DNA of 64,000 bases from Planctomycetota bacterium (GTDB lineage Bacteria > Planctomycetota > GCA-002687715 > DRQF01): positions 5,178 through 69,177 of the forward strand of contig JALTLO010000197.1 of assembly GCA_027001995.1 (NCBI GenBank), written 5' to 3'. Below the pieces are notes generated by a model. The model worked only from the letters and a program-made list of their open reading frames with translations, searched no databases and was not told the origin of the DNA. How positions within the stretch are numbered: the stretch's first letter is position 1; every line of letters starts with the position of its first letter. Positions 1 through 64,000 of this stretch are shown here, one piece after another. The position numbers and the translations under genes are program-made.

Positions 1-2
1 CT

Positions 3-1400
3 GGCAATACGAGTGGGGGAGACGCAAGTCCCGGTGGTTGTGGTGGACGCGGGGCCGCTGTCTTTTCTGGTTTTATGGCAACTCCCCAGTTCTTGGGGGG
101 TGTGTTTGAAGACAATAAATGCGGCGATGGCGGTGTCGGTGGTGCATCCGGTGCATTCTTCTCAGTTGCTGGGGATCCCGCTATCGGCGGATTCGGCGGC
201 TCTGGGGGCGCCATGGCATTTGAAGGTAGCCCGCAAGTTGACTCTTGCCAGTTTTACAACAATCGATGTGGTGATGGCGGGGTCGGTGGCCAAGGCTTCG
301 GAGTCGCAAGTGGCGTTGGCGGTTTCGGAGGTAGCGGCGGCGCTATCAACTTAAATGGCGGCGTTGGATTGGTGGTCAATTGTATTTTTGTCGGGAACTC
401 GGCGGGTAATGGCAATGATGCTGGTGTCAGTGATGGGGCAGCCGGAGGCGGTGGCGCAGCGGGAGTGGGAGGCGCTGTGATTATCGTCGCAGGGGGCCTT
501 TCCGTTGGCAACTGCACGATTCTCAACAACAAGACCGGTGATCCCGGATTGGGTATCAGCCCAGGCGCATCAGGCATCGGCGGTGGTATTTTCGCCTTCG
601 GCGGTACCATGGATGTGGCCAACACGATTGTCCGGGGAAACACCGCCAACGGCAGCCCTTCGAATATCTTTGACTTAGGTGTCGGAATCCTGGTTGTGGC
701 TTTTAGCGACGTCGAGGGCAGCTATGCCGGAATCTCGAACTTCGATCTCGATCCCCTATTCGTGGATGAGGCTGGCGGGGATTATCGTTTAACCGAAAAT
801 TCACCATGCCGAGATGCGGGTGATGTTGGGTTTGGTTTTATTCCTGCCCTTGATTTTGAAGGTGACCCCCGTGTTATCTGTGGCGCTCTCGATGTGGGGG
901 CCGATGAGTTCAACTTGATGCCATTGGCTCTTGGTCAGCAGCCAAGAGCTGGTTTCGCCAGCCTTGATATCTCGAACGCCAAGAGTCTTTATGGTTGTAC
1001 GGTCGACACGGAAGCCTCTGGGCCATACAAGACGACTATCACTGCTGGTACATCTTTTAGCTTTGACATTGAAGGCAATCCACTTCAGCCCATCATCTTG
1101 ATGTGGGCACCGTTGAATGTTCGAGTTGCGACTTACTCTGCGCCCATAGGTCAATTTGATATCGGCGGGCTTCTTGACCCTCAGTCGGGAATCCCAATGG
1201 GGTTGACTGTCTTCGCTGATGGCACAACGACTTTCTTACCAAACAACGGTATTGCAACGGATGCGACTGGACTGAGCAGTACGTCCTATGTCATGCCAGC
1301 GTCGATTCCACCAGGCATCTTTACAACTTTCCAGGCTGCGGTCTTTCATCCTTTGGGTGTGGCTTTGAGTAACGCAGTCCAAATAGAAATTGCTCCCTAG
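3..1400 (+). CDS. Gly-rich right-handed beta-helix / choice-of-anchor-Q-like exported protein, 5'-partial
   Basis: The frame is open from position 3 (GNTSGGDASPGG...), so it starts upstream of the window. It has NCxFxGN-type helix repeats and a DPLFVD...GDYRL..NSPCRDAGD...D.EG.PR...LDVGADE motif, and ends in ALSNAVQIEI. Confidence 0.7.
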   Translation, partial: GNTSGGDASPGGCGGRGAAVFSGFMATPQFLGGVFEDNKCGDGGVGGASGAFFSVAGDPAIGGFGGSGGAMAFEGSPQVDSCQFYNNRCGDGGVGGQGFGVASGVGGFGGSGGAINLNGGVGLVVNCIFVGNSAGNGNDAGVSDGAAGGGGAAGVGGAVIIVAGGLSVGNCTILNNKTGDPGLGISPGASGIGGGIFAFGGTMDVANTIVRGNTANGSPSNIFDLGVGILVVAFSDVEGSYAGISNFDLDPLFVDEAGGDYRLTENSPCRDAGDVGFGFIPALDFEGDPRVICGALDVGADEFNLMPLALGQQPRAGFASLDISNAKSLYGCTVDTEASGPYKTTITAGTSFSFDIEGNPLQPIILMWAPLNVRVATYSAPIGQFDIGGLLDPQSGIPMGLTVFADGTTTFLPNNGIATDATGLSSTSYVMPASIPPGIFTTFQAAVFHPLGVALSNAVQIEIAP

Positions 1401-1422
1401 TTTGGGAGCATGATCACGAGCC

Positions 1423-1458
1423 CAAAAAGCCCGGACGAGCAATCGCCCGGGCTTTTTG
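1423..1458. terminator. Bidirectional intrinsic terminator between convergent genes
   Basis: Inverted repeat CAAAAAGCCCGG...CCGGGCTTTTTG with A/T tracts on both sides. Confidence 0.8.
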
Positions 1459-1486
1459 TTTGCCATCACTCTTAGGTCAACCAAGG

Positions 1487-2362
1487 CTAAGAGAAGTGAT
1501 CAACCCCGTAGACAATGAGGCCCCCTTCGTGACCAGCATAACTGATCAAAATAGCGGATGCGATGATGAGGGCACGGAAGATGATTGTCTGCACTTTGCC
1601 CGTGTCTGAGGATCGGCGCAGCATAAACCATGCGATGCCAGCCAAAATTGTTCCACCGATGGCGCACCACTGGTGTATCTCTACTGTTTCTTCGCTGTAG
1701 CCTTCAGCATCTTCTGCTTGAAATCCTGCGATTCCAGCAAGGATCGCTGATAGCAGGAACAAGCTCAAAGTGAGCTGCAAAGCTGGACGCCAAGTTTGTC
1801 CTTGGCGGCATCGAAGGGCTTCGAGAAGAACAGACAAAACAATGAAAGCGATGGGGAAATGGACCAAGACAGGATGGAGGGCTGCCACGATATTAGAAGA
1901 GGGTTCTGACTTCTCAGAAGAGTCATCTTTGCTTACCTCTTCTTTGGGTGGCGAAGATTCAGTCCCAGCAGGTGTCTTTACTGGGGGAGATTGTGGCAGG
2001 GGACCACCTGCGGTTATCCACCATCGAATGAGGGACAACTCGGCAGTGCTGAGTGGACCATTCTTCGACTTTTCCGGTGGCATGTGGTCATCCTCATCAG
2101 CCTCAGTCAGGTAGTACCACAGGTCTGATTCCGCCAACTTAGGGTCGTTGGAGTACTCTTTCTTGAGGCGCTTGAGGTCGCCAACGAAGCCGAAAGCCCC
2201 CTTGGGGCGCTTCAGGTGGCCACCGTGACATTCCGAACACTTCGTGACCAAAACTTCTCGTACTTGGTCTCCCAAATCCTTGGGCGGGGTCTGGGCAAAC
2301 AAGCTGCCCTGGGAGCCCAGGTACATGAGGAGTGCCAGGATAATTCGAAGTTGCATGTTCAT
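1487..2362 (-). CDS. Planctomycete-type cytochrome c domain fused to a DUF2231-like membrane domain
   Basis: Signal peptide, CSECH heme motif and MPP...L...IRWWI, followed by HPVLVHFPIA and four TM helices with conserved His (GHEGGLIVYG). Confidence 0.75.
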   Translation of the reverse strand: MNMQLRIILALLMYLGSQGSLFAQTPPKDLGDQVREVLVTKCSECHGGHLKRPKGAFGFVGDLKRLKKEYSNDPKLAESDLWYYLTEADEDDHMPPEKSKNGPLSTAELSLIRWWITAGGPLPQSPPVKTPAGTESSPPKEEVSKDDSSEKSEPSSNIVAALHPVLVHFPIAFIVLSVLLEALRCRQGQTWRPALQLTLSLFLLSAILAGIAGFQAEDAEGYSEETVEIHQWCAIGGTILAGIAWFMLRRSSDTGKVQTIIFRALIIASAILISYAGHEGGLIVYGVDHFS

Positions 2363-2817
2363 TCGCGGTACTTGTCGTGGCCAGATTTTTGGTTGCTAAG
2401 CATTTCTTTGAATGCCTTGGCGGAGGCTTTCATGTCTCCGGCCAGGGCAGCTTTCTCTGCCTTCAAAGAAGCCATCAGGCAATCGATCATGATTGTCTGG
2501 TAGTCGTTTCGTTTTTTGACATTCTTGTCGCCTTTGAGTTCACTCGGGAAAAGGACTTTCGCTGTGAGGAGCGCTTTTTGGCACTTCCGCAAGTTGGGCA
2601 AGACGTCTTCGGGTTTTGCTTTTTCGTTGCGGTAAGAATTCTTCAGTCTTCTGGTGGCCCTCTTCAGGCGTTTCATTTCCTTTTCGAGCTCTTCGTGTTC
2701 GTCGTCGTGTTTTTTCTCTTCTTGGGTGCTTTCTTGGGAGAAGGCAGAGGAGTTGGTCCATGCCACAAGTGGAAAGGCGACACAAATGATGAGGATGAGA
2801 GGCAGAAGTCGTTTCAT
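2359..2817 (-). CDS. Exported cytochrome b562-like four-helix bundle protein
   Basis: Signal peptide. LEKEMKRL resembles b562 LEDNMETL (Met ligand) and C-terminal GHDKYRE resembles b562 YHQKYR (His ligand). ATGA overlap with the next gene. Confidence 0.6.
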   Translation of the reverse strand: MKRLLPLILIICVAFPLVAWTNSSAFSQESTQEEKKHDDEHEELEKEMKRLKRATRRLKNSYRNEKAKPEDVLPNLRKCQKALLTAKVLFPSELKGDKNVKKRNDYQTIMIDCLMASLKAEKAALAGDMKASAKAFKEMLSNQKSGHDKYRE

Positions 2818-2952
2818 TTCGTTTCTCCTAGGTCGAGGTCATCTAATTTCTCGGGTCGCGTATGGCTGACCACATTTGTTTGTTTGAGCGCTGGGAAAAT
2901 CATGGCTCACGTGTCTTGGATACGCAAGGTAGTAACTTGTGTGAATTCTTGT

Positions 2953-3294
2953 TTATTCCTTTGGGCTCTTGCGGCGATAGACGTCCAGAAGAGCCTTGAG
3001 GAAGAGCTCCCGGTCTTGTGGCCCCCGGTACTTATTGCCCGGTCCCCAATGTTCGTGAGCCAGGTTGTGACAGGATGCGCAGAGCTTGACGTAGCGTCGT
3101 TTGACTTGGAGATTGCGTCCCGCCCCTTCTGCCACGGGCACCAAGTGGTGCCGGGTGAGTTTGACGTCCAGCTTGCAACAGGGACATTCTCCTCGAGCTC
3201 GCACGCCGCTGGAAAAAGAGCACCAGCTGTCGCCGAATCGGCTATGGACCTGGGCCAGGAGCTCTTCGTCGCTGATTTCTTCCCAATTCGTCAT
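2953..3294 (-). CDS. Small HNH-fold / zinc-binding protein
   Basis: The pattern CPCC...LTRHHLVP...LCASCHNLAH is typical of HNH endonuclease-like proteins. Confidence 0.6.
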   Translation of the reverse strand: MTNWEEISDEELLAQVHSRFGDSWCSFSSGVRARGECPCCKLDVKLTRHHLVPVAEGAGRNLQVKRRYVKLCASCHNLAHEHWGPGNKYRGPQDRELFLKALLDVYRRKSPKE

Positions 3295-3389
3295 GTTCTG
3301 ATCTTAGCTTGTTTTTCAGGACCTTAACCTGGAGATTAGGCGGGGGGGAAAGCCTCTTCGGGGATCATTGCAGTCAAGGGCAAGAAAGG

Positions 3390-3425
3390 AAAAGCCCCAG
3401 AAACACAAGTGTTGCCGGGGCTTTT
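3390..3425 (-). terminator. Intrinsic terminator downstream of the cyclophilin gene
   Basis: AAAAGCCCC..AACAC AA GTGTT..GGGGCTTTT hairpin with a T-rich tail on the minus strand. Confidence 0.7.
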
Positions 3426-3442
3426 TGGTTCTCAAGAACCGA

Positions 3443-4327
3443 CTAACGGTGGCTTGGTTTTGACTTCGAAGTTGGCTTTGAAGTTGGCTTCGAGGTCGGT
3501 TTGGATGTTCCGCCTTTATGCCCGCTCTTCTTCAGACGAATCGATTTGATGGTGACTTGCTTAACGGGCTTGTCACCAGCAGCTGTCTTAGTCTTGCTGA
3601 TGGCATCAACGACTTCCATGCCCTTAATGACTTTGCCGAAAACAGTGTGGCGACCAGTCAAGCCAGCTGTGTCGACGACATTAAGAAAGAACTGAGAGCC
3701 ATTGGTATTGGGGCCAGCATTGGCCATCGCCAAGGAACCACGGACGGGCTTGTGAGACATGGATATTTCGGGGGTGTGTTTGAAGCCTCTCATAATCATC
3801 ATCTCTTTGAGGGTGATTTTCTGAAGCTCGGCGATGATCTCTTGAATACGCTTCTGGAACTCAGCATTGGGGATTTTCAAGCGTTTGGCAACGGCTTGGG
3901 CGGCGTATTGAACTTCGCGGCCGGCCAAAGGATGGGGGCGTCCAGCGCTGTCGACGCACATGATTTTGTCGAACCCCAAACTGTCATAGTTGAATTCGTC
4001 TTCAAACTTGTAGCCAGGGCTGCCACTGCCGGTACCCAAAGGGCAACCACCTTGGATCATGAAATTGGGGATGCAACGATGGAAGGTCAAACCATCGTAG
4101 AAGGGGGTCTTGACCATCTTGCCACCTTTTTTGTGGGCGATGGTGCCTTCGGCCAAGCCAATGAAGTTGGCAACGGTTTTGGGAGCGGACTTGGCAAAGA
4201 GCTCGACTTCAATGTCGCCCATGTTGGTCTTAATGACTGCTACGGGGTTGGCACTTTGAGCACTCAGGGAAGAACCCACAGTCAGTATGAGGGCGCACAA
4301 GAGTGCAAAGTTGAAACGTTGAGACAT
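3443..4327 (-). CDS. Exported cyclophilin-type peptidyl-prolyl isomerase with a large insertion and a KPTS-repeat tail
   Basis: APKTVANF, FYDGLTFHR..NFMIQGG, GSLAMANAGPNTNGSQFF and HTVFGKV motifs; signal peptide. Confidence 0.92.
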   Translation of the reverse strand: MSQRFNFALLCALILTVGSSLSAQSANPVAVIKTNMGDIEVELFAKSAPKTVANFIGLAEGTIAHKKGGKMVKTPFYDGLTFHRCIPNFMIQGGCPLGTGSGSPGYKFEDEFNYDSLGFDKIMCVDSAGRPHPLAGREVQYAAQAVAKRLKIPNAEFQKRIQEIIAELQKITLKEMMIMRGFKHTPEISMSHKPVRGSLAMANAGPNTNGSQFFLNVVDTAGLTGRHTVFGKVIKGMEVVDAISKTKTAAGDKPVKQVTIKSIRLKKSGHKGGTSKPTSKPTSKPTSKSKPSHR

Positions 4328-4430
4328 AATACATGGGCCTTTCGTGACGTAATACGAACCAGAATGGGCTATTTTGAGCGATTGAACCGTGAATTCAAGG
4401 CAGGGACGAGGCCATCTCGGCCAGTTTTGC

Positions 4431-5801
4431 TCAGATCACCTTCGAAAAAGTATTACGGCTGGAATTGTTCAAACGTCGGTCAAAAACTCGGGCAATATTC
4501 CGCACCAGAAATCGACCGGCAGCTGTGACTTCAAAGCCAAAATCTGTTTCTTTGAGGAGATTGTCTGCGAAGAAGTCTGTGAGCTGGGGGAGTTCTTCTT
4601 GGAAGTAGTCTTTGAAGTTCACTTGGTGGTGGTTCTCGATGTCCGAGAAGTTGAGACCCATGCCGCACATGATGGTCATGATGACTTCATGTCGTACGAG
4701 GTCATCTTGGGTCAGGGTCAGACCTTTCTTGATGGGGAGCTGGCCAGCGTGGACCATGTCTCGGTAGTCCTTGAGCCCTTTGGTGTTTTGCCAGTAATGA
4801 CCTTGGACATAAGAAATGGCGGAGACCCCCAAAGCCACCAAGTCTAAGCCAGCGCAAGTGGAATAGCCCTGGAAGTTCCTTTGAAGCTCACCCTTGTCCA
4901 GAGCTTCCGTCAATTCATCGTCTTCCCGAGCAAAATGATCCATACCGATGTGACGATAGCCTGCTGAGAGAAGAGTTTCGGTGACGCTCTGGAAGATCGC
5001 CAGCTTTTCTTCTGCTATGGGCAGATCAGCTTCCTGAAACATCTTTTGCGATTTGATGATATTGGGAATGTGGGCGTAGTTGAAAACGCTCAATCGATTG
5101 GGTTTGACCTGAAGGACCGTCGCGAGGGTTTCGTCAAAAGACTGCCTGGACTGGTGGGGCAGTCCGTAGATGAGGTCCACAGAAACGGATTTGAAACCAG
5201 CATCAATGGCGGCAGGGATGAGAGGCAGTGTTTCCTTTTCAGGTTGTATGCGGTTGATCGTTTCTTGGACTCGGGGATCAAAATCCTGAAGCCCTAAACT
5301 CAGTCGATTGAAGCCGACGTCTTTGAGAAATCGAATGCGCTTGGGGGTGAGCTGCCGCGGGTCCCCTTCGATGGAGATTTCCCCTTCGGGATCAAGATCA
5401 AAGTACTTCTTAATGAGGTCAAAGCACCGGGTCGTTTGCTCATCGTCCAAGTAGCTTGGGGACCCACCACCCCAATGAAGCTGTTTCACCTGGTGGCGAT
5501 GACCCAAGTGCTCTGCGATGAGGGCGAGCTCAGCTTCAAAATCGTCCAAGTAGCGATCGATGCGATTTCTGTCTCGAGTGATGGTCTTATGACAGCCGCA
5601 ATACCAGCAGAGTGCTGAGCAAAATGGCAAATGTACATAGAGTGAAAGGGGGCTGTTGGCAACTTTGCCGAGGGCTTTGTCTACCGCTGCCATCGGGTAA
5701 TCTTCGGTGAAGAAGGGCGAAGCGGGGTAGGACGTATAACGGGGGCCAGAACGATCGTGTTTCTTGACCATTTCCGTATCGAAAAGTGTTTGCTCGGTCA
5801 T
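4431..5801 (-). CDS. hemN: Oxygen-independent coproporphyrinogen III oxidase
   Basis: GPRYTSYP, LYVHLPFC...CWYCGC radical SAM motif, IGMDHFA, RNFQGYST and C-terminal FSKVI. Confidence 0.95.
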   Translation of the reverse strand: MTEQTLFDTEMVKKHDRSGPRYTSYPASPFFTEDYPMAAVDKALGKVANSPLSLYVHLPFCSALCWYCGCHKTITRDRNRIDRYLDDFEAELALIAEHLGHRHQVKQLHWGGGSPSYLDDEQTTRCFDLIKKYFDLDPEGEISIEGDPRQLTPKRIRFLKDVGFNRLSLGLQDFDPRVQETINRIQPEKETLPLIPAAIDAGFKSVSVDLIYGLPHQSRQSFDETLATVLQVKPNRLSVFNYAHIPNIIKSQKMFQEADLPIAEEKLAIFQSVTETLLSAGYRHIGMDHFAREDDELTEALDKGELQRNFQGYSTCAGLDLVALGVSAISYVQGHYWQNTKGLKDYRDMVHAGQLPIKKGLTLTQDDLVRHEVIMTIMCGMGLNFSDIENHHQVNFKDYFQEELPQLTDFFADNLLKETDFGFEVTAAGRFLVRNIARVFDRRLNNSSRNTFSKVI

Positions 5802-5922
5802 GAGGCTCCTCGGTGGATGGTATGCTCTCAGTCATGCCTATCTTCCGCCCTGAGACCGGGAAGGGCAAATTTTTCGTGGGTTTATCCTAGAGCACACCAA
5901 GATCGCGAGGCAAGAAAGCTCC

Positions 5923-6720
5923 ATGACAGCCAGCAAAACAGGCCCCAAGAGAATCGTCTGCCTGACGGAGGAAACCACTGAGACTCTCTACCTCATTGGC
6001 GAGGAGGACCGTATCGTGGGGATCTCGGCCTATACCAAGCGCCCGGTCCGTGCAGCCCAAGAGAAGCCGATGGTCTCCCATTTCATCAAAGCTGACATTG
6101 AGAAAATATTGGCTCTAAAGCCTGATTTGGTGCTGGGCTTCTCCGACCTCCAAGCTGAAATCTGCGCAGAATTGATCAAGGCAGGGGTCGAAGTCTACTG
6201 CCTCAACCATCGCTCAGTGAAAGGGATCATCGAGATGGTGCGCCGATTAGGTCGGTTAGTTGATGCTCAAGAGCGGTCGGAGGAGCTAGCCCAATCCATG
6301 GAGTCCATGGTCGCGAAAGCTCAGGCCAAGGCTCAGCCCCAGGACAAGAGGCCAAGAATCTTCTTTGAGGAATGGCCAGACCCCATCATCACGGGGATTC
6401 GTTGGGTTTCTGAACTTATTGAGATCGCTGGAGGTGTGGATTGTTTTTCTCATTTGCAGAGTCAATCTTTGGCTAAGAACCGAATAATCCAACCTCAAGA
6501 CATCTTGGATCAAGATCCGGATGCCTACTTGGCATGTTGGTGTGGTCGGGCATTTGACCCAAAAGTTGTCCTTAAGCGGCCTGGTTTTGCCTCTGCCCGC
6601 TGCACTCAAGATGGGCGTATGATGGAACTACCCGCAGAGATCATGCTTCAACCCGGGCCCGCAGCGATTTTGGCTGGTCTACCCCGATTGTCAGAGATCC
6701 TTGCGGAGCTGGCCGATTGA
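5923..6720 (+). CDS. Cobalamin-binding / BtuF-like helical-backbone binding protein (no signal peptide)
   Basis: RIVCLTEETTE, LKPDLVLGFSDLQ, EEWPDP, WVSELIEIAGG and LQPGP motifs. Confidence 0.8.
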   Translation: MTASKTGPKRIVCLTEETTETLYLIGEEDRIVGISAYTKRPVRAAQEKPMVSHFIKADIEKILALKPDLVLGFSDLQAEICAELIKAGVEVYCLNHRSVKGIIEMVRRLGRLVDAQERSEELAQSMESMVAKAQAKAQPQDKRPRIFFEEWPDPIITGIRWVSELIEIAGGVDCFSHLQSQSLAKNRIIQPQDILDQDPDAYLACWCGRAFDPKVVLKRPGFASARCTQDGRMMELPAEIMLQPGPAAILAGLPRLSEILAELAD

Positions 6721-6762
6721 AGTCATCCTGTGTCAGCGTCCGCACTTGGATTGGAGAAAACC

Positions 6763-7380
6763 ATGAAGAATACGTTTGTCATTTCCTTGATCGTCCTGGC
6801 CTTTGCTTTTGGTTGCAGCCATGAAGAATCGAACAATCCCCAGCCAAGGAGCACGACCATGAGTTCTCAAGACGAATCCCCAGACTCCCAACCTGCCACA
6901 AGACCTTCTAAGCCCGCCGCCAAGATTTCCGCCTCAGGTTATGACGTCACTCCCTTGGGCCCTGAGGAGAAGGCTCTGTTGACCAAAGACTTGACGCCCA
7001 TGGAATATCGGGTCACTTGCCAGTCTGGAACGGAAGCCCCCAATTCTGGCGACTTGTTGCACAACAAGAAAACCGGAACGTATACCTGTCGCGTCTGCGG
7101 TTTACCTTTGTTCAACTCTCACACCAAGTTCAGATCTGGCACCGGTTGGCCCAGCTTTTTTTCGCCCTATGACCCAGATCATGTTCGGGATGTCCGTGAT
7201 GCCACCCATGGAATGGTGAGAGTCGAAAATCGCTGTGCCCGTTGTGACGCTCATTTGGGCCACGTGTTTAACGATGGCCCCCAACCTACGGGACTGCGCT
7301 ATTGCATCAATTCAGCCTCTCTCGATTTTGTTGGGGCTGATGAGGAGCTGCCACCCAAGTCTCTCCCCAAAGACCGCTAA
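6763..7380 (+). CDS. msrB: Peptide-methionine (R)-S-oxide reductase, probable lipoprotein
   Basis: GTE, CRVC/CARC zinc ligands, [17 protein letters not shown] and RYCINS. ATG at 6763 follows GGAG. Lipobox-like AFGC. Confidence 0.95.
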
Positions 7381-7527
7381 CTGGATAATTCTGCGGCGCT
7401 GGAGTCATGGCCCTGAGTTTGGGGCTTCAAGCTGCTTTTGCTAGGCTTTGCGGCCCAGATTTCGCTCACCAGGTGAATTTCCAGGGGCAAGAAGAATCAC
7501 ACGTTCCCTTAAGACGCAGGGCCAGAC

Positions 7528-7953
7528 ATGGAAATCGATCAGCTAATTAGCATCTTTGAGCTTTTTGACAGCTGGGAAGATCGCTATCGCCAAATCATCG
7601 ACTTGGGCAAGAAGCTTGAACCCTTAGATGAGGGTTTCAAAATCGCCGAGTTCAAGGTGCATGGGTGCACGAGTCAGGTCTGGTTGACTTTCCGATTTGA
7701 GGAGAAAGACGGCCAGCGCGTGATGCATTTCACGGCGGATAGTGATGCCCACATAGTTCGTGGCTTGATCGCTATTCTTCTCATGTTGTTTTCAATGAAG
7801 ACACCCAAGGAAATTATTGACTTTGACCCAGCGGAGTCCTTCGCGCGGCTCGGCTTAGACAAACACCTGAGTCCTATGCGCTCCAATGGACTGCACTCCA
7901 TGGTGAAAAGAATGAAAGACTTGGCCAGCTCAGTTGAGACTCAAGGAAACTAA
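7528..7953 (+). CDS. sufE: SufE-family sulfur acceptor
   Basis: WEDRY, VHGCTSQVW, ADSDAHIVRGL and LSPMRSNGL motifs. Confidence 0.93.
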   Translation: MEIDQLISIFELFDSWEDRYRQIIDLGKKLEPLDEGFKIAEFKVHGCTSQVWLTFRFEEKDGQRVMHFTADSDAHIVRGLIAILLMLFSMKTPKEIIDFDPAESFARLGLDKHLSPMRSNGLHSMVKRMKDLASSVETQGN

Positions 7954-7954
7954 C

Positions 7955-9445
7955 GTGGCACACCCCATTCGAATCTACAGTACATTGGAACGAAAGATCG
8001 TCGATTTTGCACCCATCGAAGAAGGTAAGATCGGTCTCTACATTTGTGGTATGACCGTCTACGATCATGCTCACATTGGCCACGGGCGTTTCCTTATTAT
8101 TTTCGATTCCTTCGTGCGCTATCTTCGTAATCGAGGATGGGATGTGACCTACGTTCGTAACTTCACGGATGTGGATGACAAAATCATCAATCGGGCCAAT
8201 GAATTGGGAGAAGACCCTTTCGAATTTGCCGAGAAGTACATCACTGCTTTTGGCAAAGATAGTAGCGACATGGGGCTCTTAGCTCCCGATCGAGAACCTC
8301 GTGTCACCCAATCCATTGACATCATTCAAGCGATGATCAAGAAAATGGTTGAGAAGGGGCACGCCTACACTTCCGAAGGCAGCGTTTGGTTCAACGTTCG
8401 TAGTTATCCTGACTATGGGCACCTTTCCGGCCAGAAGATCGACGAGATGCGGAGTGCCGACGAAGCGAAAGGCAAGAAAGACCCAGCCGATTTCGCACTA
8501 TGGAAGGCGGTGAAACCTGGGGAACCATCTTGGGACAGCCCTTGGGGGCCTGGAAGGCCCGGTTGGCACATCGAGTGTTCAGCTATGGCTCTCGACACAT
8601 TGGGGGAAACCATCGATATTCACGGTGGGGGCTTAGACTTAGTCTTTCCCCATCATGAAAATGAGGTGGCCCAATCGACCTGTGCCAATGGAGCGCGCTA
8701 TGCCCGTCATTGGATGCACAATGGGCTCCTGACCATGGGAGGCGGTCAGAAAATGGGCAAGAGCTTGGGCAACGTCATCAACATTCAAGTTGCGTTGTCC
8801 AAGTTTCCCGCAGAGGCTTTGCGTCTCTATTACTTGCAGAATCAATATCGTTCGCCTCTTCCATGGAGCGAAGAAGCATTACCCGCTGCCCTGAGTATGC
8901 TTTCCCGAATGTATGACGCCCTCGAAAAAGCGGAAGCTATGCAAGGTGCGGAACCCATCGATCAGCTTGTGGTTGACTTGGGAGAGGACGCCAAGCGTGT
9001 TGTTGAGTTGGGAGAGGGCTTCGCTGAACGCTTTCATGCCGCCTTGGACGAAGACTTCAATACGGCTCAAGCCCTTGGTGTGGTCTTTGAACTGGCTCGC
9101 GCTGTCAATCGCTTTGCCAATCACAAGAAGGCGAAGAAGCGAGGGGGGCCTGTTGTGGCGGGAGCTATAGCGGCCCTCCGCTCCTTAGCACCGAATCTAG
9201 GGCTTCTACAAATGGACGTTGAAGCATTCCAGGAAGAAGTCAAGGACAAGCGTCTTGCCGATATGGGGCTCTCCAGGGAGGCGGTCGAAGGCAAAATTCA
9301 AGCGCGCAATGATGCCCGCAGCGCCAAGGAGTGGGCCAAGAGTGATGAGCTGCGTTTGGAATTGGAGAAAATTGGTGTTCTTCTGAATGACACGGCTGAG
9401 GGTGTCACTTGGAGGTTGCGCCTCACCGATGAATCGGGTTCTTGA
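7955..9445 (+). CDS. cysS: Cysteine--tRNA ligase
   Basis: CGMTVYD..HIGH, DFALWK, GRPGWHIECS, HGGG.DL.FPHHENE and KMGKS (KMSKS variant). Probable GTG start at 7955. Confidence 0.97.
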   Translation: MAHPIRIYSTLERKIVDFAPIEEGKIGLYICGMTVYDHAHIGHGRFLIIFDSFVRYLRNRGWDVTYVRNFTDVDDKIINRANELGEDPFEFAEKYITAFGKDSSDMGLLAPDREPRVTQSIDIIQAMIKKMVEKGHAYTSEGSVWFNVRSYPDYGHLSGQKIDEMRSADEAKGKKDPADFALWKAVKPGEPSWDSPWGPGRPGWHIECSAMALDTLGETIDIHGGGLDLVFPHHENEVAQSTCANGARYARHWMHNGLLTMGGGQKMGKSLGNVINIQVALSKFPAEALRLYYLQNQYRSPLPWSEEALPAALSMLSRMYDALEKAEAMQGAEPIDQLVVDLGEDAKRVVELGEGFAERFHAALDEDFNTAQALGVVFELARAVNRFANHKKAKKRGGPVVAGAIAALRSLAPNLGLLQMDVEAFQEEVKDKRLADMGLSREAVEGKIQARNDARSAKEWAKSDELRLELEKIGVLLNDTAEGVTWRLRLTDESGS

Positions 9446-9516
9446 ATTCTGGGAGGGAGGGGAAGCGGATCGAGGGTCAATCTCATGGCCCAGTGAGATC
9501 GCGGTGCCCATACCTG

Positions 9517-10380
9517 TCAATCCTCGAAAATGCTGCCGATGACTGAAAAGAGAAGTTCGGCTAACCACCAGCCCGACTTGGACGTGTACTTGGGGCGAAA
9601 ATCGCCCATCGGTAATCGACTTCTTGGTTGAGGGCTCTGCTTTATTTTGTATGTGATTTTGCCGTCCTCAAGGGAGAGGTTGTGCTCATGGCCGGCGCGC
9701 AAGTAGGCTAGTGATCTTTCCAATTCCTTGTGGTCAAACCAAAGGCCGTGTTTTCCACAGACATCGACAATGACACGACTCTTCGCTCCTAGAGAGCGAG
9801 GGACCATTTTGTCGTCACAAACTAGACAGCTCAGATACTTGAACTCCGGCGTTTCTGATGCAAAAGGGGAGTTTTCTTGCTGGGCCGAAAAGTCTTGTAA
9901 GGCAATTTTGCTCTCCTCAGCATTCTTCACCATTTTCGAAAAACTATTGGGACTAAGCCAAATGCCCCGGCAATGGCTGCATTCGATAAAACTTGTGTTC
10001 TTGCAATGACGGGTTCGCAATGCTGAATCACAACGAGGACAGGTTTTCCCGTCTGGCACGGCGACAATCGATTGAGGGTCGATATTGACGCCGCACTCCA
10101 TGCAGAATTGTGCGGTGGCTGACATTCTGGCCAAGCAACAGGGGCAAACTGTGCTCAAGGTTCGTTCTTCTATCGAGAATCCTTGCAGGCAATAACGACA
10201 GTTCTTGCGATTTTCATCCAAGGGCCCGCCGCAACTTGGGCATCGCAGAGGGGTTGGTTCGTGAGCAAGGTGTTCCGTGACGGTGAGCTTTTGGCCGCAA
10301 AGACAGAGTAGTTTGTCGCCTATTTCATGGCTTGTCACGTCATATTGGCGATTGCAGTCTGCACAGGCGATGAGTCTCAC
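9517..10380 (-). CDS. Multi-zinc-ribbon protein with zf-TFIIB-like domains
   Basis: About ten CxxC-type pairs and two CP.C...C..C.G.W-type units. GTG start at 10380 follows AGGAG. Confidence 0.75.
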   Translation of the reverse strand: MRLIACADCNRQYDVTSHEIGDKLLCLCGQKLTVTEHLAHEPTPLRCPSCGGPLDENRKNCRYCLQGFSIEERTLSTVCPCCLARMSATAQFCMECGVNIDPQSIVAVPDGKTCPRCDSALRTRHCKNTSFIECSHCRGIWLSPNSFSKMVKNAEESKIALQDFSAQQENSPFASETPEFKYLSCLVCDDKMVPRSLGAKSRVIVDVCGKHGLWFDHKELERSLAYLRAGHEHNLSLEDGKITYKIKQSPQPRSRLPMGDFRPKYTSKSGWWLAELLFSVIGSIFED

Positions 10381-10738
10381 TGATAATTCTCCTGACCACG
10401 ATTCTATCACAATAACGACATATTTTGTCCGCCACACCGCTGAATTGCCTGTCTTCAAACATCTCGATCGATCCCACATTTCTTTCGTCAAACCTTCGAG
10501 GGGGCAGTGTCTCAAACAAATCAAGAAAATTGAAAGAAAGTTCGCAACGTTTTGCCAAGGTTCTCGCCTATAGAGGTGGAGGTGCTGCTTGCGGCACTTC
10601 TCCTTGCTAAGGGTTCACCATTGAACTTGAGAGTTTGCTTTTGGCGCGAAGTCTCGTTCCGGACGGAGAAATCCGTTCCGTGGTGCATCATTGGTTTGGC
10701 ATTCCTTCAGGCGTACGGCAATGGTGAGGGTCGGGTTC

Positions 10739-12241
10739 CTAACAGGACTCGGCCTTTTTTAACGCTAAGTGATCGCCCGAGTGGTTTTCAAAGGTTTGTT
10801 CCCGTTCTCGGGGAAGAAGAGATCCTAAGAGTAGTAGCAGCCCAGGTGAGATTTGGAGCAATAGGCGTGGAGCTGCGGTTTGCAGATGCCAAACTTGTTT
10901 CGGAATAGCAACCATCACCAAGAATACGGCGCAGAATTGTCCCAGGGCCGTTAACAGCAAGAAAAGATTCCTGCGGGTGCGTACCGGTTGGCCCACCGCG
11001 GCTACCAACATCAAAATCATAAGTCCCGGCCAGAAAAGGACCCAATTTTGTGCCGTTCGGTTGGCCGGAGGGTGTTGGTGCCAGAATCCGAAACCCGAGC
11101 GATTTGTGAGCTCATCCCCAAAGAAGGTGGCGGCTATCCTCCAGCGCTCTCCGTCTTTAAGGGCATCGATGACCGGGGCTGCCCCTTCTTGCGTTAGGAG
11201 GTTTGGCGGCGCCCAGTTGTTCTTGAACAAATACCAGGCTGCGAATCCAGGCGCTGCTGCCAGAAGAATCTGCATCATCCTCAGCATGAAGCCTCGTCGT
11301 TGTGATTTTCCGAGGAGGGAGAGGAGGAGGAAAAGGGAAAGGGCTACAAGGGCGTACATCCAACCCTCGTTTTTGATCCAAGGAAGAAGGCCAAGAAAGA
11401 AGCCAGCAATCCAAGGGGAAGCACTTGTGGTGTTTGGGCCTTTGAGAAGCAAAGCCAACGAACCGAGGGTGATGGCGTTGAGGGCGGCTAAGATAACGTC
11501 CGCATATTGATAGGCTGCGATGGTCACGAAATGAGGGGTGGCACAGGCGATAGCTGCGAGAACGAATCCGGCTGTGGCGCCACTGAGTCGTTGTCCCATA
11601 CGCAACAAAACAAAGACGAAGGCCACGAACCCGAAGTAACCTACGACTTGAGAAATCACGTATGGCTCAGAGCCAGCGATTCTGAATGCCGACGCCAAAG
11701 TCCCGGGGAGCATGTGTGGATATTCTGGATGTCCTAGGGGCATGAGAGCTAACTTGTCATGCATGTTTCCATCAAAGCGTCCCATGAGTCGCCCAAGAGC
11801 GTTCCAAATGGCAAAGCCATCCCAACCGCCTGTCGGCATCACATGGCTACGTATCCAAAATAGTGTCGATGACCATAGAAACATGATGAGAGCCAAGATG
11901 CCACAGGCGTGACGATAGGGGCTGGGCTTGTCAATGGACTTGTCAATGGACTTGACAATGGACTTGACAACGGCTTCTTCCTTGCGAAGCCAATAGAAGG
12001 CACCTGCCCCCAGCAACAAGATTGCCCATGTCCCAGCGAGTGAGGGCGTCGAGGGGAAATGATCGGTGAACCATTTGACATAGAAAAAATGAAGGGATGT
12101 GACAGCCATAGCGATCAGCGGGCCGAAGGCCAAGGAGTCAACAAGGCGTTCCCAAAGAGAACAACTAGAGCGTCTTGCCATGGACGCAGCAACCAAGAAT
12201 CCTGGGAGGAAAATGAGGCAAAGGCTCCAAATGACGCTCAT
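10739..12241 (-). CDS. Polytopic membrane protein, GT-C (ArnT/PMT-like) glycosyltransferase candidate
   Basis: Many TM segments; WDGFAIWN, YP, YADV, KNEG and a late R motif. Confidence 0.6.
   Translation of the reverse strand: MSVIWSLCLIFLPGFLVAASMARRSSCSLWERLVDSLAFGPLIAMAVTSLHFFYVKWFTDHFPSTPSLAGTWAILLLGAGAFYWLRKEEAVVKSIVKSIDKSIDKPSPYRHACGILALIMFLWSSTLFWIRSHVMPTGGWDGFAIWNALGRLMGRFDGNMHDKLALMPLGHPEYPHMLPGTLASAFRIAGSEPYVISQVVGYFGFVAFVFVLLRMGQRLSGATAGFVLAAIACATPHFVTIAAYQYADVILAALNAITLGSLALLLKGPNTTSASPWIAGFFLGLLPWIKNEGWMYALVALSLFLLLSLLGKSQRRGFMLRMMQILLAAAPGFAAWYLFKNNWAPPNLLTQEGAAPVIDALKDGERWRIAATFFGDELTNRSGFGFWHQHPPANRTAQNWVLFWPGLMILMLVAAVGQPVRTRRNLFLLLTALGQFCAVFLVMVAIPKQVWHLQTAAPRLLLQISPGLLLLLGSLLPREREQTFENHSGDHLALKKAESC
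11927..11970. repeat. 12-bp in-frame tandem repeat, about 3.7 copies (VKSI/DKSI)
   Basis: CTTGTCAATGGA x2, then CTTGACAATGGA and CTTGACAA. Confidence 0.9.
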
Positions 12242-12735
12242 TATTTCTTCTCGTTCGGTTGCAATACTAAGAATCGATTCCCAAAAGCCTTGGCCTTGAA
12301 TTCTACTTTCTTCCTTAATTCCGTTTGCAGGAATTGTTGGCGTTTTGGCGAAACTCGATCGAGCACAATGGGGACATCATGGCTGAGGAAAACAGCCAAG
12401 GCCGCCGGACTCGATTGTTCGGATCGGGGGACGACTGCGGCGGGGAAGAATTCAAACTGAGCTTCGTAGTACATCTTTTGTCGGTTGAAGGTTTGATCTT
12501 CGTTGTAGAGGACAATAAAGGAATGCCCTTCGAGCAATTGAGCGATGCGCCGATGATCCAGATCTGGCATCCCACTTGGTTTCGCTTTCGTCTCGACCCA
12601 GGCGATTTGTTTTTGTATCTGTATTCCGGCATATCCCAAATAGACCACCAACAATCCGAAAATCAAGCTCCAGCGCAGGGTGTTTGGGGGCCGCGTTTGG
12701 TGGCTGGGGGAGTGGGGTTCTTTCATAGGGATCAT
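12241..12735 (-). CDS. Hypothetical membrane-anchored protein
   Basis: Single N-terminal TM segment; its stop overlaps the start of the next gene. Confidence 0.6.
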   Translation of the reverse strand: MIPMKEPHSPSHQTRPPNTLRWSLIFGLLVVYLGYAGIQIQKQIAWVETKAKPSGMPDLDHRRIAQLLEGHSFIVLYNEDQTFNRQKMYYEAQFEFFPAAVVPRSEQSSPAALAVFLSHDVPIVLDRVSPKRQQFLQTELRKKVEFKAKAFGNRFLVLQPNEKK

Positions 12736-12902
12736 GATCCACTGGTAAGGGATAGCTGTTCACGACTACGATCTATTGAACAAGTCGGGTTGTTAAGCGT
12801 ACTCAAGCATTCCGTTGATCACCATCTTGGAAATGCGATTATTTTTGTTTTCGGAAGGAGATCTGATTTTCTTGATGCTATGGAATCTGTGACGATCGAC
12901 CA

Positions 12903-15083
12903 CTACTTTTTGGTGCTCGTTTGAGAGAATTGTCGAAGTTGAACCATGGTTCCTGGGATCGTCGGGAAAGCTATGCTTGTATAGGTTGGAGTCTTCTTTC
13001 CAGTGGTGATCTCTGCCCTAAAACGACCATGGTCGTCAATCTTGATTTCTTGATGAAGGGGAGATGGAGCGCTTCCCAAGAAAGTGACACGTATGGATTT
13101 TCCTGGAACTTCCTTCGTGATTGTTCCTTCAATATGAAACACAGTTTTCTTGTTCTTGTTTTTGTTCGGGAAACGGGAGAAAAAAGTGACTCGAAGGCCA
13201 GGGGCAGTGGCGGTGAGGGTGAGGCCTTTTCGGGACGACTGCTCCGTTGAGGCATGGGAATAGGAAAGCATCCCTTTCATGCCATCATGTTCAAATTGCT
13301 GAAGCTCTGCCGTCGATAGCACCCTCTCGCTTGATTCGCCTTCTTGATTCCAGGTATTCACGCTTGCGATGATGATAAATGTTCCAAGCAAAACAAGAAG
13401 TGGAGAGATGACAGAAGGCGGCAAGATATTGCGCCGCCCCAAAGAAAGGGCAACCCAAGCATCGGCCCAAGATGAAACAACCCATGCCGGGAGTAAGAGG
13501 TAGGCGGGGAGAAGGTAATTTGGTCCAAAGGACGGGATGTAGTAAACGTCAATCATGGCTACTGCGGCGGCCCGCAGGATGAAAGCGAACCCCAAGACCA
13601 TTGGCACGATCGTTGCCGGACGAAATCCCTTTCTAAAGCCACAAACAACAACAATGACGGAAGCCAACAGGGCTAAGATCGCGAATGAGAACTGATATTT
13701 TCTTGCGCCGTTGAGCATCCACAAGGCGACGTTTTTTCTGCGGAAGAAGTCTATATCAAGGTGGGAACTTGGTTCTCCAGTCACGCGGCGGGCAATGGCG
13801 ATGTCTTCTGTGGTACCATAGTCCTTTGGGATGATCCCTCCCAGTGTCACGGGGCTTACATCAACATGGATGGCTCGGCCCATGTTGGTAAACGTCCTCA
13901 AAACGGTGGGCCACCAGAAATCTTGCCTAAACCTTGGTACCAGAGAGTCTCGGCGCTCGTCCGCTGGTATCTTTCCAGAGTCGCAGGCATCGTTGATTTG
14001 CGTGGCTAACCGCAAATAGTAATCCCTTGCTAGTTTCGCGTTCTTATGGTGCCCCATACGGGATGCTGCGCGTCGAACCACCCATTTGAGGATATCGAGT
14101 GTTCGTTCATTGTTCTCCGTAGGAGGATGGCTGTTCCGATTTGTTGGTCCGCTTAAGATTGGCAGGATTTCTGCGAATGCCGGACTAACTTTGGCGATGT
14201 CCTCCATCGTTTCCCGGTCCACAGGTTCGTAAGGCAATCGGGATTTAGGCTTGACTCTCTGAATTGCTCCGATGGCTGCAACGAATTCAGGAGATTTCAA
14301 TTCGGTTTCTATGGCAACGCCATAGTGCTTGCGGTTGAGTTCCATGATCCCGACTCTCCCGCCAAAAAGGAGGCCAATGGGGAGAATGGAGAGAAGTAGA
14401 ATTGTGGCCGCTGATCGAACGCGGCTTTCATTTGGACCCGGATTGACCAGAATGCCTGCGACTGCCATCAAAACGAATGCCGGGATGATCCAGATGCCTT
14501 CTTCTCGGATTTGCCAATAGAGTGCCAATGAGAGGCCAAGCCCTATGGAGCAAATAAGACGTCTTTTGATTCCTCCCGGGATCACTGTGCCTAAGCCGGC
14601 GCATAGGACAATGATAGTCAGGCTGGGATAGATAGATTCTCTCAGCACATAGGCCATGCTTCCAGCGCTCAGTGTAGCAGGAGAAAAGAGGATCGCTCCT
14701 AGGGCACACAGGCGGAAGAGGAGGCCAAATCTAACGAGGGACATGACCGCAAAAAGTGCTAACGATGCGGCCACAAGCAGGAGATCTTGTCCAAGTCGCG
14801 TGGAAATCCCGACTAGTTTGAAGCCAGCCAAGATGATGGGATATCCAGGCATCTTGGCGAGAGTTGTGTGGTCGTAGGGACCCAGCCACTGGCCTTCCGT
14901 CATGAAATTGGCTGAGCTTGTATAGAACTCATCGTCGACCTGAAGGTGGGCTCGGATAGAGATGGGGGCGTTCGCTGTGAGCAGAAGCCTCAATGAAATC
15001 AAGACAATGATGACCCACCAAGTGGCCCAGGGGTTTTTGTATCCTTGCTCATTCGAGTGGTCTTTGGATTTTTCCAGTGGCAT
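12903..15083 (-). CDS. Polytopic membrane protein, GT-C-like, with a soluble C-terminal domain
   Basis: DDEFY..A...GQWLGPYD..TLAK.PGYP and REE motifs; multiple TM helices. Confidence 0.6.
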   Translation of the reverse strand: MPLEKSKDHSNEQGYKNPWATWWVIIVLISLRLLLTANAPISIRAHLQVDDEFYTSSANFMTEGQWLGPYDHTTLAKMPGYPIILAGFKLVGISTRLGQDLLLVAASLALFAVMSLVRFGLLFRLCALGAILFSPATLSAGSMAYVLRESIYPSLTIIVLCAGLGTVIPGGIKRRLICSIGLGLSLALYWQIREEGIWIIPAFVLMAVAGILVNPGPNESRVRSAATILLLSILPIGLLFGGRVGIMELNRKHYGVAIETELKSPEFVAAIGAIQRVKPKSRLPYEPVDRETMEDIAKVSPAFAEILPILSGPTNRNSHPPTENNERTLDILKWVVRRAASRMGHHKNAKLARDYYLRLATQINDACDSGKIPADERRDSLVPRFRQDFWWPTVLRTFTNMGRAIHVDVSPVTLGGIIPKDYGTTEDIAIARRVTGEPSSHLDIDFFRRKNVALWMLNGARKYQFSFAILALLASVIVVVCGFRKGFRPATIVPMVLGFAFILRAAAVAMIDVYYIPSFGPNYLLPAYLLLPAWVVSSWADAWVALSLGRRNILPPSVISPLLVLLGTFIIIASVNTWNQEGESSERVLSTAELQQFEHDGMKGMLSYSHASTEQSSRKGLTLTATAPGLRVTFFSRFPNKNKNKKTVFHIEGTITKEVPGKSIRVTFLGSAPSPLHQEIKIDDHGRFRAEITTGKKTPTYTSIAFPTIPGTMVQLRQFSQTSTKK

Positions 15084-15173
15084 ACAGCTGGTGTTTCCTC
15101 AACAGCGATAAACTGAGCGTCAAGAGTTCTTGAACGCCTTGGGTCGTTTCCTACTCAGGGCCTTGTTTATCTA

Positions 15174-16466
15174 TCACCCAGGAATCAAGGGTAGCTCAAT
15201 TCTTTGAGGCTTTCCATTGCGCCAAAACTTGATTCTTATGGTTTGCCCGACCTGGCATCGGAGTCGGATCCATGCGTGGAAATGATCGGCGTCTCGGAAG
15301 TCTGATTTGCTGTTGATTGATAGGACGATGTCGCCTTTGCGGAGTCCAGCTTTCTTGACATTGGCGCCGAGAGATTTCCTTGGGCCCCAATCGACGATGT
15401 AGTCCACGCGCATAGCAAAAGGATATTCCTCTAAGCCGAGCTCCTTCTTTGTTTCTTGAGAGAGAATCTGGCCGCCGAATCCTGGGGCTGGCGACAATTC
15501 CCATTTCATCGGGCGCCAAGAATATTCGAAGGGGCTGATTCGCTTCCAACCATCTTTGAGCTTCAGCTTGAACGTCTTCAAGCTGTCGCCCCGAGACCAA
15601 TGAGTGGTGAGAGTGGTCCTTGCTTCTTTGGTTTTATGAAGAGCGTGTTGGAAATCAGCGATGCTAAAAACTCTCTTGTTTTCGATGCTGAGTAGTTTGT
15701 CGCCGGGCCTAAGACCAGCCACATGGGCGCTGCTTTTCGGGGTGACAGACATAAGGGTCGTTTGATGGATGGGGTCCATTTCTATGCCAATTTGTCGAGG
15801 AGCTGGGTAGACGAATTTCTTTTCGGGAGTCCAGGTCTTCTTGGCGATGGCTTCCCGTCGTAATGCTGGGAAAATGCTATGACAATGGACACATTCTAAT
15901 TTCTTACCACGGACCCCTTTGGCAAAGGCAGGCACGTCAAAAATCGTCGTTCTGGTATTCGGGATGTCTGGTTTCTTCTTGGGGCGAGATTCTGTTTTTT
16001 TGTGGATTCGATGGTTGTCTCTTAGCTCCCTGAGCCATGCTGCAATTGCCCTTGGCTGTTGCCAAAGGTTCGCGCTGGATTTGTCGCGCCCCCCAAAGCG
16101 GCTGACAAGATTGCCGTCGGGGCTGTGAACTGTCATAGCGAAGGTGAGATCGTAGTCGAATTGGAACTTATTGAGGTCAACAGTACTCATGTCGGTGATG
16201 CGCAGACAAACGAAAGATCTGAGGAGTGCTGTCAATGTCTTGTTCGGTCGGAGCAACTGCTCGTCGGTGGATTTGCAATCCCTTCAGGGTACTCAGCGAA
16301 AGACTGTGAGCATGGGTTTCTGTTGGGCTTGGGATTTCTCTTCCGCGGCCTGCAAGTTGGACATCCAAGAGAATCTTTGGGCGCAAACGGACATGTTCAT
16401 GGCGAACAGGGCGAAACCGACCATAAGAACATGAGAAAGGAGCTTTTTCGGACCTGATTTGAACAT
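15174..16466 (-). CDS. Exported thioredoxin-like (Trx7-type)/CxxCH/double-PDZ selenoprotein, 430 aa, with two in-frame UGA codons (U58, U61)
   Basis: The track ORF (TTG at 16256) extends in frame to ATG 16466 (AGGA upstream) through TGA at 16295-16293 and 16286-16284. Translation: MFKSGPKKLLSHVLMVGFALFAMNMSVCAQRFSWMSNLQAAEEKSQAQQKPMLTVFR-U-VP-U-RDC. It also has FQFDYDL, RFGGRD, CVHCH and two GL..GD PDZ motifs. Confidence 0.85.
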
Positions 16467-16713
16467 GGAGTTTTTTCCTGGGGCTGGGCTTCGTCTCTAA
16501 GAAAGTACCTGGTCATGGGGGAGCCGCAAGGGATTCTTGAGCTGACTTCGTGGCTCTAATTCTTTTTTCGACACTTGGGCCGTCTCTCATTCATGATCTT
16601 CCCCGTCTGCAGAGCGCCCAAGCTCAACGTCCACCGCTGCTCGCTTTTGCCCGATGCTGGTCCAATCACTTTGATCTCATGAAAAAAATGGGCCCTGAGG
16701 TTATGATTTCCCC

Positions 16714-17667
16714 ATGAAGAAAATCACTGGAATTCTATTGTTGTCATTTTTGGCCCTTCATCCATCTCTCTACGCCCAGTGAAGTGGCTGAACCACAGGA
16801 GCGCCGTCGGTCGGACGGCCTACAAGTATTGAAACAGAAGCGGGTGGTTTTCGCGTTGCCGCTTGGGGAACGTTTGAGCGTCGAGATCGCCTTTATGTCG
16901 GCTCACAACGGACGAATGACCCTTCTGGAGAATCCGTAGAGATTGCCCGGGCGCTGCTGGAATTGGAGTACGCCATCGATTCCAACCTGACGGTCTCGGC
17001 GATCTTTTCTTACATTGACATCGAACGTCGTCTACCGGGGGCCAACTTGCGCGAGCGAGTTTCTGGCATTGGTGATACCCAGCTGATTTTTCGTTGGACC
17101 GCAATCGATAGTGGATTGACGGAGGAAGAGCAAATCCCGTGGTTGGCTGATTCCCCTCGTTTTCGCTTGCGGGTGAGTTTTGGCGTCTCTCTTCCGACGG
17201 GCAAAACCAGGTCGCCGAATTTGAGCATTGGCGGCACGCCTACGTCACTTCTGCAAACGGGGTCCGGGACATTTCAGCCCCTTCTGGGTGTTGGGACGCG
17301 ATGGGACTGGGGCGGTATTGCGCTTACCGCAGATGTGCAGTCGACTTTGCCGTTCTACGAAAATGACAATGACTTTCAGCAAGGTGTGTCTATCAACTCG
17401 AGTTTGGGATTCGAATTGAAACCCACAGACGGGTTGATTCTTCGCATCGCGATCGATGGAGACTATCGCAAACGTGATTTGCAATTTGGCGATCGCATTG
17501 AACCTGGAGGAGGTTTGCGGGTGGCGGCCCATCCCGTCATTATTTGGTCGCCTATTGAAGAACTGCAGATTTTCGCTGGTGTGGTTTTACCGTTTTATCG
17601 GAATGTCCCACAGCGTCTCCTGGACACCGCCGCCAAAGTTGAGTTTGGCGTGTCATTCGTCTTCTGA
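16714..17667 (+). CDS. Probable outer-membrane beta-barrel (COG4313/MetA-pathway-transporter-like) selenoprotein, 317 aa, with N-terminal UxxU (U23, U26)
   Basis: ATG 16714 gives MKKITGILLLSFLALHPSLYAQ-U-SG-U-TTGAPS..., in frame with the track ORF at 16963, with TGA at 16780-16782 and 16789-16791. It has SGIGD, GVSLPTG and QTGSGT motifs, amphipathic strands and a C-terminal Phe (GVSFVF). Confidence 0.82.
16803..16819 (+). promoter_or_regulatory. Candidate bacterial SECIS element
   Basis: GCCGTC-GGTCG-GACGGC is a perfect 6-bp stem separated from the second UGA by an 11-nt spacer, with a GGUC-containing loop like the FDH SECIS. Confidence 0.75.
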
Positions 17668-17807
17668 GACGGAGGTCTCATGATCTGAAGGTCATCGTTT
17701 GAGATCACGGATGGGAGGCAGGGCAGTCTGAGCTGTCCGAGAAAACCCGACCTGGACTCAAAGTTCTTGGCCCACTGAGGTTGGCCCGAAGGTTGATTCG
17801 GGAACTT

Positions 17808-17870
17808 GAAGAAGTCGCAGGCGGTGGTAACGTCCATGTGATTCTTGATGAATGTCCTCCAGGTTTGGCG
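17808..17870 (-). pseudogene. Short remnant of an integrase-core (rve-like) IS transposase
   Basis: QTWRTFIKNHMDVTTACDFF resembles the TW.TFL..H......CDFF motif preceding the DDE core; no rest of the gene is present. Confidence 0.55.
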
Positions 17871-17939
17871 AGCGTGATTCACGCAACAAAGCTCTGAAGT
17901 TCTTTCTCGGACATCTTGTCCGACCTTGAACTGCATGAA

Positions 17940-18773
17940 TTAGTTGGGCTGAGTGCTGGGGGTGGTCACATAGGGTGGTTGGTTTAGGCCAGCAGGGGAG
18001 GCGGTGAAAATCTCACAGCCGTCTTCAGTTACCGCCAGTGAGTGTTCGAATTGGGCACTCCACTTGTGGTCGATGGTGAGGGCGGTCCAGTTGTCGGCCA
18101 AAATGTTTGACTTCCAATGGCCAAGATTGATCATCGGTTCGACGGTGAAGAACATACCCTTCTTGAGGGTGATGCCTGTTCCCTCCCGCCCGTAGTGATT
18201 GATCTGAGGATCGGAGTGAAACTCCCGGCCTAGTCCGTGGCCACAAAATTCACGGACAACAGAATAGCCCTCTGATTCCGCGATGGTCTGGATGGCGAAG
18301 CCGATGTCTCCAGTCTTGGCCCCTGGCTTGATGCGATCGATCCCGGCCATGAGGCAGCGGTAGGTGCAGTCCACCAATTTGCGCGCTTCTTCGCTGACAT
18401 TTCCCACCAAGAACATACGGCTCGTATCGCCATGCCAGTTGTCCAAAATGGGGGTGACGTCGATATTGATGATGTCTCCATCCTGCAAAATTTGCTCTTC
18501 ATTGGGAATGCCGTGACAGATGACCTCGTTCACTGAAGTGCAAATGGACTTGGGGAAGCCGTGATATCCCAGTGGGGCTGAGGTCGCTCCAGCTTTTTGG
18601 GTGTAAGCTTCGCAGAGGTCGTTTAATTTCTGAGTCGACACCCCTGGAATGACATAAGGTGTGATGTAGTCAAGGATTTCAGCGGCCAAACGGCCTGCTG
18701 CCCGCATACCTTCGAATTCACGTTTGCTGTGAATAATGATCTGTTTGCGATTTGCGAACATCTTCGACCCCAT
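17940..18773 (-). CDS. map: Type I methionine aminopeptidase
   Basis: CTSVNEVICHGIP, DVT, GDTSR, GHGLG..FH, EPM and SAQFEHS motifs. Confidence 0.97.
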   Translation of the reverse strand: MGSKMFANRKQIIIHSKREFEGMRAAGRLAAEILDYITPYVIPGVSTQKLNDLCEAYTQKAGATSAPLGYHGFPKSICTSVNEVICHGIPNEEQILQDGDIINIDVTPILDNWHGDTSRMFLVGNVSEEARKLVDCTYRCLMAGIDRIKPGAKTGDIGFAIQTIAESEGYSVVREFCGHGLGREFHSDPQINHYGREGTGITLKKGMFFTVEPMINLGHWKSNILADNWTALTIDHKWSAQFEHSLAVTEDGCEIFTASPAGLNQPPYVTTPSTQPN

Positions 18774-18915
18774 TTTCGTCCGTGATCAAGCAAAAAAACT
18801 TGCAATCCGTTACAGGGTAGACACAAACCGCCTCAATGCAAGGTTTGATCTACTCAGGGGGCAAGGAGTATAGTGTTGCGGACATCAGAACGTCGTTTTT
18901 GAAGAAAGATCTAAG

Positions 18916-20265
18916 ATGAAACAGGTCCTCGTCATCGGAGCTGGACAAAGCTCTCCCTATCTTATCCACCAGTTGCTTCAATACGCTGAGGTCGAAGATT
19001 GGCATGTCACCGTCGCAGATCTTGATTGTGATTTGGCCCAAAGTCGAGTGGGGGATTCCAGTCGGGGGGATGCGATTCCTTTTGATGTCCATGACGCAGA
19101 GCTGCGGCGCAGCGAAATTCGCAAGTCTGACATCGTCGTTTCGATGTTGGCACCAGAATTTCATCGGATTGTCGCCCAGGACTGTGTTGAGCTTGGACGT
19201 AACTTGGTTACTGCTTCTTATCGAGACGCAGAGACCCGCGCTCTCGACCCTTCTGCTCGCCGAAAAGGTGTCATCATTCTTTCGGAAATGGGCATGGATC
19301 CGGGCCTCGATCACATGTCCGCCATGAGCATCATCAAGAAGGTCCGGGCATCAGGCGCTGTGATCCACGGGTTTCGCTCTTATGGCAGCGGACTACCTGC
19401 TCCTGACACCGCCGACTCGAATCCCCTTGGCTACGTCATAACCTGGAATCCACGGAATGTCGCCATTGCTGGGGCCTACGGCGCTCAATACATGGAGGAC
19501 GGGCAATTCAAAGTAATTCCCTATCACGAGATGTTTCATCACACATGGGATGCTCATGTTGAGGGAATTGGGCGTCTAGAAGCTTACCCGAACCGAGATT
19601 CTCTGGCCTACAAGAAGATCTTTGGCTTGGAAGACGTCGAAACCATGATCCGCGGAACGCTGCGCTATCCTGGATGGTGTGAGACATGGGACTACATTGT
19701 GAAACTGGGTCTCACCAATGACACCATCGAGATCCCTAACCTCGAGACGAAACGATATCGTGATGTCGTTGAAATGTTCTTGCCTCTCACCACGACAGGG
19801 TCGTCGGTGGAGCAGCGGGTTGCCGTTTGGTTGCAAATCAACCCGACGGGCAGCATTATGGAGAAGCTACGTTGGCTTGGATTGTTCTCAGAGGACTTGG
19901 TTGTCTCTCGAGGGAACACCGGCGCCCAGGTTCTCACTTCACTCTTGGTGAAGATGTTGCCTCTGCCAGAAACGGGCCGAGATATGGCAATTTTGCAACA
20001 CGAATTGGAGATTTCCTATCCGGAGCAACAAGGGCGCCGGGAACGTGTTGTTTCTTGTTTGATCGCCTTTGGCGAGCCCGGGGGATTCACAGCCATGTCC
20101 AAGACCGTTGGACTTCCTGCGGCCATCGGCGTGAAATTAATCTTACAGGGTAAGATACGCAAGAGTGGTTGCCACATTCCAACCTTGCCCTCGATCTATG
20201 AGCCGGCATTAGAAGAGCTGAAGAATCAAGGGCTGGAATTCGCCGAGCGATTTGAAGCGATGTAG
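18916..20265 (+). CDS. Saccharopine dehydrogenase family protein
   Basis: GAG Rossmann motif, VTASY, E.G.DPGLDHM, TWNPRN, YPNRDS, RGTLRY and TAMSKTVGLP. Confidence 0.9.
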   Translation: MKQVLVIGAGQSSPYLIHQLLQYAEVEDWHVTVADLDCDLAQSRVGDSSRGDAIPFDVHDAELRRSEIRKSDIVVSMLAPEFHRIVAQDCVELGRNLVTASYRDAETRALDPSARRKGVIILSEMGMDPGLDHMSAMSIIKKVRASGAVIHGFRSYGSGLPAPDTADSNPLGYVITWNPRNVAIAGAYGAQYMEDGQFKVIPYHEMFHHTWDAHVEGIGRLEAYPNRDSLAYKKIFGLEDVETMIRGTLRYPGWCETWDYIVKLGLTNDTIEIPNLETKRYRDVVEMFLPLTTTGSSVEQRVAVWLQINPTGSIMEKLRWLGLFSEDLVVSRGNTGAQVLTSLLVKMLPLPETGRDMAILQHELEISYPEQQGRRERVVSCLIAFGEPGGFTAMSKTVGLPAAIGVKLILQGKIRKSGCHIPTLPSIYEPALEELKNQGLEFAERFEAM

Positions 20266-20311
20266 TCAGGAAGACTCTGCGATTCTATCGAATTGAGTGC
20301 AGTAGACGAAA

Positions 20312-20341
20312 GAGAGCCGTTGGCAAAGGCCAACGGCTCTC
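20312..20341. terminator. Strong hairpin terminator between convergent genes
   Basis: 13-bp perfect stem GAGAGCCGTTGGC-AAAG-GCCAACGGCTCTC. Confidence 0.7.
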
Positions 20342-20404
20342 GATGTGCTCAGACCACTGATCTATGGGTCAGGGTCTCAAGGTCGTGCATGTTTCTGGTG
20401 GAGC

Positions 20405-22945
20405 CTATTCCCGAGCCCCAGGAACAATAGTCAGTTCCACTTCTTTCTCGGAGCGAACCACGATCATTTTGACAGGGACTCCCACCTTCAGTTTGGCGAA
20501 TGCTGCCATGAAGGTATGGATGTCACTGACTTCGTCGCCGGCGAGTTCCACGATGATGTCACCGGGTTCGACTCCAGCTTTGTCTGCTGGGCCGCCCTCA
20601 ACAGCACCTTGAAGTGGAACACCTGGAATATCAGCTTCAGCATAGTCTGGGATTGTGCCCAAGGTTACACCTGAGCTTCTGCGGGATTTCACTTCAACCT
20701 CTTCGCTCACTTGAATGAAATCAGGGTTGGTTTCTCGCAAGGAAAGTCCCCGGGCCAAAAGAGCTAGGAAGCGGCCAATCTCTGCCATGCCGTCGTAATT
20801 TATTTTGTCGACGGTGTCGGTGTATCGGTGGTAGTCCGTATGAGCACCCGTGAACAGGGCCAAAATTGGAACACCCCGTTGATAGAAGCTTGTGGTATCC
20901 GTTGGTAGCTTCACGTCATCGTTGAGGGCGATGTTGAGGCCCACGGGGGCGTTGCGTTTTTCGATCTCCCCTCGCCAAATTGAACTTGAACCCACACCTT
21001 GAATGGTGAGTTTCTTGTCCAAACGTCCGACCATATCCATGTTGACGTAGGCAGCGAACTTGCCGTTAAGACTTGCTGGACGGCCAGCCATTTCCCACAA
21101 GAGCATGGTGAAGTATTTTGACCCTTGCAGGCCCAATTCTTCTCCCGACCAACAGCAGAAGATGATGTCTCGACGGCTCTTGAGCTTACCTCGGCTCTTC
21201 ATGTCGCTGAGATACTCAGCAACCTCAAGAAGTGTCGCCACACCCGAGGCGTTGTCATCGGCTCCGTGGTGAATCTTGTTCTTGTGTTCCTTCTTGGAGC
21301 GAGAGAAGGAGCCCCCTTGGGTGCCCAAGTGGTCGATGTGTGCACCTAAGACGATAGCTGGAAGTTTGTCTTGAGCATCACTTCTGAGAACGGCGACAAC
21401 GTTGTGTCCCGTTCCTGTGATTTTCGGATCTGTATCTATTTTGAACTTGAACTCTTGAATGTTGCCTTCGGTCCGCAACACCAAAGCCATGGTGGCACCT
21501 TGGGCATCCAATTCAATGCCATTGTCGGCGCGGGCTTGTGACAAGGGAGAAAGGCCCATGTCTTGGAAGCGGCGGGCAGCATAAATTGCCGCCAGTTCTT
21601 CGCCCATAGAACCAGTGAAGCGACCTTTTGTGGCGTTGGAAGCCAGAGTCTCCAAATGCAGCTTGAGGTCATCCACGGAAATCTTGGGGTCAGTCTCAAT
21701 CCCCAACTTATTCATCACAAAGGCGATGCGCCGGTAGTCAGTCATGGCCACTTGGCTGGGTTGAGAGGTGGCCCGTGATGTTGTTGTTGGCTTAGAAGTG
21801 GGACGACTCTTGGCTGGCATACGTTGGGATTTGATAAGTGCCAGTGCCTTGGCGTGATCCCACTTACCGATGAAGATTTGCGATTTGGCGTTGGGCGTTC
21901 TTTGGGAGGTCCAGGCCAATGATTTTCCATCAGGATGGAACATCGGAAGGCCATCGAACTTGTCGGTGAAGGAAACACGGATGGGTTTCCCTTCGCCATT
22001 CTTGTCAACCAAGTAGAGCTCGAAGTTGCCGAAGCCGTGCTTATTGGTGGAAAAAATCAGATATTCGCCACTGGGGTGAAAGCTGGGTGCCCAGGACATG
22101 GCATTGATGTGAGTCAATTGCTTCTTGTCGCTGCCATCGACGTTCATGGTGAAAATCTCGGCGCGCATGCCGTCTTCTGAGAAACGACGCCAGCAAATAC
22201 GGCTGCCGTCTGGACTGAAGAAGGGGCCACCGTCGTAGCCGCGGGCTTTGGTGAGGCGCTTCACTTGGGAGCCATCAGCCTTCATGATGTAGATATCCAT
22301 GAAGAGAGAGCGATCTTTGTCAAATCGCTGCTGATCGGCTTTTGAAAGCTTTTCAGTGAATCCAGAGCGATTGGAAGCGAATGCTATCCATTTCCCATCA
22401 GGGGAGTAGCTGCCTTCCGCGTCGTAGCCCATTGTGTTGGTCAGATTTTTCCGCTCACCGGTTTTTGGATCATAAACGAACAATTCATAAGAATCGTCGT
22501 AGTCCCAGGCATAGCGGCGCTCTTGTCCAGAGGCACGAAAGTCAAGTTCGGCTTTCATCTTGACCAAGGCTTGGGGGTCTTCGTGAGTCGAGGCGAACAA
22601 GACGCGTTTGCCGTCTGGGTGAATCCACGAACAGGTCGTCTTGCCGATGCCAGGCGAGATTCTTTCTGTATCACCGGTTTCCAGGTCCATACGGTAGATT
22701 TGGTAGAAGGGGTTCTTGGCCGATCGTTCGCTCTGAAAAATCATGGACGACCCATCGACACTGAAATAGCCTTCTCCAGCTCGCAGGCCTTCAAACGTCA
22801 ATTGACGGGTTCCCGACAGGAAACGGGCTTCATTTTCCGGCGTTAGGGCTTCTTTTTCGCTTTGGGGCGAGAATTTTTTCGTCGTTTGGCAAATGGCCTG
22901 TGGCAAGATCGTTGCCAGGATCAGGCATAAAAGCAGGGCTCTCAT
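20405..22945 (-). CDS. Exported M28 peptidase with N-terminal PD40/TolB-like propeller and C-terminal PDZ
   Basis: Repeated SPDG..I.F.S, GAHIDHLG, GADDNASG, SGEELG, NMDMVGR and H.DYH motifs, then LGTIPDY PDZ. ATG at 22945 follows GGAG. Confidence 0.9.
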   Translation of the reverse strand: MRALLLCLILATILPQAICQTTKKFSPQSEKEALTPENEARFLSGTRQLTFEGLRAGEGYFSVDGSSMIFQSERSAKNPFYQIYRMDLETGDTERISPGIGKTTCSWIHPDGKRVLFASTHEDPQALVKMKAELDFRASGQERRYAWDYDDSYELFVYDPKTGERKNLTNTMGYDAEGSYSPDGKWIAFASNRSGFTEKLSKADQQRFDKDRSLFMDIYIMKADGSQVKRLTKARGYDGGPFFSPDGSRICWRRFSEDGMRAEIFTMNVDGSDKKQLTHINAMSWAPSFHPSGEYLIFSTNKHGFGNFELYLVDKNGEGKPIRVSFTDKFDGLPMFHPDGKSLAWTSQRTPNAKSQIFIGKWDHAKALALIKSQRMPAKSRPTSKPTTTSRATSQPSQVAMTDYRRIAFVMNKLGIETDPKISVDDLKLHLETLASNATKGRFTGSMGEELAAIYAARRFQDMGLSPLSQARADNGIELDAQGATMALVLRTEGNIQEFKFKIDTDPKITGTGHNVVAVLRSDAQDKLPAIVLGAHIDHLGTQGGSFSRSKKEHKNKIHHGADDNASGVATLLEVAEYLSDMKSRGKLKSRRDIIFCCWSGEELGLQGSKYFTMLLWEMAGRPASLNGKFAAYVNMDMVGRLDKKLTIQGVGSSSIWRGEIEKRNAPVGLNIALNDDVKLPTDTTSFYQRGVPILALFTGAHTDYHRYTDTVDKINYDGMAEIGRFLALLARGLSLRETNPDFIQVSEEVEVKSRRSSGVTLGTIPDYAEADIPGVPLQGAVEGGPADKAGVEPGDIIVELAGDEVSDIHTFMAAFAKLKVGVPVKMIVVRSEKEVELTIVPGARE

Positions 22946-23037
22946 CGAATTCTCCGGTGTTCCGTTGGAATCTCCTAAATGGATTCTAACGAGCCAAAGG
23001 CTCGAATACACCTCCTGAACAGGTAAGATCTTGCACT

Positions 23038-25851
23038 ATGAGCGAGTCATTCGAAGAAGAAGTCACCCGAATTGCCAAACGCCTTGAAACCATGCCTCAA
23101 GAGGCGATTGAGGCAGAATTGGACACGATTCACCTGGCAGACAGAGAGCTAGCTGCGGCTCTTCGGGTGCGATTGGATGCGACAACGATGGCAATGGGGG
23201 CATTTCGAGCAGAAAAAACCGCTCATGGCGGACATGCCCCCACCCATTCCGAGAAAATTCGGCGCCAGACTGATGTGCCTTTAGTGGGAATGGAGATTGG
23301 GGGCTGCAAACTCGAAGGATTGATCGCTGAGGGCGGTATGGGGGCCGTATTTGAGGCTACCCAGCAGCCCATGGGGCGAAAAGTGGCTGTTAAGTTGATG
23401 AAGAATGGTTTGGTTTCTCGGGAAGCCCGGCAACGATTCGACTATGAAGCTAAACTTGTGGCCAATTTGGCTCATCCAGGTGTGGCGCAAGTGTTTGGCT
23501 CCGGCGTCTGCGAGTCGGAGAGGGGTGGCGTTGCCGTTCCTTATATAATCATGGAGCTGGTGGCGGATGCCCGGAGCCTTCGGGAGTTTGTGCGGGAAGA
23601 GCACCTGGGAGTCAACGAAACCTGTGAACTGTTTGTCCAAGTTTGCGAAGCCGTGTTCTTTGCTCATCAACATGGAATCATCCACCGAGACCTGAAACCG
23701 GCGAATATTCTTGTGGGTGCAGATGGCCGACCGCGAGTGATCGATTTTGGCGTGGCCCATGTTGAAGACGATGCCAACTTAACCCGGTCTTTCGAAACGA
23801 ACCCGGGCTCTATTGTTGGGACTTTGCCTTACATGAGTCCGGAGCAAGTTGGAGGGGATGAAGTCGTTGATGTTCGCAGTGACGAATATACGTTGGGTGT
23901 TATTCTCTACGAACTTCTCTGTGGTTTCAGGCCATACAATTTTGACCAAAAGTCTTTACCCCAGGCCATCGAGGTGATTCGCGGGGTGGCACCACAGCGG
24001 CCGTCGAAATCTGTTCCCTCCCTGGCCGGAGACCTCGATACCATCATCCTGAAGTCCATGCGAAAAGATCGCAAGGATCGCTATCAAACGGTGGATGATT
24101 TCGCCGAAGATATTCGGCGATACTTAGGGGGCTTGCCCATAGAAGCACGCCCAACGACGATGGGCTACCAAGTCCGGTTGTTCACAAGGCGAAATCGTTT
24201 GCTCGTTACTTTGTCTCTCATCTTTGTCGTCGGCCTGATCGTCGCAACGGTTTTTTCGGTAAACCAAGCAATTTCGGCTCGGGAGTCAGAAAATAAGGCT
24301 GTAGCTGCGGCTCGCGAAGCGACTCAGAGTCGCGACATGGCCCGTGATTCCGAAAGCAAGGCCAAAGCCGCAGCACTTGAGGCAACGAGGAGCCGGGACC
24401 AAGCTCTTCGGCTTTTGGCCGAAACAAGGAGCTTAGCTGAGTGGTTGGTGATCGACCTTCTCAATGAAGTGGCGGCGCTACCGGGCAGTACGCCACTGGC
24501 AGAAAAACTCGCAATCAAAGTCGCTGATCATCTGGACACCATGGCTCCTGATGCGGCCTTGGACCCAGAGATGCAGCGAACGATCGCTTTGGCTTACATG
24601 GAAATCGGGTCGGTCATGGGAACGCCGACTCGCCCGAATCTGGGGAAGCGTAAAGAGGCCCTCGTTCACTTGGCAAAGGCGGAATCTCGTTTTCTCAAAC
24701 GCTGGGAGGAAGACCCATCTCCTCGACGAACCATCGATCTCTGTGTAGCCCAATCTCTGTCGGCGGAGATCTTGGATTCTATGGGGGATACGGATGAGGC
24801 CAGAAAGATCTATGAGGTTGGCATGGCTCGCTTACTGGCCATAGAACCCCAGGCAGATCTGAAGCTCAAGCGGGATTCTCTTTTGGCAAGTTTCAAACGA
24901 GACATGGCGATGGTATGGGCTAAGGAAGGGAAACCTCAGCAAGCCATCGACGCCCTTCGTGACGTTGTCAAGATGAGGTCAGCAGTCATAGCAGCAGGCA
25001 AGAACGATGGAAGCCAGAAACGTCAGCTCATCATGGACAAGAACACGTTGGCCCAGCTTCTTGGGCTCAACGGGCAAGCCCAGGAAGCTGAAGCTCTGCT
25101 GCGCGCCACCATGCCGGAAGTTTTGGCTTCTGAAAAGGAGGGGAACATCGCCGCGGAAGATGGGGCTGTGATTCGCTTTCAGCTCGCGGATGCGTTGAGC
25201 GTTCAGAAAGGAAAGGAAAAGGAAGCTTTAGATCTCTTCTTGGAGGTTCTCGCAATCCGCCAGGCATTGTCGGTGGGAGACGAAACGAACATCAGCCGGA
25301 TGGAGAGCTTGGCTACGGTGTTGGAACGCTGCAGTACAATGACCGCCATCGTCACGGGAGATAATAGCCGTGCATTCGAGTATGTTGATCGCACGGTCGC
25401 CATAACGCGGCACATGTTAGAAATCTCTCCGGATTCTTTAGATCATGTCAGTCGCTTGCGGATTTCTCTCGGACGCAAAGCGGGTTTGGCTAACATTCTG
25501 AAGCGCAAGGAAATTGCCTTGGCAGCCTCGGAAGAGAGCTTCGCCATGGCGAAGAAACTCTTCAACGAAATGCCTGACTCTCTGGCTAGCCAACGAGCCA
25601 TGGCCGAATCATGGACGCTGAAAGGGCACGTGTTCTTGAATAAACCGGGGCAGGCTGACTCCCTTGAGATGACAATTTCTTGTTATGAGCAGGCTCTTGT
25701 GGCCTTTCAGGAAGGCAATAAGTATCTATTGAAACTCAAAAACTTGGACCCGACGCCGTTTTGGGTGGCACGATCCTTCAAGGCACAGCAACTCTATATT
25801 TCTGCGACCAAAGATGGACTCGCCAATTTGAAGAAACTGATCAACAAATGA
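23038..25851 (+). CDS. Hanks-type Ser/Thr kinase with TM segment and TPR-like C-terminus
   Basis: GGMGAV, VAVK, HRDLKPAN, DFG and GTLPYMSPEQ motifs. Confidence 0.93.
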   Translation: MSESFEEEVTRIAKRLETMPQEAIEAELDTIHLADRELAAALRVRLDATTMAMGAFRAEKTAHGGHAPTHSEKIRRQTDVPLVGMEIGGCKLEGLIAEGGMGAVFEATQQPMGRKVAVKLMKNGLVSREARQRFDYEAKLVANLAHPGVAQVFGSGVCESERGGVAVPYIIMELVADARSLREFVREEHLGVNETCELFVQVCEAVFFAHQHGIIHRDLKPANILVGADGRPRVIDFGVAHVEDDANLTRSFETNPGSIVGTLPYMSPEQVGGDEVVDVRSDEYTLGVILYELLCGFRPYNFDQKSLPQAIEVIRGVAPQRPSKSVPSLAGDLDTIILKSMRKDRKDRYQTVDDFAEDIRRYLGGLPIEARPTTMGYQVRLFTRRNRLLVTLSLIFVVGLIVATVFSVNQAISARESENKAVAAAREATQSRDMARDSESKAKAAALEATRSRDQALRLLAETRSLAEWLVIDLLNEVAALPGSTPLAEKLAIKVADHLDTMAPDAALDPEMQRTIALAYMEIGSVMGTPTRPNLGKRKEALVHLAKAESRFLKRWEEDPSPRRTIDLCVAQSLSAEILDSMGDTDEARKIYEVGMARLLAIEPQADLKLKRDSLLASFKRDMAMVWAKEGKPQQAIDALRDVVKMRSAVIAAGKNDGSQKRQLIMDKNTLAQLLGLNGQAQEAEALLRATMPEVLASEKEGNIAAEDGAVIRFQLADALSVQKGKEKEALDLFLEVLAIRQALSVGDETNISRMESLATVLERCSTMTAIVTGDNSRAFEYVDRTVAITRHMLEISPDSLDHVSRLRISLGRKAGLANILKRKEIALAASEESFAMAKKLFNEMPDSLASQRAMAESWTLKGHVFLNKPGQADSLEMTISCYEQALVAFQEGNKYLLKLKNLDPTPFWVARSFKAQQLYISATKDGLANLKKLINK

Positions 25852-25912
25852 TCGAGGACCATTTCATTTCGATCTTGAAGGGTGTGAGGGTTGTACGCTA
25901 AACCCAGTCATC

Positions 25913-26845
25913 ATGAAGCGTTTCCAAACTATCACAACTGTCGTCAGCCTGCTGATTTTGGCAGCCATTGCCATCATCAAGGTTCAATCCGATCCCCTGA
26001 GCACCAACAACAAATTTGTTGCCGGTGACTATCGCATCTTGCCAACGAGTTCGGATCAGGTTGATCTACTGGGGTTGTTTTTGACTCCTGATGCGATTGT
26101 TGGCATCCCTGAACAAGCCATGGAGTATTCTCGCATCGCCATGGTGGACCCACGATATCAAAAGATTCCGACCTATGAGCGTTTTGTAACTGAGACGGCA
26201 TTGCAATGGGATCCCAACCTGGTTCTCATTAGCCCCTTCGTTGCTCCTGATACGCGATTTCAGTTGGAAAAGTATGGTATTTCTCTTTTGTCCTTAGGTA
26301 AACGAGCCAATTGGAAAGACCTCAAGAGCTCGATTCAGAAATTAGGAAAGGTCTTGGGGAAACGTGGTTTGGCGGATTCTCTGATTGCCAAACATGAGGC
26401 TCGTTTGGAGTCATTGGACGCCATCGTTGAAGCCCAGGCAAGACCAACGGACGAGAACCGTGTCCTTTCTTACGCTAACTACGGAACGGGAGGTTGGGGT
26501 GCTGGTGTCGGGCTGTCGATCGATAGTGTGATCAAGAGAGCTGGATTGAAGAATGCTGCACTTGAATTGAATCGCCCAGGAGCGTTCGCCATGAGTTTTG
26601 AAGATCTCATACAGCTCGATCCAGATTATATCATCGTGGTGGAAGGTAAGAATGGCAAGCCAAGTTCAACCGAGCAAACTCTCATAGACCATGAGCAAAC
26701 GGCGTCTCTACGCGCTGTCAAGAATGGACGCCTGCTTCGTTTGCCTGCGAGTCTTCTTTCGGCGAGTTCTCAAGAGATGATCACGGCAGCTGAAGAGTTG
26801 CATCGAATCTGGCGAGCTGCAGAAGCCAAACGAGCACAAAATTGA
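25913..26845 (+). CDS. ABC transporter substrate-binding protein (FecB/BtuF class)
   Basis: DP.LV and LDPDYII motifs, LRAVKNGR; first gene of an overlapping three-gene operon. Confidence 0.8.
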   Translation: MKRFQTITTVVSLLILAAIAIIKVQSDPLSTNNKFVAGDYRILPTSSDQVDLLGLFLTPDAIVGIPEQAMEYSRIAMVDPRYQKIPTYERFVTETALQWDPNLVLISPFVAPDTRFQLEKYGISLLSLGKRANWKDLKSSIQKLGKVLGKRGLADSLIAKHEARLESLDAIVEAQARPTDENRVLSYANYGTGGWGAGVGLSIDSVIKRAGLKNAALELNRPGAFAMSFEDLIQLDPDYIIVVEGKNGKPSSTEQTLIDHEQTASLRAVKNGRLLRLPASLLSASSQEMITAAEELHRIWRAAEAKRAQN

Positions 26846-27918
26846 AGCGCCTTTCTCCTCCCTCGAACCCCATGGCTTTCTTGCCATTCTTTGGGGTCGC
26901 ATTTGCTGGGCTTGTGGTGGCGTCTATGGCATGGGGGCGGACAGTGAACTATGAGCTTGGCACCGTTCTCTCTGGCATAATGACGACCTTCGGATTTGAA
27001 CAAGACTTAGCTCGCAAGACTCAGTTTGTCCTCGAACTCCGTTTGTGGCGGGCTCTCACTACAGCGGGGGTGGGGGCGGCTCTGGCCTATTCTGGTGCTC
27101 TCTTGCAAGGTGTTTTTCGCAATGGACTGGCAGCTCCCTCTGTGATCGGCGTTACGGCTGGGGCGAGCCTTGGGGCTGCCTTGACGATCATGGCATTGGG
27201 GGGCTTTCTGCCTTCGATGGCTTTCGCTTCCGGGTTTGAGTTTTCGACCTTCGGAATCCTCATGGCGTCTTTCTTGGGCTCGTTCTTGAGTGTTTTGGCT
27301 GTGGTTTTGTTGGCAAGCGAAAGGGGGCGGGTGTCGATTTCATCCCTTCTCCTCACAGGCATCGCGGTCAATGCTTGTATTGCTGGATTGTTGTCTGCTG
27401 CCCAGGCGTATGCTTTGAAGGACTACGAAGTATCTAAAGCTATCTTCGCTTGGACCTTTGGCAACCTTGACGACAAGACAAGCATGCATGGGATCTTGAT
27501 TTGGTTGGCTGTTGGTTGCGGGGTGATTGCGATTCCACGCTTAGCGATCGAGTTGGATCTCTTTGCTGGTGGTGAAGATGACGCCCGATCTTTAGGGGTG
27601 CCTACCGGGAAGACGAAAATGTTGGCCATCTCCGTCGCTGCTCTTATGGCCGCGACTGCCGTTGCCGTAGCCGGGCAGATCGCCTTTGTTGGCTTGGTGG
27701 TTCCGCACCTAGTGCGTTCTGTTTTTGGAGCAAGCCATCGCCAACTCTTGCCTCTTTCTATTATGGGAGGGGCCTTGTTTTTGACTGGCGCCGAGTGCCT
27801 ACAGATTGCGATTCTTAAGGACTCAGCTCTCCGACCAGGAGTTTTGATGTCACTTGTTGGGGGGCCATTCTTTCTCTTGCTGCTCAGCAGGCGGAAGGGA
27901 GCTATTCAGTCATGGTAG
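26842..27918 (+). CDS. FecCD/BtuC-family permease
   Basis: LQGVFRNGLA.PSVIGV.AGA, A.SLGV, G.IAFVGL.VPH and G.P.FL motifs. Confidence 0.92.
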   Translation: MKRLSPPSNPMAFLPFFGVAFAGLVVASMAWGRTVNYELGTVLSGIMTTFGFEQDLARKTQFVLELRLWRALTTAGVGAALAYSGALLQGVFRNGLAAPSVIGVTAGASLGAALTIMALGGFLPSMAFASGFEFSTFGILMASFLGSFLSVLAVVLLASERGRVSISSLLLTGIAVNACIAGLLSAAQAYALKDYEVSKAIFAWTFGNLDDKTSMHGILIWLAVGCGVIAIPRLAIELDLFAGGEDDARSLGVPTGKTKMLAISVAALMAATAVAVAGQIAFVGLVVPHLVRSVFGASHRQLLPLSIMGGALFLTGAECLQIAILKDSALRPGVLMSLVGGPFFLLLLSRRKGAIQSW

Positions 27919-28715
27919 TGCGTATTCAGGCAACTCATTCTTCCTTCGGATACGGGGAAGGACCCATCGTCCGAGGTGTTTCCTTGGAGGTTCGAGAGGC
28001 AGAGCTCCTGACCATCGTTGGACCAAACGGAGCTGGCAAAAGTACCCTCATCAAGGGGCTTGCTGGTTTGATTTCTCCCAGCGAAGGGAGGGTTGAGGCC
28101 GCAGGAGAATCTCTTTGTGCCATGGACTTAGGAAAGCGAGCCAAAATGGTTGCTGTTCTCCCTCAGTCTTTGCGACACCTCCAGGGGATTACCGTTGCTG
28201 AGTTTGTGGCGCAAGGTCGATATGTTCATCGACCTTCCTGGCAGCATATGGGAGCAATGGACGAGGAGGTCATTGGACGATCACTTCAGCGATGTGAACT
28301 TGGAGGGCTAAAGGACCGTCCGATGAATCAACTTTCAGGTGGTGAACGTCAACGAGCAGTTTTTGCCAGGGCATTGGCCCAGGAGTCGGATATTCTTTTG
28401 GTAGATGAACCCACTGCCGCTTTGGATGGTCGCCATCAGCTTTGGATTTTCGAACAGTTAGCGTCTTTGGCCGCCAGTTCTACTGCTGTTGTGGCTGTGA
28501 CCCATGATCTTAACTTAGCAAGCCAATTCTCCCATCGGGTGGTCTTGATGGAAGATGGTGCTGTCTCGAAGCAAGGCGACCCGAAAGACGTGCTCACACC
28601 TGGCTATCTCAAAGGGCTTCTGGGTGAGAATTTCTTGACAGGCCAAGAGACGTCTTCCATCTGCCAAGAAGAGAGACCCTGGTTTATCCCTTGGCTTCCT
28701 CCACCTTCTTCATGA
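27912..28715 (+). CDS. ABC transporter ATP-binding protein (FecE/BtuD class)
   Basis: GPNGAGKS, LSGGERQR, DEPT and HDLNLA motifs. Confidence 0.93.
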   Translation: MVVRIQATHSSFGYGEGPIVRGVSLEVREAELLTIVGPNGAGKSTLIKGLAGLISPSEGRVEAAGESLCAMDLGKRAKMVAVLPQSLRHLQGITVAEFVAQGRYVHRPSWQHMGAMDEEVIGRSLQRCELGGLKDRPMNQLSGGERQRAVFARALAQESDILLVDEPTAALDGRHQLWIFEQLASLAASSTAVVAVTHDLNLASQFSHRVVLMEDGAVSKQGDPKDVLTPGYLKGLLGENFLTGQETSSICQEERPWFIPWLPPPSS

Positions 28716-29741
28716 TCTTGAGGCCGTTGAAGTTCGGTGAAGGTCGCGGGCCAAAAGCGCGGCGCCGAGAAGTCCAGAATTGGGACTGCGAATAAGCCAA
28801 ACTGGGATTTTTTCTAAGAAATCGACAAACCGTCCTTTCGCTTCTAGATTCGAGCGAAACCGTTTGGGGTCAAACGCAGACAATAGGCGAGGGACAATTC
28901 CTCCGCCCACGTAAATACCCCCTGTGGCCATGAGAATCAAAGCCAAGTCACCGGCTACGGCGCCGAGGATGTCGAAAAACGTTGTGATCGACTTTTGGCA
29001 TATGGCATCGTCGCGGTTAAATGCACGATCGCTAATCACCCGCGCTGCATCTTGATGATCGCCATTGACGATAGCTTGGAGCTCTTCGTCAACGTCTGAT
29101 TCTTCTAAGTAGGCGCGAACAGTGTAGGCGGTGATAGCGGTCAGCCCGGCCCCAGAAAGAAGCCTTTCGTTAGACACGCGTCCGAAGCGCTCTTGCATGA
29201 AGCTAAACAACCCCACTTCCCAATCAGATCGTGGGGCGAAGCTGGCATGGCCACCTTCTGAGTGTTGAATGCGGTAGCCCCCGGCACATCCTGGGTCGGG
29301 CAAGAGGTAGGCTACTCCCAAGCCGGTGCCAGGGCCCAAAAGCAAAACCGGTCCCCATTCTTTTGCCTTCCCATCCTGGATGGCTAATAGGTCATTGGTC
29401 TTGAGCGCTGGGACGGCCCTGGCCATGGCGGTGAAGTCGTTGACTAAACGAAGTTGCTCGATTCCGGTGACGGCCCGCAGTTCTTCTTCGTCAAGGTTCC
29501 ACGGTAAGTTCGTCCCGCGACAAATACCGTCTTGGATTGGCCCTGCTACGCCGATGGCAGCCGCATGAGGGAAGGGGGTTCCGTCCACCTCTGCCTGACG
29601 TAGGAAACCGTGGATGGCGACGCCGCAGTCGGCGGTGTCTTGAGTCGAAAGGACGATCTCTCGGAGGCAGGAGCCGCCTTCGTCGTCGAAAATCGCTAAC
29701 CGCAAGTTCGTTCCGCCAATGTCACCGGCCAAAATACTCAT
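28710..29741 (-). CDS. glk: Glucokinase
   Basis: AGDIGGTN, VAGP, NDF, GPGTGLG, SEGGH, ERLLSG.GL and GGIYVGGGI. ATG at 29741 overlaps the upstream stop. Confidence 0.93.
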   Translation of the reverse strand: MSILAGDIGGTNLRLAIFDDEGGSCLREIVLSTQDTADCGVAIHGFLRQAEVDGTPFPHAAAIGVAGPIQDGICRGTNLPWNLDEEELRAVTGIEQLRLVNDFTAMARAVPALKTNDLLAIQDGKAKEWGPVLLLGPGTGLGVAYLLPDPGCAGGYRIQHSEGGHASFAPRSDWEVGLFSFMQERFGRVSNERLLSGAGLTAITAYTVRAYLEESDVDEELQAIVNGDHQDAARVISDRAFNRDDAICQKSITTFFDILGAVAGDLALILMATGGIYVGGGIVPRLLSAFDPKRFRSNLEAKGRFVDFLEKIPVWLIRSPNSGLLGAALLARDLHRTSTASRS

Positions 29742-30874
29742 GACTGCTCCTGTCTGGAATCTCCCAATGGCAGACCACGGGTGGCCTGATCTGGGAGAGT
29801 CGGTTTGCCCCACAAGAAACCTTGGGCGAAGGATACCCCAAGTTCTTCTAGGATTGTTAATTCCTGCCGTTGCTCAACGCCTTCTGCGATCACCCATGCC
29901 CCCAAGGATTCTCCTAATTTGAGGGCGGACGAGACGATGTCTCGTCGAGATTGATGGCGCGCGATGTTGTTGACGACTCGGCGATCAATCTTAAGCACTT
30001 CTGGCTGGAGATCCCTCACTAATCCAAAACCTCGGGCCTGAAATCCGATGTCGTCGATGGCCAAGTTAATCCCTATTTTCTTCAAGTGCCTTCTTTCCTG
30101 GGTGAATTCCCGGTTTGCTGCCGACAAATTGGTTTCGCTGAGTTCAAGGCAGCAATGGTCAGGAAAAAGTTCAGCCATGCGATCTAAGCGTGGTCGAACT
30201 TCCTTTGTTGCCCAAGTTTCTGGAAAAAGGTTGAAATGCAAACACCCACAGCAAGAACTGTGCTGAGCCGCTTCCAAGGCAGCATCCAGACAAGCTAAGT
30301 CGAATTCTACAAGGCGATCCTTTTCTTTACCCCAACGAAAGAAACGACTCGGTTGGTAAAGGGGGCCTTTGGGCCCGCGACTGAGGAACTCCCAGCCAAA
30401 AGTGGTCATGTCTTGCAATCTCAGGATGGGATGACAGACCGTCTGAAATGTTTCATCAGAGGCGAAAGACTTGAGGAGTTCGTCTATGTTGGGTTTGCCC
30501 CGAGATTTAAGGCGAAGCGTCTCTTTGGCCAGTTCGGGTATCAGCGCCAGATCGTCAGGGTCGTCATGGATGAAGTCAATGGCGCCACGGGCCACGGCTC
30601 CAATACCTAAGTCTTCCGTTGACGAATCTACCACGGCGATGGCATCAGGACGGTCGACTTGGGACAGGAACTGGAGCATGCCAGCCAAGTCATCCGGTCG
30701 ATCAGCAGAGAGCCGAAAGATAACGAGGTCGACTCCCATGAGATCTAAGTCACTCAGGGACTGGCACTGTTTGAGGGTGATTGGGGCCTCGGCTTTGGGT
30801 GCCATGTGAGGCAGGACACGCTCTTGAAATGCTGGAGGCCCGACCAAGAGAACTGTTGGCAGGTTTTGGGGCAT
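29738..30874 (-). CDS. EAL-domain protein with a degenerate receiver-like N-terminus
   Basis: EFLSR (EAL variant), ELSE, DDIG, LKID, AEGVE and AQG motifs. Confidence 0.85.
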   Translation of the reverse strand: MPQNLPTVLLVGPPAFQERVLPHMAPKAEAPITLKQCQSLSDLDLMGVDLVIFRLSADRPDDLAGMLQFLSQVDRPDAIAVVDSSTEDLGIGAVARGAIDFIHDDPDDLALIPELAKETLRLKSRGKPNIDELLKSFASDETFQTVCHPILRLQDMTTFGWEFLSRGPKGPLYQPSRFFRWGKEKDRLVEFDLACLDAALEAAQHSSCCGCLHFNLFPETWATKEVRPRLDRMAELFPDHCCLELSETNLSAANREFTQERRHLKKIGINLAIDDIGFQARGFGLVRDLQPEVLKIDRRVVNNIARHQSRRDIVSSALKLGESLGAWVIAEGVEQRQELTILEELGVSFAQGFLWGKPTLPDQATRGLPLGDSRQEQS

Positions 30875-30876
30875 TC

Positions 30877-33800
30877 TTACACCTCGTCCTGTTTTGGAGT
30901 TTGTCGGGGCAGGCGAACTTGTCCGTCGTCGAGGATTCCCCAGCCCTTGGTCAAGATTTCTTCGATGCCCTTGTCCATGGCGGCTTTCACCTTTGAGCCC
31001 AAACGTGGAAAGCCTAACATTCTCGCGGTTTCTTTTGGTAGGTCAGTGAGGGGAAGGGCGATCTGTTCTTCCATGACCCGTTTGCAGGCGTTGGCAATTT
31101 CTATGGGATGAATGTCATCGGCTTGCCGTGGGATCTCACCCAAGGCCGCAGTGCGAAATTTCCGGTAGTTGCTGGGTTCATCATCACCTAAGAAATAGAC
31201 GCCGTCAAAGATCTTAGGTTTTTCTCCCTCCGGCAGTTCGGCGATTAAAGTTGTGACACGGTTGCGCACACGGCTGGTGAGTCGGTCAATACCCAAGGTT
31301 GTCATCAACCGTCGACACACGAGATTCAGTGACACAGGCGACTCTTGCACAAGAATTGAAGTGATGACTTGCCGCACCGCGTCTTCTTGATTTTCGTCGT
31401 AGAGAGCTTCAGCGCCCAGGTTGCTCTTGGGGATCACTGTTGGCCGATATATCTCCACGGCCTCCACCAATTTGAGCTTGAGATGCTCTCCTTCCTCATC
31501 GTCTGTTATTGAGGCGCTGTTCTCTTCCGCTTCCAATTCGTTCGCAAGTTCTTGCTCTTCCGTAAGTGGCGGGGGAGAATCACTCTTCTCGACGAGTTTG
31601 GCTTCGATCGCTTCTAAGACGCGCTCTGGATCCTGCAACCAGTCACCGCTCCATACTCGGCAAAGCTCCCACCCCAGCCCTTTCAGAACATTGGGGCGAA
31701 TACGGTCGCGATCCCGGGCATTGGCGGAGTCGCTATAGTTGCTGCCGTCGCATTCAATCCCCAAGATGAAGGTATCGGCATTGTCTGGATCATGAATGGC
31801 CAAGTCGATGGGCTGGGAGGAAGAACCGACATGTAAGGATACCTTGTAACCTCGTTCCCGCAGGCGTTTGGCAATGGCTTCGTTGAGTGGAGATTCGGCT
31901 TCCCGCAAACCACGTTGGCCCAAATTCGAAGGCAGGGCGACGTGACCACGGTCGGCGTATTCCAAGAATGACTTCAGGTGCGCCACGCCTAAGGCCCGAC
32001 TTCGCGAGAGATCAATTTGTTCGTGGCGTAAGGTAGAGAAAACTCGCAGTTCTTTTCTTGCCCTGGTGATCGCGACATTGAGACGACGTTCTCCCCCTTC
32101 CCGATTCAGTGGCCCAAAGTTCATGGACACGCGACCGTCGGCATCAGGACCGTAGCAGATTGAGAACAGGATGATGTCTCTTTCGTCACCTTGGACATTT
32201 TCTAAGTTCTTAACGAAAACGGCTTCGGCGACATCTTCGCCGAAGAAAGACTCGATTTCTGGGTGCTCTCTGCGGGCTTCATCCAAGTAGTCTTCAATGC
32301 AGTTTTGTTGTGCTTGACTGAAAGCGACGATGCCGATGGTGTCCTGGCTCAACTGAGGATCGGTCAGGCGGCGAAGAACATCGCTGACAACAGCTTTGGC
32401 TTCATTTTTGTTAGTTCTGGTCTTCGCTCGGTCGTAGTGGGCGTCTTCAACTTGGACGAAGTGGACGCCCATGTGGTTATTCGTATCTCCCGGGGAAGGG
32501 AAAGTCATGAGACGGTTATTGTAGTAGTGATGGTTGCTAAAGGAGATGAGGTCTTCGTGTCGAGATCGGTAGTGCCAAGAGAGGTTGAGGGAGGTGAATC
32601 CTCCGGCCTCGCATTCGTCTAAGATGCTCTCAACTTCTTCTACCATGTCGCTATCTGGGTCATCGTCTTCGTCATCTTGGGTGCGAAAGAAACTGGTCGG
32701 GGGAAGTTGTTTCGAGTCGCCCACAATGACGGCGGATTCCCCCCGGGCCAGGGCGCCGATTGCGTCCCATACCGGGATTTGCGAGGCTTCATCGAAGACT
32801 ACGATGTCAGCGCGAGGGTAGTCGGTGCTCAAGTATTGGGCGACGCTTAAGGGGCTCATGAGGAGACAGGGCTTTAGGCGAGGGAGTAGGTCCGGTAGGG
32901 ATTCAAACAACCGACGAATCGGCATATGGCGGCGCTTGAGTTTGAGCTGCCGCTGGAGAATACCAACTTCTGACTTGGCCGATGCCTCTTTCGAGAAACC
33001 TGGAAGGTTGGCATTGATGCGTGACTTGATCACCTCTGAACTAAGGGAGATCATCTTTTGGTCCAAGGCAGCAAATGCTGCGATCTTACGCTCATGCTCT
33101 AAACTGTTGAAGCGTCGCAAGAGGAGGGAGTCCTCCAATTGCTGATTGAGCCAGTCTTCCAAGAGGCTTTTCTTGAAGACCTTGAGAGCATTTTCTCCTG
33201 CCAATGAACCATCGCCCAAACTTTTCCCTAGTTCTTCTAAGCCTTTCTCTTGAGCTCTTGCCATCAAGTGTGACCAATGGCACCAATCTCGCAGATCTCT
33301 TCTGCCGTCGAGGAGGTTGTCGAGAGTTTTCCCCAGACGGTCGAAATATCCCTCGTCGTTTTCTGACCCAAAGGCCGCAAGTTTGTCGAAATGGACAATG
33401 TTATCGAGGGCCTCCAAGCGATGATCTAATTGGAGGAGATCGTTCAAGAAGGTGTCCATGTCTTGACGCAGAGAAGATGGACCAATAAGTTGGTCACTGT
33501 CTTCAACTGCAAGTCTGATTGCCCGTTCACGAAAACCGCCAGCGACCCAGTCAGCGTTGTGGCTGAGTTGAGCTAATTCCTGACGGAAGGATTCGGCCCA
33601 GGCAATGATCTCTTGTAGTTTCTGCCAGTCGCTCCTGGCCCCTCGCCAATGATGACCGAAGAATCGCTTTTCTTGGTCGCAAATCTCTGCCAGCTGGCGT
33701 TCTTCTTCTCTTAGTTTTTGGATGCGTCCTAAGTCGAGGACCAGGGTGTCCGTGTCCGCCAGAGAACCTCTTACGAAGGGTTTGAGTGCTCTTTTGGTGA

Positions 33801-36800
33801 GGAAGACTCGAATCCAGGAGAGGGGTGGGAATGAGGAACGGGCCTTCTGCAAAGAAGTGAGCCATGACGTGACATCTGTGGCCAGAAGCTCATCTAAGTA
33901 TCGTCTCTCCAATTCCATTCGGAGATCGGCCAGTTGGCGACCTCGATCCAATGAAGGTTTTAGACTCTCTTTGATTCCTTCCCATCCAGGTTCGGTCAGT
34001 AGATCGCGGCTACTGCCAGGGTTTTCTAAGAGCAAGGCGAAAAGACGCCTCAAGCCGTCAAGCTGGCCACGGGAGTCTGTTTCGACGTTCTCTGGTAATC
34101 CGAGCTCTTCGCCAATGGCAATGCGACTTCGGCTAAGATCCTTTTTTGACTTTTGTGCGGCTCGAACGGCTTGGTCAATATGGTCGGCTAGCTTGGGGCT
34201 CCAATCGCTGACTTGAATCGAATGCAACAAATGGTCATTCACGGGGGCGACCATCTTGGCAGCTGTTCCTAATGAACCGGCTAACTCTCCTAATTCATCG
34301 ACTTCGCTCCGGTGGATTTCATGAACGTGGGCGAGATTCAATTGGACGCGTGGCAAGTCGCCCATGTTGGCTAGTCTTGAGGTGGCTTGAAAGATGCTGA
34401 GGCCCGGGGGTCTTCGAGAATGAATCTCTTGGACATAGTCGTTGAGGTCTTTTCTACGGTCCGTGAGTTCTTCTGCTAACTCTTCCCATTCTCCTGTACT
34501 TTTGTGGGCTGTGGCGGTCATTGCTGTCTGAAGTTGATCTAAGACATGGCGTTTGCTGGTTTTCTTAGAGTGGAGCTCTAAACAACTGGACGCCAGGCCG
34601 ATCTTGCTTAAGCGATCGTGAACCACGTTGAGGGCAGCCATTTTCTCTGCCACGAAAAGGACACGTTTTCCCCTCGATAGGCAATGAGCAATGAGGTTGG
34701 TGATCGTTTGAGACTTTCCCGTTCCTGGGGGGCCTTGCAGTACGAAGGTATGACCTTGGGCCGCCGCTATAACGGCGCTCAGCTGGGATGAGTCAGCGTC
34801 CATGGGGCAAAGATTTTCGCCAGCAGGCAGGATCTTGTCTAGTTCAGAAGCTTGAGGGTAAACAACGTTACCCTCGAATGCCGAGCCTGGGGTTTCGACC
34901 AAATGACGTACGACTTTGCTATTGAGAAGAGAATCTTGATGGCTCTCCAAGTCTGCCCACATGAGAAACTTATTAAAGGAGAATAACCCCAGGGCACAGT
35001 TGTTGACCACGTCCCAGCGTGGCACATCCATGATGACCTTTCTGAAGTTCTTCAGAGCAAGGTCGATGTCGACGCCGTTTTCATCTTCGGGGAGCGTCTT
35101 CAGGTGATCGGTATCCAAGCCGAAGTCTTGCTTCAACTTCTCCAATAAGGTGGTATTGATGCGCGCATCCTCGTCGCCTCGCTGAAGGCGGAATCCCTCG
35201 CGGATGCTCTTGCGCGTCAAGTGCATGGGCAAGAGAATAATGGGTGCCAATCGTTCCAGGTTGCTGCTTTCGTTTTCTTTCCAGGACAAGAATCCCAAAG
35301 CCAAGAAGAGCGTGTTGGAGCCCGTCTCTTCCAACTCGTTACGGCTGGCTCGATACAGATCCAGCAATTTGCCGTCGAGATTTTTTTCGTCGGTGTCAAC
35401 ATGGACGATGCGGTTGTTCAGGTCTTCAGCCAGAATCGATACTTTACTGTCTTCATGAAGGCGATCTTTCTGAATAGTCATGTCGCGGGGTGAATTGGCT
35501 ATTTGCTCGCCAGGGCGCCCGCGGAGGGTGAAGGAGACGCCACCTTCCACGGCATCTTCGAACCCTCCCAAGTCGGGAATTAAGAGAGGAATATTCTTCT
35601 TGGTTGGGCGGAAATTGAGAAGACGGTTGCGGAGGGACAAGTCCAAGAGTTTTCTTTGCCATCGACGAATGCGGCTGTCTTCCTCAGGCGCTTGTTGTTC
35701 GACAGTTGGGGCTTCGATTGCCTGAAGGGGCACGATGGTGGTGGCATCTTCGACTTCAGCTCCCAGGGTGGCCAAGTCTTCAGGAGATATCCTTGTTGTG
35801 GTGACGCCGAAATATTCTCCCTCGCTTTCGAATTCTTGCGAGGCTTGGGGTAGTGGGCGAATCTTGAGCTTGCGGGCTCTGCGGATGTCAATGACAGCGC
35901 AAAAGTCGTCTCCGTTGTCCAGGTGTTTCCTGCCATCACTTCTGGCAACATGAAAGGGAACTAAAGGTCGATTGGCCAGTAAGGTGGACTCGAAGACAAC
36001 AATGTCTTCAACGTCGATTCGCTTGCGCAAAGAAGTCACGTCATCGATTGTTGGTTCTGGGAAACAGTGATCGCTGACCCAAGCTCCACAAAAGGCATGA
36101 CCTTTGGTCAAGACGATAATGGGGTTGAGGCCGCATTGTTCCATGACACTGGCAGCGAGGAGGGAAAGGTCCAGGCAATTGCCAACTTTGTCTTGGAGAA
36201 TCACGTCCGGAAAACGGACCTTTTGGCCGTCATCTTCAAAGCTGGCTGGCACGCCCACATAACCCAAATCTTCTCGGGCCAGAGTTTCATAAATGGATCG
36301 AATCTGTTCGATCACGCCGTTGGGGTCACCGCTTTGGTAGCCATCCAAGATCGGAATGGACTGACGCTCTTCGTGAGTGCGGACGGTCTTTCCGATGAGT
36401 GCATTGACCCCTCGGCTGTTCGGAAGAACAAAGGCTGCTAAGACTTCCGGGAGAGTGCTAAGACCGGGCCATTCATTAAATGCCAAGACTTCAACGGGGA
36501 ATCCCTTCACGGAAGGGCTCTTGCCACGAGCCGAAACAGTTACTTCTAATTCGGTTTCTTGACGTTCGGATTGCTCTTTCAGACGATCGACGTTGAGAGG
36601 CAAACTGATGTGCTCGAGGTTGATTTCTTCTTCTGGGGCGATTCGATCCAGGCGAATGTGAAGTTCTTCTGAGAGGCCGCTACCCAATTGAATGGCGATC
36701 GTGACATCGTCCAAGGCCTCTGAAGAGTTGACCAAGTTGAGGCGCTTCACCACCGGAACATCGTTTTGTTGCATGGCGAAATTGACCAAACGGTCGTAAT

Positions 36801-36957
36801 CCAAATGGAGCTCAACAGTGGTAGGGGGCAATTCTGGGGTGGTTTCTTCCCTATTTTCCTCTAAGTCACTTGTTTGATCTGCTTGAATCGAGGAATTCAC
36901 CCTATCCCCATCTTCATTTGAGCTATTTTCGCCGATTTTGCTGTCCTGGTCTGCCAT
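30877..36957 (-). CDS. DUF4011 - SF1 (Upf1-like) helicase - Vsr-like - DUF3320 protein (Hhe-like)
   Basis: W..KLLDLSLRNRLLN (DUF4011), GPPGTGKSQTI, DEASQ, GDSKQLPP, HYRSR, NVQGDERD, RRLNVAITRA and GIECDG...ARDRDR motifs. Confidence 0.9.
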   Translation of the reverse strand: MADQDSKIGENSSNEDGDRVNSSIQADQTSDLEENREETTPELPPTTVELHLDYDRLVNFAMQQNDVPVVKRLNLVNSSEALDDVTIAIQLGSGLSEELHIRLDRIAPEEEINLEHISLPLNVDRLKEQSERQETELEVTVSARGKSPSVKGFPVEVLAFNEWPGLSTLPEVLAAFVLPNSRGVNALIGKTVRTHEERQSIPILDGYQSGDPNGVIEQIRSIYETLAREDLGYVGVPASFEDDGQKVRFPDVILQDKVGNCLDLSLLAASVMEQCGLNPIIVLTKGHAFCGAWVSDHCFPEPTIDDVTSLRKRIDVEDIVVFESTLLANRPLVPFHVARSDGRKHLDNGDDFCAVIDIRRARKLKIRPLPQASQEFESEGEYFGVTTTRISPEDLATLGAEVEDATTIVPLQAIEAPTVEQQAPEEDSRIRRWQRKLLDLSLRNRLLNFRPTKKNIPLLIPDLGGFEDAVEGGVSFTLRGRPGEQIANSPRDMTIQKDRLHEDSKVSILAEDLNNRIVHVDTDEKNLDGKLLDLYRASRNELEETGSNTLFLALGFLSWKENESSNLERLAPIILLPMHLTRKSIREGFRLQRGDEDARINTTLLEKLKQDFGLDTDHLKTLPEDENGVDIDLALKNFRKVIMDVPRWDVVNNCALGLFSFNKFLMWADLESHQDSLLNSKVVRHLVETPGSAFEGNVVYPQASELDKILPAGENLCPMDADSSQLSAVIAAAQGHTFVLQGPPGTGKSQTITNLIAHCLSRGKRVLFVAEKMAALNVVHDRLSKIGLASSCLELHSKKTSKRHVLDQLQTAMTATAHKSTGEWEELAEELTDRRKDLNDYVQEIHSRRPPGLSIFQATSRLANMGDLPRVQLNLAHVHEIHRSEVDELGELAGSLGTAAKMVAPVNDHLLHSIQVSDWSPKLADHIDQAVRAAQKSKKDLSRSRIAIGEELGLPENVETDSRGQLDGLRRLFALLLENPGSSRDLLTEPGWEGIKESLKPSLDRGRQLADLRMELERRYLDELLATDVTSWLTSLQKARSSFPPLSWIRVFLTKRALKPFVRGSLADTDTLVLDLGRIQKLREEERQLAEICDQEKRFFGHHWRGARSDWQKLQEIIAWAESFRQELAQLSHNADWVAGGFRERAIRLAVEDSDQLIGPSSLRQDMDTFLNDLLQLDHRLEALDNIVHFDKLAAFGSENDEGYFDRLGKTLDNLLDGRRDLRDWCHWSHLMARAQEKGLEELGKSLGDGSLAGENALKVFKKSLLEDWLNQQLEDSLLLRRFNSLEHERKIAAFAALDQKMISLSSEVIKSRINANLPGFSKEASAKSEVGILQRQLKLKRRHMPIRRLFESLPDLLPRLKPCLLMSPLSVAQYLSTDYPRADIVVFDEASQIPVWDAIGALARGESAVIVGDSKQLPPTSFFRTQDDEDDDPDSDMVEEVESILDECEAGGFTSLNLSWHYRSRHEDLISFSNHHYYNNRLMTFPSPGDTNNHMGVHFVQVEDAHYDRAKTRTNKNEAKAVVSDVLRRLTDPQLSQDTIGIVAFSQAQQNCIEDYLDEARREHPEIESFFGEDVAEAVFVKNLENVQGDERDIILFSICYGPDADGRVSMNFGPLNREGGERRLNVAITRARKELRVFSTLRHEQIDLSRSRALGVAHLKSFLEYADRGHVALPSNLGQRGLREAESPLNEAIAKRLRERGYKVSLHVGSSSQPIDLAIHDPDNADTFILGIECDGSNYSDSANARDRDRIRPNVLKGLGWELCRVWSGDWLQDPERVLEAIEAKLVEKSDSPPPLTEEQELANELEAEENSASITDDEEGEHLKLKLVEAVEIYRPTVIPKSNLGAEALYDENQEDAVRQVITSILVQESPVSLNLVCRRLMTTLGIDRLTSRVRNRVTTLIAELPEGEKPKIFDGVYFLGDDEPSNYRKFRTAALGEIPRQADDIHPIEIANACKRVMEEQIALPLTDLPKETARMLGFPRLGSKVKAAMDKGIEEILTKGWGILDDGQVRLPRQTPKQDEV

Positions 36958-37205
36958 GAGTCAAAAAGCTCTCTCTTATCTCTCGTTTCGCTATGGTTCA
37001 CGTACCTTGGAGGCATGGATACGATTCGCAATTTCTCGCGCCTTTATACTATTTGTCCCCGAATAAGGCCTGGGGGGAGGCGCCCTCTCACTCTACCGTT
37101 CTAAAGCCTTTGGCCAAGATGCCTTAAAGCTTGAGAAAATACCCCGCAATTTCGGCCAGTTTTCTTAGTATAGAGTCCCGTCATCAAACTTTGGAAATAC
37201 TTGCT

Positions 37206-40200
37206 ATGACCACAGATAAACCCAAGAAATCAGCACTCGGCCGCATCATGCGGGCTGTCTTGCTTCTCATTCTTCTCGTCGCCGTTCTCGTGGCCCTGGC
37301 TCCCACACTTTTCTCTGGTTTTATCCAAGGAAAGATCGTTGAAGCCATGGAGGAGAGTCTCGATGCCAAAGTCACCATGGAGGATTTTTCTTTCGGGTGG
37401 ATGAGCGGCAGCCAAATCGAAGGATTTACGATGACCCGGCCGGGAGAATCGGAGCCTTGCTTGTCCGTTGGCAAGGTGACGACCGCCCCAAGTTTGAGTG
37501 ATATCTTGGCGTCCCGCTTTATCGTTGAGGACATCGTCGCAGAAAATGTGACTGTGAGAATCAAACGAAACGAAACAGGGGTCGATTGGCAAGACATTGC
37601 CAAGGGGCCGAAGAAGAAGGGAGAGAAGACCGGATCCGAATCTACTGAGATTCCAGATTTCTTGGTCAGAGCTCGCGTCAACAACCTTCGTATCGTCTAT
37701 TCGGACATCAAATTGGATCGAGCCCTCGATTTCCCAGGAATGAACGTTTCTTTGGAGGCTTCTCGAGGTGCTGACCTGAAGGTAAAAGTCACGGGACCAT
37801 CTGGTCTTGACTGTGACCTAAAGTGCCAGTTGTTTGATGGCGATCGCTTGCTTCCCAATGACAAAATAACAGCCACAGGAACTTTGTCCTGGAGCGATCT
37901 GCAACTCTTCGATTACCAACCACATCTGGGTCAATACCTGAGTGGTCTTTCCGGCACAGTGAACACCCACTATAACCTGAACTACGGCCCTCAAGGTGCT
38001 ACTCGGGTAAGCGGTAAGACACAGTGGCAAGGCCTCGTGGCAAAAACCTCTGCTGGCGGCGTGGCTTCGACTTCGGGAACGATTGACAACACTGTCCTCA
38101 TGGCTGAGGGGCAGCCCCCGGTCGTCGAAGCTCTCATCAATCTCAGCGACGTTGAGATTGTCGGAATGCCCAATCAAAAGAAGGCAGTTCCATGCGGCAC
38201 AGGGGTGGTGAATGTCAAGATGGCGGGGGACCTACTGACTTTGAGCCAATGTGAAGTTGCTGTCCCTGGTGGGAAATTCTCTCTCAGCGGTGACTATGCC
38301 ATGGGAGATCAACCCAGTCGTGGCATGCGTTTGGACGCAAACACAGATTTGTCCATTTGGTCAACTTACTTCGAAGGCATCCCAGATTTGGGTGGCAAAG
38401 TCCAGGTTGGTGGGCTTATTCCTGGTGACATGACTCGAAACCCTATTGATCTCAAGGTTTTAGTCGATGCTCTCAAGTTGACCGGTGGCCCCCTGGGAGA
38501 GAAATCCTACAATTGCGGCAAGACCACTTTCGACCTTCAATTGACACAGCCCCAAACCCCCGAAGGTTCTCAAGACATCATTGTCAAGAGTCGAAGCCGC
38601 ATGTGGCAAGTTGATCTGAATTCATCTTTGCGAAGCAAAGCGAGTGCAGCATTCGGAATGCTCGGACAAGCAAAGATCAAGGGTAATTGTGACATGGAGC
38701 AATTCTTGGCGCCGTTCACCGACTCTCGGGGGCAAGGTCGGGTGAGTTTCGATTTCTTGGCTGGTCTCGAGGAGGACAAAGTCCAAATCCAGAACGCCAC
38801 GGTTCGAGGACCTGGGGCCACGGCTCAGTTCTCTGGGCAAGTTGGCCGTCGGGCTGATGGTTGGGGCTTCATGTTCGATGGCAAGGATGTCACCTACCAA
38901 CGGGGAGATGGAATCGGGATCGTTATGCCCAAGCTCTTGGGGCGGGGCACCTGGAATGAGAAATCCCATGCTGTTCAAGGGCGGATCTCTATCGACGATG
39001 TTCGCACTGTTGGTGGACAAAGGGCGACCATGAAGGGCGGAGCAGTCCTGGTTGACTTTGACGGTTCTGTGGATCAGGAGAAGGGACGATACCAGATCAA
39101 TTTTGGTCGCTTGAACTTGGCTGGTTTTCAGGGCAAAGGCGGTATTGACTATGCCAAGGACACGGGGCTGGGAAAGCTGAGTATCGTAGGAGAGGCTGAC
39201 TATGCTGAGCTGAGCTCTCGTTGGTTAAGGCTCTACGATCCCCAAGCCACAGGGCAGGGTAAAGGCCCGGTTGTTCTTGAAATCGACCCGAAAGGAGGCA
39301 ACTGGAGCCAAGCTTCTGGGCGACTTGATCTCCAAGTTCCAGGTTTGAAATCCCAAGGTTTCGATTTGGCCGATCTCGTTATCAAGGGGACTATGAATAA
39401 TGGCAAAGGCAAGATCACCCAGGGTGGGGGCCGACTTAATGACGGCACGGTGAAACTCACCGGTGATGTTGACTTCACTGGGGAAAACATGGTGTTCAAT
39501 ACGAATGCCGAAATGAAAGGCGTGAGGCTGGTGAAAGAGTGGCAACCTGCTATCGCCCGTGTGATTCCTCTTTTTGCAGGTATCGGCGTCACGGCGGAAG
39601 GAGTCATCAATATGAATCTGACGGCGGATGGTGTTGGCGATACCTGGGACTCAATCAAACCCCGATTGAATGGTGATGGCAGCTTGGGGCTTGGTAACGG
39701 CCGCATTGTTGGTTCGCCAATTCTCAGGACTTTTGGTTTGGCCTTGGGTTTCGACCCGAACATGTCGATTCGGGATATCAACAGTGCCTTCCAAATCAAG
39801 AATGGTGGAGTTCACCAAGAAGGCTTGTTGGCTGACTTCGGCACATTCCAGATGAAGATGGGTGGAATTACTTACTTGGATGGAAGGTTGGATTATGACG
39901 TTGGTTTTAAGCCCGTGTCTCAGAACCCAAGCAATTGGCAGCGTTTCGCATCTTTGGTTGCCAACGATGGCTTCTTGCCCCTGAAGCTCCGGGGGACTGT
40001 TGATTCCCCGAAGCCTGGTCTTCCGGATCCAGCCAAGCTGATAGAAGCTGGGGCGAGAAAGCTCCTCGGGGATGGCATTGGTAACCTACTTGGGGGTGAT
40101 AAGAAGAAGAACGGGAAGAGCCAGGGGATTGGCGGTATTTTGAAAGGCCTCGGCGGTAATAAGAGTAAGTCAAAAGATGACCCCAAGAAAAAGAATGCTT

Positions 40201-40445
40201 CGGACCCTCTTCAAGGGCTGCTGCAGGGATTGGGTGGCAATAAGAAGAAATCCAAGGACGATGCCAAGAAGAAAGCTTCCGACCCCCTTCAAGGACTGCT
40301 GCGAGGATTGGGCGGCAAGAAGAAACAGAAACCAAACGATAAGAAGAACAAGAAGAACAAAGAAAAGAAGCAACGTCCCAAGGGCTTAGGTGGCCTCCTG
40401 CAAGGTTTGGGCGGAAGCCGCAATCAGAACGACGGCCACCGTTGA
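37206..40445 (+). CDS. AsmA-family (bridge-like beta-groove) protein with a Lys/Gly-rich repeat tail
   Basis: N-terminal TM anchor, long Gly-rich beta content, L.G.G...L..G motif and C-terminal LPL.L.GT..SP. Confidence 0.7.
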   Translation: MTTDKPKKSALGRIMRAVLLLILLVAVLVALAPTLFSGFIQGKIVEAMEESLDAKVTMEDFSFGWMSGSQIEGFTMTRPGESEPCLSVGKVTTAPSLSDILASRFIVEDIVAENVTVRIKRNETGVDWQDIAKGPKKKGEKTGSESTEIPDFLVRARVNNLRIVYSDIKLDRALDFPGMNVSLEASRGADLKVKVTGPSGLDCDLKCQLFDGDRLLPNDKITATGTLSWSDLQLFDYQPHLGQYLSGLSGTVNTHYNLNYGPQGATRVSGKTQWQGLVAKTSAGGVASTSGTIDNTVLMAEGQPPVVEALINLSDVEIVGMPNQKKAVPCGTGVVNVKMAGDLLTLSQCEVAVPGGKFSLSGDYAMGDQPSRGMRLDANTDLSIWSTYFEGIPDLGGKVQVGGLIPGDMTRNPIDLKVLVDALKLTGGPLGEKSYNCGKTTFDLQLTQPQTPEGSQDIIVKSRSRMWQVDLNSSLRSKASAAFGMLGQAKIKGNCDMEQFLAPFTDSRGQGRVSFDFLAGLEEDKVQIQNATVRGPGATAQFSGQVGRRADGWGFMFDGKDVTYQRGDGIGIVMPKLLGRGTWNEKSHAVQGRISIDDVRTVGGQRATMKGGAVLVDFDGSVDQEKGRYQINFGRLNLAGFQGKGGIDYAKDTGLGKLSIVGEADYAELSSRWLRLYDPQATGQGKGPVVLEIDPKGGNWSQASGRLDLQVPGLKSQGFDLADLVIKGTMNNGKGKITQGGGRLNDGTVKLTGDVDFTGENMVFNTNAEMKGVRLVKEWQPAIARVIPLFAGIGVTAEGVINMNLTADGVGDTWDSIKPRLNGDGSLGLGNGRIVGSPILRTFGLALGFDPNMSIRDINSAFQIKNGGVHQEGLLADFGTFQMKMGGITYLDGRLDYDVGFKPVSQNPSNWQRFASLVANDGFLPLKLRGTVDSPKPGLPDPAKLIEAGARKLLGDGIGNLLGGDKKKNGKSQGIGGILKGLGGNKSKSKDDPKKKNASDPLQGLLQGLGGNKKKSKDDAKKKASDPLQGLLRGLGGKKKQKPNDKKNKKNKEKKQRPKGLGGLLQGLGGSRNQNDGHR

Positions 40446-40454
40446 GGTCCATTC

Positions 40455-41300
40455 TTGAGGCTCACAACCACAAATCATGATCGCGATTTCTCTGGTATGC
40501 GCTATGTCTATCCAGTGATATCACGGCGCGCGCAAGGTGTGTCCATTGGCATCAACCTGAATCCCAACAAAGCCTGCAATTGGCGCTGTGTCTATTGCCA
40601 AGTCGCAGATCTAAAAAGGGGAGCAGGCCCCACCATCGACTTGGATCTTCTCCAAGACGAACTCTCAAGTCTTCTCGATGCCGTTGTTCGGGGCGATTTC
40701 ATGGAAACCCATGTCCCAGAAGAAGCCCGCGTCTTGAAGGACATCGCTTTTTCTGGGGATGGCGAATCAACCAGTTCACCTCAGTTTCTTGAATCATTGG
40801 AAAAAGTGGCAAACTTGTTGGACCGTTTCGGCCTTAAAGGAAAAATCAATGTTGTGTTGATTACCAATGGCTCCCTGGTTCAGAAACCTGAGGTACAAAA
40901 AGGCCTTCGGGTGCTTTCTGATCTGGGAGGCGAGGTTTGGTTTAAGCTCGACCGGGGAAGCTCTGAGGCCATAAAGGAAGTCAACGGGGCAGTCATAGAT
41001 ATCGACCGTCACCTCGTCAATCTGGAAACCACAGCTCGCCGGGTACCCACCTGGATTCAAACCTGCATGTTTGCCAAAGACGGCCAACCTCCCACCGAAG
41101 AAGAGATCGATGACTATCTTTGTATCCTTGGCAACCTGATTCTTGCTGAGGTGTCGGTGCAAGGTGTTTTGCTCTATGGAATGGCCCGCCCACCTATGCT
41201 TCCAGAAGGGACAAGGCTCTCTCAGTTGGAGAGCAAATGGCTCGAGAATCTGGGAGGGCGCATTCGCGCCCTCGGCTTACAGGTTCGCGTTTCAGCCTGA
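40455..41300 (+). CDS. Radical SAM protein (COG0731-like)
   Basis: YVYPVISRR..G.SIGINL, CNWRCVYC, AFSGDGE and LITN motifs. Confidence 0.88.
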   Translation: MRLTTTNHDRDFSGMRYVYPVISRRAQGVSIGINLNPNKACNWRCVYCQVADLKRGAGPTIDLDLLQDELSSLLDAVVRGDFMETHVPEEARVLKDIAFSGDGESTSSPQFLESLEKVANLLDRFGLKGKINVVLITNGSLVQKPEVQKGLRVLSDLGGEVWFKLDRGSSEAIKEVNGAVIDIDRHLVNLETTARRVPTWIQTCMFAKDGQPPTEEEIDDYLCILGNLILAEVSVQGVLLYGMARPPMLPEGTRLSQLESKWLENLGGRIRALGLQVRVSA

Positions 41301-41385
41301 TGGCAGGAGTGGGAGTACATAGGATACACAAGGGCAGCCGCCCCATGCTCTTCCTTCTCACTGAATGACGTTGATCCCAAGGTCT

Positions 41386-42258
41386 TCAGAGTTTGCCTAG
41401 TTTTCTCGCGATGATGGGGCTAAATTTCTTTGCGCCGAAAATGTTCAGGTGGTCAATGTTGAGAAACTCTTTGGAGTTGAGCCTAAGACCTCCGGCGGCA
41501 AGGATGGGGACTCCCATTTGGGAAAGCTCTCCTCGCAGCCCTTTGAATTCCTTGAGGAAATTCTCAGGAATGGCGTTTAGATACCGTCTGCGAACCGGGC
41601 TGACGACCAGGACGATCTTCACTTTTCTTGCCCGACAGAGCTCGATGATCTTGAATAAGTAGCGCCTCATGACGGCGGAGATCCCGGCGTTCTTGCCTCG
41701 GTAGAAGAAATGACCTTCAATGGCACGTTTAAGATCACTGGTATCACTTTGTCGAGAGTTGCTGTACTTTCCCATGTAGTGAACGTGGTCCTCTTTGGGT
41801 TGCAGACACATTTGGCGCACCACTGTGTCAACGTAGGTTCGCCAGTCCACCGCTATGGTCTCTACTGTGAGTGGATTGCCGATGGTGTAGCTTCGTTTGA
41901 ACATTTCCTCTGCCCACTGAGGATCAATGAACTTCTCATCGTTGTAGGCCGAGATGTTGTGATGTGCTAACCCAAGCAGCACGGTGGAAACATGGGGGTT
42001 TTTGGGCAGCAAGGTTTGTAGTTTCCAGTAGGTCAGAGCATAGGGCTCTGCCCCTTGACAAATGTTGCGACCGTGTTCGAAGAATTCTGGGTCTAAGGCC
42101 CGCATTAAGTATGAGTCACCAACAATGAGTGTCTCACAATCACCAAGATCAATTTTTGGATCGGACTTGCTGACCGACAAATTGTAGGAGTAGAGGAACC
42201 CCATATAAGTCAAAAGCAAGGAAGCGAAGAGGACTAACTTGATCAAGAAAGGTTTCAT
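41386..42258 (-). CDS. SGNH-like (AlgJ/DltD-type) partner of the MBOAT protein
   Basis: N-terminal TM, GDS and C-terminal DHLN..GA; directly downstream of the MBOAT gene. Confidence 0.7.
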   Translation of the reverse strand: MKPFLIKLVLFASLLLTYMGFLYSYNLSVSKSDPKIDLGDCETLIVGDSYLMRALDPEFFEHGRNICQGAEPYALTYWKLQTLLPKNPHVSTVLLGLAHHNISAYNDEKFIDPQWAEEMFKRSYTIGNPLTVETIAVDWRTYVDTVVRQMCLQPKEDHVHYMGKYSNSRQSDTSDLKRAIEGHFFYRGKNAGISAVMRRYLFKIIELCRARKVKIVLVVSPVRRRYLNAIPENFLKEFKGLRGELSQMGVPILAAGGLRLNSKEFLNIDHLNIFGAKKFSPIIARKLGKL

Positions 42259-42266
42259 GTCCTGCC

Positions 42267-43703
42267 TTAGAATTGAAAATAAACGAATTCATGTTGGCTT
42301 CCTCCACAGAGGAAGATTGCCATGATCAAGGCGAAGTAGGCTGGCCACCTGAGCAGGCGATATCGACTCTCATGTCCCCAGTGGAGCCCGTGTTCTCTTA
42401 GGCGTTGGCACCATTCAATAACAATCAAGACTACAATCGAAATAGTCAGGCTTTGCTCGATCGTTTTCGATGTTTCGAATAAGGAAGCAGAAAAGATCTG
42501 GCCCAAGTAGGAAAAGGCATGCCCGAGATTATCTGCTCTAAAGAAAACCCAGGCAATCAATGTCAAAGCGAACGTTGTCACTATTTGGGCGAGTTCTTTT
42601 GGTCTCGGGAATATCTTCCCTTCAGCGACAACGTTCAGGTTCTTGCGGTTTTTGCTTCTGAGCATCAGAGGTAAGAAGTAAAGGGCATGGAGGGTTCCCC
42701 AAACGACGAAAGTCCAATTGGCCCCGTGCCAGAATCCGCTGACGATGAAGATGATGAAGATGTTTCTGATTGTCTTAGTCGTGCTTCCCCGGCTGCCTCC
42801 CAATGGGATATAGACGTAATCCCGAAACCAGGTCGAAAGGGAAATGTGCCAGCGCCGCCAGAATTCTGCGATGTCTCGGGAGAAATAGGGGAAAGAGAAG
42901 TTCTTCATGAGATCGAAACCAAAGAGACGGGCGGTGCCAATGGCGATGTCGGAATACCCAGAAAAGTCTCCATAGATTTGCAAGGAGAAGAGGAAGACAG
43001 CAAGGAGAAGAGTGCTTCCCGTGTGGTCTGCATAGTGAGGAAAAATTTCGTCGACAAAGGTAGCACAGTTGTCGGCAATCACGATTTTCTTGAACAAACC
43101 CCAGAGAATCTGGCGCATACCGTCAACGGCCTTATGATGGTCGAAAACCCGAGGGCGGTGGAATTGAGGCAAGAGCGCTGATGCCCGTTCGATGGGGCCC
43201 GCCACCAATTGGGGGAAGAAACTCACAAAGGCGAAGAATGACAGGACATCTTTTGTTGCCTTGATCTTCTGGCGATACACGTCAATTGAGTAACTCAGAG
43301 TTTGAAACGTGTAGAAACTGATGCCCACCGGCAAGACAATCTCTAAGTTGCGTGGACTCATGGAGAAGCCAAAGAAGCGGAAAGCCTCGACGAAGTTGTC
43401 GAGGAAGAAGTTGCAATACTTGAAGTAGGCCAGTAAGCCCAGATTGACCGTCAGACTTAGGAATAGGAGGAGTCGTCGGTGTCGCTTATTCTCAGTTCCT
43501 GCCAGGCCGAGACCTACCCCAAAGTCAACCATGGAACTCAAAGCGATTAACCACAGAAAGTGCCAATCCCACCAACCATAGAAAATGTAGCTGACTAGCA
43601 AGAGGAATGCGTTCTGAACTTTGAGATTCTTGGGAAAGACAAACCAATAAAGGGCAAAGACAATTGGCAGGAAGATGGCAAAGTCGATCGAATTGAACAG
43701 CAT
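42267..43703 (-). CDS. MBOAT family O-acyltransferase (AlgI/DltB-like)
   Basis: LPVGISFYTFQ, FFPQLVAGPI, QIYGDFSGYSD, FWRRWHISLS and GFWHGA motifs. Confidence 0.93.
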   Translation of the reverse strand: MLFNSIDFAIFLPIVFALYWFVFPKNLKVQNAFLLLVSYIFYGWWDWHFLWLIALSSMVDFGVGLGLAGTENKRHRRLLLFLSLTVNLGLLAYFKYCNFFLDNFVEAFRFFGFSMSPRNLEIVLPVGISFYTFQTLSYSIDVYRQKIKATKDVLSFFAFVSFFPQLVAGPIERASALLPQFHRPRVFDHHKAVDGMRQILWGLFKKIVIADNCATFVDEIFPHYADHTGSTLLLAVFLFSLQIYGDFSGYSDIAIGTARLFGFDLMKNFSFPYFSRDIAEFWRRWHISLSTWFRDYVYIPLGGSRGSTTKTIRNIFIIFIVSGFWHGANWTFVVWGTLHALYFLPLMLRSKNRKNLNVVAEGKIFPRPKELAQIVTTFALTLIAWVFFRADNLGHAFSYLGQIFSASLFETSKTIEQSLTISIVVLIVIEWCQRLREHGLHWGHESRYRLLRWPAYFALIMAIFLCGGSQHEFVYFQF

Positions 43704-43939
43704 TCGGAAAACCAACTCACACAGACAAGCGACTTAGTAGAGGCACATTCTACTGTGGAGTGGCGCTGATAGCAAAAGGAGACGTTTCCGTCCTGGAGCC
43801 GGAAATGGCAATCAGCATGGGCATAGTGAGTAGAGTGATCGCTGGTTTCTGGTCTGTGGGCAACGAAGCGATGGAAATGGAGTGACCATTCTTGGGTTCT
43901 TCATGATGGTCTGGGCTTGGCCGGGGCCAGAAGACATCC

Positions 43940-46693
43940 CTATTTGTTTGTTCGAACCTCGACGTCAAGGACGATACGGATCTCCTCATTCCCCGCTTTC
44001 ACTCCGTTGAGGGTTGTCCATGCCACGTATTCAGTCTTGCCTTCTCTTTCTTCACCGAATTGAGCTCTGAGTAGATCCTCGGAGATGGCCTTATTCCATT
44101 CTCGCTTTTTCGTTGTGTCGGTGGGCGAGGGTTTTAGCGTGTAAATGACGCGAACCAAGAACACCTGGCCCATGGTGGCATCTTTCAACTCGAAGAAGCC
44201 ATTCGCATCCGCCAATGCCTCACTAACCTGTCGCCTGGGACGAAAGCTCACTTCATTCTTGGGCTGTCTTGAGAGGGAGAGCCGTGCTTGGAACAAGGGT
44301 TGATTGGCTCGGTTAACCACAACACCACGAATCGTTCCTTTTTCTATCAGAGTGAAGTTCTTTTCAAAGGACTGGGTGTTTCTGATGGTGAATTCTTGTA
44401 ATCGGCCCCCTTCGACGCCATAGTTCTTGCCTTGTCCGCTAATCTCGACACTCACGACTCCAGCGCGTAGCTCTTCAAATGAATAGAAACCATTGGCGTC
44501 GGTGAAAGTGCCTCTTTCATTGTCACCCATGGTCATGATGTCGTCGCGGGGGTTTTGGTCTGTGACAGCGATGGCAACGCCCTCGACTGGGCCGTTGGGG
44601 CCTGTGACCGTTCCGTACAATTTGATTCCCCGTTGCAGTTTGACGACTATATCTTTCTTGCCGACTTGATGAAGTTCCAAGGTCGTGAGGTTGCCCCCAG
44701 CGAACTTCGGATGAAACGCTTCGATTTCGAGGCCTGAGTCTTGGCGAATTCCTTGAATCTTAAACTTTCCTTGGGCGTCGCTCACGATGGGTTTGCGTTC
44801 TTTGGCGTTGAATATCTGAGACATTCTGGATCTTGGGCTGTCTTGATTTTCGCTTAGGACGGTCCAGTAGAGGGCAACGCCAGGGAGCGGTTTGCCATCA
44901 GGGTCAACTGTGATGCCGGTTTGGGTCAAGCCCCGTCGGAGCCGGATATCATGGCCAGTGAGAACGCTGCCTTCTTCTACTAAGGGGAGGGACGCTATTG
45001 CGGTTTCTATTTTGCTCTTATTGTCGCTTCCTGGAATAAAGGTAGAAAAGATTGATCGCTGAACGATTCCTGGTTGTTCTGCATAGTAGCCGACGGCCTT
45101 CGCCTCGATCTGAATCCTGCCGATTCTTACCCCGCTTATCTGGTATTTGCCGTTGGCATCAGCCCTCCCTTGAGATGACAGGCTGTTGCCTAAGATAAAT
45201 CCATCTTCCTTGGATATGGGCACGATCTTCACTTGGGCAAATGGGATGGGCTCTCCGGTATCTGTATCCAAAACTTGTCCGCTGACAGTGCCCCCCAGAG
45301 ACATAGTGATGTCTTTGGTGATCACTGGGCCATCGCCCATCTTGATCTTGACGGCAATCCCGGGCATGAAACCTGGTGAGTCTTTCTGGGTGGGAGGCAT
45401 CAGCAATTTGAACCTCTTGTGCTCGACGAGAAGGCTGACTTGGCCCTCTGGTGCTATTCCATCCAAGCTATAGAAGCCTTTCTCATCGCTGCTGCCTTCG
45501 ATGGCGATGGGGGCTCTGTTGGAGAAGCAAATGACTTTTGCCCCTACGACTGGATCCTGAGATCCAGAAAGAGTGATCTGGCCTTCGATTTGAACGCCCT
45601 TCTTGAGGACGATTTTCAGGGTGTCGTTCTTCTTTTCTCTTTCTACTTTGACATCGTCACCCTTGGGTGCGTATCCCTTTGCTTTGACCATATAGTTGTA
45701 TTTGGCTTTGCCCAATTGAGTGAATTGGAATTTTCCATTCGGATCGCTTCTGGTCTTGAGGGTTTTGAAGACTGTAGGGAAGCCATTGACATCTCTCAGC
45801 AAGGCAATGAGAGCGTTGGCTATGGGTTGACCATTCTCATTTTCGACGATTCCACTCAAGAGGTGTCCTGGGGCTAAATCGATTAAGATTTCTTCAATGG
45901 CTTGCCCTTCTTCCACCATAATCCTATCGGAGTGTTTGAATTCTTTAGCCTCAGCAGTGACGGCCACGGCGTATTCTCCCGGAGTGACGTTTTCGAACAC
46001 GAAATTGCCAGAATCATCAGTCGTTGTCATTCCCAGGGGATCATCGTCTCGGGTCAATCGCCGGAGGATGGTCACCAAGTCAAAGTTATTCATGTCTATG
46101 GAAACATTGGGAAGCAGGGCGACATGGGCTCCTTTCAAGTTCTTTCTCTTGAATGTCACCTTGCCTCGAATCTCTGTCGCCGGGGACATCATAATAATAC
46201 CCAAGTCAAGTTCTTGGTCCGCAGCTAAGAAGAGGGCTGGTATCGCTGTGGACGCAAATCCCTTGCCAACAATCTTGAGAGAGAGCTCGACGTCAACGGG
46301 TAAGCCTCGGACTTTGAAAGTTCCATCGTCATGAGTTTCGGCGTTGCGAATTGAGTCGCCTAAGATGGTTGTGACTTGCACCTCCATTTTGGCCATGGGG
46401 GAGAGATCCCGGGCCTTAATGGCTCGTCCTAAGAAAGTGCCTAAGCCTGCGACCATACTCTTAGCCTCGGAGGTGTCCTGGGCGTTTCCCTTTCCCGAAA
46501 GGTGGGTTGGGTTTCGTCCGGTTCTTTCAACCTTGGTGCGAAGGGTATTGGCATCGTCCTGAGGCATCCCAGAGCTTGCGTCTTGCTGGACAAGACCTCC
46601 GTCGTTCTCGCTTAAGAAGTTGAGGACAGCGATGCCGCATCCTAAGACGACAACCAAGACGCCAACGGCGAAGATCATTCTATTGCGATTCAT
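43940..46693 (-). CDS. Membrane-anchored protein with repeated carboxypeptidase-regulatory-like domains
   Basis: Repeats of G.V....G.P...A.V and T/SD..G.F/Y. Confidence 0.8.
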   Translation of the reverse strand: MNRNRMIFAVGVLVVVLGCGIAVLNFLSENDGGLVQQDASSGMPQDDANTLRTKVERTGRNPTHLSGKGNAQDTSEAKSMVAGLGTFLGRAIKARDLSPMAKMEVQVTTILGDSIRNAETHDDGTFKVRGLPVDVELSLKIVGKGFASTAIPALFLAADQELDLGIIMMSPATEIRGKVTFKRKNLKGAHVALLPNVSIDMNNFDLVTILRRLTRDDDPLGMTTTDDSGNFVFENVTPGEYAVAVTAEAKEFKHSDRIMVEEGQAIEEILIDLAPGHLLSGIVENENGQPIANALIALLRDVNGFPTVFKTLKTRSDPNGKFQFTQLGKAKYNYMVKAKGYAPKGDDVKVEREKKNDTLKIVLKKGVQIEGQITLSGSQDPVVGAKVICFSNRAPIAIEGSSDEKGFYSLDGIAPEGQVSLLVEHKRFKLLMPPTQKDSPGFMPGIAVKIKMGDGPVITKDITMSLGGTVSGQVLDTDTGEPIPFAQVKIVPISKEDGFILGNSLSSQGRADANGKYQISGVRIGRIQIEAKAVGYYAEQPGIVQRSIFSTFIPGSDNKSKIETAIASLPLVEEGSVLTGHDIRLRRGLTQTGITVDPDGKPLPGVALYWTVLSENQDSPRSRMSQIFNAKERKPIVSDAQGKFKIQGIRQDSGLEIEAFHPKFAGGNLTTLELHQVGKKDIVVKLQRGIKLYGTVTGPNGPVEGVAIAVTDQNPRDDIMTMGDNERGTFTDANGFYSFEELRAGVVSVEISGQGKNYGVEGGRLQEFTIRNTQSFEKNFTLIEKGTIRGVVVNRANQPLFQARLSLSRQPKNEVSFRPRRQVSEALADANGFFELKDATMGQVFLVRVIYTLKPSPTDTTKKREWNKAISEDLLRAQFGEEREGKTEYVAWTTLNGVKAGNEEIRIVLDVEVRTNK

Positions 46694-47102
46694 TCGAATT
46701 CCCTCTTCCCTGCAACAGCCAACGATGTTTCCTCATCATAACCAAATTGGAGAACACGATTTGAGCTCATCTATCCTTGAGCTCATCCTCCCCCAATGAA
46801 GCCCATTATCAAGTCTGACGAAGGCCAAAGGAGAATGTTCATGGTTTCCCCCGAGAAGACCCCTAAGAAGGGTGCTTAGACTTCCCCGTGCACCAACCCT
46901 TGGATTCAGATTTTGGCCCGTTTCTCCGCTTTTGGTCGCCCAATTCAGGCAGGAAACCATCAAAAGAGTGATTTGGCCTTTGAAATAGCATTTGTTTACC
47001 TTTATGTCTTATTTCGGAACATTTCCGGCCGAAGAGGGTTTTATCGACGGTCGCCACGGATAGGAATCTGTGGATTTCTCAGTGCAGATAGCGAGTAACT
47101 CG

Positions 47103-49214
47103 ATGACAGTACAGAAACGTCGCTTGCAAGTGATTCTTTTTTGTTCCCTGGCCCTCATGACTCTTGGGCTCACAATCGGTATGCAGACCATCGACCGTGC
47201 TCAGGCTGAGCCTCATTTGGCCACCAAGATTCAACTCTGGGAGCAAGGTGCCAGAGAGATCGATCGCTTGGTCCAAGTCAATCTGAAACAGAATAAACTG
47301 TCCCCCAACAAAATGGCCTCGGATGCCACTTTTCTGCGGCGGGTCTACTTGGATGTCATTGGCCGAATTCCCGATATCAAAGAAACACGGGCTTTTCTCA
47401 AGTCGAAAAATCCGAACAAACGCAAAGAGTTGGTGGTGACCCTGATGAATTCGCCGGGGTACGTGAGTCATAATTTCAATTTCTGGGCTGATATCCTGCG
47501 AATCAAATCTCGTCCCATCCCACAGATCAGTGGTGAACCTTTCATCCATTGGATCAAGCAATCTTTGCAAGAGAACAAACCCTACGATGTCATGGTTCGA
47601 GAAATGCTCACCACCAATGGCGCAGCTAACGAGAAGGGCAATGGGGCCACAGGTTTCTTGCTACGGGACCGGGGGATGCCTCTGGACAGCATGGCCAATA
47701 CGGTTCGGGTCTTCCTGGGTACGCGCATTGAATGTGCTCAATGTCACAATCACCCCTTTGCCGATTGGACGCAGCGACAGTTTTTTGAAATGGCGGCATT
47801 CTTCGGTGGTTTGCAATATGTCAATGAGATGTTCACTAAGCCCGAAGGACGGAAACTCTTGCGCCAATCCAGAACGATCGGCAAGCAACAAGGAGAATTG
47901 GCTGCCCGCAATCTTCGGCGCCAAGTTCGTCGTGTTCTTCAGCCTGGGATCAACAATAGCGGGACCGGAGTAGCTCGATTGCCCAATGACTACGCTTACG
48001 ACGATGGCAAGCCCAATGACTTCGTTCTTGCAAAGACTCTTTTCGGCAAACCGGCTGCCATCAATCCGAAGGTTCCCAAGATTCCACGCCGATTCGCGGA
48101 GCGCATGAAGAAGGCCAAGAATAAGAAAAGGATGATGAGGCGCTCATTTGCCAAAGATATACGGTCGCGAGATGCCTTCGCGGACTGGTTGACTGATGAT
48201 GAGAATCCACTCTTTACCACGGTGATCGTCAACCGCATGTGGGCGAAGTTGATGGGGCATCCCTTGGTGCCAGCTATAGACGATATGCGGGAAGATAGTG
48301 TCTCGGTTAATCCTGATTTATCCGCACACCTAAACAGGTTGATGAAGGACCTGAACTACGACTTGAAGGCCTTTCAAACTGTGATCCTGCTGAGCAAGAC
48401 CTACCAACGAGAATCGGAAACCAGTCTTCCTCAGGCACCAGAACGATTTCGTTTCCCCGGTCCTTTGTCCAGACGGATGAGCGCCGAGCAATTCTGGGAT
48501 TCCATGCTGACTTTGGTCGTTCCCAATATCGATAGCACCATCACCGAACCTATGTCCTTGCGAGCCAAGGCTGTTTACGACAACTACGAGCTATTGAGTG
48601 GCAAGTCCGCTCAAGAGATCATAGCTCAATTCAAAGGGCCGGAAGGTTCGATGATGTCTCAACAAGAGTTGCGCCGTCAGAAACGAATGGAGTTTCGTGA
48701 AAAGCTGCGTCCGTTGAGACGAGCGTTGGTTCAGGCTCGGCGGCGAAAAGACAAACAGGCTGAAGCGGAAGCGCTCGCCAGTCTCAAAGCCCTGGGGATC
48801 GATGGCGATAATTTCTTGTCCCAGCAGCGCTATGGACGAGAATTACTCCGCGCTTCCGAGCTGCCGTCCCCAACCCCTCCAGGGCACTTCTTGCGAGAAT
48901 TCGGCCAGTCCGATCGGGATCAGGCTAACGGTGCATCAACAGCACCCACTGTTCCCCAAGTGCTTAACCTGGTGAACGGTTTTGTTGAGAAGAACCTCTT
49001 GGCGAAGAGGCAAGGCATGATGCTTTCTGCATTGCGCCGCACGCAGAAAACAGATCAGAAAATTCGTTTGGTTTTTCTCTTTGTTTTGAACCGCCAGCCC
49101 AGCAGATCGGAGATCGCATCATGGCGAGGGGACGCGGCAAAAATCGGTGAGCCAGCGATCTTTGATTTGATTTGGACCTTAGTAAATAGCCATGAGTTTA
49201 GGCAGTTGAGCTGA
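47103..49214 (+). CDS. DUF1549/DUF1553 (PSCyt2/PSD1-like) protein
   Basis: FLRRVYLD..GRIP, FLG.RIECAQCHNHPF..W, VNR.W..LMG, RRMSAEQ.WDS and DLIW.L.NS.EF motifs. Confidence 0.9.
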   Translation: MTVQKRRLQVILFCSLALMTLGLTIGMQTIDRAQAEPHLATKIQLWEQGAREIDRLVQVNLKQNKLSPNKMASDATFLRRVYLDVIGRIPDIKETRAFLKSKNPNKRKELVVTLMNSPGYVSHNFNFWADILRIKSRPIPQISGEPFIHWIKQSLQENKPYDVMVREMLTTNGAANEKGNGATGFLLRDRGMPLDSMANTVRVFLGTRIECAQCHNHPFADWTQRQFFEMAAFFGGLQYVNEMFTKPEGRKLLRQSRTIGKQQGELAARNLRRQVRRVLQPGINNSGTGVARLPNDYAYDDGKPNDFVLAKTLFGKPAAINPKVPKIPRRFAERMKKAKNKKRMMRRSFAKDIRSRDAFADWLTDDENPLFTTVIVNRMWAKLMGHPLVPAIDDMREDSVSVNPDLSAHLNRLMKDLNYDLKAFQTVILLSKTYQRESETSLPQAPERFRFPGPLSRRMSAEQFWDSMLTLVVPNIDSTITEPMSLRAKAVYDNYELLSGKSAQEIIAQFKGPEGSMMSQQELRRQKRMEFREKLRPLRRALVQARRRKDKQAEAEALASLKALGIDGDNFLSQQRYGRELLRASELPSPTPPGHFLREFGQSDRDQANGASTAPTVPQVLNLVNGFVEKNLLAKRQGMMLSALRRTQKTDQKIRLVFLFVLNRQPSRSEIASWRGDAAKIGEPAIFDLIWTLVNSHEFRQLS

Positions 49215-49227
49215 GAGGATTGCAGCC

Positions 49228-50541
49228 ATGAATATCAACGACGTTAAGAGTGAATCTGATCCTCGTAGCCGCCGAGACTTCTTAGGGGGGGCCGCAAGGG
49301 GACTTTTGGGCGTTAGTCTTTTGCCTTCCTTGGGAGGCATGGGAGGGCTCTTTTCCAACTTAGAGGAGAAGAAGGTTGTTTTGGGCCCGGCGACGGCCAA
49401 GAACGTTATTTACCTCTTCATGAGTGGGGGCATGTCTCACTTGGACACCTTTGATCTGAAGCCCGGATCTCCTTCTCAGGGACCGACGAAGTCGATCGCC
49501 AGTAATGTTGATGGCATCCTGCTTTCAGAGCACATGCCTTCCTTGGCTAAGCAGATGGATAAAGTAGCGGTCATTAACTCCATGTTCTCGAATCAAGGGG
49601 CACATGTGACCGGGCGTTACTTGATGCACACCAGCTACGTTGCACGGGGTACGATCAAGCATCCTAGCATGGGGGCTTGGTTGGGGCATATGGCTGGGCG
49701 GACAAACAAAACCCTTCCTGGACATGTCACGATTGGTCCCGATAGCACTCTCGCTACCAACGGTTTCTTGTCTTCAGAATATGCGCCTTTACCAATTGGT
49801 GATCCGTCGACTGGGCTGGCCAATGGTAAGCGGCATAAGAACGTGGACGCAGCAACATTGGAACGGCGTCTCACACGACTGCAACGAATGAATGAAGCAT
49901 TCAACCGCAAGCATAAATCGCGCAGTACGCAAGATTACGAAAAGATCTATCAAGAGGCCGTTAAGCTGATGAGTTCGAAAGACCTAGCGGCCTTTGATAT
50001 CAGCCAAGAGGACGAACTGATTCGCAATGCCTATGGTTCAGATTCCTTTGCCCAAGGTTGCTTGCTGGCTCGGCGTTTGGTGGAGCACGATGTGCGCTAC
50101 GTTGAAGTCGTTATGGGTGGATGGGATACTCACAACGAAAACTTTGATGCCATGGAGACGCAAGTGCCGAAGTTGGATCGGGCACTCGCCTGCCTTTTGG
50201 CCGACTTAGAGATTCGCGGTTTGCTCGAAGAAACCCTGGTGGTTTTGGCCACTGAATTCGGTCGGTCACCAGAAATCAACCCAGACCGCAATGGCCGCGA
50301 CCATCATCCAAAGGCCTTTAGCTGCTTGCTTGCAGGGGGCGGCATCAAGGGTGGCGTTAAATGGGGGCAAACGGATGAGTTCGGGGCCCAAGTGGTGGAG
50401 AACCAGGTTCACGTTCAAGACTTGAATGCCACGATTGCCCATGCCTTGGGTCTTCCTTTAGACCACCGCGTGTTCTCGCCTTCGGGTCGCCCTTTCCAAG
50501 TGGCGGACAAGGGAAAACCCGTCTTGCAGTTGTTTGCCTAA
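49228..50541 (+). CDS. DUF1501 protein (Tat-exported)
   Basis: SRRDFL Tat motif, GGMSHLDTFD.K, LLARRLVE, GWDTH, EFGRSP and GRDH motifs. Confidence 0.92.
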   Translation: MNINDVKSESDPRSRRDFLGGAARGLLGVSLLPSLGGMGGLFSNLEEKKVVLGPATAKNVIYLFMSGGMSHLDTFDLKPGSPSQGPTKSIASNVDGILLSEHMPSLAKQMDKVAVINSMFSNQGAHVTGRYLMHTSYVARGTIKHPSMGAWLGHMAGRTNKTLPGHVTIGPDSTLATNGFLSSEYAPLPIGDPSTGLANGKRHKNVDAATLERRLTRLQRMNEAFNRKHKSRSTQDYEKIYQEAVKLMSSKDLAAFDISQEDELIRNAYGSDSFAQGCLLARRLVEHDVRYVEVVMGGWDTHNENFDAMETQVPKLDRALACLLADLEIRGLLEETLVVLATEFGRSPEINPDRNGRDHHPKAFSCLLAGGGIKGGVKWGQTDEFGAQVVENQVHVQDLNATIAHALGLPLDHRVFSPSGRPFQVADKGKPVLQLFA

Positions 50542-50542
50542 A

Positions 50543-51577
50543 ATGAGAAATGCAATGAAACGAAACAAACGATCATCGTTACTACTGGCAGTTGTGGCCC
50601 TCATGTTGGGGACGGTCGGGCTGAATGCCCAGACCCCAGACTTCGAAAAAGACGTTCTGCCGATTCTGAAGAAACGTTGCTTTGAATGTCATGGGGCCCC
50701 CAGGAAAGACAAGCGTGGGCGGATGAAGTTCGCCAAGGCTGGCCTTCGCTTGGACGGCAAGGATCATATTATTGCTGGGTCTGTGATTGTTCCCAGGTCA
50801 CCTCAGACGAGCATGTTAGTTGAGTACATCTCCCTACCCGCCGGTGATCCTGATATCATGCCTCCCAAGGGATCTCCTCTTACGGCCAAGGAAGTACAGA
50901 CGATCTACAGCTGGGTCAATGATGGCGCTTCCTATGGTTCTTGGGTGGGTGCGTCTCGCACCCAAGTGAAGAATACGACAGCGAAAAAAGTGTCGCCTGT
51001 TTCCAAGAGTATTCAAGTACTCAAACAACTGGGAGCCAACTTAAGCCCCTTGCAAGAATCGACCATGGCGGGGATTTTGCCAGGCTTGGCTCAAGTGGAG
51101 GCGGTCTATCCGGGTAGCGGCCTTTTGCGCGTGTCCTTTGCCCGTACGTCAAAGGTGGTTGATGATGATGTCCTGCGGAAGCTAGCAGCCTTTGCTCCTC
51201 GGATTGCTCGTTTGAACTTGTCAGGAACGAAAGTGACAGACAAGGGATTGTTGTATCTGACGAAGATGAAACGTTTGGTTCATTTGGATCTCCATAAGAC
51301 AGGGGTTACAGACGCTGGCTTGGCATATCTCAAGGGGCTGAAGGAGTTACGCTCTCTGAACCTCTATGGCACCCAAGTGACGGATCAGGGTTTGCCGCAG
51401 ATCTCGATGCTGAAGAGACTCAACTCTCTCTATCTGTGGCGCAGTCAAGTCACCGCCGCTGGAGCTAAGCGTCTACGGCAGGTTCTGCCCGCGGCCAAAA
51501 TTAGCTTTGAGTTGGTTCTCCCAGATCCGGCTCCCCCAGAGGAAACCCCCCGGCGTCGACGCAGAGGGAAGAAGTAA
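50543..51577 (+). CDS. Planctomycete cytochrome c domain + leucine-rich repeat protein
   Basis: DF.KDV.PIL...CFECHG and MPP motifs, then L.L.GT.VTD.GL repeats. Confidence 0.88.
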   Translation: MRNAMKRNKRSSLLLAVVALMLGTVGLNAQTPDFEKDVLPILKKRCFECHGAPRKDKRGRMKFAKAGLRLDGKDHIIAGSVIVPRSPQTSMLVEYISLPAGDPDIMPPKGSPLTAKEVQTIYSWVNDGASYGSWVGASRTQVKNTTAKKVSPVSKSIQVLKQLGANLSPLQESTMAGILPGLAQVEAVYPGSGLLRVSFARTSKVVDDDVLRKLAAFAPRIARLNLSGTKVTDKGLLYLTKMKRLVHLDLHKTGVTDAGLAYLKGLKELRSLNLYGTQVTDQGLPQISMLKRLNSLYLWRSQVTAAGAKRLRQVLPAAKISFELVLPDPAPPEETPRRRRRGKK

Positions 51578-51683
51578 GACCCACTGGACAAATCGAATCC
51601 ATTACGCATGATAGGCCTGTCTACGGGACTCTTCCAGGGGCACTGGAGGTTTAAAGCCTGTGGGGGAGCGTTTCGAGGGACGG

Positions 51684-52160
51684 ATGGAAGTTCGAATCGA
51701 GTGTATTGAGGGCGTCACCAAGGGCCATGTCTATCGTTCAAAGGAACGGCAGATCCTCATGGGCCGTAGTTCGTCCTGCGACTTGATCTTGGATGGTGAC
51801 AAAGACTTGGGTGTCAGTGGTCGGCATTGTGTCATCAAGGTTCATGGCAATCGAGCCACCTTGGAAGACTGCGGCAGCACCAATGGAACTCTCTTGGCTG
51901 GTAAGCCAATCAAGAAGCCTATGACTCTCAAAGACGGCGCAACATTTCGCTTGGGGCGTCAAGGGCCCATCTTTCGCTTTTCCACAGTGAGAGAGAACCC
52001 GCCGACTGCGGCTGAGCCTATCCAAGAAATCTCTGGGAACAAGACGAGCTCAGCGAGCCCCACAAGCTCCGATAGAGCTTGGAAGTTCCTATTCTTTGTC
52101 GCTCTCTTAGTCGTTTTGCTGGGTTCAAGCGTTCTGGTCTACCGACACTACATCAGCTAG
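51684..52160 (+). CDS. FHA-domain protein with C-terminal TM anchor
   Basis: GR...CD, VS.RH and D.GSTNGT motifs. Confidence 0.88.
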   Translation: MEVRIECIEGVTKGHVYRSKERQILMGRSSSCDLILDGDKDLGVSGRHCVIKVHGNRATLEDCGSTNGTLLAGKPIKKPMTLKDGATFRLGRQGPIFRFSTVRENPPTAAEPIQEISGNKTSSASPTSSDRAWKFLFFVALLVVLLGSSVLVYRHYIS

Positions 52161-52196
52161 AGAAAACGGACTTTGTTGTTCTGTCCTATGTCCATC

Positions 52197-53384
52197 TCAT
52201 TCCTTGATCTCTGCAACCAGAGCACTTGCCAACTTCTTGTAGTCATCTAAACAGTTATGAGCTTGGGCCGAAATTCGAAGGCACACGTTGGGTGCTTGGG
52301 GGAAGTGATGGAGAGGCACTTGAATTCCGTACTTGGCGAAAAGCGTTTCTTGGAGGGGGAGAGTGGCGAAGTGATCTTCCATTAGGTCTGAAGGGCCAGA
52401 GCCAAGGGGGATGGTGGCGATGGAGCCGATCATGGAATCGGGGCAGGGCGCTTTTCTTTGAATGGCATCGAGAATGATTTCTCGCCCCGCCAAGACCAAG
52501 TTGCGATTGTGAGTTCTCAGTTCATCCCATCCTCCTGGGAAAAGTCTCGCCATAAAACCGAGGGCCTCCGGAATGCAAAGCCAAGGGGTGGGGTCACAGG
52601 TTCCTTGCCAATCGAATTCCCAACGAAAGCGGCTGCGGTGGGCGGTGGGAGCATTGGCACCATGGCTTATGACTGCTGGTCGGATGACTTCTCGGTATTC
52701 TGCTGCCACCCAGAGAAAGGCGGCCCCCTTAGGTGTGCACAACCATTTGTGGGCATTGGAAGTGTAGAAATCAGCTCCGATGCGGCCCATGGAGATGTCA
52801 AGCATGCCTAAGGCGTGGGCACCGTCCACCAACACCATGGAGCCCGCCTTCTTAAGGCGAGAAACGAGCTCTTCGATTGGCAGGACCAGAGCTGTTGCAC
52901 TGGTGACATGATCCAGGAGTGTCAATTTGGTCTTTGGGCCCACTTCCTTCATGACGGCGTCGACCACTTCCTTAGGGTCGTTGAGCGGGAAGGGCACCTG
53001 AGCCACACGGACGATGGCCCCCGATCTCTCTGCCACATAGTTCAGGATGTTTCGGCAGGCATTGTATTCATGATTAGTACAGAGGAGCTCGTCCCCTGGT
53101 TCAAACTCCAGCGATCGCAAGACGGCGTTGACGCCAGTCGTGGCATTGGTCACGAAAGCCAAGCCTTCCACGTCGCCGTCGATAAATGAAGCAAGAGCCT
53201 CCAAGGCCGGGTTCCACAGGTCAGGTAGTTTTTGCACCATGAAGTGGACCGGTTCCGACTCCAGTTGGGCCCGGAGTTCAGTTTGCTTGGCCAAAATCTC
53301 GATGGGACAAGCGCCAAAAGATCCATGGTTGAGAAAGGTAATTGAAGGATCAAGCTGCCAGAGGTGTTTGTGTGGACTTTGCAT
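52197..53384 (-). CDS. Class-V PLP enzyme (isopenicillin-N-epimerase / C-S lyase-like)
   Basis: FLNHGSFGACP, NATTG, DHVTS, DGAH and SNAHKW motifs. Confidence 0.88.
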   Translation of the reverse strand: MQSPHKHLWQLDPSITFLNHGSFGACPIEILAKQTELRAQLESEPVHFMVQKLPDLWNPALEALASFIDGDVEGLAFVTNATTGVNAVLRSLEFEPGDELLCTNHEYNACRNILNYVAERSGAIVRVAQVPFPLNDPKEVVDAVMKEVGPKTKLTLLDHVTSATALVLPIEELVSRLKKAGSMVLVDGAHALGMLDISMGRIGADFYTSNAHKWLCTPKGAAFLWVAAEYREVIRPAVISHGANAPTAHRSRFRWEFDWQGTCDPTPWLCIPEALGFMARLFPGGWDELRTHNRNLVLAGREIILDAIQRKAPCPDSMIGSIATIPLGSGPSDLMEDHFATLPLQETLFAKYGIQVPLHHFPQAPNVCLRISAQAHNCLDDYKKLASALVAEIKE

Positions 53385-53526
53385 GGCAGGAGGGTACCTT
53401 ATTCTTGAAGATTTCTGCCAGAGGTGTTCTTGGCTGGAAATGAGGAAAGGTGTTTTCTGGGGCAAGGGACGTTATGATGAGAGTGAGCGCAAGATGGAAG
53501 TCTCTATGCAAGTCCAGGAAAACCCC

Positions 53527-55692
53527 ATGGCCCGTTTTCTCTCACTTATTCTCCTTTGTATCGTCTTTGTCGGTTGCAACCAAGAAGAAGCGCCTGCTCC
53601 CCAGGAAGAAACACAAGTCGTCAGTGCCTCTCCTCAGTCTTCCCAGCCTCCCCAAGTCAATGAGACGATTGGCCAGCAACCGTCACCATTGCCAAGACGG
53701 TCCCTTGCTATCCGCACTGAGGATGCTGACGGCAAGTCTCTTGGGGGCGTGAACATTTATTTGATCGAGGAGCTGGTGCAAACGGATGCTGAGGCTTTCT
53801 TGGGGGTTGGAGGTGTTCTCCGCTGGGTGAGTCGCCTTAATAGCGAAAGCCTGCGAGGGAAGAGCAATCAGGATGGGCATTTCGATTTGCCACTTCCGCG
53901 CCGGGGCGAAGTCTGGATTGTGGCTCAGCAGGGCGAGGCCTTGGCGGATGCTGTGGTTGATGTGTCCTGCACTGATGTGCTGTTGCTGGTGCCCAAGAAC
54001 GACAAACGACTCCGTTTTCAAGTGGTGGACTCACTGGGGAAGCCGAGATCCGGCGTCCATGTGGGTGTCTGCGCCACCAAGAAAGATCGTCGTCTACTTG
54101 GCGTTCGTCCCAGTGACGAAAATGGTTGGGTGACTTTTGATCATCCCAAACGCTGGCTCGAGCCAGCGAGTCGGTCGAGATTTGACAACATTGTTGTGGG
54201 CGTCGCTGAGGTGTTCGAAAATCCCATTCGTCACTTAGTCATCGGATTTGACCATCCTCAAGCAGTTCCTTTGCCTCCTTATTGCTCAGTTGCCGTTTCT
54301 CTCCAGAAATCTGACCAGCGGTCGATTCTTCATTTGGCCACGGTGAGCAAGGAGAAAAAGAAGCGCCTTCTGATCCCGAATCGACCAGACTTCCTGCGGC
54401 GGAGCCAGCGCGCCCTAGCGCCTGGGCAAACCACGGTGATCTTTCCCTATGTTGGCCTGGACTTGGATCTGGAATTGCAGCGGCAGGATGGTCCACAGGA
54501 ATACTGTCCATCGCAATTCTTACGGGGGGCTGGTTTGGCTCAAGGCCAGGTGTCCTTCAAGCTGAAGGCAGAGGGGCGATTCGCCCAGATCCCAGTGCGT
54601 CTCGTAGATGTGAGGGGTGAGCCTTTGGCCCACTGCAATTTTGCTGTGGAGGGGAAGGATCAGAGGTCTCAGCGATACGTCCTCAATGCTAAAACAGATG
54701 AAGAAGGCCGTTGCCGCCTAACCTTTCCTTTTCTCTTAGCCAAGGATACCCAGCCCGGGAAACCTTTGGCCTTACCTTTGGGATTGGTCATGTCCTTTGA
54801 CGCTCCAGAAAGGACCTTGGACTTGGCGGCCAACTTGGCTCTTACTTGGCGGAAGAGTGAATACATCATCACCATGAAGGACATGGTGACTGCCGCCAGT
54901 GGTATGGTGAAGGATGGTCAAGGCCAGCCCCTGGAATATGCCCATGTGACTTTGGAGTTGCTACGCAAGTCTGGCTATTGGCCTTTGCCCTCTAAGAGGC
55001 CAACTCTCACCAATGCTCAAGGCCGATTTCGCCTGAGTGCGCTTCCTCTTCGGGGGATCTTTCGCTTGAAGGCCGAGCGTTTCGACCATGAAACCTCCTA
55101 TACTTCAAACATCCAGGTCGGCATGACGGGCATTCAAATCCGGCAAGAAAAAAAGAGTGAGGTTGTTGGTGATGTCTTGGTCGATGAGATCTTTCAATCG
55201 GAACATTTGGTCGCTCTTTTTCGCGAACGGGGGAAATCTCAGGAGTTAGCATTTCCTCTGCACCGCAAAGAGGGTGGGAAGCGCGTGCTCGACAGTGGCT
55301 TCTTGATTCCCGGTATCTATGACCTTGTCATTATGCAGAACAACGTCGTTGGGCGCCTGCACCGCTTGGAGGCCGTGAGAATCCCCTTTCGAGGCCGTCA
55401 GAAGCCCCGAGAACTTGATCCTCTCGACCTGAAGGGCAAGTTTCGTTCTCTGACTCTCACCGTCCTTGACAAGTCAGGGAAGGCAATTCCTCATGTTCTG
55501 GTCGAGTTGTCGACCCCCGCTGGCGCTGATCTCTCCTATCGCCAAATAAAGGGAACTTCCGAAGCCGGTATCGTTCGTTTCCTTGCTCCTAGAGGGCCTC
55601 TTTCTGCCGAAGTAACCCTAAATTTGAAAAAGAGCTTCGCGGCCACAGTAGATTCAGAAGTCGCCAAATACACGATTCAAGCCACTGAATAA
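53527..55692 (+). CDS. Probable lipoprotein with carboxypeptidase-regulatory-like domains
   Basis: MARFLSLILLCIVFVGC lipobox and D..G.P / T...G repeats. The upstream extension in the track overlaps the opposite gene. Confidence 0.7.
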   Translation: MARFLSLILLCIVFVGCNQEEAPAPQEETQVVSASPQSSQPPQVNETIGQQPSPLPRRSLAIRTEDADGKSLGGVNIYLIEELVQTDAEAFLGVGGVLRWVSRLNSESLRGKSNQDGHFDLPLPRRGEVWIVAQQGEALADAVVDVSCTDVLLLVPKNDKRLRFQVVDSLGKPRSGVHVGVCATKKDRRLLGVRPSDENGWVTFDHPKRWLEPASRSRFDNIVVGVAEVFENPIRHLVIGFDHPQAVPLPPYCSVAVSLQKSDQRSILHLATVSKEKKKRLLIPNRPDFLRRSQRALAPGQTTVIFPYVGLDLDLELQRQDGPQEYCPSQFLRGAGLAQGQVSFKLKAEGRFAQIPVRLVDVRGEPLAHCNFAVEGKDQRSQRYVLNAKTDEEGRCRLTFPFLLAKDTQPGKPLALPLGLVMSFDAPERTLDLAANLALTWRKSEYIITMKDMVTAASGMVKDGQGQPLEYAHVTLELLRKSGYWPLPSKRPTLTNAQGRFRLSALPLRGIFRLKAERFDHETSYTSNIQVGMTGIQIRQEKKSEVVGDVLVDEIFQSEHLVALFRERGKSQELAFPLHRKEGGKRVLDSGFLIPGIYDLVIMQNNVVGRLHRLEAVRIPFRGRQKPRELDPLDLKGKFRSLTLTVLDKSGKAIPHVLVELSTPAGADLSYRQIKGTSEAGIVRFLAPRGPLSAEVTLNLKKSFAATVDSEVAKYTIQATE

Positions 55693-55791
55693 GATGTTTC
55701 CCGGGTTCCCATAACATTCGCTTGTTGCTGACCCCCTTTGTCCATATTTTGAGGGCGTTGCCGATATTGGCCTCTGGGACAAAAGAAACCT

Positions 55792-57267
55792 ATGTGCGGA
55801 TTCATTGGTATTTACGGCCCCGACGGGGTGGACGTTGCTCCTGAGATTTATGAAGGGCTGCTGGCAGTTCAGCACCGGGGGCAGGACGCAGCCGGCATTA
55901 TCACCTTCACAGATGCTTTTCATCTGCGAAAAGATGAGGGGCTTGTCATTGAGGTCTTTGGCAAGAAACACATGCAAAGGCTTCGGGGCAACCTGGGACT
56001 GGGGCATGTGCGTTATCCGACGATCGGGGCTTCCGGTGGCGAAAACGCTCAGCCCTTTCATCATACTTACCCTTTGGGTGTTGCCATGGCTCACAATGGC
56101 AATGTCACCAATGTCGATGAGTTGATGGCCGATTTTGTTGACCGCAAGCGCACCCGCCTTAACTCAACTTGCGATGTTGAGATTATCCTCTGGGTTTTTC
56201 AGGATGTCTTGGCCAATAGGCTGCGGGCTAGTGGCGAGCTTGGTCCTGAAGATGTTTTCGCTGCGGTTGAAGCCGTGCACCAAAAGGTGAAAGGCGCTTA
56301 CTCTGTGGTGGCGACGGTGGCAGACTTAGGCATGGTCGCCTTCCGTGATCCTTATGGCATCAAGCCAATCATCTTTGGCAAACGAGAAGACGAACTCGGA
56401 ACATCATTCGCTTGCGCTTCTGAAAGTGTCGTGCTGGATGTCAACGGCTACACGAAGACTCAGGATATCGGCCCAGGTGAAGCCCTTTTCATCGACGAAA
56501 ACCGTGACATTCACCACAAGAAGTTGGGCAAGGAAGAGCACACACCTTGCATTTTCGAGTGGGTCTATTTCTCACGTCCAGATTCTTTCTTGGATGACGT
56601 CTCGGTTTACAAGACTCGACGACGCTTTGGCGAGGCTTTGGCAACACAATGGAAAAACAGTGGGGCACCCTGGCCAGATGTTGTCATTCCGATTCCTGAT
56701 TCCTCCCGGGATGCAGCCTTGGCAATGGCTCATGATTTGGGAGTACCCTATCGGGAAGGTCTGGTGAAGAATCGTTACATCGGTCGTACATTCATCATGC
56801 CAGATCAACAATCTCGCCAGAAGAGTGTGCGTCGCAAGCTGAATCCCATCCCTCTGGAATTCGAAGGCAAAAACGTTCTTCTCGTGGACGACTCTATCGT
56901 ACGGGGCAATACCTCGAAAAGAATCGTCGAAACAGCAAGGGCTTCCGGCGCACAGAATGTTTATTTTGCAGTGACAAGTCCGCCCTTGGTTGCTCCGTGT
57001 CCTTATGGCATTGACATGGCTAGCAAGCGAGAATTTATCGCTGAAGGTAAGACGGTGGAGGAGATTACCACTTCCTTGGGGGTCGATCATCTGGTCTATC
57101 TCGACCGCGGCGCCATGAACAAAGCCGCTCAGGTTGGCAATCCCAAGATTAAGTCGTTTTGCAATGCCTGCTTTACTGGGGTTTACCCCACAGGTGATAT
57201 CACCGTTGAGCGCCTTCGGGCCTTAGAATCCGAACGCGCTACCCGGCGAGATAACATTCCGACTTAA
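55792..57267 (+). CDS. purF: Amidophosphoribosyltransferase
   Basis: N-terminal MCG, QHRGQD, GHVRYPT, HNGN, CIFE.VYF.RPDS and VDDSIVRG motifs. Confidence 0.97.
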   Translation: MCGFIGIYGPDGVDVAPEIYEGLLAVQHRGQDAAGIITFTDAFHLRKDEGLVIEVFGKKHMQRLRGNLGLGHVRYPTIGASGGENAQPFHHTYPLGVAMAHNGNVTNVDELMADFVDRKRTRLNSTCDVEIILWVFQDVLANRLRASGELGPEDVFAAVEAVHQKVKGAYSVVATVADLGMVAFRDPYGIKPIIFGKREDELGTSFACASESVVLDVNGYTKTQDIGPGEALFIDENRDIHHKKLGKEEHTPCIFEWVYFSRPDSFLDDVSVYKTRRRFGEALATQWKNSGAPWPDVVIPIPDSSRDAALAMAHDLGVPYREGLVKNRYIGRTFIMPDQQSRQKSVRRKLNPIPLEFEGKNVLLVDDSIVRGNTSKRIVETARASGAQNVYFAVTSPPLVAPCPYGIDMASKREFIAEGKTVEEITTSLGVDHLVYLDRGAMNKAAQVGNPKIKSFCNACFTGVYPTGDITVERLRALESERATRRDNIPT

Positions 57268-57292
57268 CTTGAGGGCTGCGGCCTCACTCCAG

Positions 57293-60010
57293 TTAGCGCT
57301 CCTCAATTATTTCCAATCGCACAGGACAAACCTTGAGTTCTGCAGTTTGGGTGATGGGATCGTAGCCGGAGCCCGTAAGGATATTGACGGGTGTTTCGTT
57401 AAACGAGAATGAGCAGAAGACAGTCCCACGGGGTGAGCGCTTGTTGGCCTCCACCACGATCTCAACCGAGCCCCGAGCAGACGTCATGCGACAGAGCTTC
57501 CCATCGGTAAGGCCCCATTTTTCGACGTCGTCAGGATGAATTTCTAAGGTCTCTTGGGGCAGTAAATAGTCGATGCCAAAGGAACGTCCCGTCTGGGTAC
57601 GGGAATGATAAGACTCAAGTCTTCGTCCAGTGGTGAGCCATACGGGATAGGATTCGCTGATCACTTCTGCCGGGTCACGCAGATTGACAATCTTGAGTTT
57701 GCCCTTACCGCTGGGGAATTCATCGATATGCAGAATCGGCGTCCCTGTGTGTTCCTTATTGGGAACGGGCCATTGATATTCCCCTTGATCAATGCGATCC
57801 CAATCCAAGCCAGCATAAATAGGGGAGAGTGAGCAGAGCTCATTGAAGACATCTTTGGCAGATTCATAGTCGAAACCCGAGAAACCAAGACGTTTCCCAA
57901 GCTCCGAGATGATCCACCAGTCAGGTTTCGCATCTCCTGGAGGTGGCACGGCCGCCCGAAGGCGCTGAACGCGACGCTCGGTGTTGGTACACACACCATC
58001 GGTCTCTCCCCAACTTGATGCTGGCAAGACCACATCGGCTAGGACGGCGGTCTCTGTCATGAAAAGATCGATGACGACCAAGTGGTCCAATGACTTGAGA
58101 GCATGTTCGCAGTGGTCGCGGTCGGGATCCGTCACCACGGTGTTCTCGCCACCGATGATCATGGCTCTGATTCGGTCGCCACACTGATCTAATGCGGTGA
58201 CTTTCGTGATGCCTCGTTCTAAGGACACAGGGGTGCCCCAAGCGGCTTCGAACTTGGCCTGGTTCTTGGGATCATCCACAGGTTGAAAACCAGGATAGTT
58301 GTTTGGAAGAGCTCCAACATCTCCAGCACCTTGAATATTGTTTTGGCCCCGCATGGGGTTGATGCCCGTTCCTTCTTTGCCGATATGCCCAGTGAGAAGG
58401 GCAAGATTGCTCAAGCTTTGGACGTTGTCAACACCACAAATGTGCTCGGTGATTCCCAAGGTGTAGTAGATGGCGGCCTTCTCAGCTTCACCGTACCAAT
58501 GGGCGGCCTTCTCGATATCTTCCGCCGGCACTTGGCAAATGGCCGAAGCCCAACTGGGTGTGAATTCTTTGAGGTGCTGTCTGAGCTCCTGAATCCCTTC
58601 CGTTCTTTCGGCGACAAATTCTTCGTTGACTAAGCCGTCACGGTCGATGACATGGGCCATCGCTAAGAGTAGGGCAACATCGGTTCCGACTTTTAGCGGC
58701 AAGTAGAGATCGGCGATTTCGGCTAATTGAATTTTTCTCGGGTCGGCCACGATGAGGCGGCCGCCATTGGCCAGCCCACGCTTGATGCGAGTCGCCGCCA
58801 CTGGATGGCATTCCGTCATGTTGGTGCCGATGCAAAAATAGACGTCGGGCTTTTCCATGTCTTCCAATGGGTTTGACATGGCTCCTCGTCCGATGGTAGC
58901 CGCCAGACCGGCGACAGTTGGAGCATGTCAGGCACGGCTGCAATTATCGATTTGATTGAGTCCCCAACCCGCTCTCATCAATTTTTGCAGGGCGTAAGAA
59001 GCTTCATGGGGGGCGCGGCCGGAGGCGATGGCATAGATGGCCTCGTTGCCATGATCGCGGGAGACCTTTTCGAAACCTTTGGCCGCTACGTCGATGGCTT
59101 CTGTCCAACTGACTGGTTCGAGTTTGCCATTCTTGCGGACGAGGGGAGTTGTGAGCCGATCATCGTGTTGAACAAAGTCGTATGCGAATTGCCCTTTGAC
59201 GCAAAGAGCGCCCAAGTTGGCTGGTCCATCCATGGCCGGTTGGATGCCGACAATCTTGTCTTCTTTGGACATAATGTCGACGGAACAACCCACGCCGCAG
59301 TAGGTGCAAATGGTTCGTGTTTTCTTAATGTCGCCAACAGTCTTCCGGTCTCGAAGTGCCTTCTTGTCAGCCAAAGCACCGGTGGGACAGGTCTGGACGC
59401 ATTGCCCACAGAAGGTACATTCTGATTCTCTGAGGTCACTGTTGAACTCGGTTGTGATCTGAGTGGCGAACCCTCGGTTCATCACATTGATGGCGTAGTC
59501 CCCTTCACGTTCTGCGCAGACGCGAACACAGCGGTAACAAGAGATGCACTGGTCGTAGTCTCGCAAAATGAAGGGATTGAGGTCTTCCGTTCGACTGGTT
59601 CCAGACTTGGCTCCAGCGAATCGCCCGGTGATCGCGTCATAGCGGTTGGCGAGTTGTGTGAGTTCCTGAGAAGCGAAACCGGAGAGCTCGGGGGTTTCAA
59701 CTTGACGATTCTCAGAAACAACCAGCTCCAAGAGTGTCTTACGATCCTTCTCTAATTTGGCGGTGTGGGTATGCACAACCATACCCGGGCTGGCTTTTGT
59801 TGTGCAAGAGGCCACAGGGTTGCGAAATCCTTCGACTTCGACCATACACATGCGGCAACCTCCGAATGCGTCCAGTCGCTTGTCGTAGCAAAGTGTTGGC
59901 ACTTCTTTCTTGTGGCGCTCGCTGATTTCGAAGAGAGATTCCCCATGGGAGAATGCGACGACTTCGCCATCGAGAGTCAGTTCATAAGTGTTCTTGGTCT
60001 TATCAATCAT
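57293..60010 (-). CDS. fdhF: Selenocysteine-containing formate dehydrogenase alpha subunit, 905 aa, U361, with N-terminal 2Fe-2S/4Fe-4S domains
   Basis: The track ORFs 58928-60010 and 57293-58879 join in frame through TGA 58930-58928, giving IDNCSRA-U-HAPTVAGLAATIGRGAMSN. It also has CTYCGVGC, RGQNNIQGA and TNTERRVQ motifs. Confidence 0.95.
58899..58915 (-). promoter_or_regulatory. SECIS element of the FDH gene
   Basis: GTCGCC-GGTCT-GGCGGC hairpin after a 12-nt spacer from the UGA. The loop GGUC is at +19 to +22, as recalled for E. coli fdhF. Confidence 0.85.
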
Positions 60011-61683
60011 GAGTTTGCTTTCTTGATGGTTGAGGCCAAGTCGTCTGGGAACAGGCGTAATAGGCTTTCAGTGATAAGGGGAGCTGCCATCCCCAAGCCA
60101 CAAGCGGAGGATGACTTCATCACTTGCCCCATATCTTCAACTTCTTCTCGCCAAGCGGCAAATGTATCAGGGCCTGCGCTGCCAGCTAATCGTTCGGTCA
60201 ATCTTTGGGTCCCGATGCGGCAAGGGAAACACTTGCCGCAAGATTCATGGGCAAAGAACGCCATGGCCTGTCGTCCCAAATCGACCATGTCTCGTGTTTC
60301 GTCGAATATCATGATGCCCCCAGCACCTAAGAAGGAGCCCTTGGCTCGAACGCTCGGTTCGTCCAGGGTAACCGCGTAGGCATCTTCCGCCCCCAAGAAC
60401 CCTCCCGACAGTCCCGCCATGGTGACTGCCTGAAGTTTCTTGCCCCCTGGGATGCCGCCGGCCCATTCTTCGATCAAAGTCTTCAGCGGTAGTCCTAAGG
60501 GCACTTCGTAGTTTCCAGGCTTTTCAATGTCACCGGACAGACTGATGAGCTTCGTCCCTTTGTGATCTCCAAGTCCCAAGGCCGCATAGCGTGCAGCACC
60601 ATTCATGACGATCCATGGGACGCTGGCCAATGTTTCAACATTGTTAACGGCAGTGGGCAGATCATTGAAGCCATGAGTCACCGGATATGGGGGACGATTG
60701 CGGGGGAAGGGGTGTTTTCCTTCTAAACTATTGAGCAAGGAAGTCTCTTCACCGCAAATGTAGGCACCAGCACCTCGGCGCAGGTGGATTTGGAATTCGT
60801 AGCCTGACCCCAGAATGTCTTTTCCTAAAAGGCCAGCGTCGCGAGCTTCCTGAAGAGCCTGCCCTAGTGTTTTCAATGTTTCTGGGTATTCGTAGCGTAA
60901 GTAAATGAAACCTTCGCTGGCCCCACAGCAAAAAGCGGCGAGGATCATACCCTCAATAACGAGGTGGGGGTCGTGGTCTAAAAGGGTGCGGTCCTTAAAA
61001 CATCCGGGTTCTCCCTCGTCAGCGTTGCAGACCACATACTTAGGAGACCCCTGGGCATCGGCAACGGCCTGCCACTTTTCTCCCGTAGGAAAACCTGCTC
61101 CCCCTCGGCCAGCCAAACCACTGGCCTTCACTTCTGCCAGAGTTCTCTCTCGCCCCAGATCGTTGAGGGCTTTTTCTGCTGCCAAATACCCCCCACTTGC
61201 CTGGTAACCAGCCAGTGATTTTCTGTCCGGATCGCGAATCTCGGCGAAAACACATTCTTCCAGACCACCAGGATTTGGGATGGGGCGTGGTGTTTCCGGG
61301 GTGGGAACGATGGCATCGGGAGCAATCTGGTAGGTGCGATTGCCTCGAAGTGCTGGGATTGGCACATCGCAGCGTCCACTGCAAGGCATCGATCTTGCCC
61401 CATCACCTTGCATGGCCTTCAAGATTTCTTGAGATCCTTTGAGGCTACAAATCGGACCTGTGCAGATGCGCAAATCATCGTGGCTCCCGCTTTCCATACT
61501 CAGATGGTCGTAGAAAGTCACGGTCCCGAATAGCTCCGCTTTTGGGATGCGGAGTGCCTTGGCTATGGCCAAGATGGCCTCTTCCGTAATCTTCAAGTCG
61601 CGTTCGTGAAATGCGTGCAACATACCCAACAAAGGAGCTGGTTGGGTCCGCCACTCTTCAATGATCTTCTCAGTGGATTCCAT
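60007..61683 (-). CDS. Fused NuoE/NuoF-like (FdsG/FdsB-like) NADH/FMN-binding subunit
   Basis: TFY, CTGPIC and CSGRC (2Fe-2S), then GRGGAGFPTG, NADEGEPG, GAGAYICGEE, NNVET and ESCGKCFPCR. ATGA overlap with fdhF. Confidence 0.92.
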   Translation of the reverse strand: MESTEKIIEEWRTQPAPLLGMLHAFHERDLKITEEAILAIAKALRIPKAELFGTVTFYDHLSMESGSHDDLRICTGPICSLKGSQEILKAMQGDGARSMPCSGRCDVPIPALRGNRTYQIAPDAIVPTPETPRPIPNPGGLEECVFAEIRDPDRKSLAGYQASGGYLAAEKALNDLGRERTLAEVKASGLAGRGGAGFPTGEKWQAVADAQGSPKYVVCNADEGEPGCFKDRTLLDHDPHLVIEGMILAAFCCGASEGFIYLRYEYPETLKTLGQALQEARDAGLLGKDILGSGYEFQIHLRRGAGAYICGEETSLLNSLEGKHPFPRNRPPYPVTHGFNDLPTAVNNVETLASVPWIVMNGAARYAALGLGDHKGTKLISLSGDIEKPGNYEVPLGLPLKTLIEEWAGGIPGGKKLQAVTMAGLSGGFLGAEDAYAVTLDEPSVRAKGSFLGAGGIMIFDETRDMVDLGRQAMAFFAHESCGKCFPCRIGTQRLTERLAGSAGPDTFAAWREEVEDMGQVMKSSSACGLGMAAPLITESLLRLFPDDLASTIKKANS

Positions 61684-61702
61684 GGGTCGTCTCTAGGGGA
61701 AC

Positions 61703-62356
61703 TTAGTAGTCGAGGCCCAACTTCTTGAGCTTGGGAGTGATAGTGTAGCGGCAATAGGGATTCGCGTTTTTCTTCCGTCGGTAGTAGTCCTGGTGTTCTG
61801 CCTTTGCCTTCCAGAAGTGGCTGGCCTCGGTGATCTCCGTTACGATGGGGTCTGCGAATGCCCCAGACTTTCCTACTTTCATCTTGGAGTCTTCAGCGAT
61901 TTCTCTCTGCTCAGGGCTGTGATAGAAAATCACTGAGCGATATTGAGTCCCTACGTCGTTGCCTTGACGGTTGAGAGTTGTAGGGTCGTGGAGTTTCCAG
62001 AACCATCCCAGGAGCTCACGGTATTTGATCTTGCTTGGATCGAAGTGCACTTGGACCACTTCCGCATGACCGGTGGTGCCCCGGCAAATGTCCTCGTAGC
62101 TTGGATCGTTCAGGTGCCCACCCATGAATCCGGATTCAATCTTGGTGACACCTTCTACTTGTTGCAAAACAGCTTCGATGCACCAATAGCATCCGGCACC
62201 AAGTGTGGCGATTTCGTCGTGGGAAGTTTGTGGACTCATTTTCTTGGTTTCCTTGGGCCGAGGATTGTTGTTGGTGGCAGTGTCTTCTGGCTTGGAGCCG
62301 CAAGCAAAGAGAAAGCAACTAACGAAGGTGAGGGTGACAACGAATATTCTGAACAT
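61703..62356 (-). CDS. msrA: Peptide-methionine (S)-S-oxide reductase, probable lipoprotein
   Basis: GAGCYWC.E, GHAEVV, HDPT...RQG.DVG.QYRS and HQDYY motifs; lipobox-like LFAC. Confidence 0.95.
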   Translation of the reverse strand: MFRIFVVTLTFVSCFLFACGSKPEDTATNNNPRPKETKKMSPQTSHDEIATLGAGCYWCIEAVLQQVEGVTKIESGFMGGHLNDPSYEDICRGTTGHAEVVQVHFDPSKIKYRELLGWFWKLHDPTTLNRQGNDVGTQYRSVIFYHSPEQREIAEDSKMKVGKSGAFADPIVTEITEASHFWKAKAEHQDYYRRKKNANPYCRYTITPKLKKLGLDY

Positions 62357-62471
62357 AACATTCCTTACTGGGCGCGATGACTTGAAGCCTATGATAGCTG
62401 ATACACCCAAGATCGCCATATTGTTGCATGTTCGATGAGGATGGGAGGCGGTTTTTTTGACCGCAGAGGTT

Positions 62472-63998
62472 TCAGCCCTCAAGTGCTGCTAATGTCTGCC
62501 AGAAATTGAGCCAGCGTTGTCGCTCCTCAGAGGGCAAAAATACTGGGAAATTTGGCCCATGGCATTCGGTCAAACGGGGGTCGGCGAGCCAAAGGCTTCG
62601 CTCTCTTTGAATGACAAATGGGGTTGATCCGCTTAAGCCAGCTTCATTGGCATCCAAAAATCGAGAAGCGGCAGAAAGGGCTCGTTCCCAGAGTTTGGCC
62701 TGCATGTCTGAATTGATGTTCTCTTGTCGTGCCAACCATAGAAGACTTGCTAACGCATCTCTTTCGATTCCTCTGGGTTGAGGCCCAAGGGTGCCACGGG
62801 GGGGAAGGCTGCCTTGACGTCCTGGGCCACGGCGTCGTCCCCGGGCAATGGCATCCAGCCAAGCGTTGCTCGCTTCGTTGGCCAGTTTGTTCCAGGTGAG
62901 AGTGCGGGCTCGGTCAATGGAGCCCCGCAGGGAAGGGGTGTCAAGAGGTCGGCCCATTTTCCTGAGAACTTGCAAATCTTGAATTCTTTTCCTGAGGCGG
63001 CTGAGCCTGATGGATTTCTTGTGGCCATCAATAACCTTCAAGGCGCCTTCTAAATTGCCTTGATCTGCTAAGGCTCTGGCCCATGTTGCCGGGAGTCCTT
63101 CATGGAGTCCCCCTAAGTCGATTCCAGCTTTTGCCGCTTTGATGGAAGCTGCGAAATCCCCAGCCGCCAAGTTCGCCATGGCCAACCGTGGCCACAACTC
63201 GTCGTGTTCCGGATGAATCCGAGCTGCAGTTCGCAAGAACTCCAATTCGGTTTTTGCCGAAACCTGAAAGTAAATGTCGCTCAGGGTACGGTCTAAATTT
63301 TCTCTCTTGACGCGGTTCCCTCCGTACATCACTTCCACGGCGTTCTTGGTTTCCCCCGATCGCAAAAGAGCAATGACCAAGTGCTTTCTGGCGAAAACGC
63401 TTCCAGGTTGGAGTGAAAGGGCAATCCAGGCGTGTCTCGTCGCCATATCGATGTCCGCTTGTGATCGTTGATCGGCAAGGGGAACACCCAATGGGCGATT
63501 GCGGCTGGCTAACATGGCGATGTGGTGGTTGATCCAAAAGTCATCCGGGTGGGCCACGAAACCTAACCACAAAACATGGAGAGCTTCTTGACGTTCGTTT
63601 TCCCGAACCAAGCTGATGGCCAAAAGGAGGATGCTTTGGGTGTTTCGTTTCTCTAAACCTTTCTCCCTGGCCAATTCCAAGAGAGCTTTTCGATCGTTCT
63701 CCAAAGCCACAGAGCGCAGGCGACGGCGCCAAGGATCTGTGTCCAAGAGTTGGCTGGTGCTGACGAGCTTGGACCAGAGTGATTCAGGCCCTTGGGCTTT
63801 CATGTTTCTCGTCGAGGCGGATCGCCCTCCGGCTTGCCGTTCTCGGGCGGCCCAGTCGTCTAAAGCTGCCAATATTTTTCTTCGCAAATAGGGCGGTTGG
63901 GGGTCAAGTCTTCGAAAAGCAGATTCTGGGGAGTGCTTTTCCATGTCGATCCCGAATGTGGTGAATGCGGCGGCGTACTCCTTGCGGCCAACATTCGG
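62472..63998 (-). CDS. C-terminal TPR-like region of a probable planctomycete Ser/Thr kinase, 5'-partial
   Basis: The frame is open to the window edge (EYAAAFTTFGID). ALDDWA, D.DPWRRRLR and HPDDFWIN motifs follow kinase domains in such proteins; the kinase domain itself is not in the window. Confidence 0.6.
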   Translation of the reverse strand, partial: PNVGRKEYAAAFTTFGIDMEKHSPESAFRRLDPQPPYLRRKILAALDDWAARERQAGGRSASTRNMKAQGPESLWSKLVSTSQLLDTDPWRRRLRSVALENDRKALLELAREKGLEKRNTQSILLLAISLVRENERQEALHVLWLGFVAHPDDFWINHHIAMLASRNRPLGVPLADQRSQADIDMATRHAWIALSLQPGSVFARKHLVIALLRSGETKNAVEVMYGGNRVKRENLDRTLSDIYFQVSAKTELEFLRTAARIHPEHDELWPRLAMANLAAGDFAASIKAAKAGIDLGGLHEGLPATWARALADQGNLEGALKVIDGHKKSIRLSRLRKRIQDLQVLRKMGRPLDTPSLRGSIDRARTLTWNKLANEASNAWLDAIARGRRRGPGRQGSLPPRGTLGPQPRGIERDALASLLWLARQENINSDMQAKLWERALSAASRFLDANEAGLSGSTPFVIQRERSLWLADPRLTECHGPNFPVFLPSEERQRWLNFWQTLAALEG

Positions 63999-64000
63999 GT

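Follow-up and report, generated by a model that had tools for sequence, protein, structure and literature searches.

Two genes that lie head to head in the window, meaning the whole 64,000-nucleotide stretch of DNA analysed here, are very probably real selenoprotein genes of the UxxU type, and we refer to these candidates as gene A and gene B. This judgement follows from the recurrence of their TGA pairs, the presence of Cys in relatives, the hairpins that lie downstream and the selenocysteine (Sec) machinery of the genome. The two products are best read as separate envelope selenoproteins that are neighbours here by happenstance. In the explanation that we consider probable as a whole, both genes are intact and would each insert two selenocysteines through SelB/SECIS recoding of UGA, the products acting as separate proteins, gene A as a catalogued Trx7/PDZ protein and gene B as a channel that captures soft metal.

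With the standard translation table 11, gene A appears only as two open reading frames, 15174-16256 (360 aa) and 16293-16466 (57 aa), and gene B only as 16963-17667 (234 aa), whereas an ATG and a signal peptide are reached in each gene solely by reading through two TGA codons (Table 1). Coordinates and translations thereby confirm the first-pass annotation, which had described a divergent pair, each gene cut short unless two TGAs are read through; the exported N-termini that it proposed, with cleavage before Gln (SVCA/Q and SLYA/Q), also look like signal peptides when judged by eye. The region between the two genes contains two sigma-70-like matches, oriented toward gene B, and a search for a MerR-type dyad in this stretch ahead of gene B found none. 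The neighbours of gene B in the window encode CysRS, an M24 peptidase and a saccharopine dehydrogenase.

Table 1. Features of the divergent gene pair, in window coordinates.
Feature	Position	Strand	Basis or detail
Gene A, exported Trx7/C-x-H-C-H/tandem-PDZ selenoprotein (candidate)	15174..16466	minus	translation; 430 aa; U58 and U61
Gene A stop codon TGA	15174-15176	minus	translation; start ATG at 16466
Gene A predicted signal peptide, residues 1-29, ...SVCA/Q	16380..16466	minus	predicted by eye from the translation
Gene A UGA1 (U58)	16293..16295	minus	in-frame TGA; motif F-R-U-V-P-U-R-D-C
Gene A UGA2 (U61)	16284..16286	minus	in-frame TGA
Gene A hairpin H1, GGAUU-GCA-AAUCC	16269..16281	minus	2 nt past UGA2; -1.8 kcal/mol
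Gene A hairpin H2, GAGC-AGUU-GCUC	16251..16262	minus	21 nt past UGA2; -3.8 kcal/mol
Gene A C-V-H-C-H motif, residues 192-196	15879..15893	minus	heme-c-type CxxCH or metal site
Gene A tandem PDZ domains	15189..15791	minus	Pfam PDZ_2, 2 stretches; Foldseek
A-B divergent intergenic region, 247 bp	16467..16713	.	between the two ATGs
Gene B, 12-stranded outer-membrane barrel selenoprotein (candidate)	16714..17667	plus	translation; 317 aa; U23 and U26
Gene B stop codon TGA	17665-17667	plus	translation; start ATG at 16714
Gene B predicted signal peptide, residues 1-21, ...SLYA/Q	16714..16776	plus	translation; cleavage site predicted by eye
Gene B UGA1 (U23)	16780..16782	plus	in-frame TGA; motif Y-A-Q-U-S-G-U
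Gene B UGA2 (U26)	16789..16791	plus	in-frame TGA
Gene B SECIS-like hairpin, GCCGUC-GGUCG-GACGGC	16803..16819	plus	-10.4 kcal/mol; stem 11 nt past UGA2, 20 nt past UGA1
Gene B beta-barrel, residues 46-317, conserved LPTG and LQxGxGT motifs	16849..17664	plus	alignment, AF2, Foldseek

The earlier statement that the host decodes Sec is consistent with the genome, which is 92% complete and in which selA (511 bits), selB (334 bits), selD (357 bits) and a tRNA-Sec (68 bits) all score above their cut-offs, so that selA, selB, selC and selD are all present, with one tRNA-Sec. The selD gene of this genome itself contains one TGA. The expectation that Cys or TGA would align at all four positions was likewise borne out, in that the TGA pairs are conserved and relatives carry Cys, the second column of gene B being S or A in 2 of 5 Cys forms. 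This recurrence at the same columns, in 10 genomes for gene B and in dozens for gene A, makes the TGA pairs more than chance. Furthermore, another sample from this study yielded a contig (run X2) in which both TGAs of gene B are repeated without any difference. Those of gene A are covered by run X1 only, which is possibly the source of this DNA, and runs X3 and X5 overlap only parts that lie outside the TGAs.

It appears very improbable that these UGAs are not Sec codons, whether because a tRNA-ReC-type system inserts Cys at one or both of them or because they terminate translation in decaying or mis-assembled genes. According to the accessible part of PMC13582414, tRNA-ReC is frequent in genomes that bear UxxU, where UGA may consequently stand for Cys; the local hairpins of gene A are also weak, and a second tRNA could be unassembled in a genome of this completeness. 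However, the genome yielded a single tRNA-Sec-like gene (UCA), the remaining RF01852 matches being Ser, Leu, Tyr, Gly and His tRNAs, as well as a lone CysRS and no more than one SelB above its cut-off. In many genomes the frame is maintained across the TGAs, together with the signal peptide and every invariant residue; an outer-membrane barrel deprived of its leader would presumably be useless, and the gene B TGAs are repeated in an independent contig.

As given in the legend to Fig. 2 of PMC13188914, the bSECIS model places the apical loop 16-37 nt from the UGA and requires a minimum free energy no higher than -7.5 kcal/mol, an upper stem of 4-16 bp and a loop of 3-9 nt that has G among its first two nucleotides. 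All three hairpins agree with the loop and stem rule, gene B having a 6-bp stem with the loop GGUCG, and gene A a 5-bp stem with GCA (H1) and a 4-bp stem with AGUU (H2). Counted by hand, the gene B loop lies 17 nt from UGA2 and 26 nt from UGA1, so that one hairpin inside the published range of both UGAs would serve the gene; in gene A, the H2 loop lies 25 nt from UGA2 and 34 nt from UGA1, and the H1 loop 16 nt from UGA1. The energy of the gene B hairpin (-10.4 kcal/mol) lies below the -7.5 kcal/mol threshold, whereas the simple stems of gene A reach only -1.8 and -3.8 kcal/mol. An Rfam scan of positions 15000-18000 at E<=10 returned five chance-level matches, the SECIS family being absent from them.

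Gene A is not new, but an ordinary member of a catalogued family of periplasmic Trx7/PDZ (seleno)proteins. It matches NCBIfam NF041199 with 364.1 bits (cut-off 300; E 7.9e-109), residues 33-426 covering profile positions 2-389 of 390, and Pfam finds Thioredoxin_7 (PF13899, 36 bits) followed by PDZ_2 (PF13180, 63 bits, in two stretches). Its AF2 model (pLDDT 88.6) gave a Foldseek match to the PDZ tandem of DegQ, DegP and RseP. The domains proposed in the first-pass annotation (thioredoxin, heme and PDZ) were thus read correctly, as Thioredoxin_7, an invariant C-x-H-C-H and two PDZ domains. Its further suggestion that automated annotation misses both N-termini applies to gene B, which has neither model nor listing, but not to gene A, which is covered by NF041199 at 364 bits and by two reviews; gene A alone amounts to an annotation correction inside a known family.

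Members of this family, with two, one or no TGAs inside, were found at E<=1e-10 in 136 of 401 Planctomycetota genomes. Among 70 TGA-bearing loci that were fetched, 69 could be aligned, and these comprise 36 UxxU, 33 CxxU and no UxxC genes, the UxxU form thus being common in the family (36/69 TGA-bearing loci examined). The column of U58 holds U or C in all 69, and that of U61 holds U in all 69; in the TGA-free homologues both are C (10/10 each), giving CxxC in 10 of 10 such loci. The C-x-H-C-H motif occurs in 69/69 homologues, its columns being invariant in the alignment. Gene A, which combines a U-x-x-U-x-x-C redox motif and the invariant C-x-H-C-H with a DegP-like PDZ tandem, is probably a thiol/selenol oxidoreductase holding client proteins by its PDZ domains.

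The hairpins of this family follow its motif classes, as CxxC genes have none, CxxU genes one and UxxU genes mostly two. For instance, an H1 of -3.5 kcal/mol or better is present in 28 of the 36 UxxU genes, but in only 4 of the 33 CxxU genes, and the medians of the UxxU form are -5.0 kcal/mol for H1 and -10.5 kcal/mol for H2. A test on independent pairs of H1 against motif type went in the expected direction with a median p of 0.125, the test being underpowered. H2 of gene A represents, in a weak local form, the SECIS-like hairpin GACGGGC-AGGUU-GUCCGUC of the family, and the 66-nt fold of gene A is no better than its shuffles (z +0.57). The copy of H1 in a genome of the same genus reads GGACU-GCA-AGUCC, which amounts to a compensatory C-G to U-A change between the two copies. 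The family's usual hairpin lies farther from the UGAs, and UxxU genes have acquired a second one directly past UGA2. The series CxxC, CxxU and UxxU with zero, one and two hairpins offers a testable model for the decoding of two UGAs that are nine bases apart, a matter left open in 2026 for the paired UGAs of UxxU hydrogenases; a literature search on tandem bacterial SECIS elements found nothing relevant.

The first-pass annotation had suggested that the two proteins may work together, a proposal that the genomic distribution does not support. If gene A were the dedicated periplasmic partner of gene B, and the divergent pair a single redox or metal unit, the PDZ tandem would grip the C-terminal aromatic tail of the barrel (...SFVF) or another part of it, and the UxxU thioredoxin would keep its diselenol reduced, or form or reshuffle a diselenide. 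Such an arrangement would suit two exported UxxU proteins encoded head to head with 247 bp between them, one of which carries a PDZ tandem resembling those of DegP, DegQ and RseP; the latter bind protein C-termini. Moreover, genes of the thioredoxin fold recur near barrels, as TlpA-like ORFs in 2 of 44 barrel loci (L034 and L036) and in the mer-like cluster of the genome itself. Yet, when 44 barrel loci were searched by tblastn for a Trx7/PDZ gene, only the window's own locus had one, the adjacency thus being confined to this genome. In the same-genus genome G287, the orthologues of A and B (65% and 51% identity) reside on two contigs, C192 and C22, with unrelated genes around them, and none of seven window neighbour proteins was found beside either. 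The two families also occur on different contigs in G231, G204, G034, G133 and G187, and, as family A is found in 136/401 genomes and family B in 45/401, most A genes are without a B. Linkage is hence not conserved in related Planctomycetota, and we regard a joint system as unlikely.

For gene B, read as a separate protein, the earlier assignment as an outer-membrane channel proved right. Its AF2 model (pLDDT 80.2) is a barrel with strands starting at residue 46, and Foldseek matched it to FapF (5o67, E 1.3e-14) and to a COG4313 channel (4rl8, E 3.8e-13, target-normalised TM 0.77), the sequence identity to solved structures being about 14-15%. Pfam PF13557 (Phenol_MetA_deg) was matched marginally, at 23.1 bits against a gathering cut-off of 22, and none of the NCBIfam models was matched. 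Homologues at E<=1e-5 occur in 45 of 401 Planctomycetota genomes, and Sec forms in 10 of the 401 (G000, G287, G242, G231, G002, G320, G030, G024, G133 and G280), that of G280 reading Q-U-U-P-N-U; Cys forms read AQ-SCGGC. Throughout 13 aligned members, the U23 column holds U or C, and a hydrophobic leader ends before Q; the U26 column holds U in all 8 aligned Sec forms, and in the 5 Cys forms C (3) or S or A (2). As far as these sequences indicate, the mature N-terminus of the clade would begin with Q-U-x-G-U, or with Q-S-C-G-G-C in Cys forms. Searching with a profile gave roughly 1,800 hits at E<=1e-10. Public relatives are truncated or named 'hypothetical protein': the homologue search gave only two truncated proteins, and a Cys-form relative from the databases falls only into 'hypothetical protein' clusters, which are most frequent in Verrucomicrobiota and Myxococcota. 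Gene B apparently belongs to an unlisted and unpublished clade of COG4313-type channels, a Sec-bearing outer-membrane family that is invisible to annotation pipelines because its members are cut short or called hypothetical.

In all 8 Sec forms of the barrel a hairpin lies at the same place, with stem sequences that differ between genomes, 10-13 nt past UGA2 in seven and 5 nt past it in G024, which has an 11-bp stem. The hairpin of gene B is stronger than all 245 windows of the same size elsewhere in the gene, and 7 of the 8 Sec-form hairpins rank within the top 3% of same-gene windows. The Cys forms, too, have a certain capacity to form a hairpin at this site (same-gene fractions 0.04-0.25), so that the contrast between Sec and Cys forms is a moderate one. 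In gene B only the local hairpin stands out, the 71-nt fold giving z -0.65 against shuffles. When the 8 sites were aligned with MAFFT, RNAalifold returned a partial 5-bp consensus only, because loop lengths differ between the sites, and the hairpins were assessed by per-sequence hairpin tables.

Where the selenocysteines of gene B would lie is taken from a structural relative, since residues 1-34 of the AF2 model have a pLDDT below 50. In Pput2725 (4rl8), some 14 N-terminal residues ahead of strand 1 occupy the lumen from the periplasmic side (PMC4493636, in the part available). A like arrangement in gene B would put its diselenol within or at the path through the channel.

Soft-metal capture, which had been suggested for the pair jointly, gains support for gene B from the mer-like neighbourhoods of its relatives, but not as the work of an A-B system. 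In G320 and G030 a MerR gene is followed by the barrel gene (UAGU) and then by a CopZ_Nterm/MerT/HMA fusion, and by coordinates a MerT fusion lies less than 2 kb from the barrel in G320, G030, G092, G060 and G296. A MerR gene also lies inside the +/-1.5 kb loci of G113, G317 and G141, and downstream of the barrel in G113, G092 and G317 there is an HMA lipoprotein with the motif GVT-U-PI-U. The HMA lipoproteins near barrels score 20-25 bits against NF041115 (cut-off 95). The regulators score best against TIGR02051 MerR, at 104-133 bits and thus below its cut-off of 150.85, and nearly as high against ZntR, CadR and CueR. The genome of the window itself has a MerR gene with a CopZ_Nterm/MerT gene on contig C156, whereas contig C188 carries an HMA end together with a TlpA-like thioredoxin and an HMA lipoprotein whose motif is GAT-U-QA-U.

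Gene B itself is without the operon partners MerR and MerT/MerP in the window, and metal genes are absent from the flanks of the five Sec-form loci nearest to it (its own and those of G287, G242, G231 and G002). In five high-GC Cys-form loci, Pfam searches on crudely called ORFs gave no metal genes, a result that is uninformative because ORF calling was unreliable there. In the genome, at its 92% completeness, no MerA exceeded the cut-off, the best TIGR02053 match having 312 bits against 454.

A different function would be that of a redox-switchable latch, in which the Sec pair acts on the plug of a COG4313 channel for the uptake of hydrophobic compounds or of sulfur or selenium compounds, the mer-like neighbours marking one specialised subgroup. 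COG4313 channels are implicated in the uptake of hydrophobic molecules, with an N-terminus that gates the lumen (PMC4493636, in its available portion). Most Sec-form loci are indeed without a metal gene in the flanks examined, and the runs holding the DNA are labelled hydrothermal vent metagenomes, a setting that is presumably sulfur-rich. Nevertheless, we consider such a latch quite unlikely, for the barrel gene stands between MerR and MerT/HMA genes in two genomes with Sec forms, MerT fusions lie within 2 kb of barrels in five genomes, and UxxU-HMA lipoproteins follow sister barrels. Besides, the soft-metal ligands that are classic for HMA, MerP and MerT proteins are CxxC or UxxU carried by a flexible arm.

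Soft-metal capture at the outer membrane, followed by hand-over, is most likely the job of gene B, a reading preferred because its relatives adjoin MerR, MerT/HMA or UxxU-HMA genes. On its way across the outer membrane, a thiophilic metal ion (Hg(II)-like, possibly Cu(I), Cd or Zn) would be caught by the barrel and handed to periplasmic HMA/MerT partners such as those encoded on C156 and C188. If so, mercury-type uptake and resistance systems would have a selenium-using entry step in the outer membrane, with a bearing on Hg/Se chemistry in vents and sediments. A wider reading, which we put forward only tentatively, takes gene B as one of a set of unpublished channels from several phyla, whose diselenol or dithiol on an arm in the lumen would start a soft-metal relay (from the barrel to the HMA lipoprotein or MerP-like protein and on to MerT), and at the same time takes the UxxU form of the Trx7/PDZ family to be decoded by two stacked SECIS hairpins, one per UGA. 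Mer-type systems would then gain an outer-membrane component, and the question left open in 2026 for UxxU hydrogenases would have an answer. In the available parts of PMC13188914 and PMC9312934, two reviews, mer systems are listed with no component in the outer membrane, and a literature search on mer operons with an outer-membrane barrel found nothing relevant.

Compared with known systems, gene A shares with NF041199 the end-to-end match, Thioredoxin_7, the PDZ pair and a second redox position occupied by Sec, but has Sec at both redox positions (UxxU), whereas the family is listed as CxxU with one Sec in the accessible table of a 2026 review (PMC13188914; also PMC9312934). Gene B shares the 12-stranded barrel and an N-terminal segment ahead of strand 1 with COG4313 Pput2725, PF13557 and FapF, and its clade differs from these by the Sec/Cys pair right behind the leader; the available part of the COG4313 paper (PMC4493636) describes neither an N-terminal Cys pair nor a metal link. 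The MtrB/PioB-family barrel selenoprotein NF041027 is likewise an outer-membrane beta-barrel predicted to contain Sec, but it represents a different and much larger barrel family, linked to multiheme cytochromes and with a single Sec in place of UxxU (PMC13188914, in the part available). Closest in its proposed chemistry is the Hg(II) relay of MerP and MerT, together with the catalogued UxxU metal-binding protein NF041115 and the MerT/CopZ fusion-like selenoprotein NF045683, which, as gene B does, carry a soft-ligand pair (CxxC or UxxU) on exported or membrane proteins. The relatives of gene B adjoin MerR, MerT and HMA genes, and UxxU has a precedent in an HMA-type metal binder; what would set gene B apart is that it offers such a pair on a beta-barrel rather than on an HMA fold or the helix bundle of MerT.

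Re-reading of the region and translation with TGA read as U bore out the coordinates and read-through TGAs that the first-pass annotation had given for two divergent UxxU genes (U, Sec; C, Cys at two redox-motif positions), whose ATGs lie 247 bp apart. The in-frame TGAs of gene A, the minus-strand Trx7/PDZ candidate, are residues 58 and 61 (F-R-U-V-P-U-R-D-C), and those of gene B, the plus-strand outer-membrane barrel candidate, are residues 23 and 26 (…SLYA-Q-U-S-G-U…). The table 11 ORF list holds only truncated pieces of either (15174-16256 and 16293-16466 for A; 16963-17667 for B). Judged by eye, both N-termini look like signal peptides. Two large minus-strand ORFs downstream of gene A, of 726 aa (12903-15083) and 500 aa (10739-12241), match nothing in Pfam at E<=0.001.

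Coordinates and motif forms of the features discussed (G, genome, with G000 the window's own; C, contig; L, fetched locus)
Feature	Source	Position	Strand	Remark
Gene A	window	ATG 16466 to stop 15174-15176	minus	430 residues, TGA=U
C-x-H-C-H of gene A	window	15879-15893	minus	residues 192-196
Gene B	window	ATG 16714 to stop 17665-17667	plus	317 residues, TGA=U
Second Trx7/PDZ paralogue	G000:C86 (L137)	28399-29511		C-V-P-U-K-N-C
Barrel, Sec form Q-USGU	G000, G287, G242			
Barrel, Sec form Q-UAGU	G231, G002, G320, G030, G133			
Barrel, Sec form QG-UAAU	G024			
Barrel, Sec form Q-UUPNU	G280:C35 (L087)	about 8060-8080		three Sec
Barrel, Cys form AQ-SCGGC	G034, G187, G220			
Barrel, Cys form AQ-SCGG then S or A	G204, G133			
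HMA lipoprotein, GVT-U-PI-U	L035	2356-2955		two Sec; downstream of sister barrel
HMA lipoprotein, GVT-U-PI-U	L036	877-1470	minus	two Sec; downstream of sister barrel
HMA lipoprotein, GVT-U-PI-U	L041	2350-2709		two Sec; downstream of sister barrel
MerR, CopZ_Nterm/MerT(/HMA) gene	G000:C156 (L094)	3-1350		gene runs off contig
HMA end, HMA-like lipoprotein, TlpA-like thioredoxin (WCVPC)	G000:C188 (L103)	266-730		HMA end at contig start
MerT/HMA-fusion homologue	G058:C20	52275-53378		TGA-bearing
MerT/HMA-fusion homologue	G067:C495	758-1318		TGA-bearing
MerT/HMA-fusion homologue	G010:C36	2101-2694		TGA-bearing

The supposition that the host decodes Sec agrees with its assembly (5.2 Mb, 92% complete, the window being contig C197), in which selA, selD and tRNA-Sec cluster on contig C148 and selB lies on C17, all four above curated cut-offs; selD itself has one in-frame TGA. 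A tRNA-ReC system, in which UGA is read as Cys, is associated with UxxU genes in the portion of PMC13582414 consulted. ARAGORN found one tRNA-Sec (UCA), the weaker RF01852 matches correspond to normal tRNAs for Ser, Leu, Tyr, Gly and His, and there is one CysRS; thus the assembly, from which at this completeness a gene could be missing, gives no sign of tRNA-ReC.

Gene A adds a member to a family that is already known. Pfam assigns it Thioredoxin_7 and two PDZ stretches, and it matches NF041199, the NCBIfam 'Trx7/PDZ domain-containing (seleno)protein', end to end at 364 bits (cut-off 300), a family already in two reviews and therefore of known kind. However, excerpts of these reviews (PMC13188914 and PMC9312934) give the family as CxxU with one Sec, whereas gene A is UxxU, a form that is common but under-reported. 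In a sample of 401 phylum genomes, 136 have a family match at E<=1e-10; the number of TGAs within the match is two, one or none. Among 70 TGA-bearing loci fetched, 69 could be aligned at the motif, comprising 36 UxxU, 33 CxxU and no UxxC, and all ten TGA-free loci are CxxC, so that Cys or a conserved TGA occupies both of gene A's TGA columns. A CxxCH remarked on in the first-pass annotation gains support from a C-x-H-C-H motif in 69/69 homologues, a putative heme or metal site in gene A. At its second x it carries an additional His, which a plain heme-c CxxCH would not usually have, and the motif is absent from the family name. The AF2 model of gene A is confident (pLDDT 88.6) and shows a PDZ tandem similar to the ones in DegQ, DegP and RseP.

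Two candidate SECIS-like hairpins follow the second UGA in this family. H2, common to all TGA-bearing members, starts about 18 nt past UGA2, has the consensus GACGGGC-AGGUU-GUCCGUC and codes FDGQVVRP; it reaches -5 kcal/mol or better in 33/36 UxxU and 28/33 CxxU genes. H1, a further hairpin in most UxxU genes, starts 0-4 nt past UGA2, placing its loop about 16-18 nt past UGA1 by manual count, and reaches -3.5 kcal/mol or better in 28/36 UxxU versus 4/33 CxxU genes. The ten CxxC genes lack both, and the second paralogue in the own genome, of CxxU type, has H2 only. Furthermore, H1 stems vary in sequence with pairing kept (AAGGAC/GUCCUU, AAGGAGU/GCUCCUU, GGACGC/GCGUUC, AAGGCUU/AAGCCUU; GGAUU/AAUCC in gene A, GGACU/AGUCC in the same-genus copy), and their loops carry G as first or second nucleotide, in agreement with the bSECIS model (PMC13188914, Fig. 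2 legend), which requires G in apical loop position one or two. Motif type changed at least 13 times on a quick maximum-likelihood tree; among eight independent pairs on supported branches, H1 and motif type went on average in the same direction in 4.6, in the opposite one in 0.3 and without difference in 3.0, an underpowered test (median p 0.125). The pattern suggests that each UGA has a hairpin of its own, a candidate scheme that is not proven; for UxxU hydrogenases, PMC13582414, in the part available, proposed a single SECIS and called the matter open. In the window's gene A, both hairpins have little stability (-1.8 and -3.8 kcal/mol), and shuffled sequences fold as well as its 66-nt stretch; for this copy, the Sec reading is at its weakest here.

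Do the two genes form one joint envelope system, as the first-pass annotation had proposed? G287, a genome of the same genus, has the orthologues on separate contigs, B on C192 (65% identity) beside a 1,201-aa ORF without Pfam family and a RecQ-type helicase, and A on C22 (51% identity); none of seven window neighbour proteins was found beside either. The two families are likewise on different contigs in G231, G204, G034, G133 and G187, and tblastn found a Trx7/PDZ gene in only one of 44 barrel loci, the window's own. Conserved linkage therefore fails and a joint system is not supported; we consider it unlikely, although TlpA-like genes, of another Trx-fold type, recur near barrels (close to sister barrels in G026 and G092) and leave room for the looser idea of barrels needing some thiol or selenol reductant.

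Gene B's window neighbours (CysRS, M24 peptidase, saccharopine dehydrogenase, M28/PDZ peptidase) are unrelated. The Sec-form barrels of G320 and G030 are flanked by a MerR-family regulator on one side and a CopZ_Nterm/MerT/HMA fusion on the other. This fusion is present in 69/401 genomes and, by coordinates, lies <2 kb from the barrel in G320, G030, G092, G060 and G296 and ~9 kb away in G113. A sister barrel subgroup without the N-terminal Cys/Sec pair has a MerR gene in its loci in G113, G317 and G141, and is followed in G113, G092 and G317 by an HMA-domain lipoprotein with the metal motif GVT-U-PI-U. These lipoproteins, over the Pfam HMA threshold and far under the cut-off of NF041115 (UxxU metal-binding selenoprotein, NCBIfam), may be an unmodelled branch. 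The regulators match TIGR02051 MerR best, at 104-133 bits; these scores stay under its cut-off and exceed those against ZntR, CadR and CueR by little, and therefore do not single out a metal. The own genome has a mer-like cluster without barrel, split across two contig ends; its C188 lipoprotein reads GAT-U-QA-U through two in-frame TGAs, and no MerA over cut-off was found in this genome. Its merR has an inverted repeat upstream, ACCCTTTACC-N9-GGTCAAGGGT. Several MerT/HMA-fusion homologues in the phylum have 1-3 in-frame TGAs in the match and probably represent Sec versions of the MerT/CopZ selenoprotein already catalogued. Runs containing the window DNA are labelled hydrothermal vent metagenomes. 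A soft-metal role of the gene B clade is likely.

Gene B matches PF13557 (Phenol_MetA_deg) marginally (23.1 bits, threshold 22) and no NCBIfam family at E<=0.01; a word-based search of 5.8 billion proteins returned only two truncated entries, one named 'hypothetical protein'. With stops read through, its family occurs in 45/401 phylum genomes at E<=1e-5, and inspected loci gave Sec forms in ten. In the G280 homologue, the mature part opens with three in-frame TGAs inside five codons. The expectation of Cys or a conserved TGA held at the first motif position in 13/13 aligned members; at the second, it held in 8/8 Sec forms and 3/5 Cys forms, the other two departing from it. A profile search of 1.84 billion representatives found 4,754 proteins at E<=0.001, of which 68 reach E<=1e-30. 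Many top matches begin only at profile positions 38-100, as expected from TGA truncation; among 38 fetched, full-length matches mostly show a Cys pair (such as CGGC, CPAC, CxGC or CC) right after the leader, without formal tally.

All eight aligned Sec forms have a hairpin after UGA2; in seven it starts 10-13 nt downstream, and in G024, where the stem has 11 bp, the distance is 5 nt. Stem sequences vary, as do loops (GGUCG, GGUC, AGUU, GGC, GGA, CGC). In 7/8 Sec forms, the hairpin ranks within the best 3% when windows of equal size from the same gene are compared, and the same place in Cys forms gives fractions of 0.04-0.25. In the window's copy, the distance to the loop is 17 nt for UGA2 and 26 nt for UGA1, and one hairpin therefore falls in the 16-37 nt range for both.

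The AF2 model of gene B (13-member alignment, pLDDT 80.2) has a barrel from residue 46 and disordered residues 1-34. Foldseek against PDB returned FapF (5o67, E 1e-14) and a channel of COG4313, Pput2725 (4rl8, E 4e-13, TM 0.77 normalised to target). According to the section of PMC4493636 consulted, the ~14 N-terminal residues of Pput2725 fold into its lumen from the periplasm and leave it almost closed. The Q-U-S-G-U arm of gene B would, by analogy, be located in or at the path through the channel. The literature searched yielded no link between selenoproteins and PF13557, and supplements of primary selenoproteome papers could hold the family; Sec with outer-membrane or beta-barrel and SECIS led only to PMC13188914 and PMC9312934, both in excerpt. 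Gene B is a member of an apparently unpublished clade of COG4313-type channels with a Sec/Cys arm. In the 2026 review PMC13188914, as far as its text was accessible, term searches showed UxxU in three cases only (Prx-like proteins, the metal binder NF041115 and the FmdB family) and MtrB/PioB as the sole outer-membrane barrel selenoprotein.
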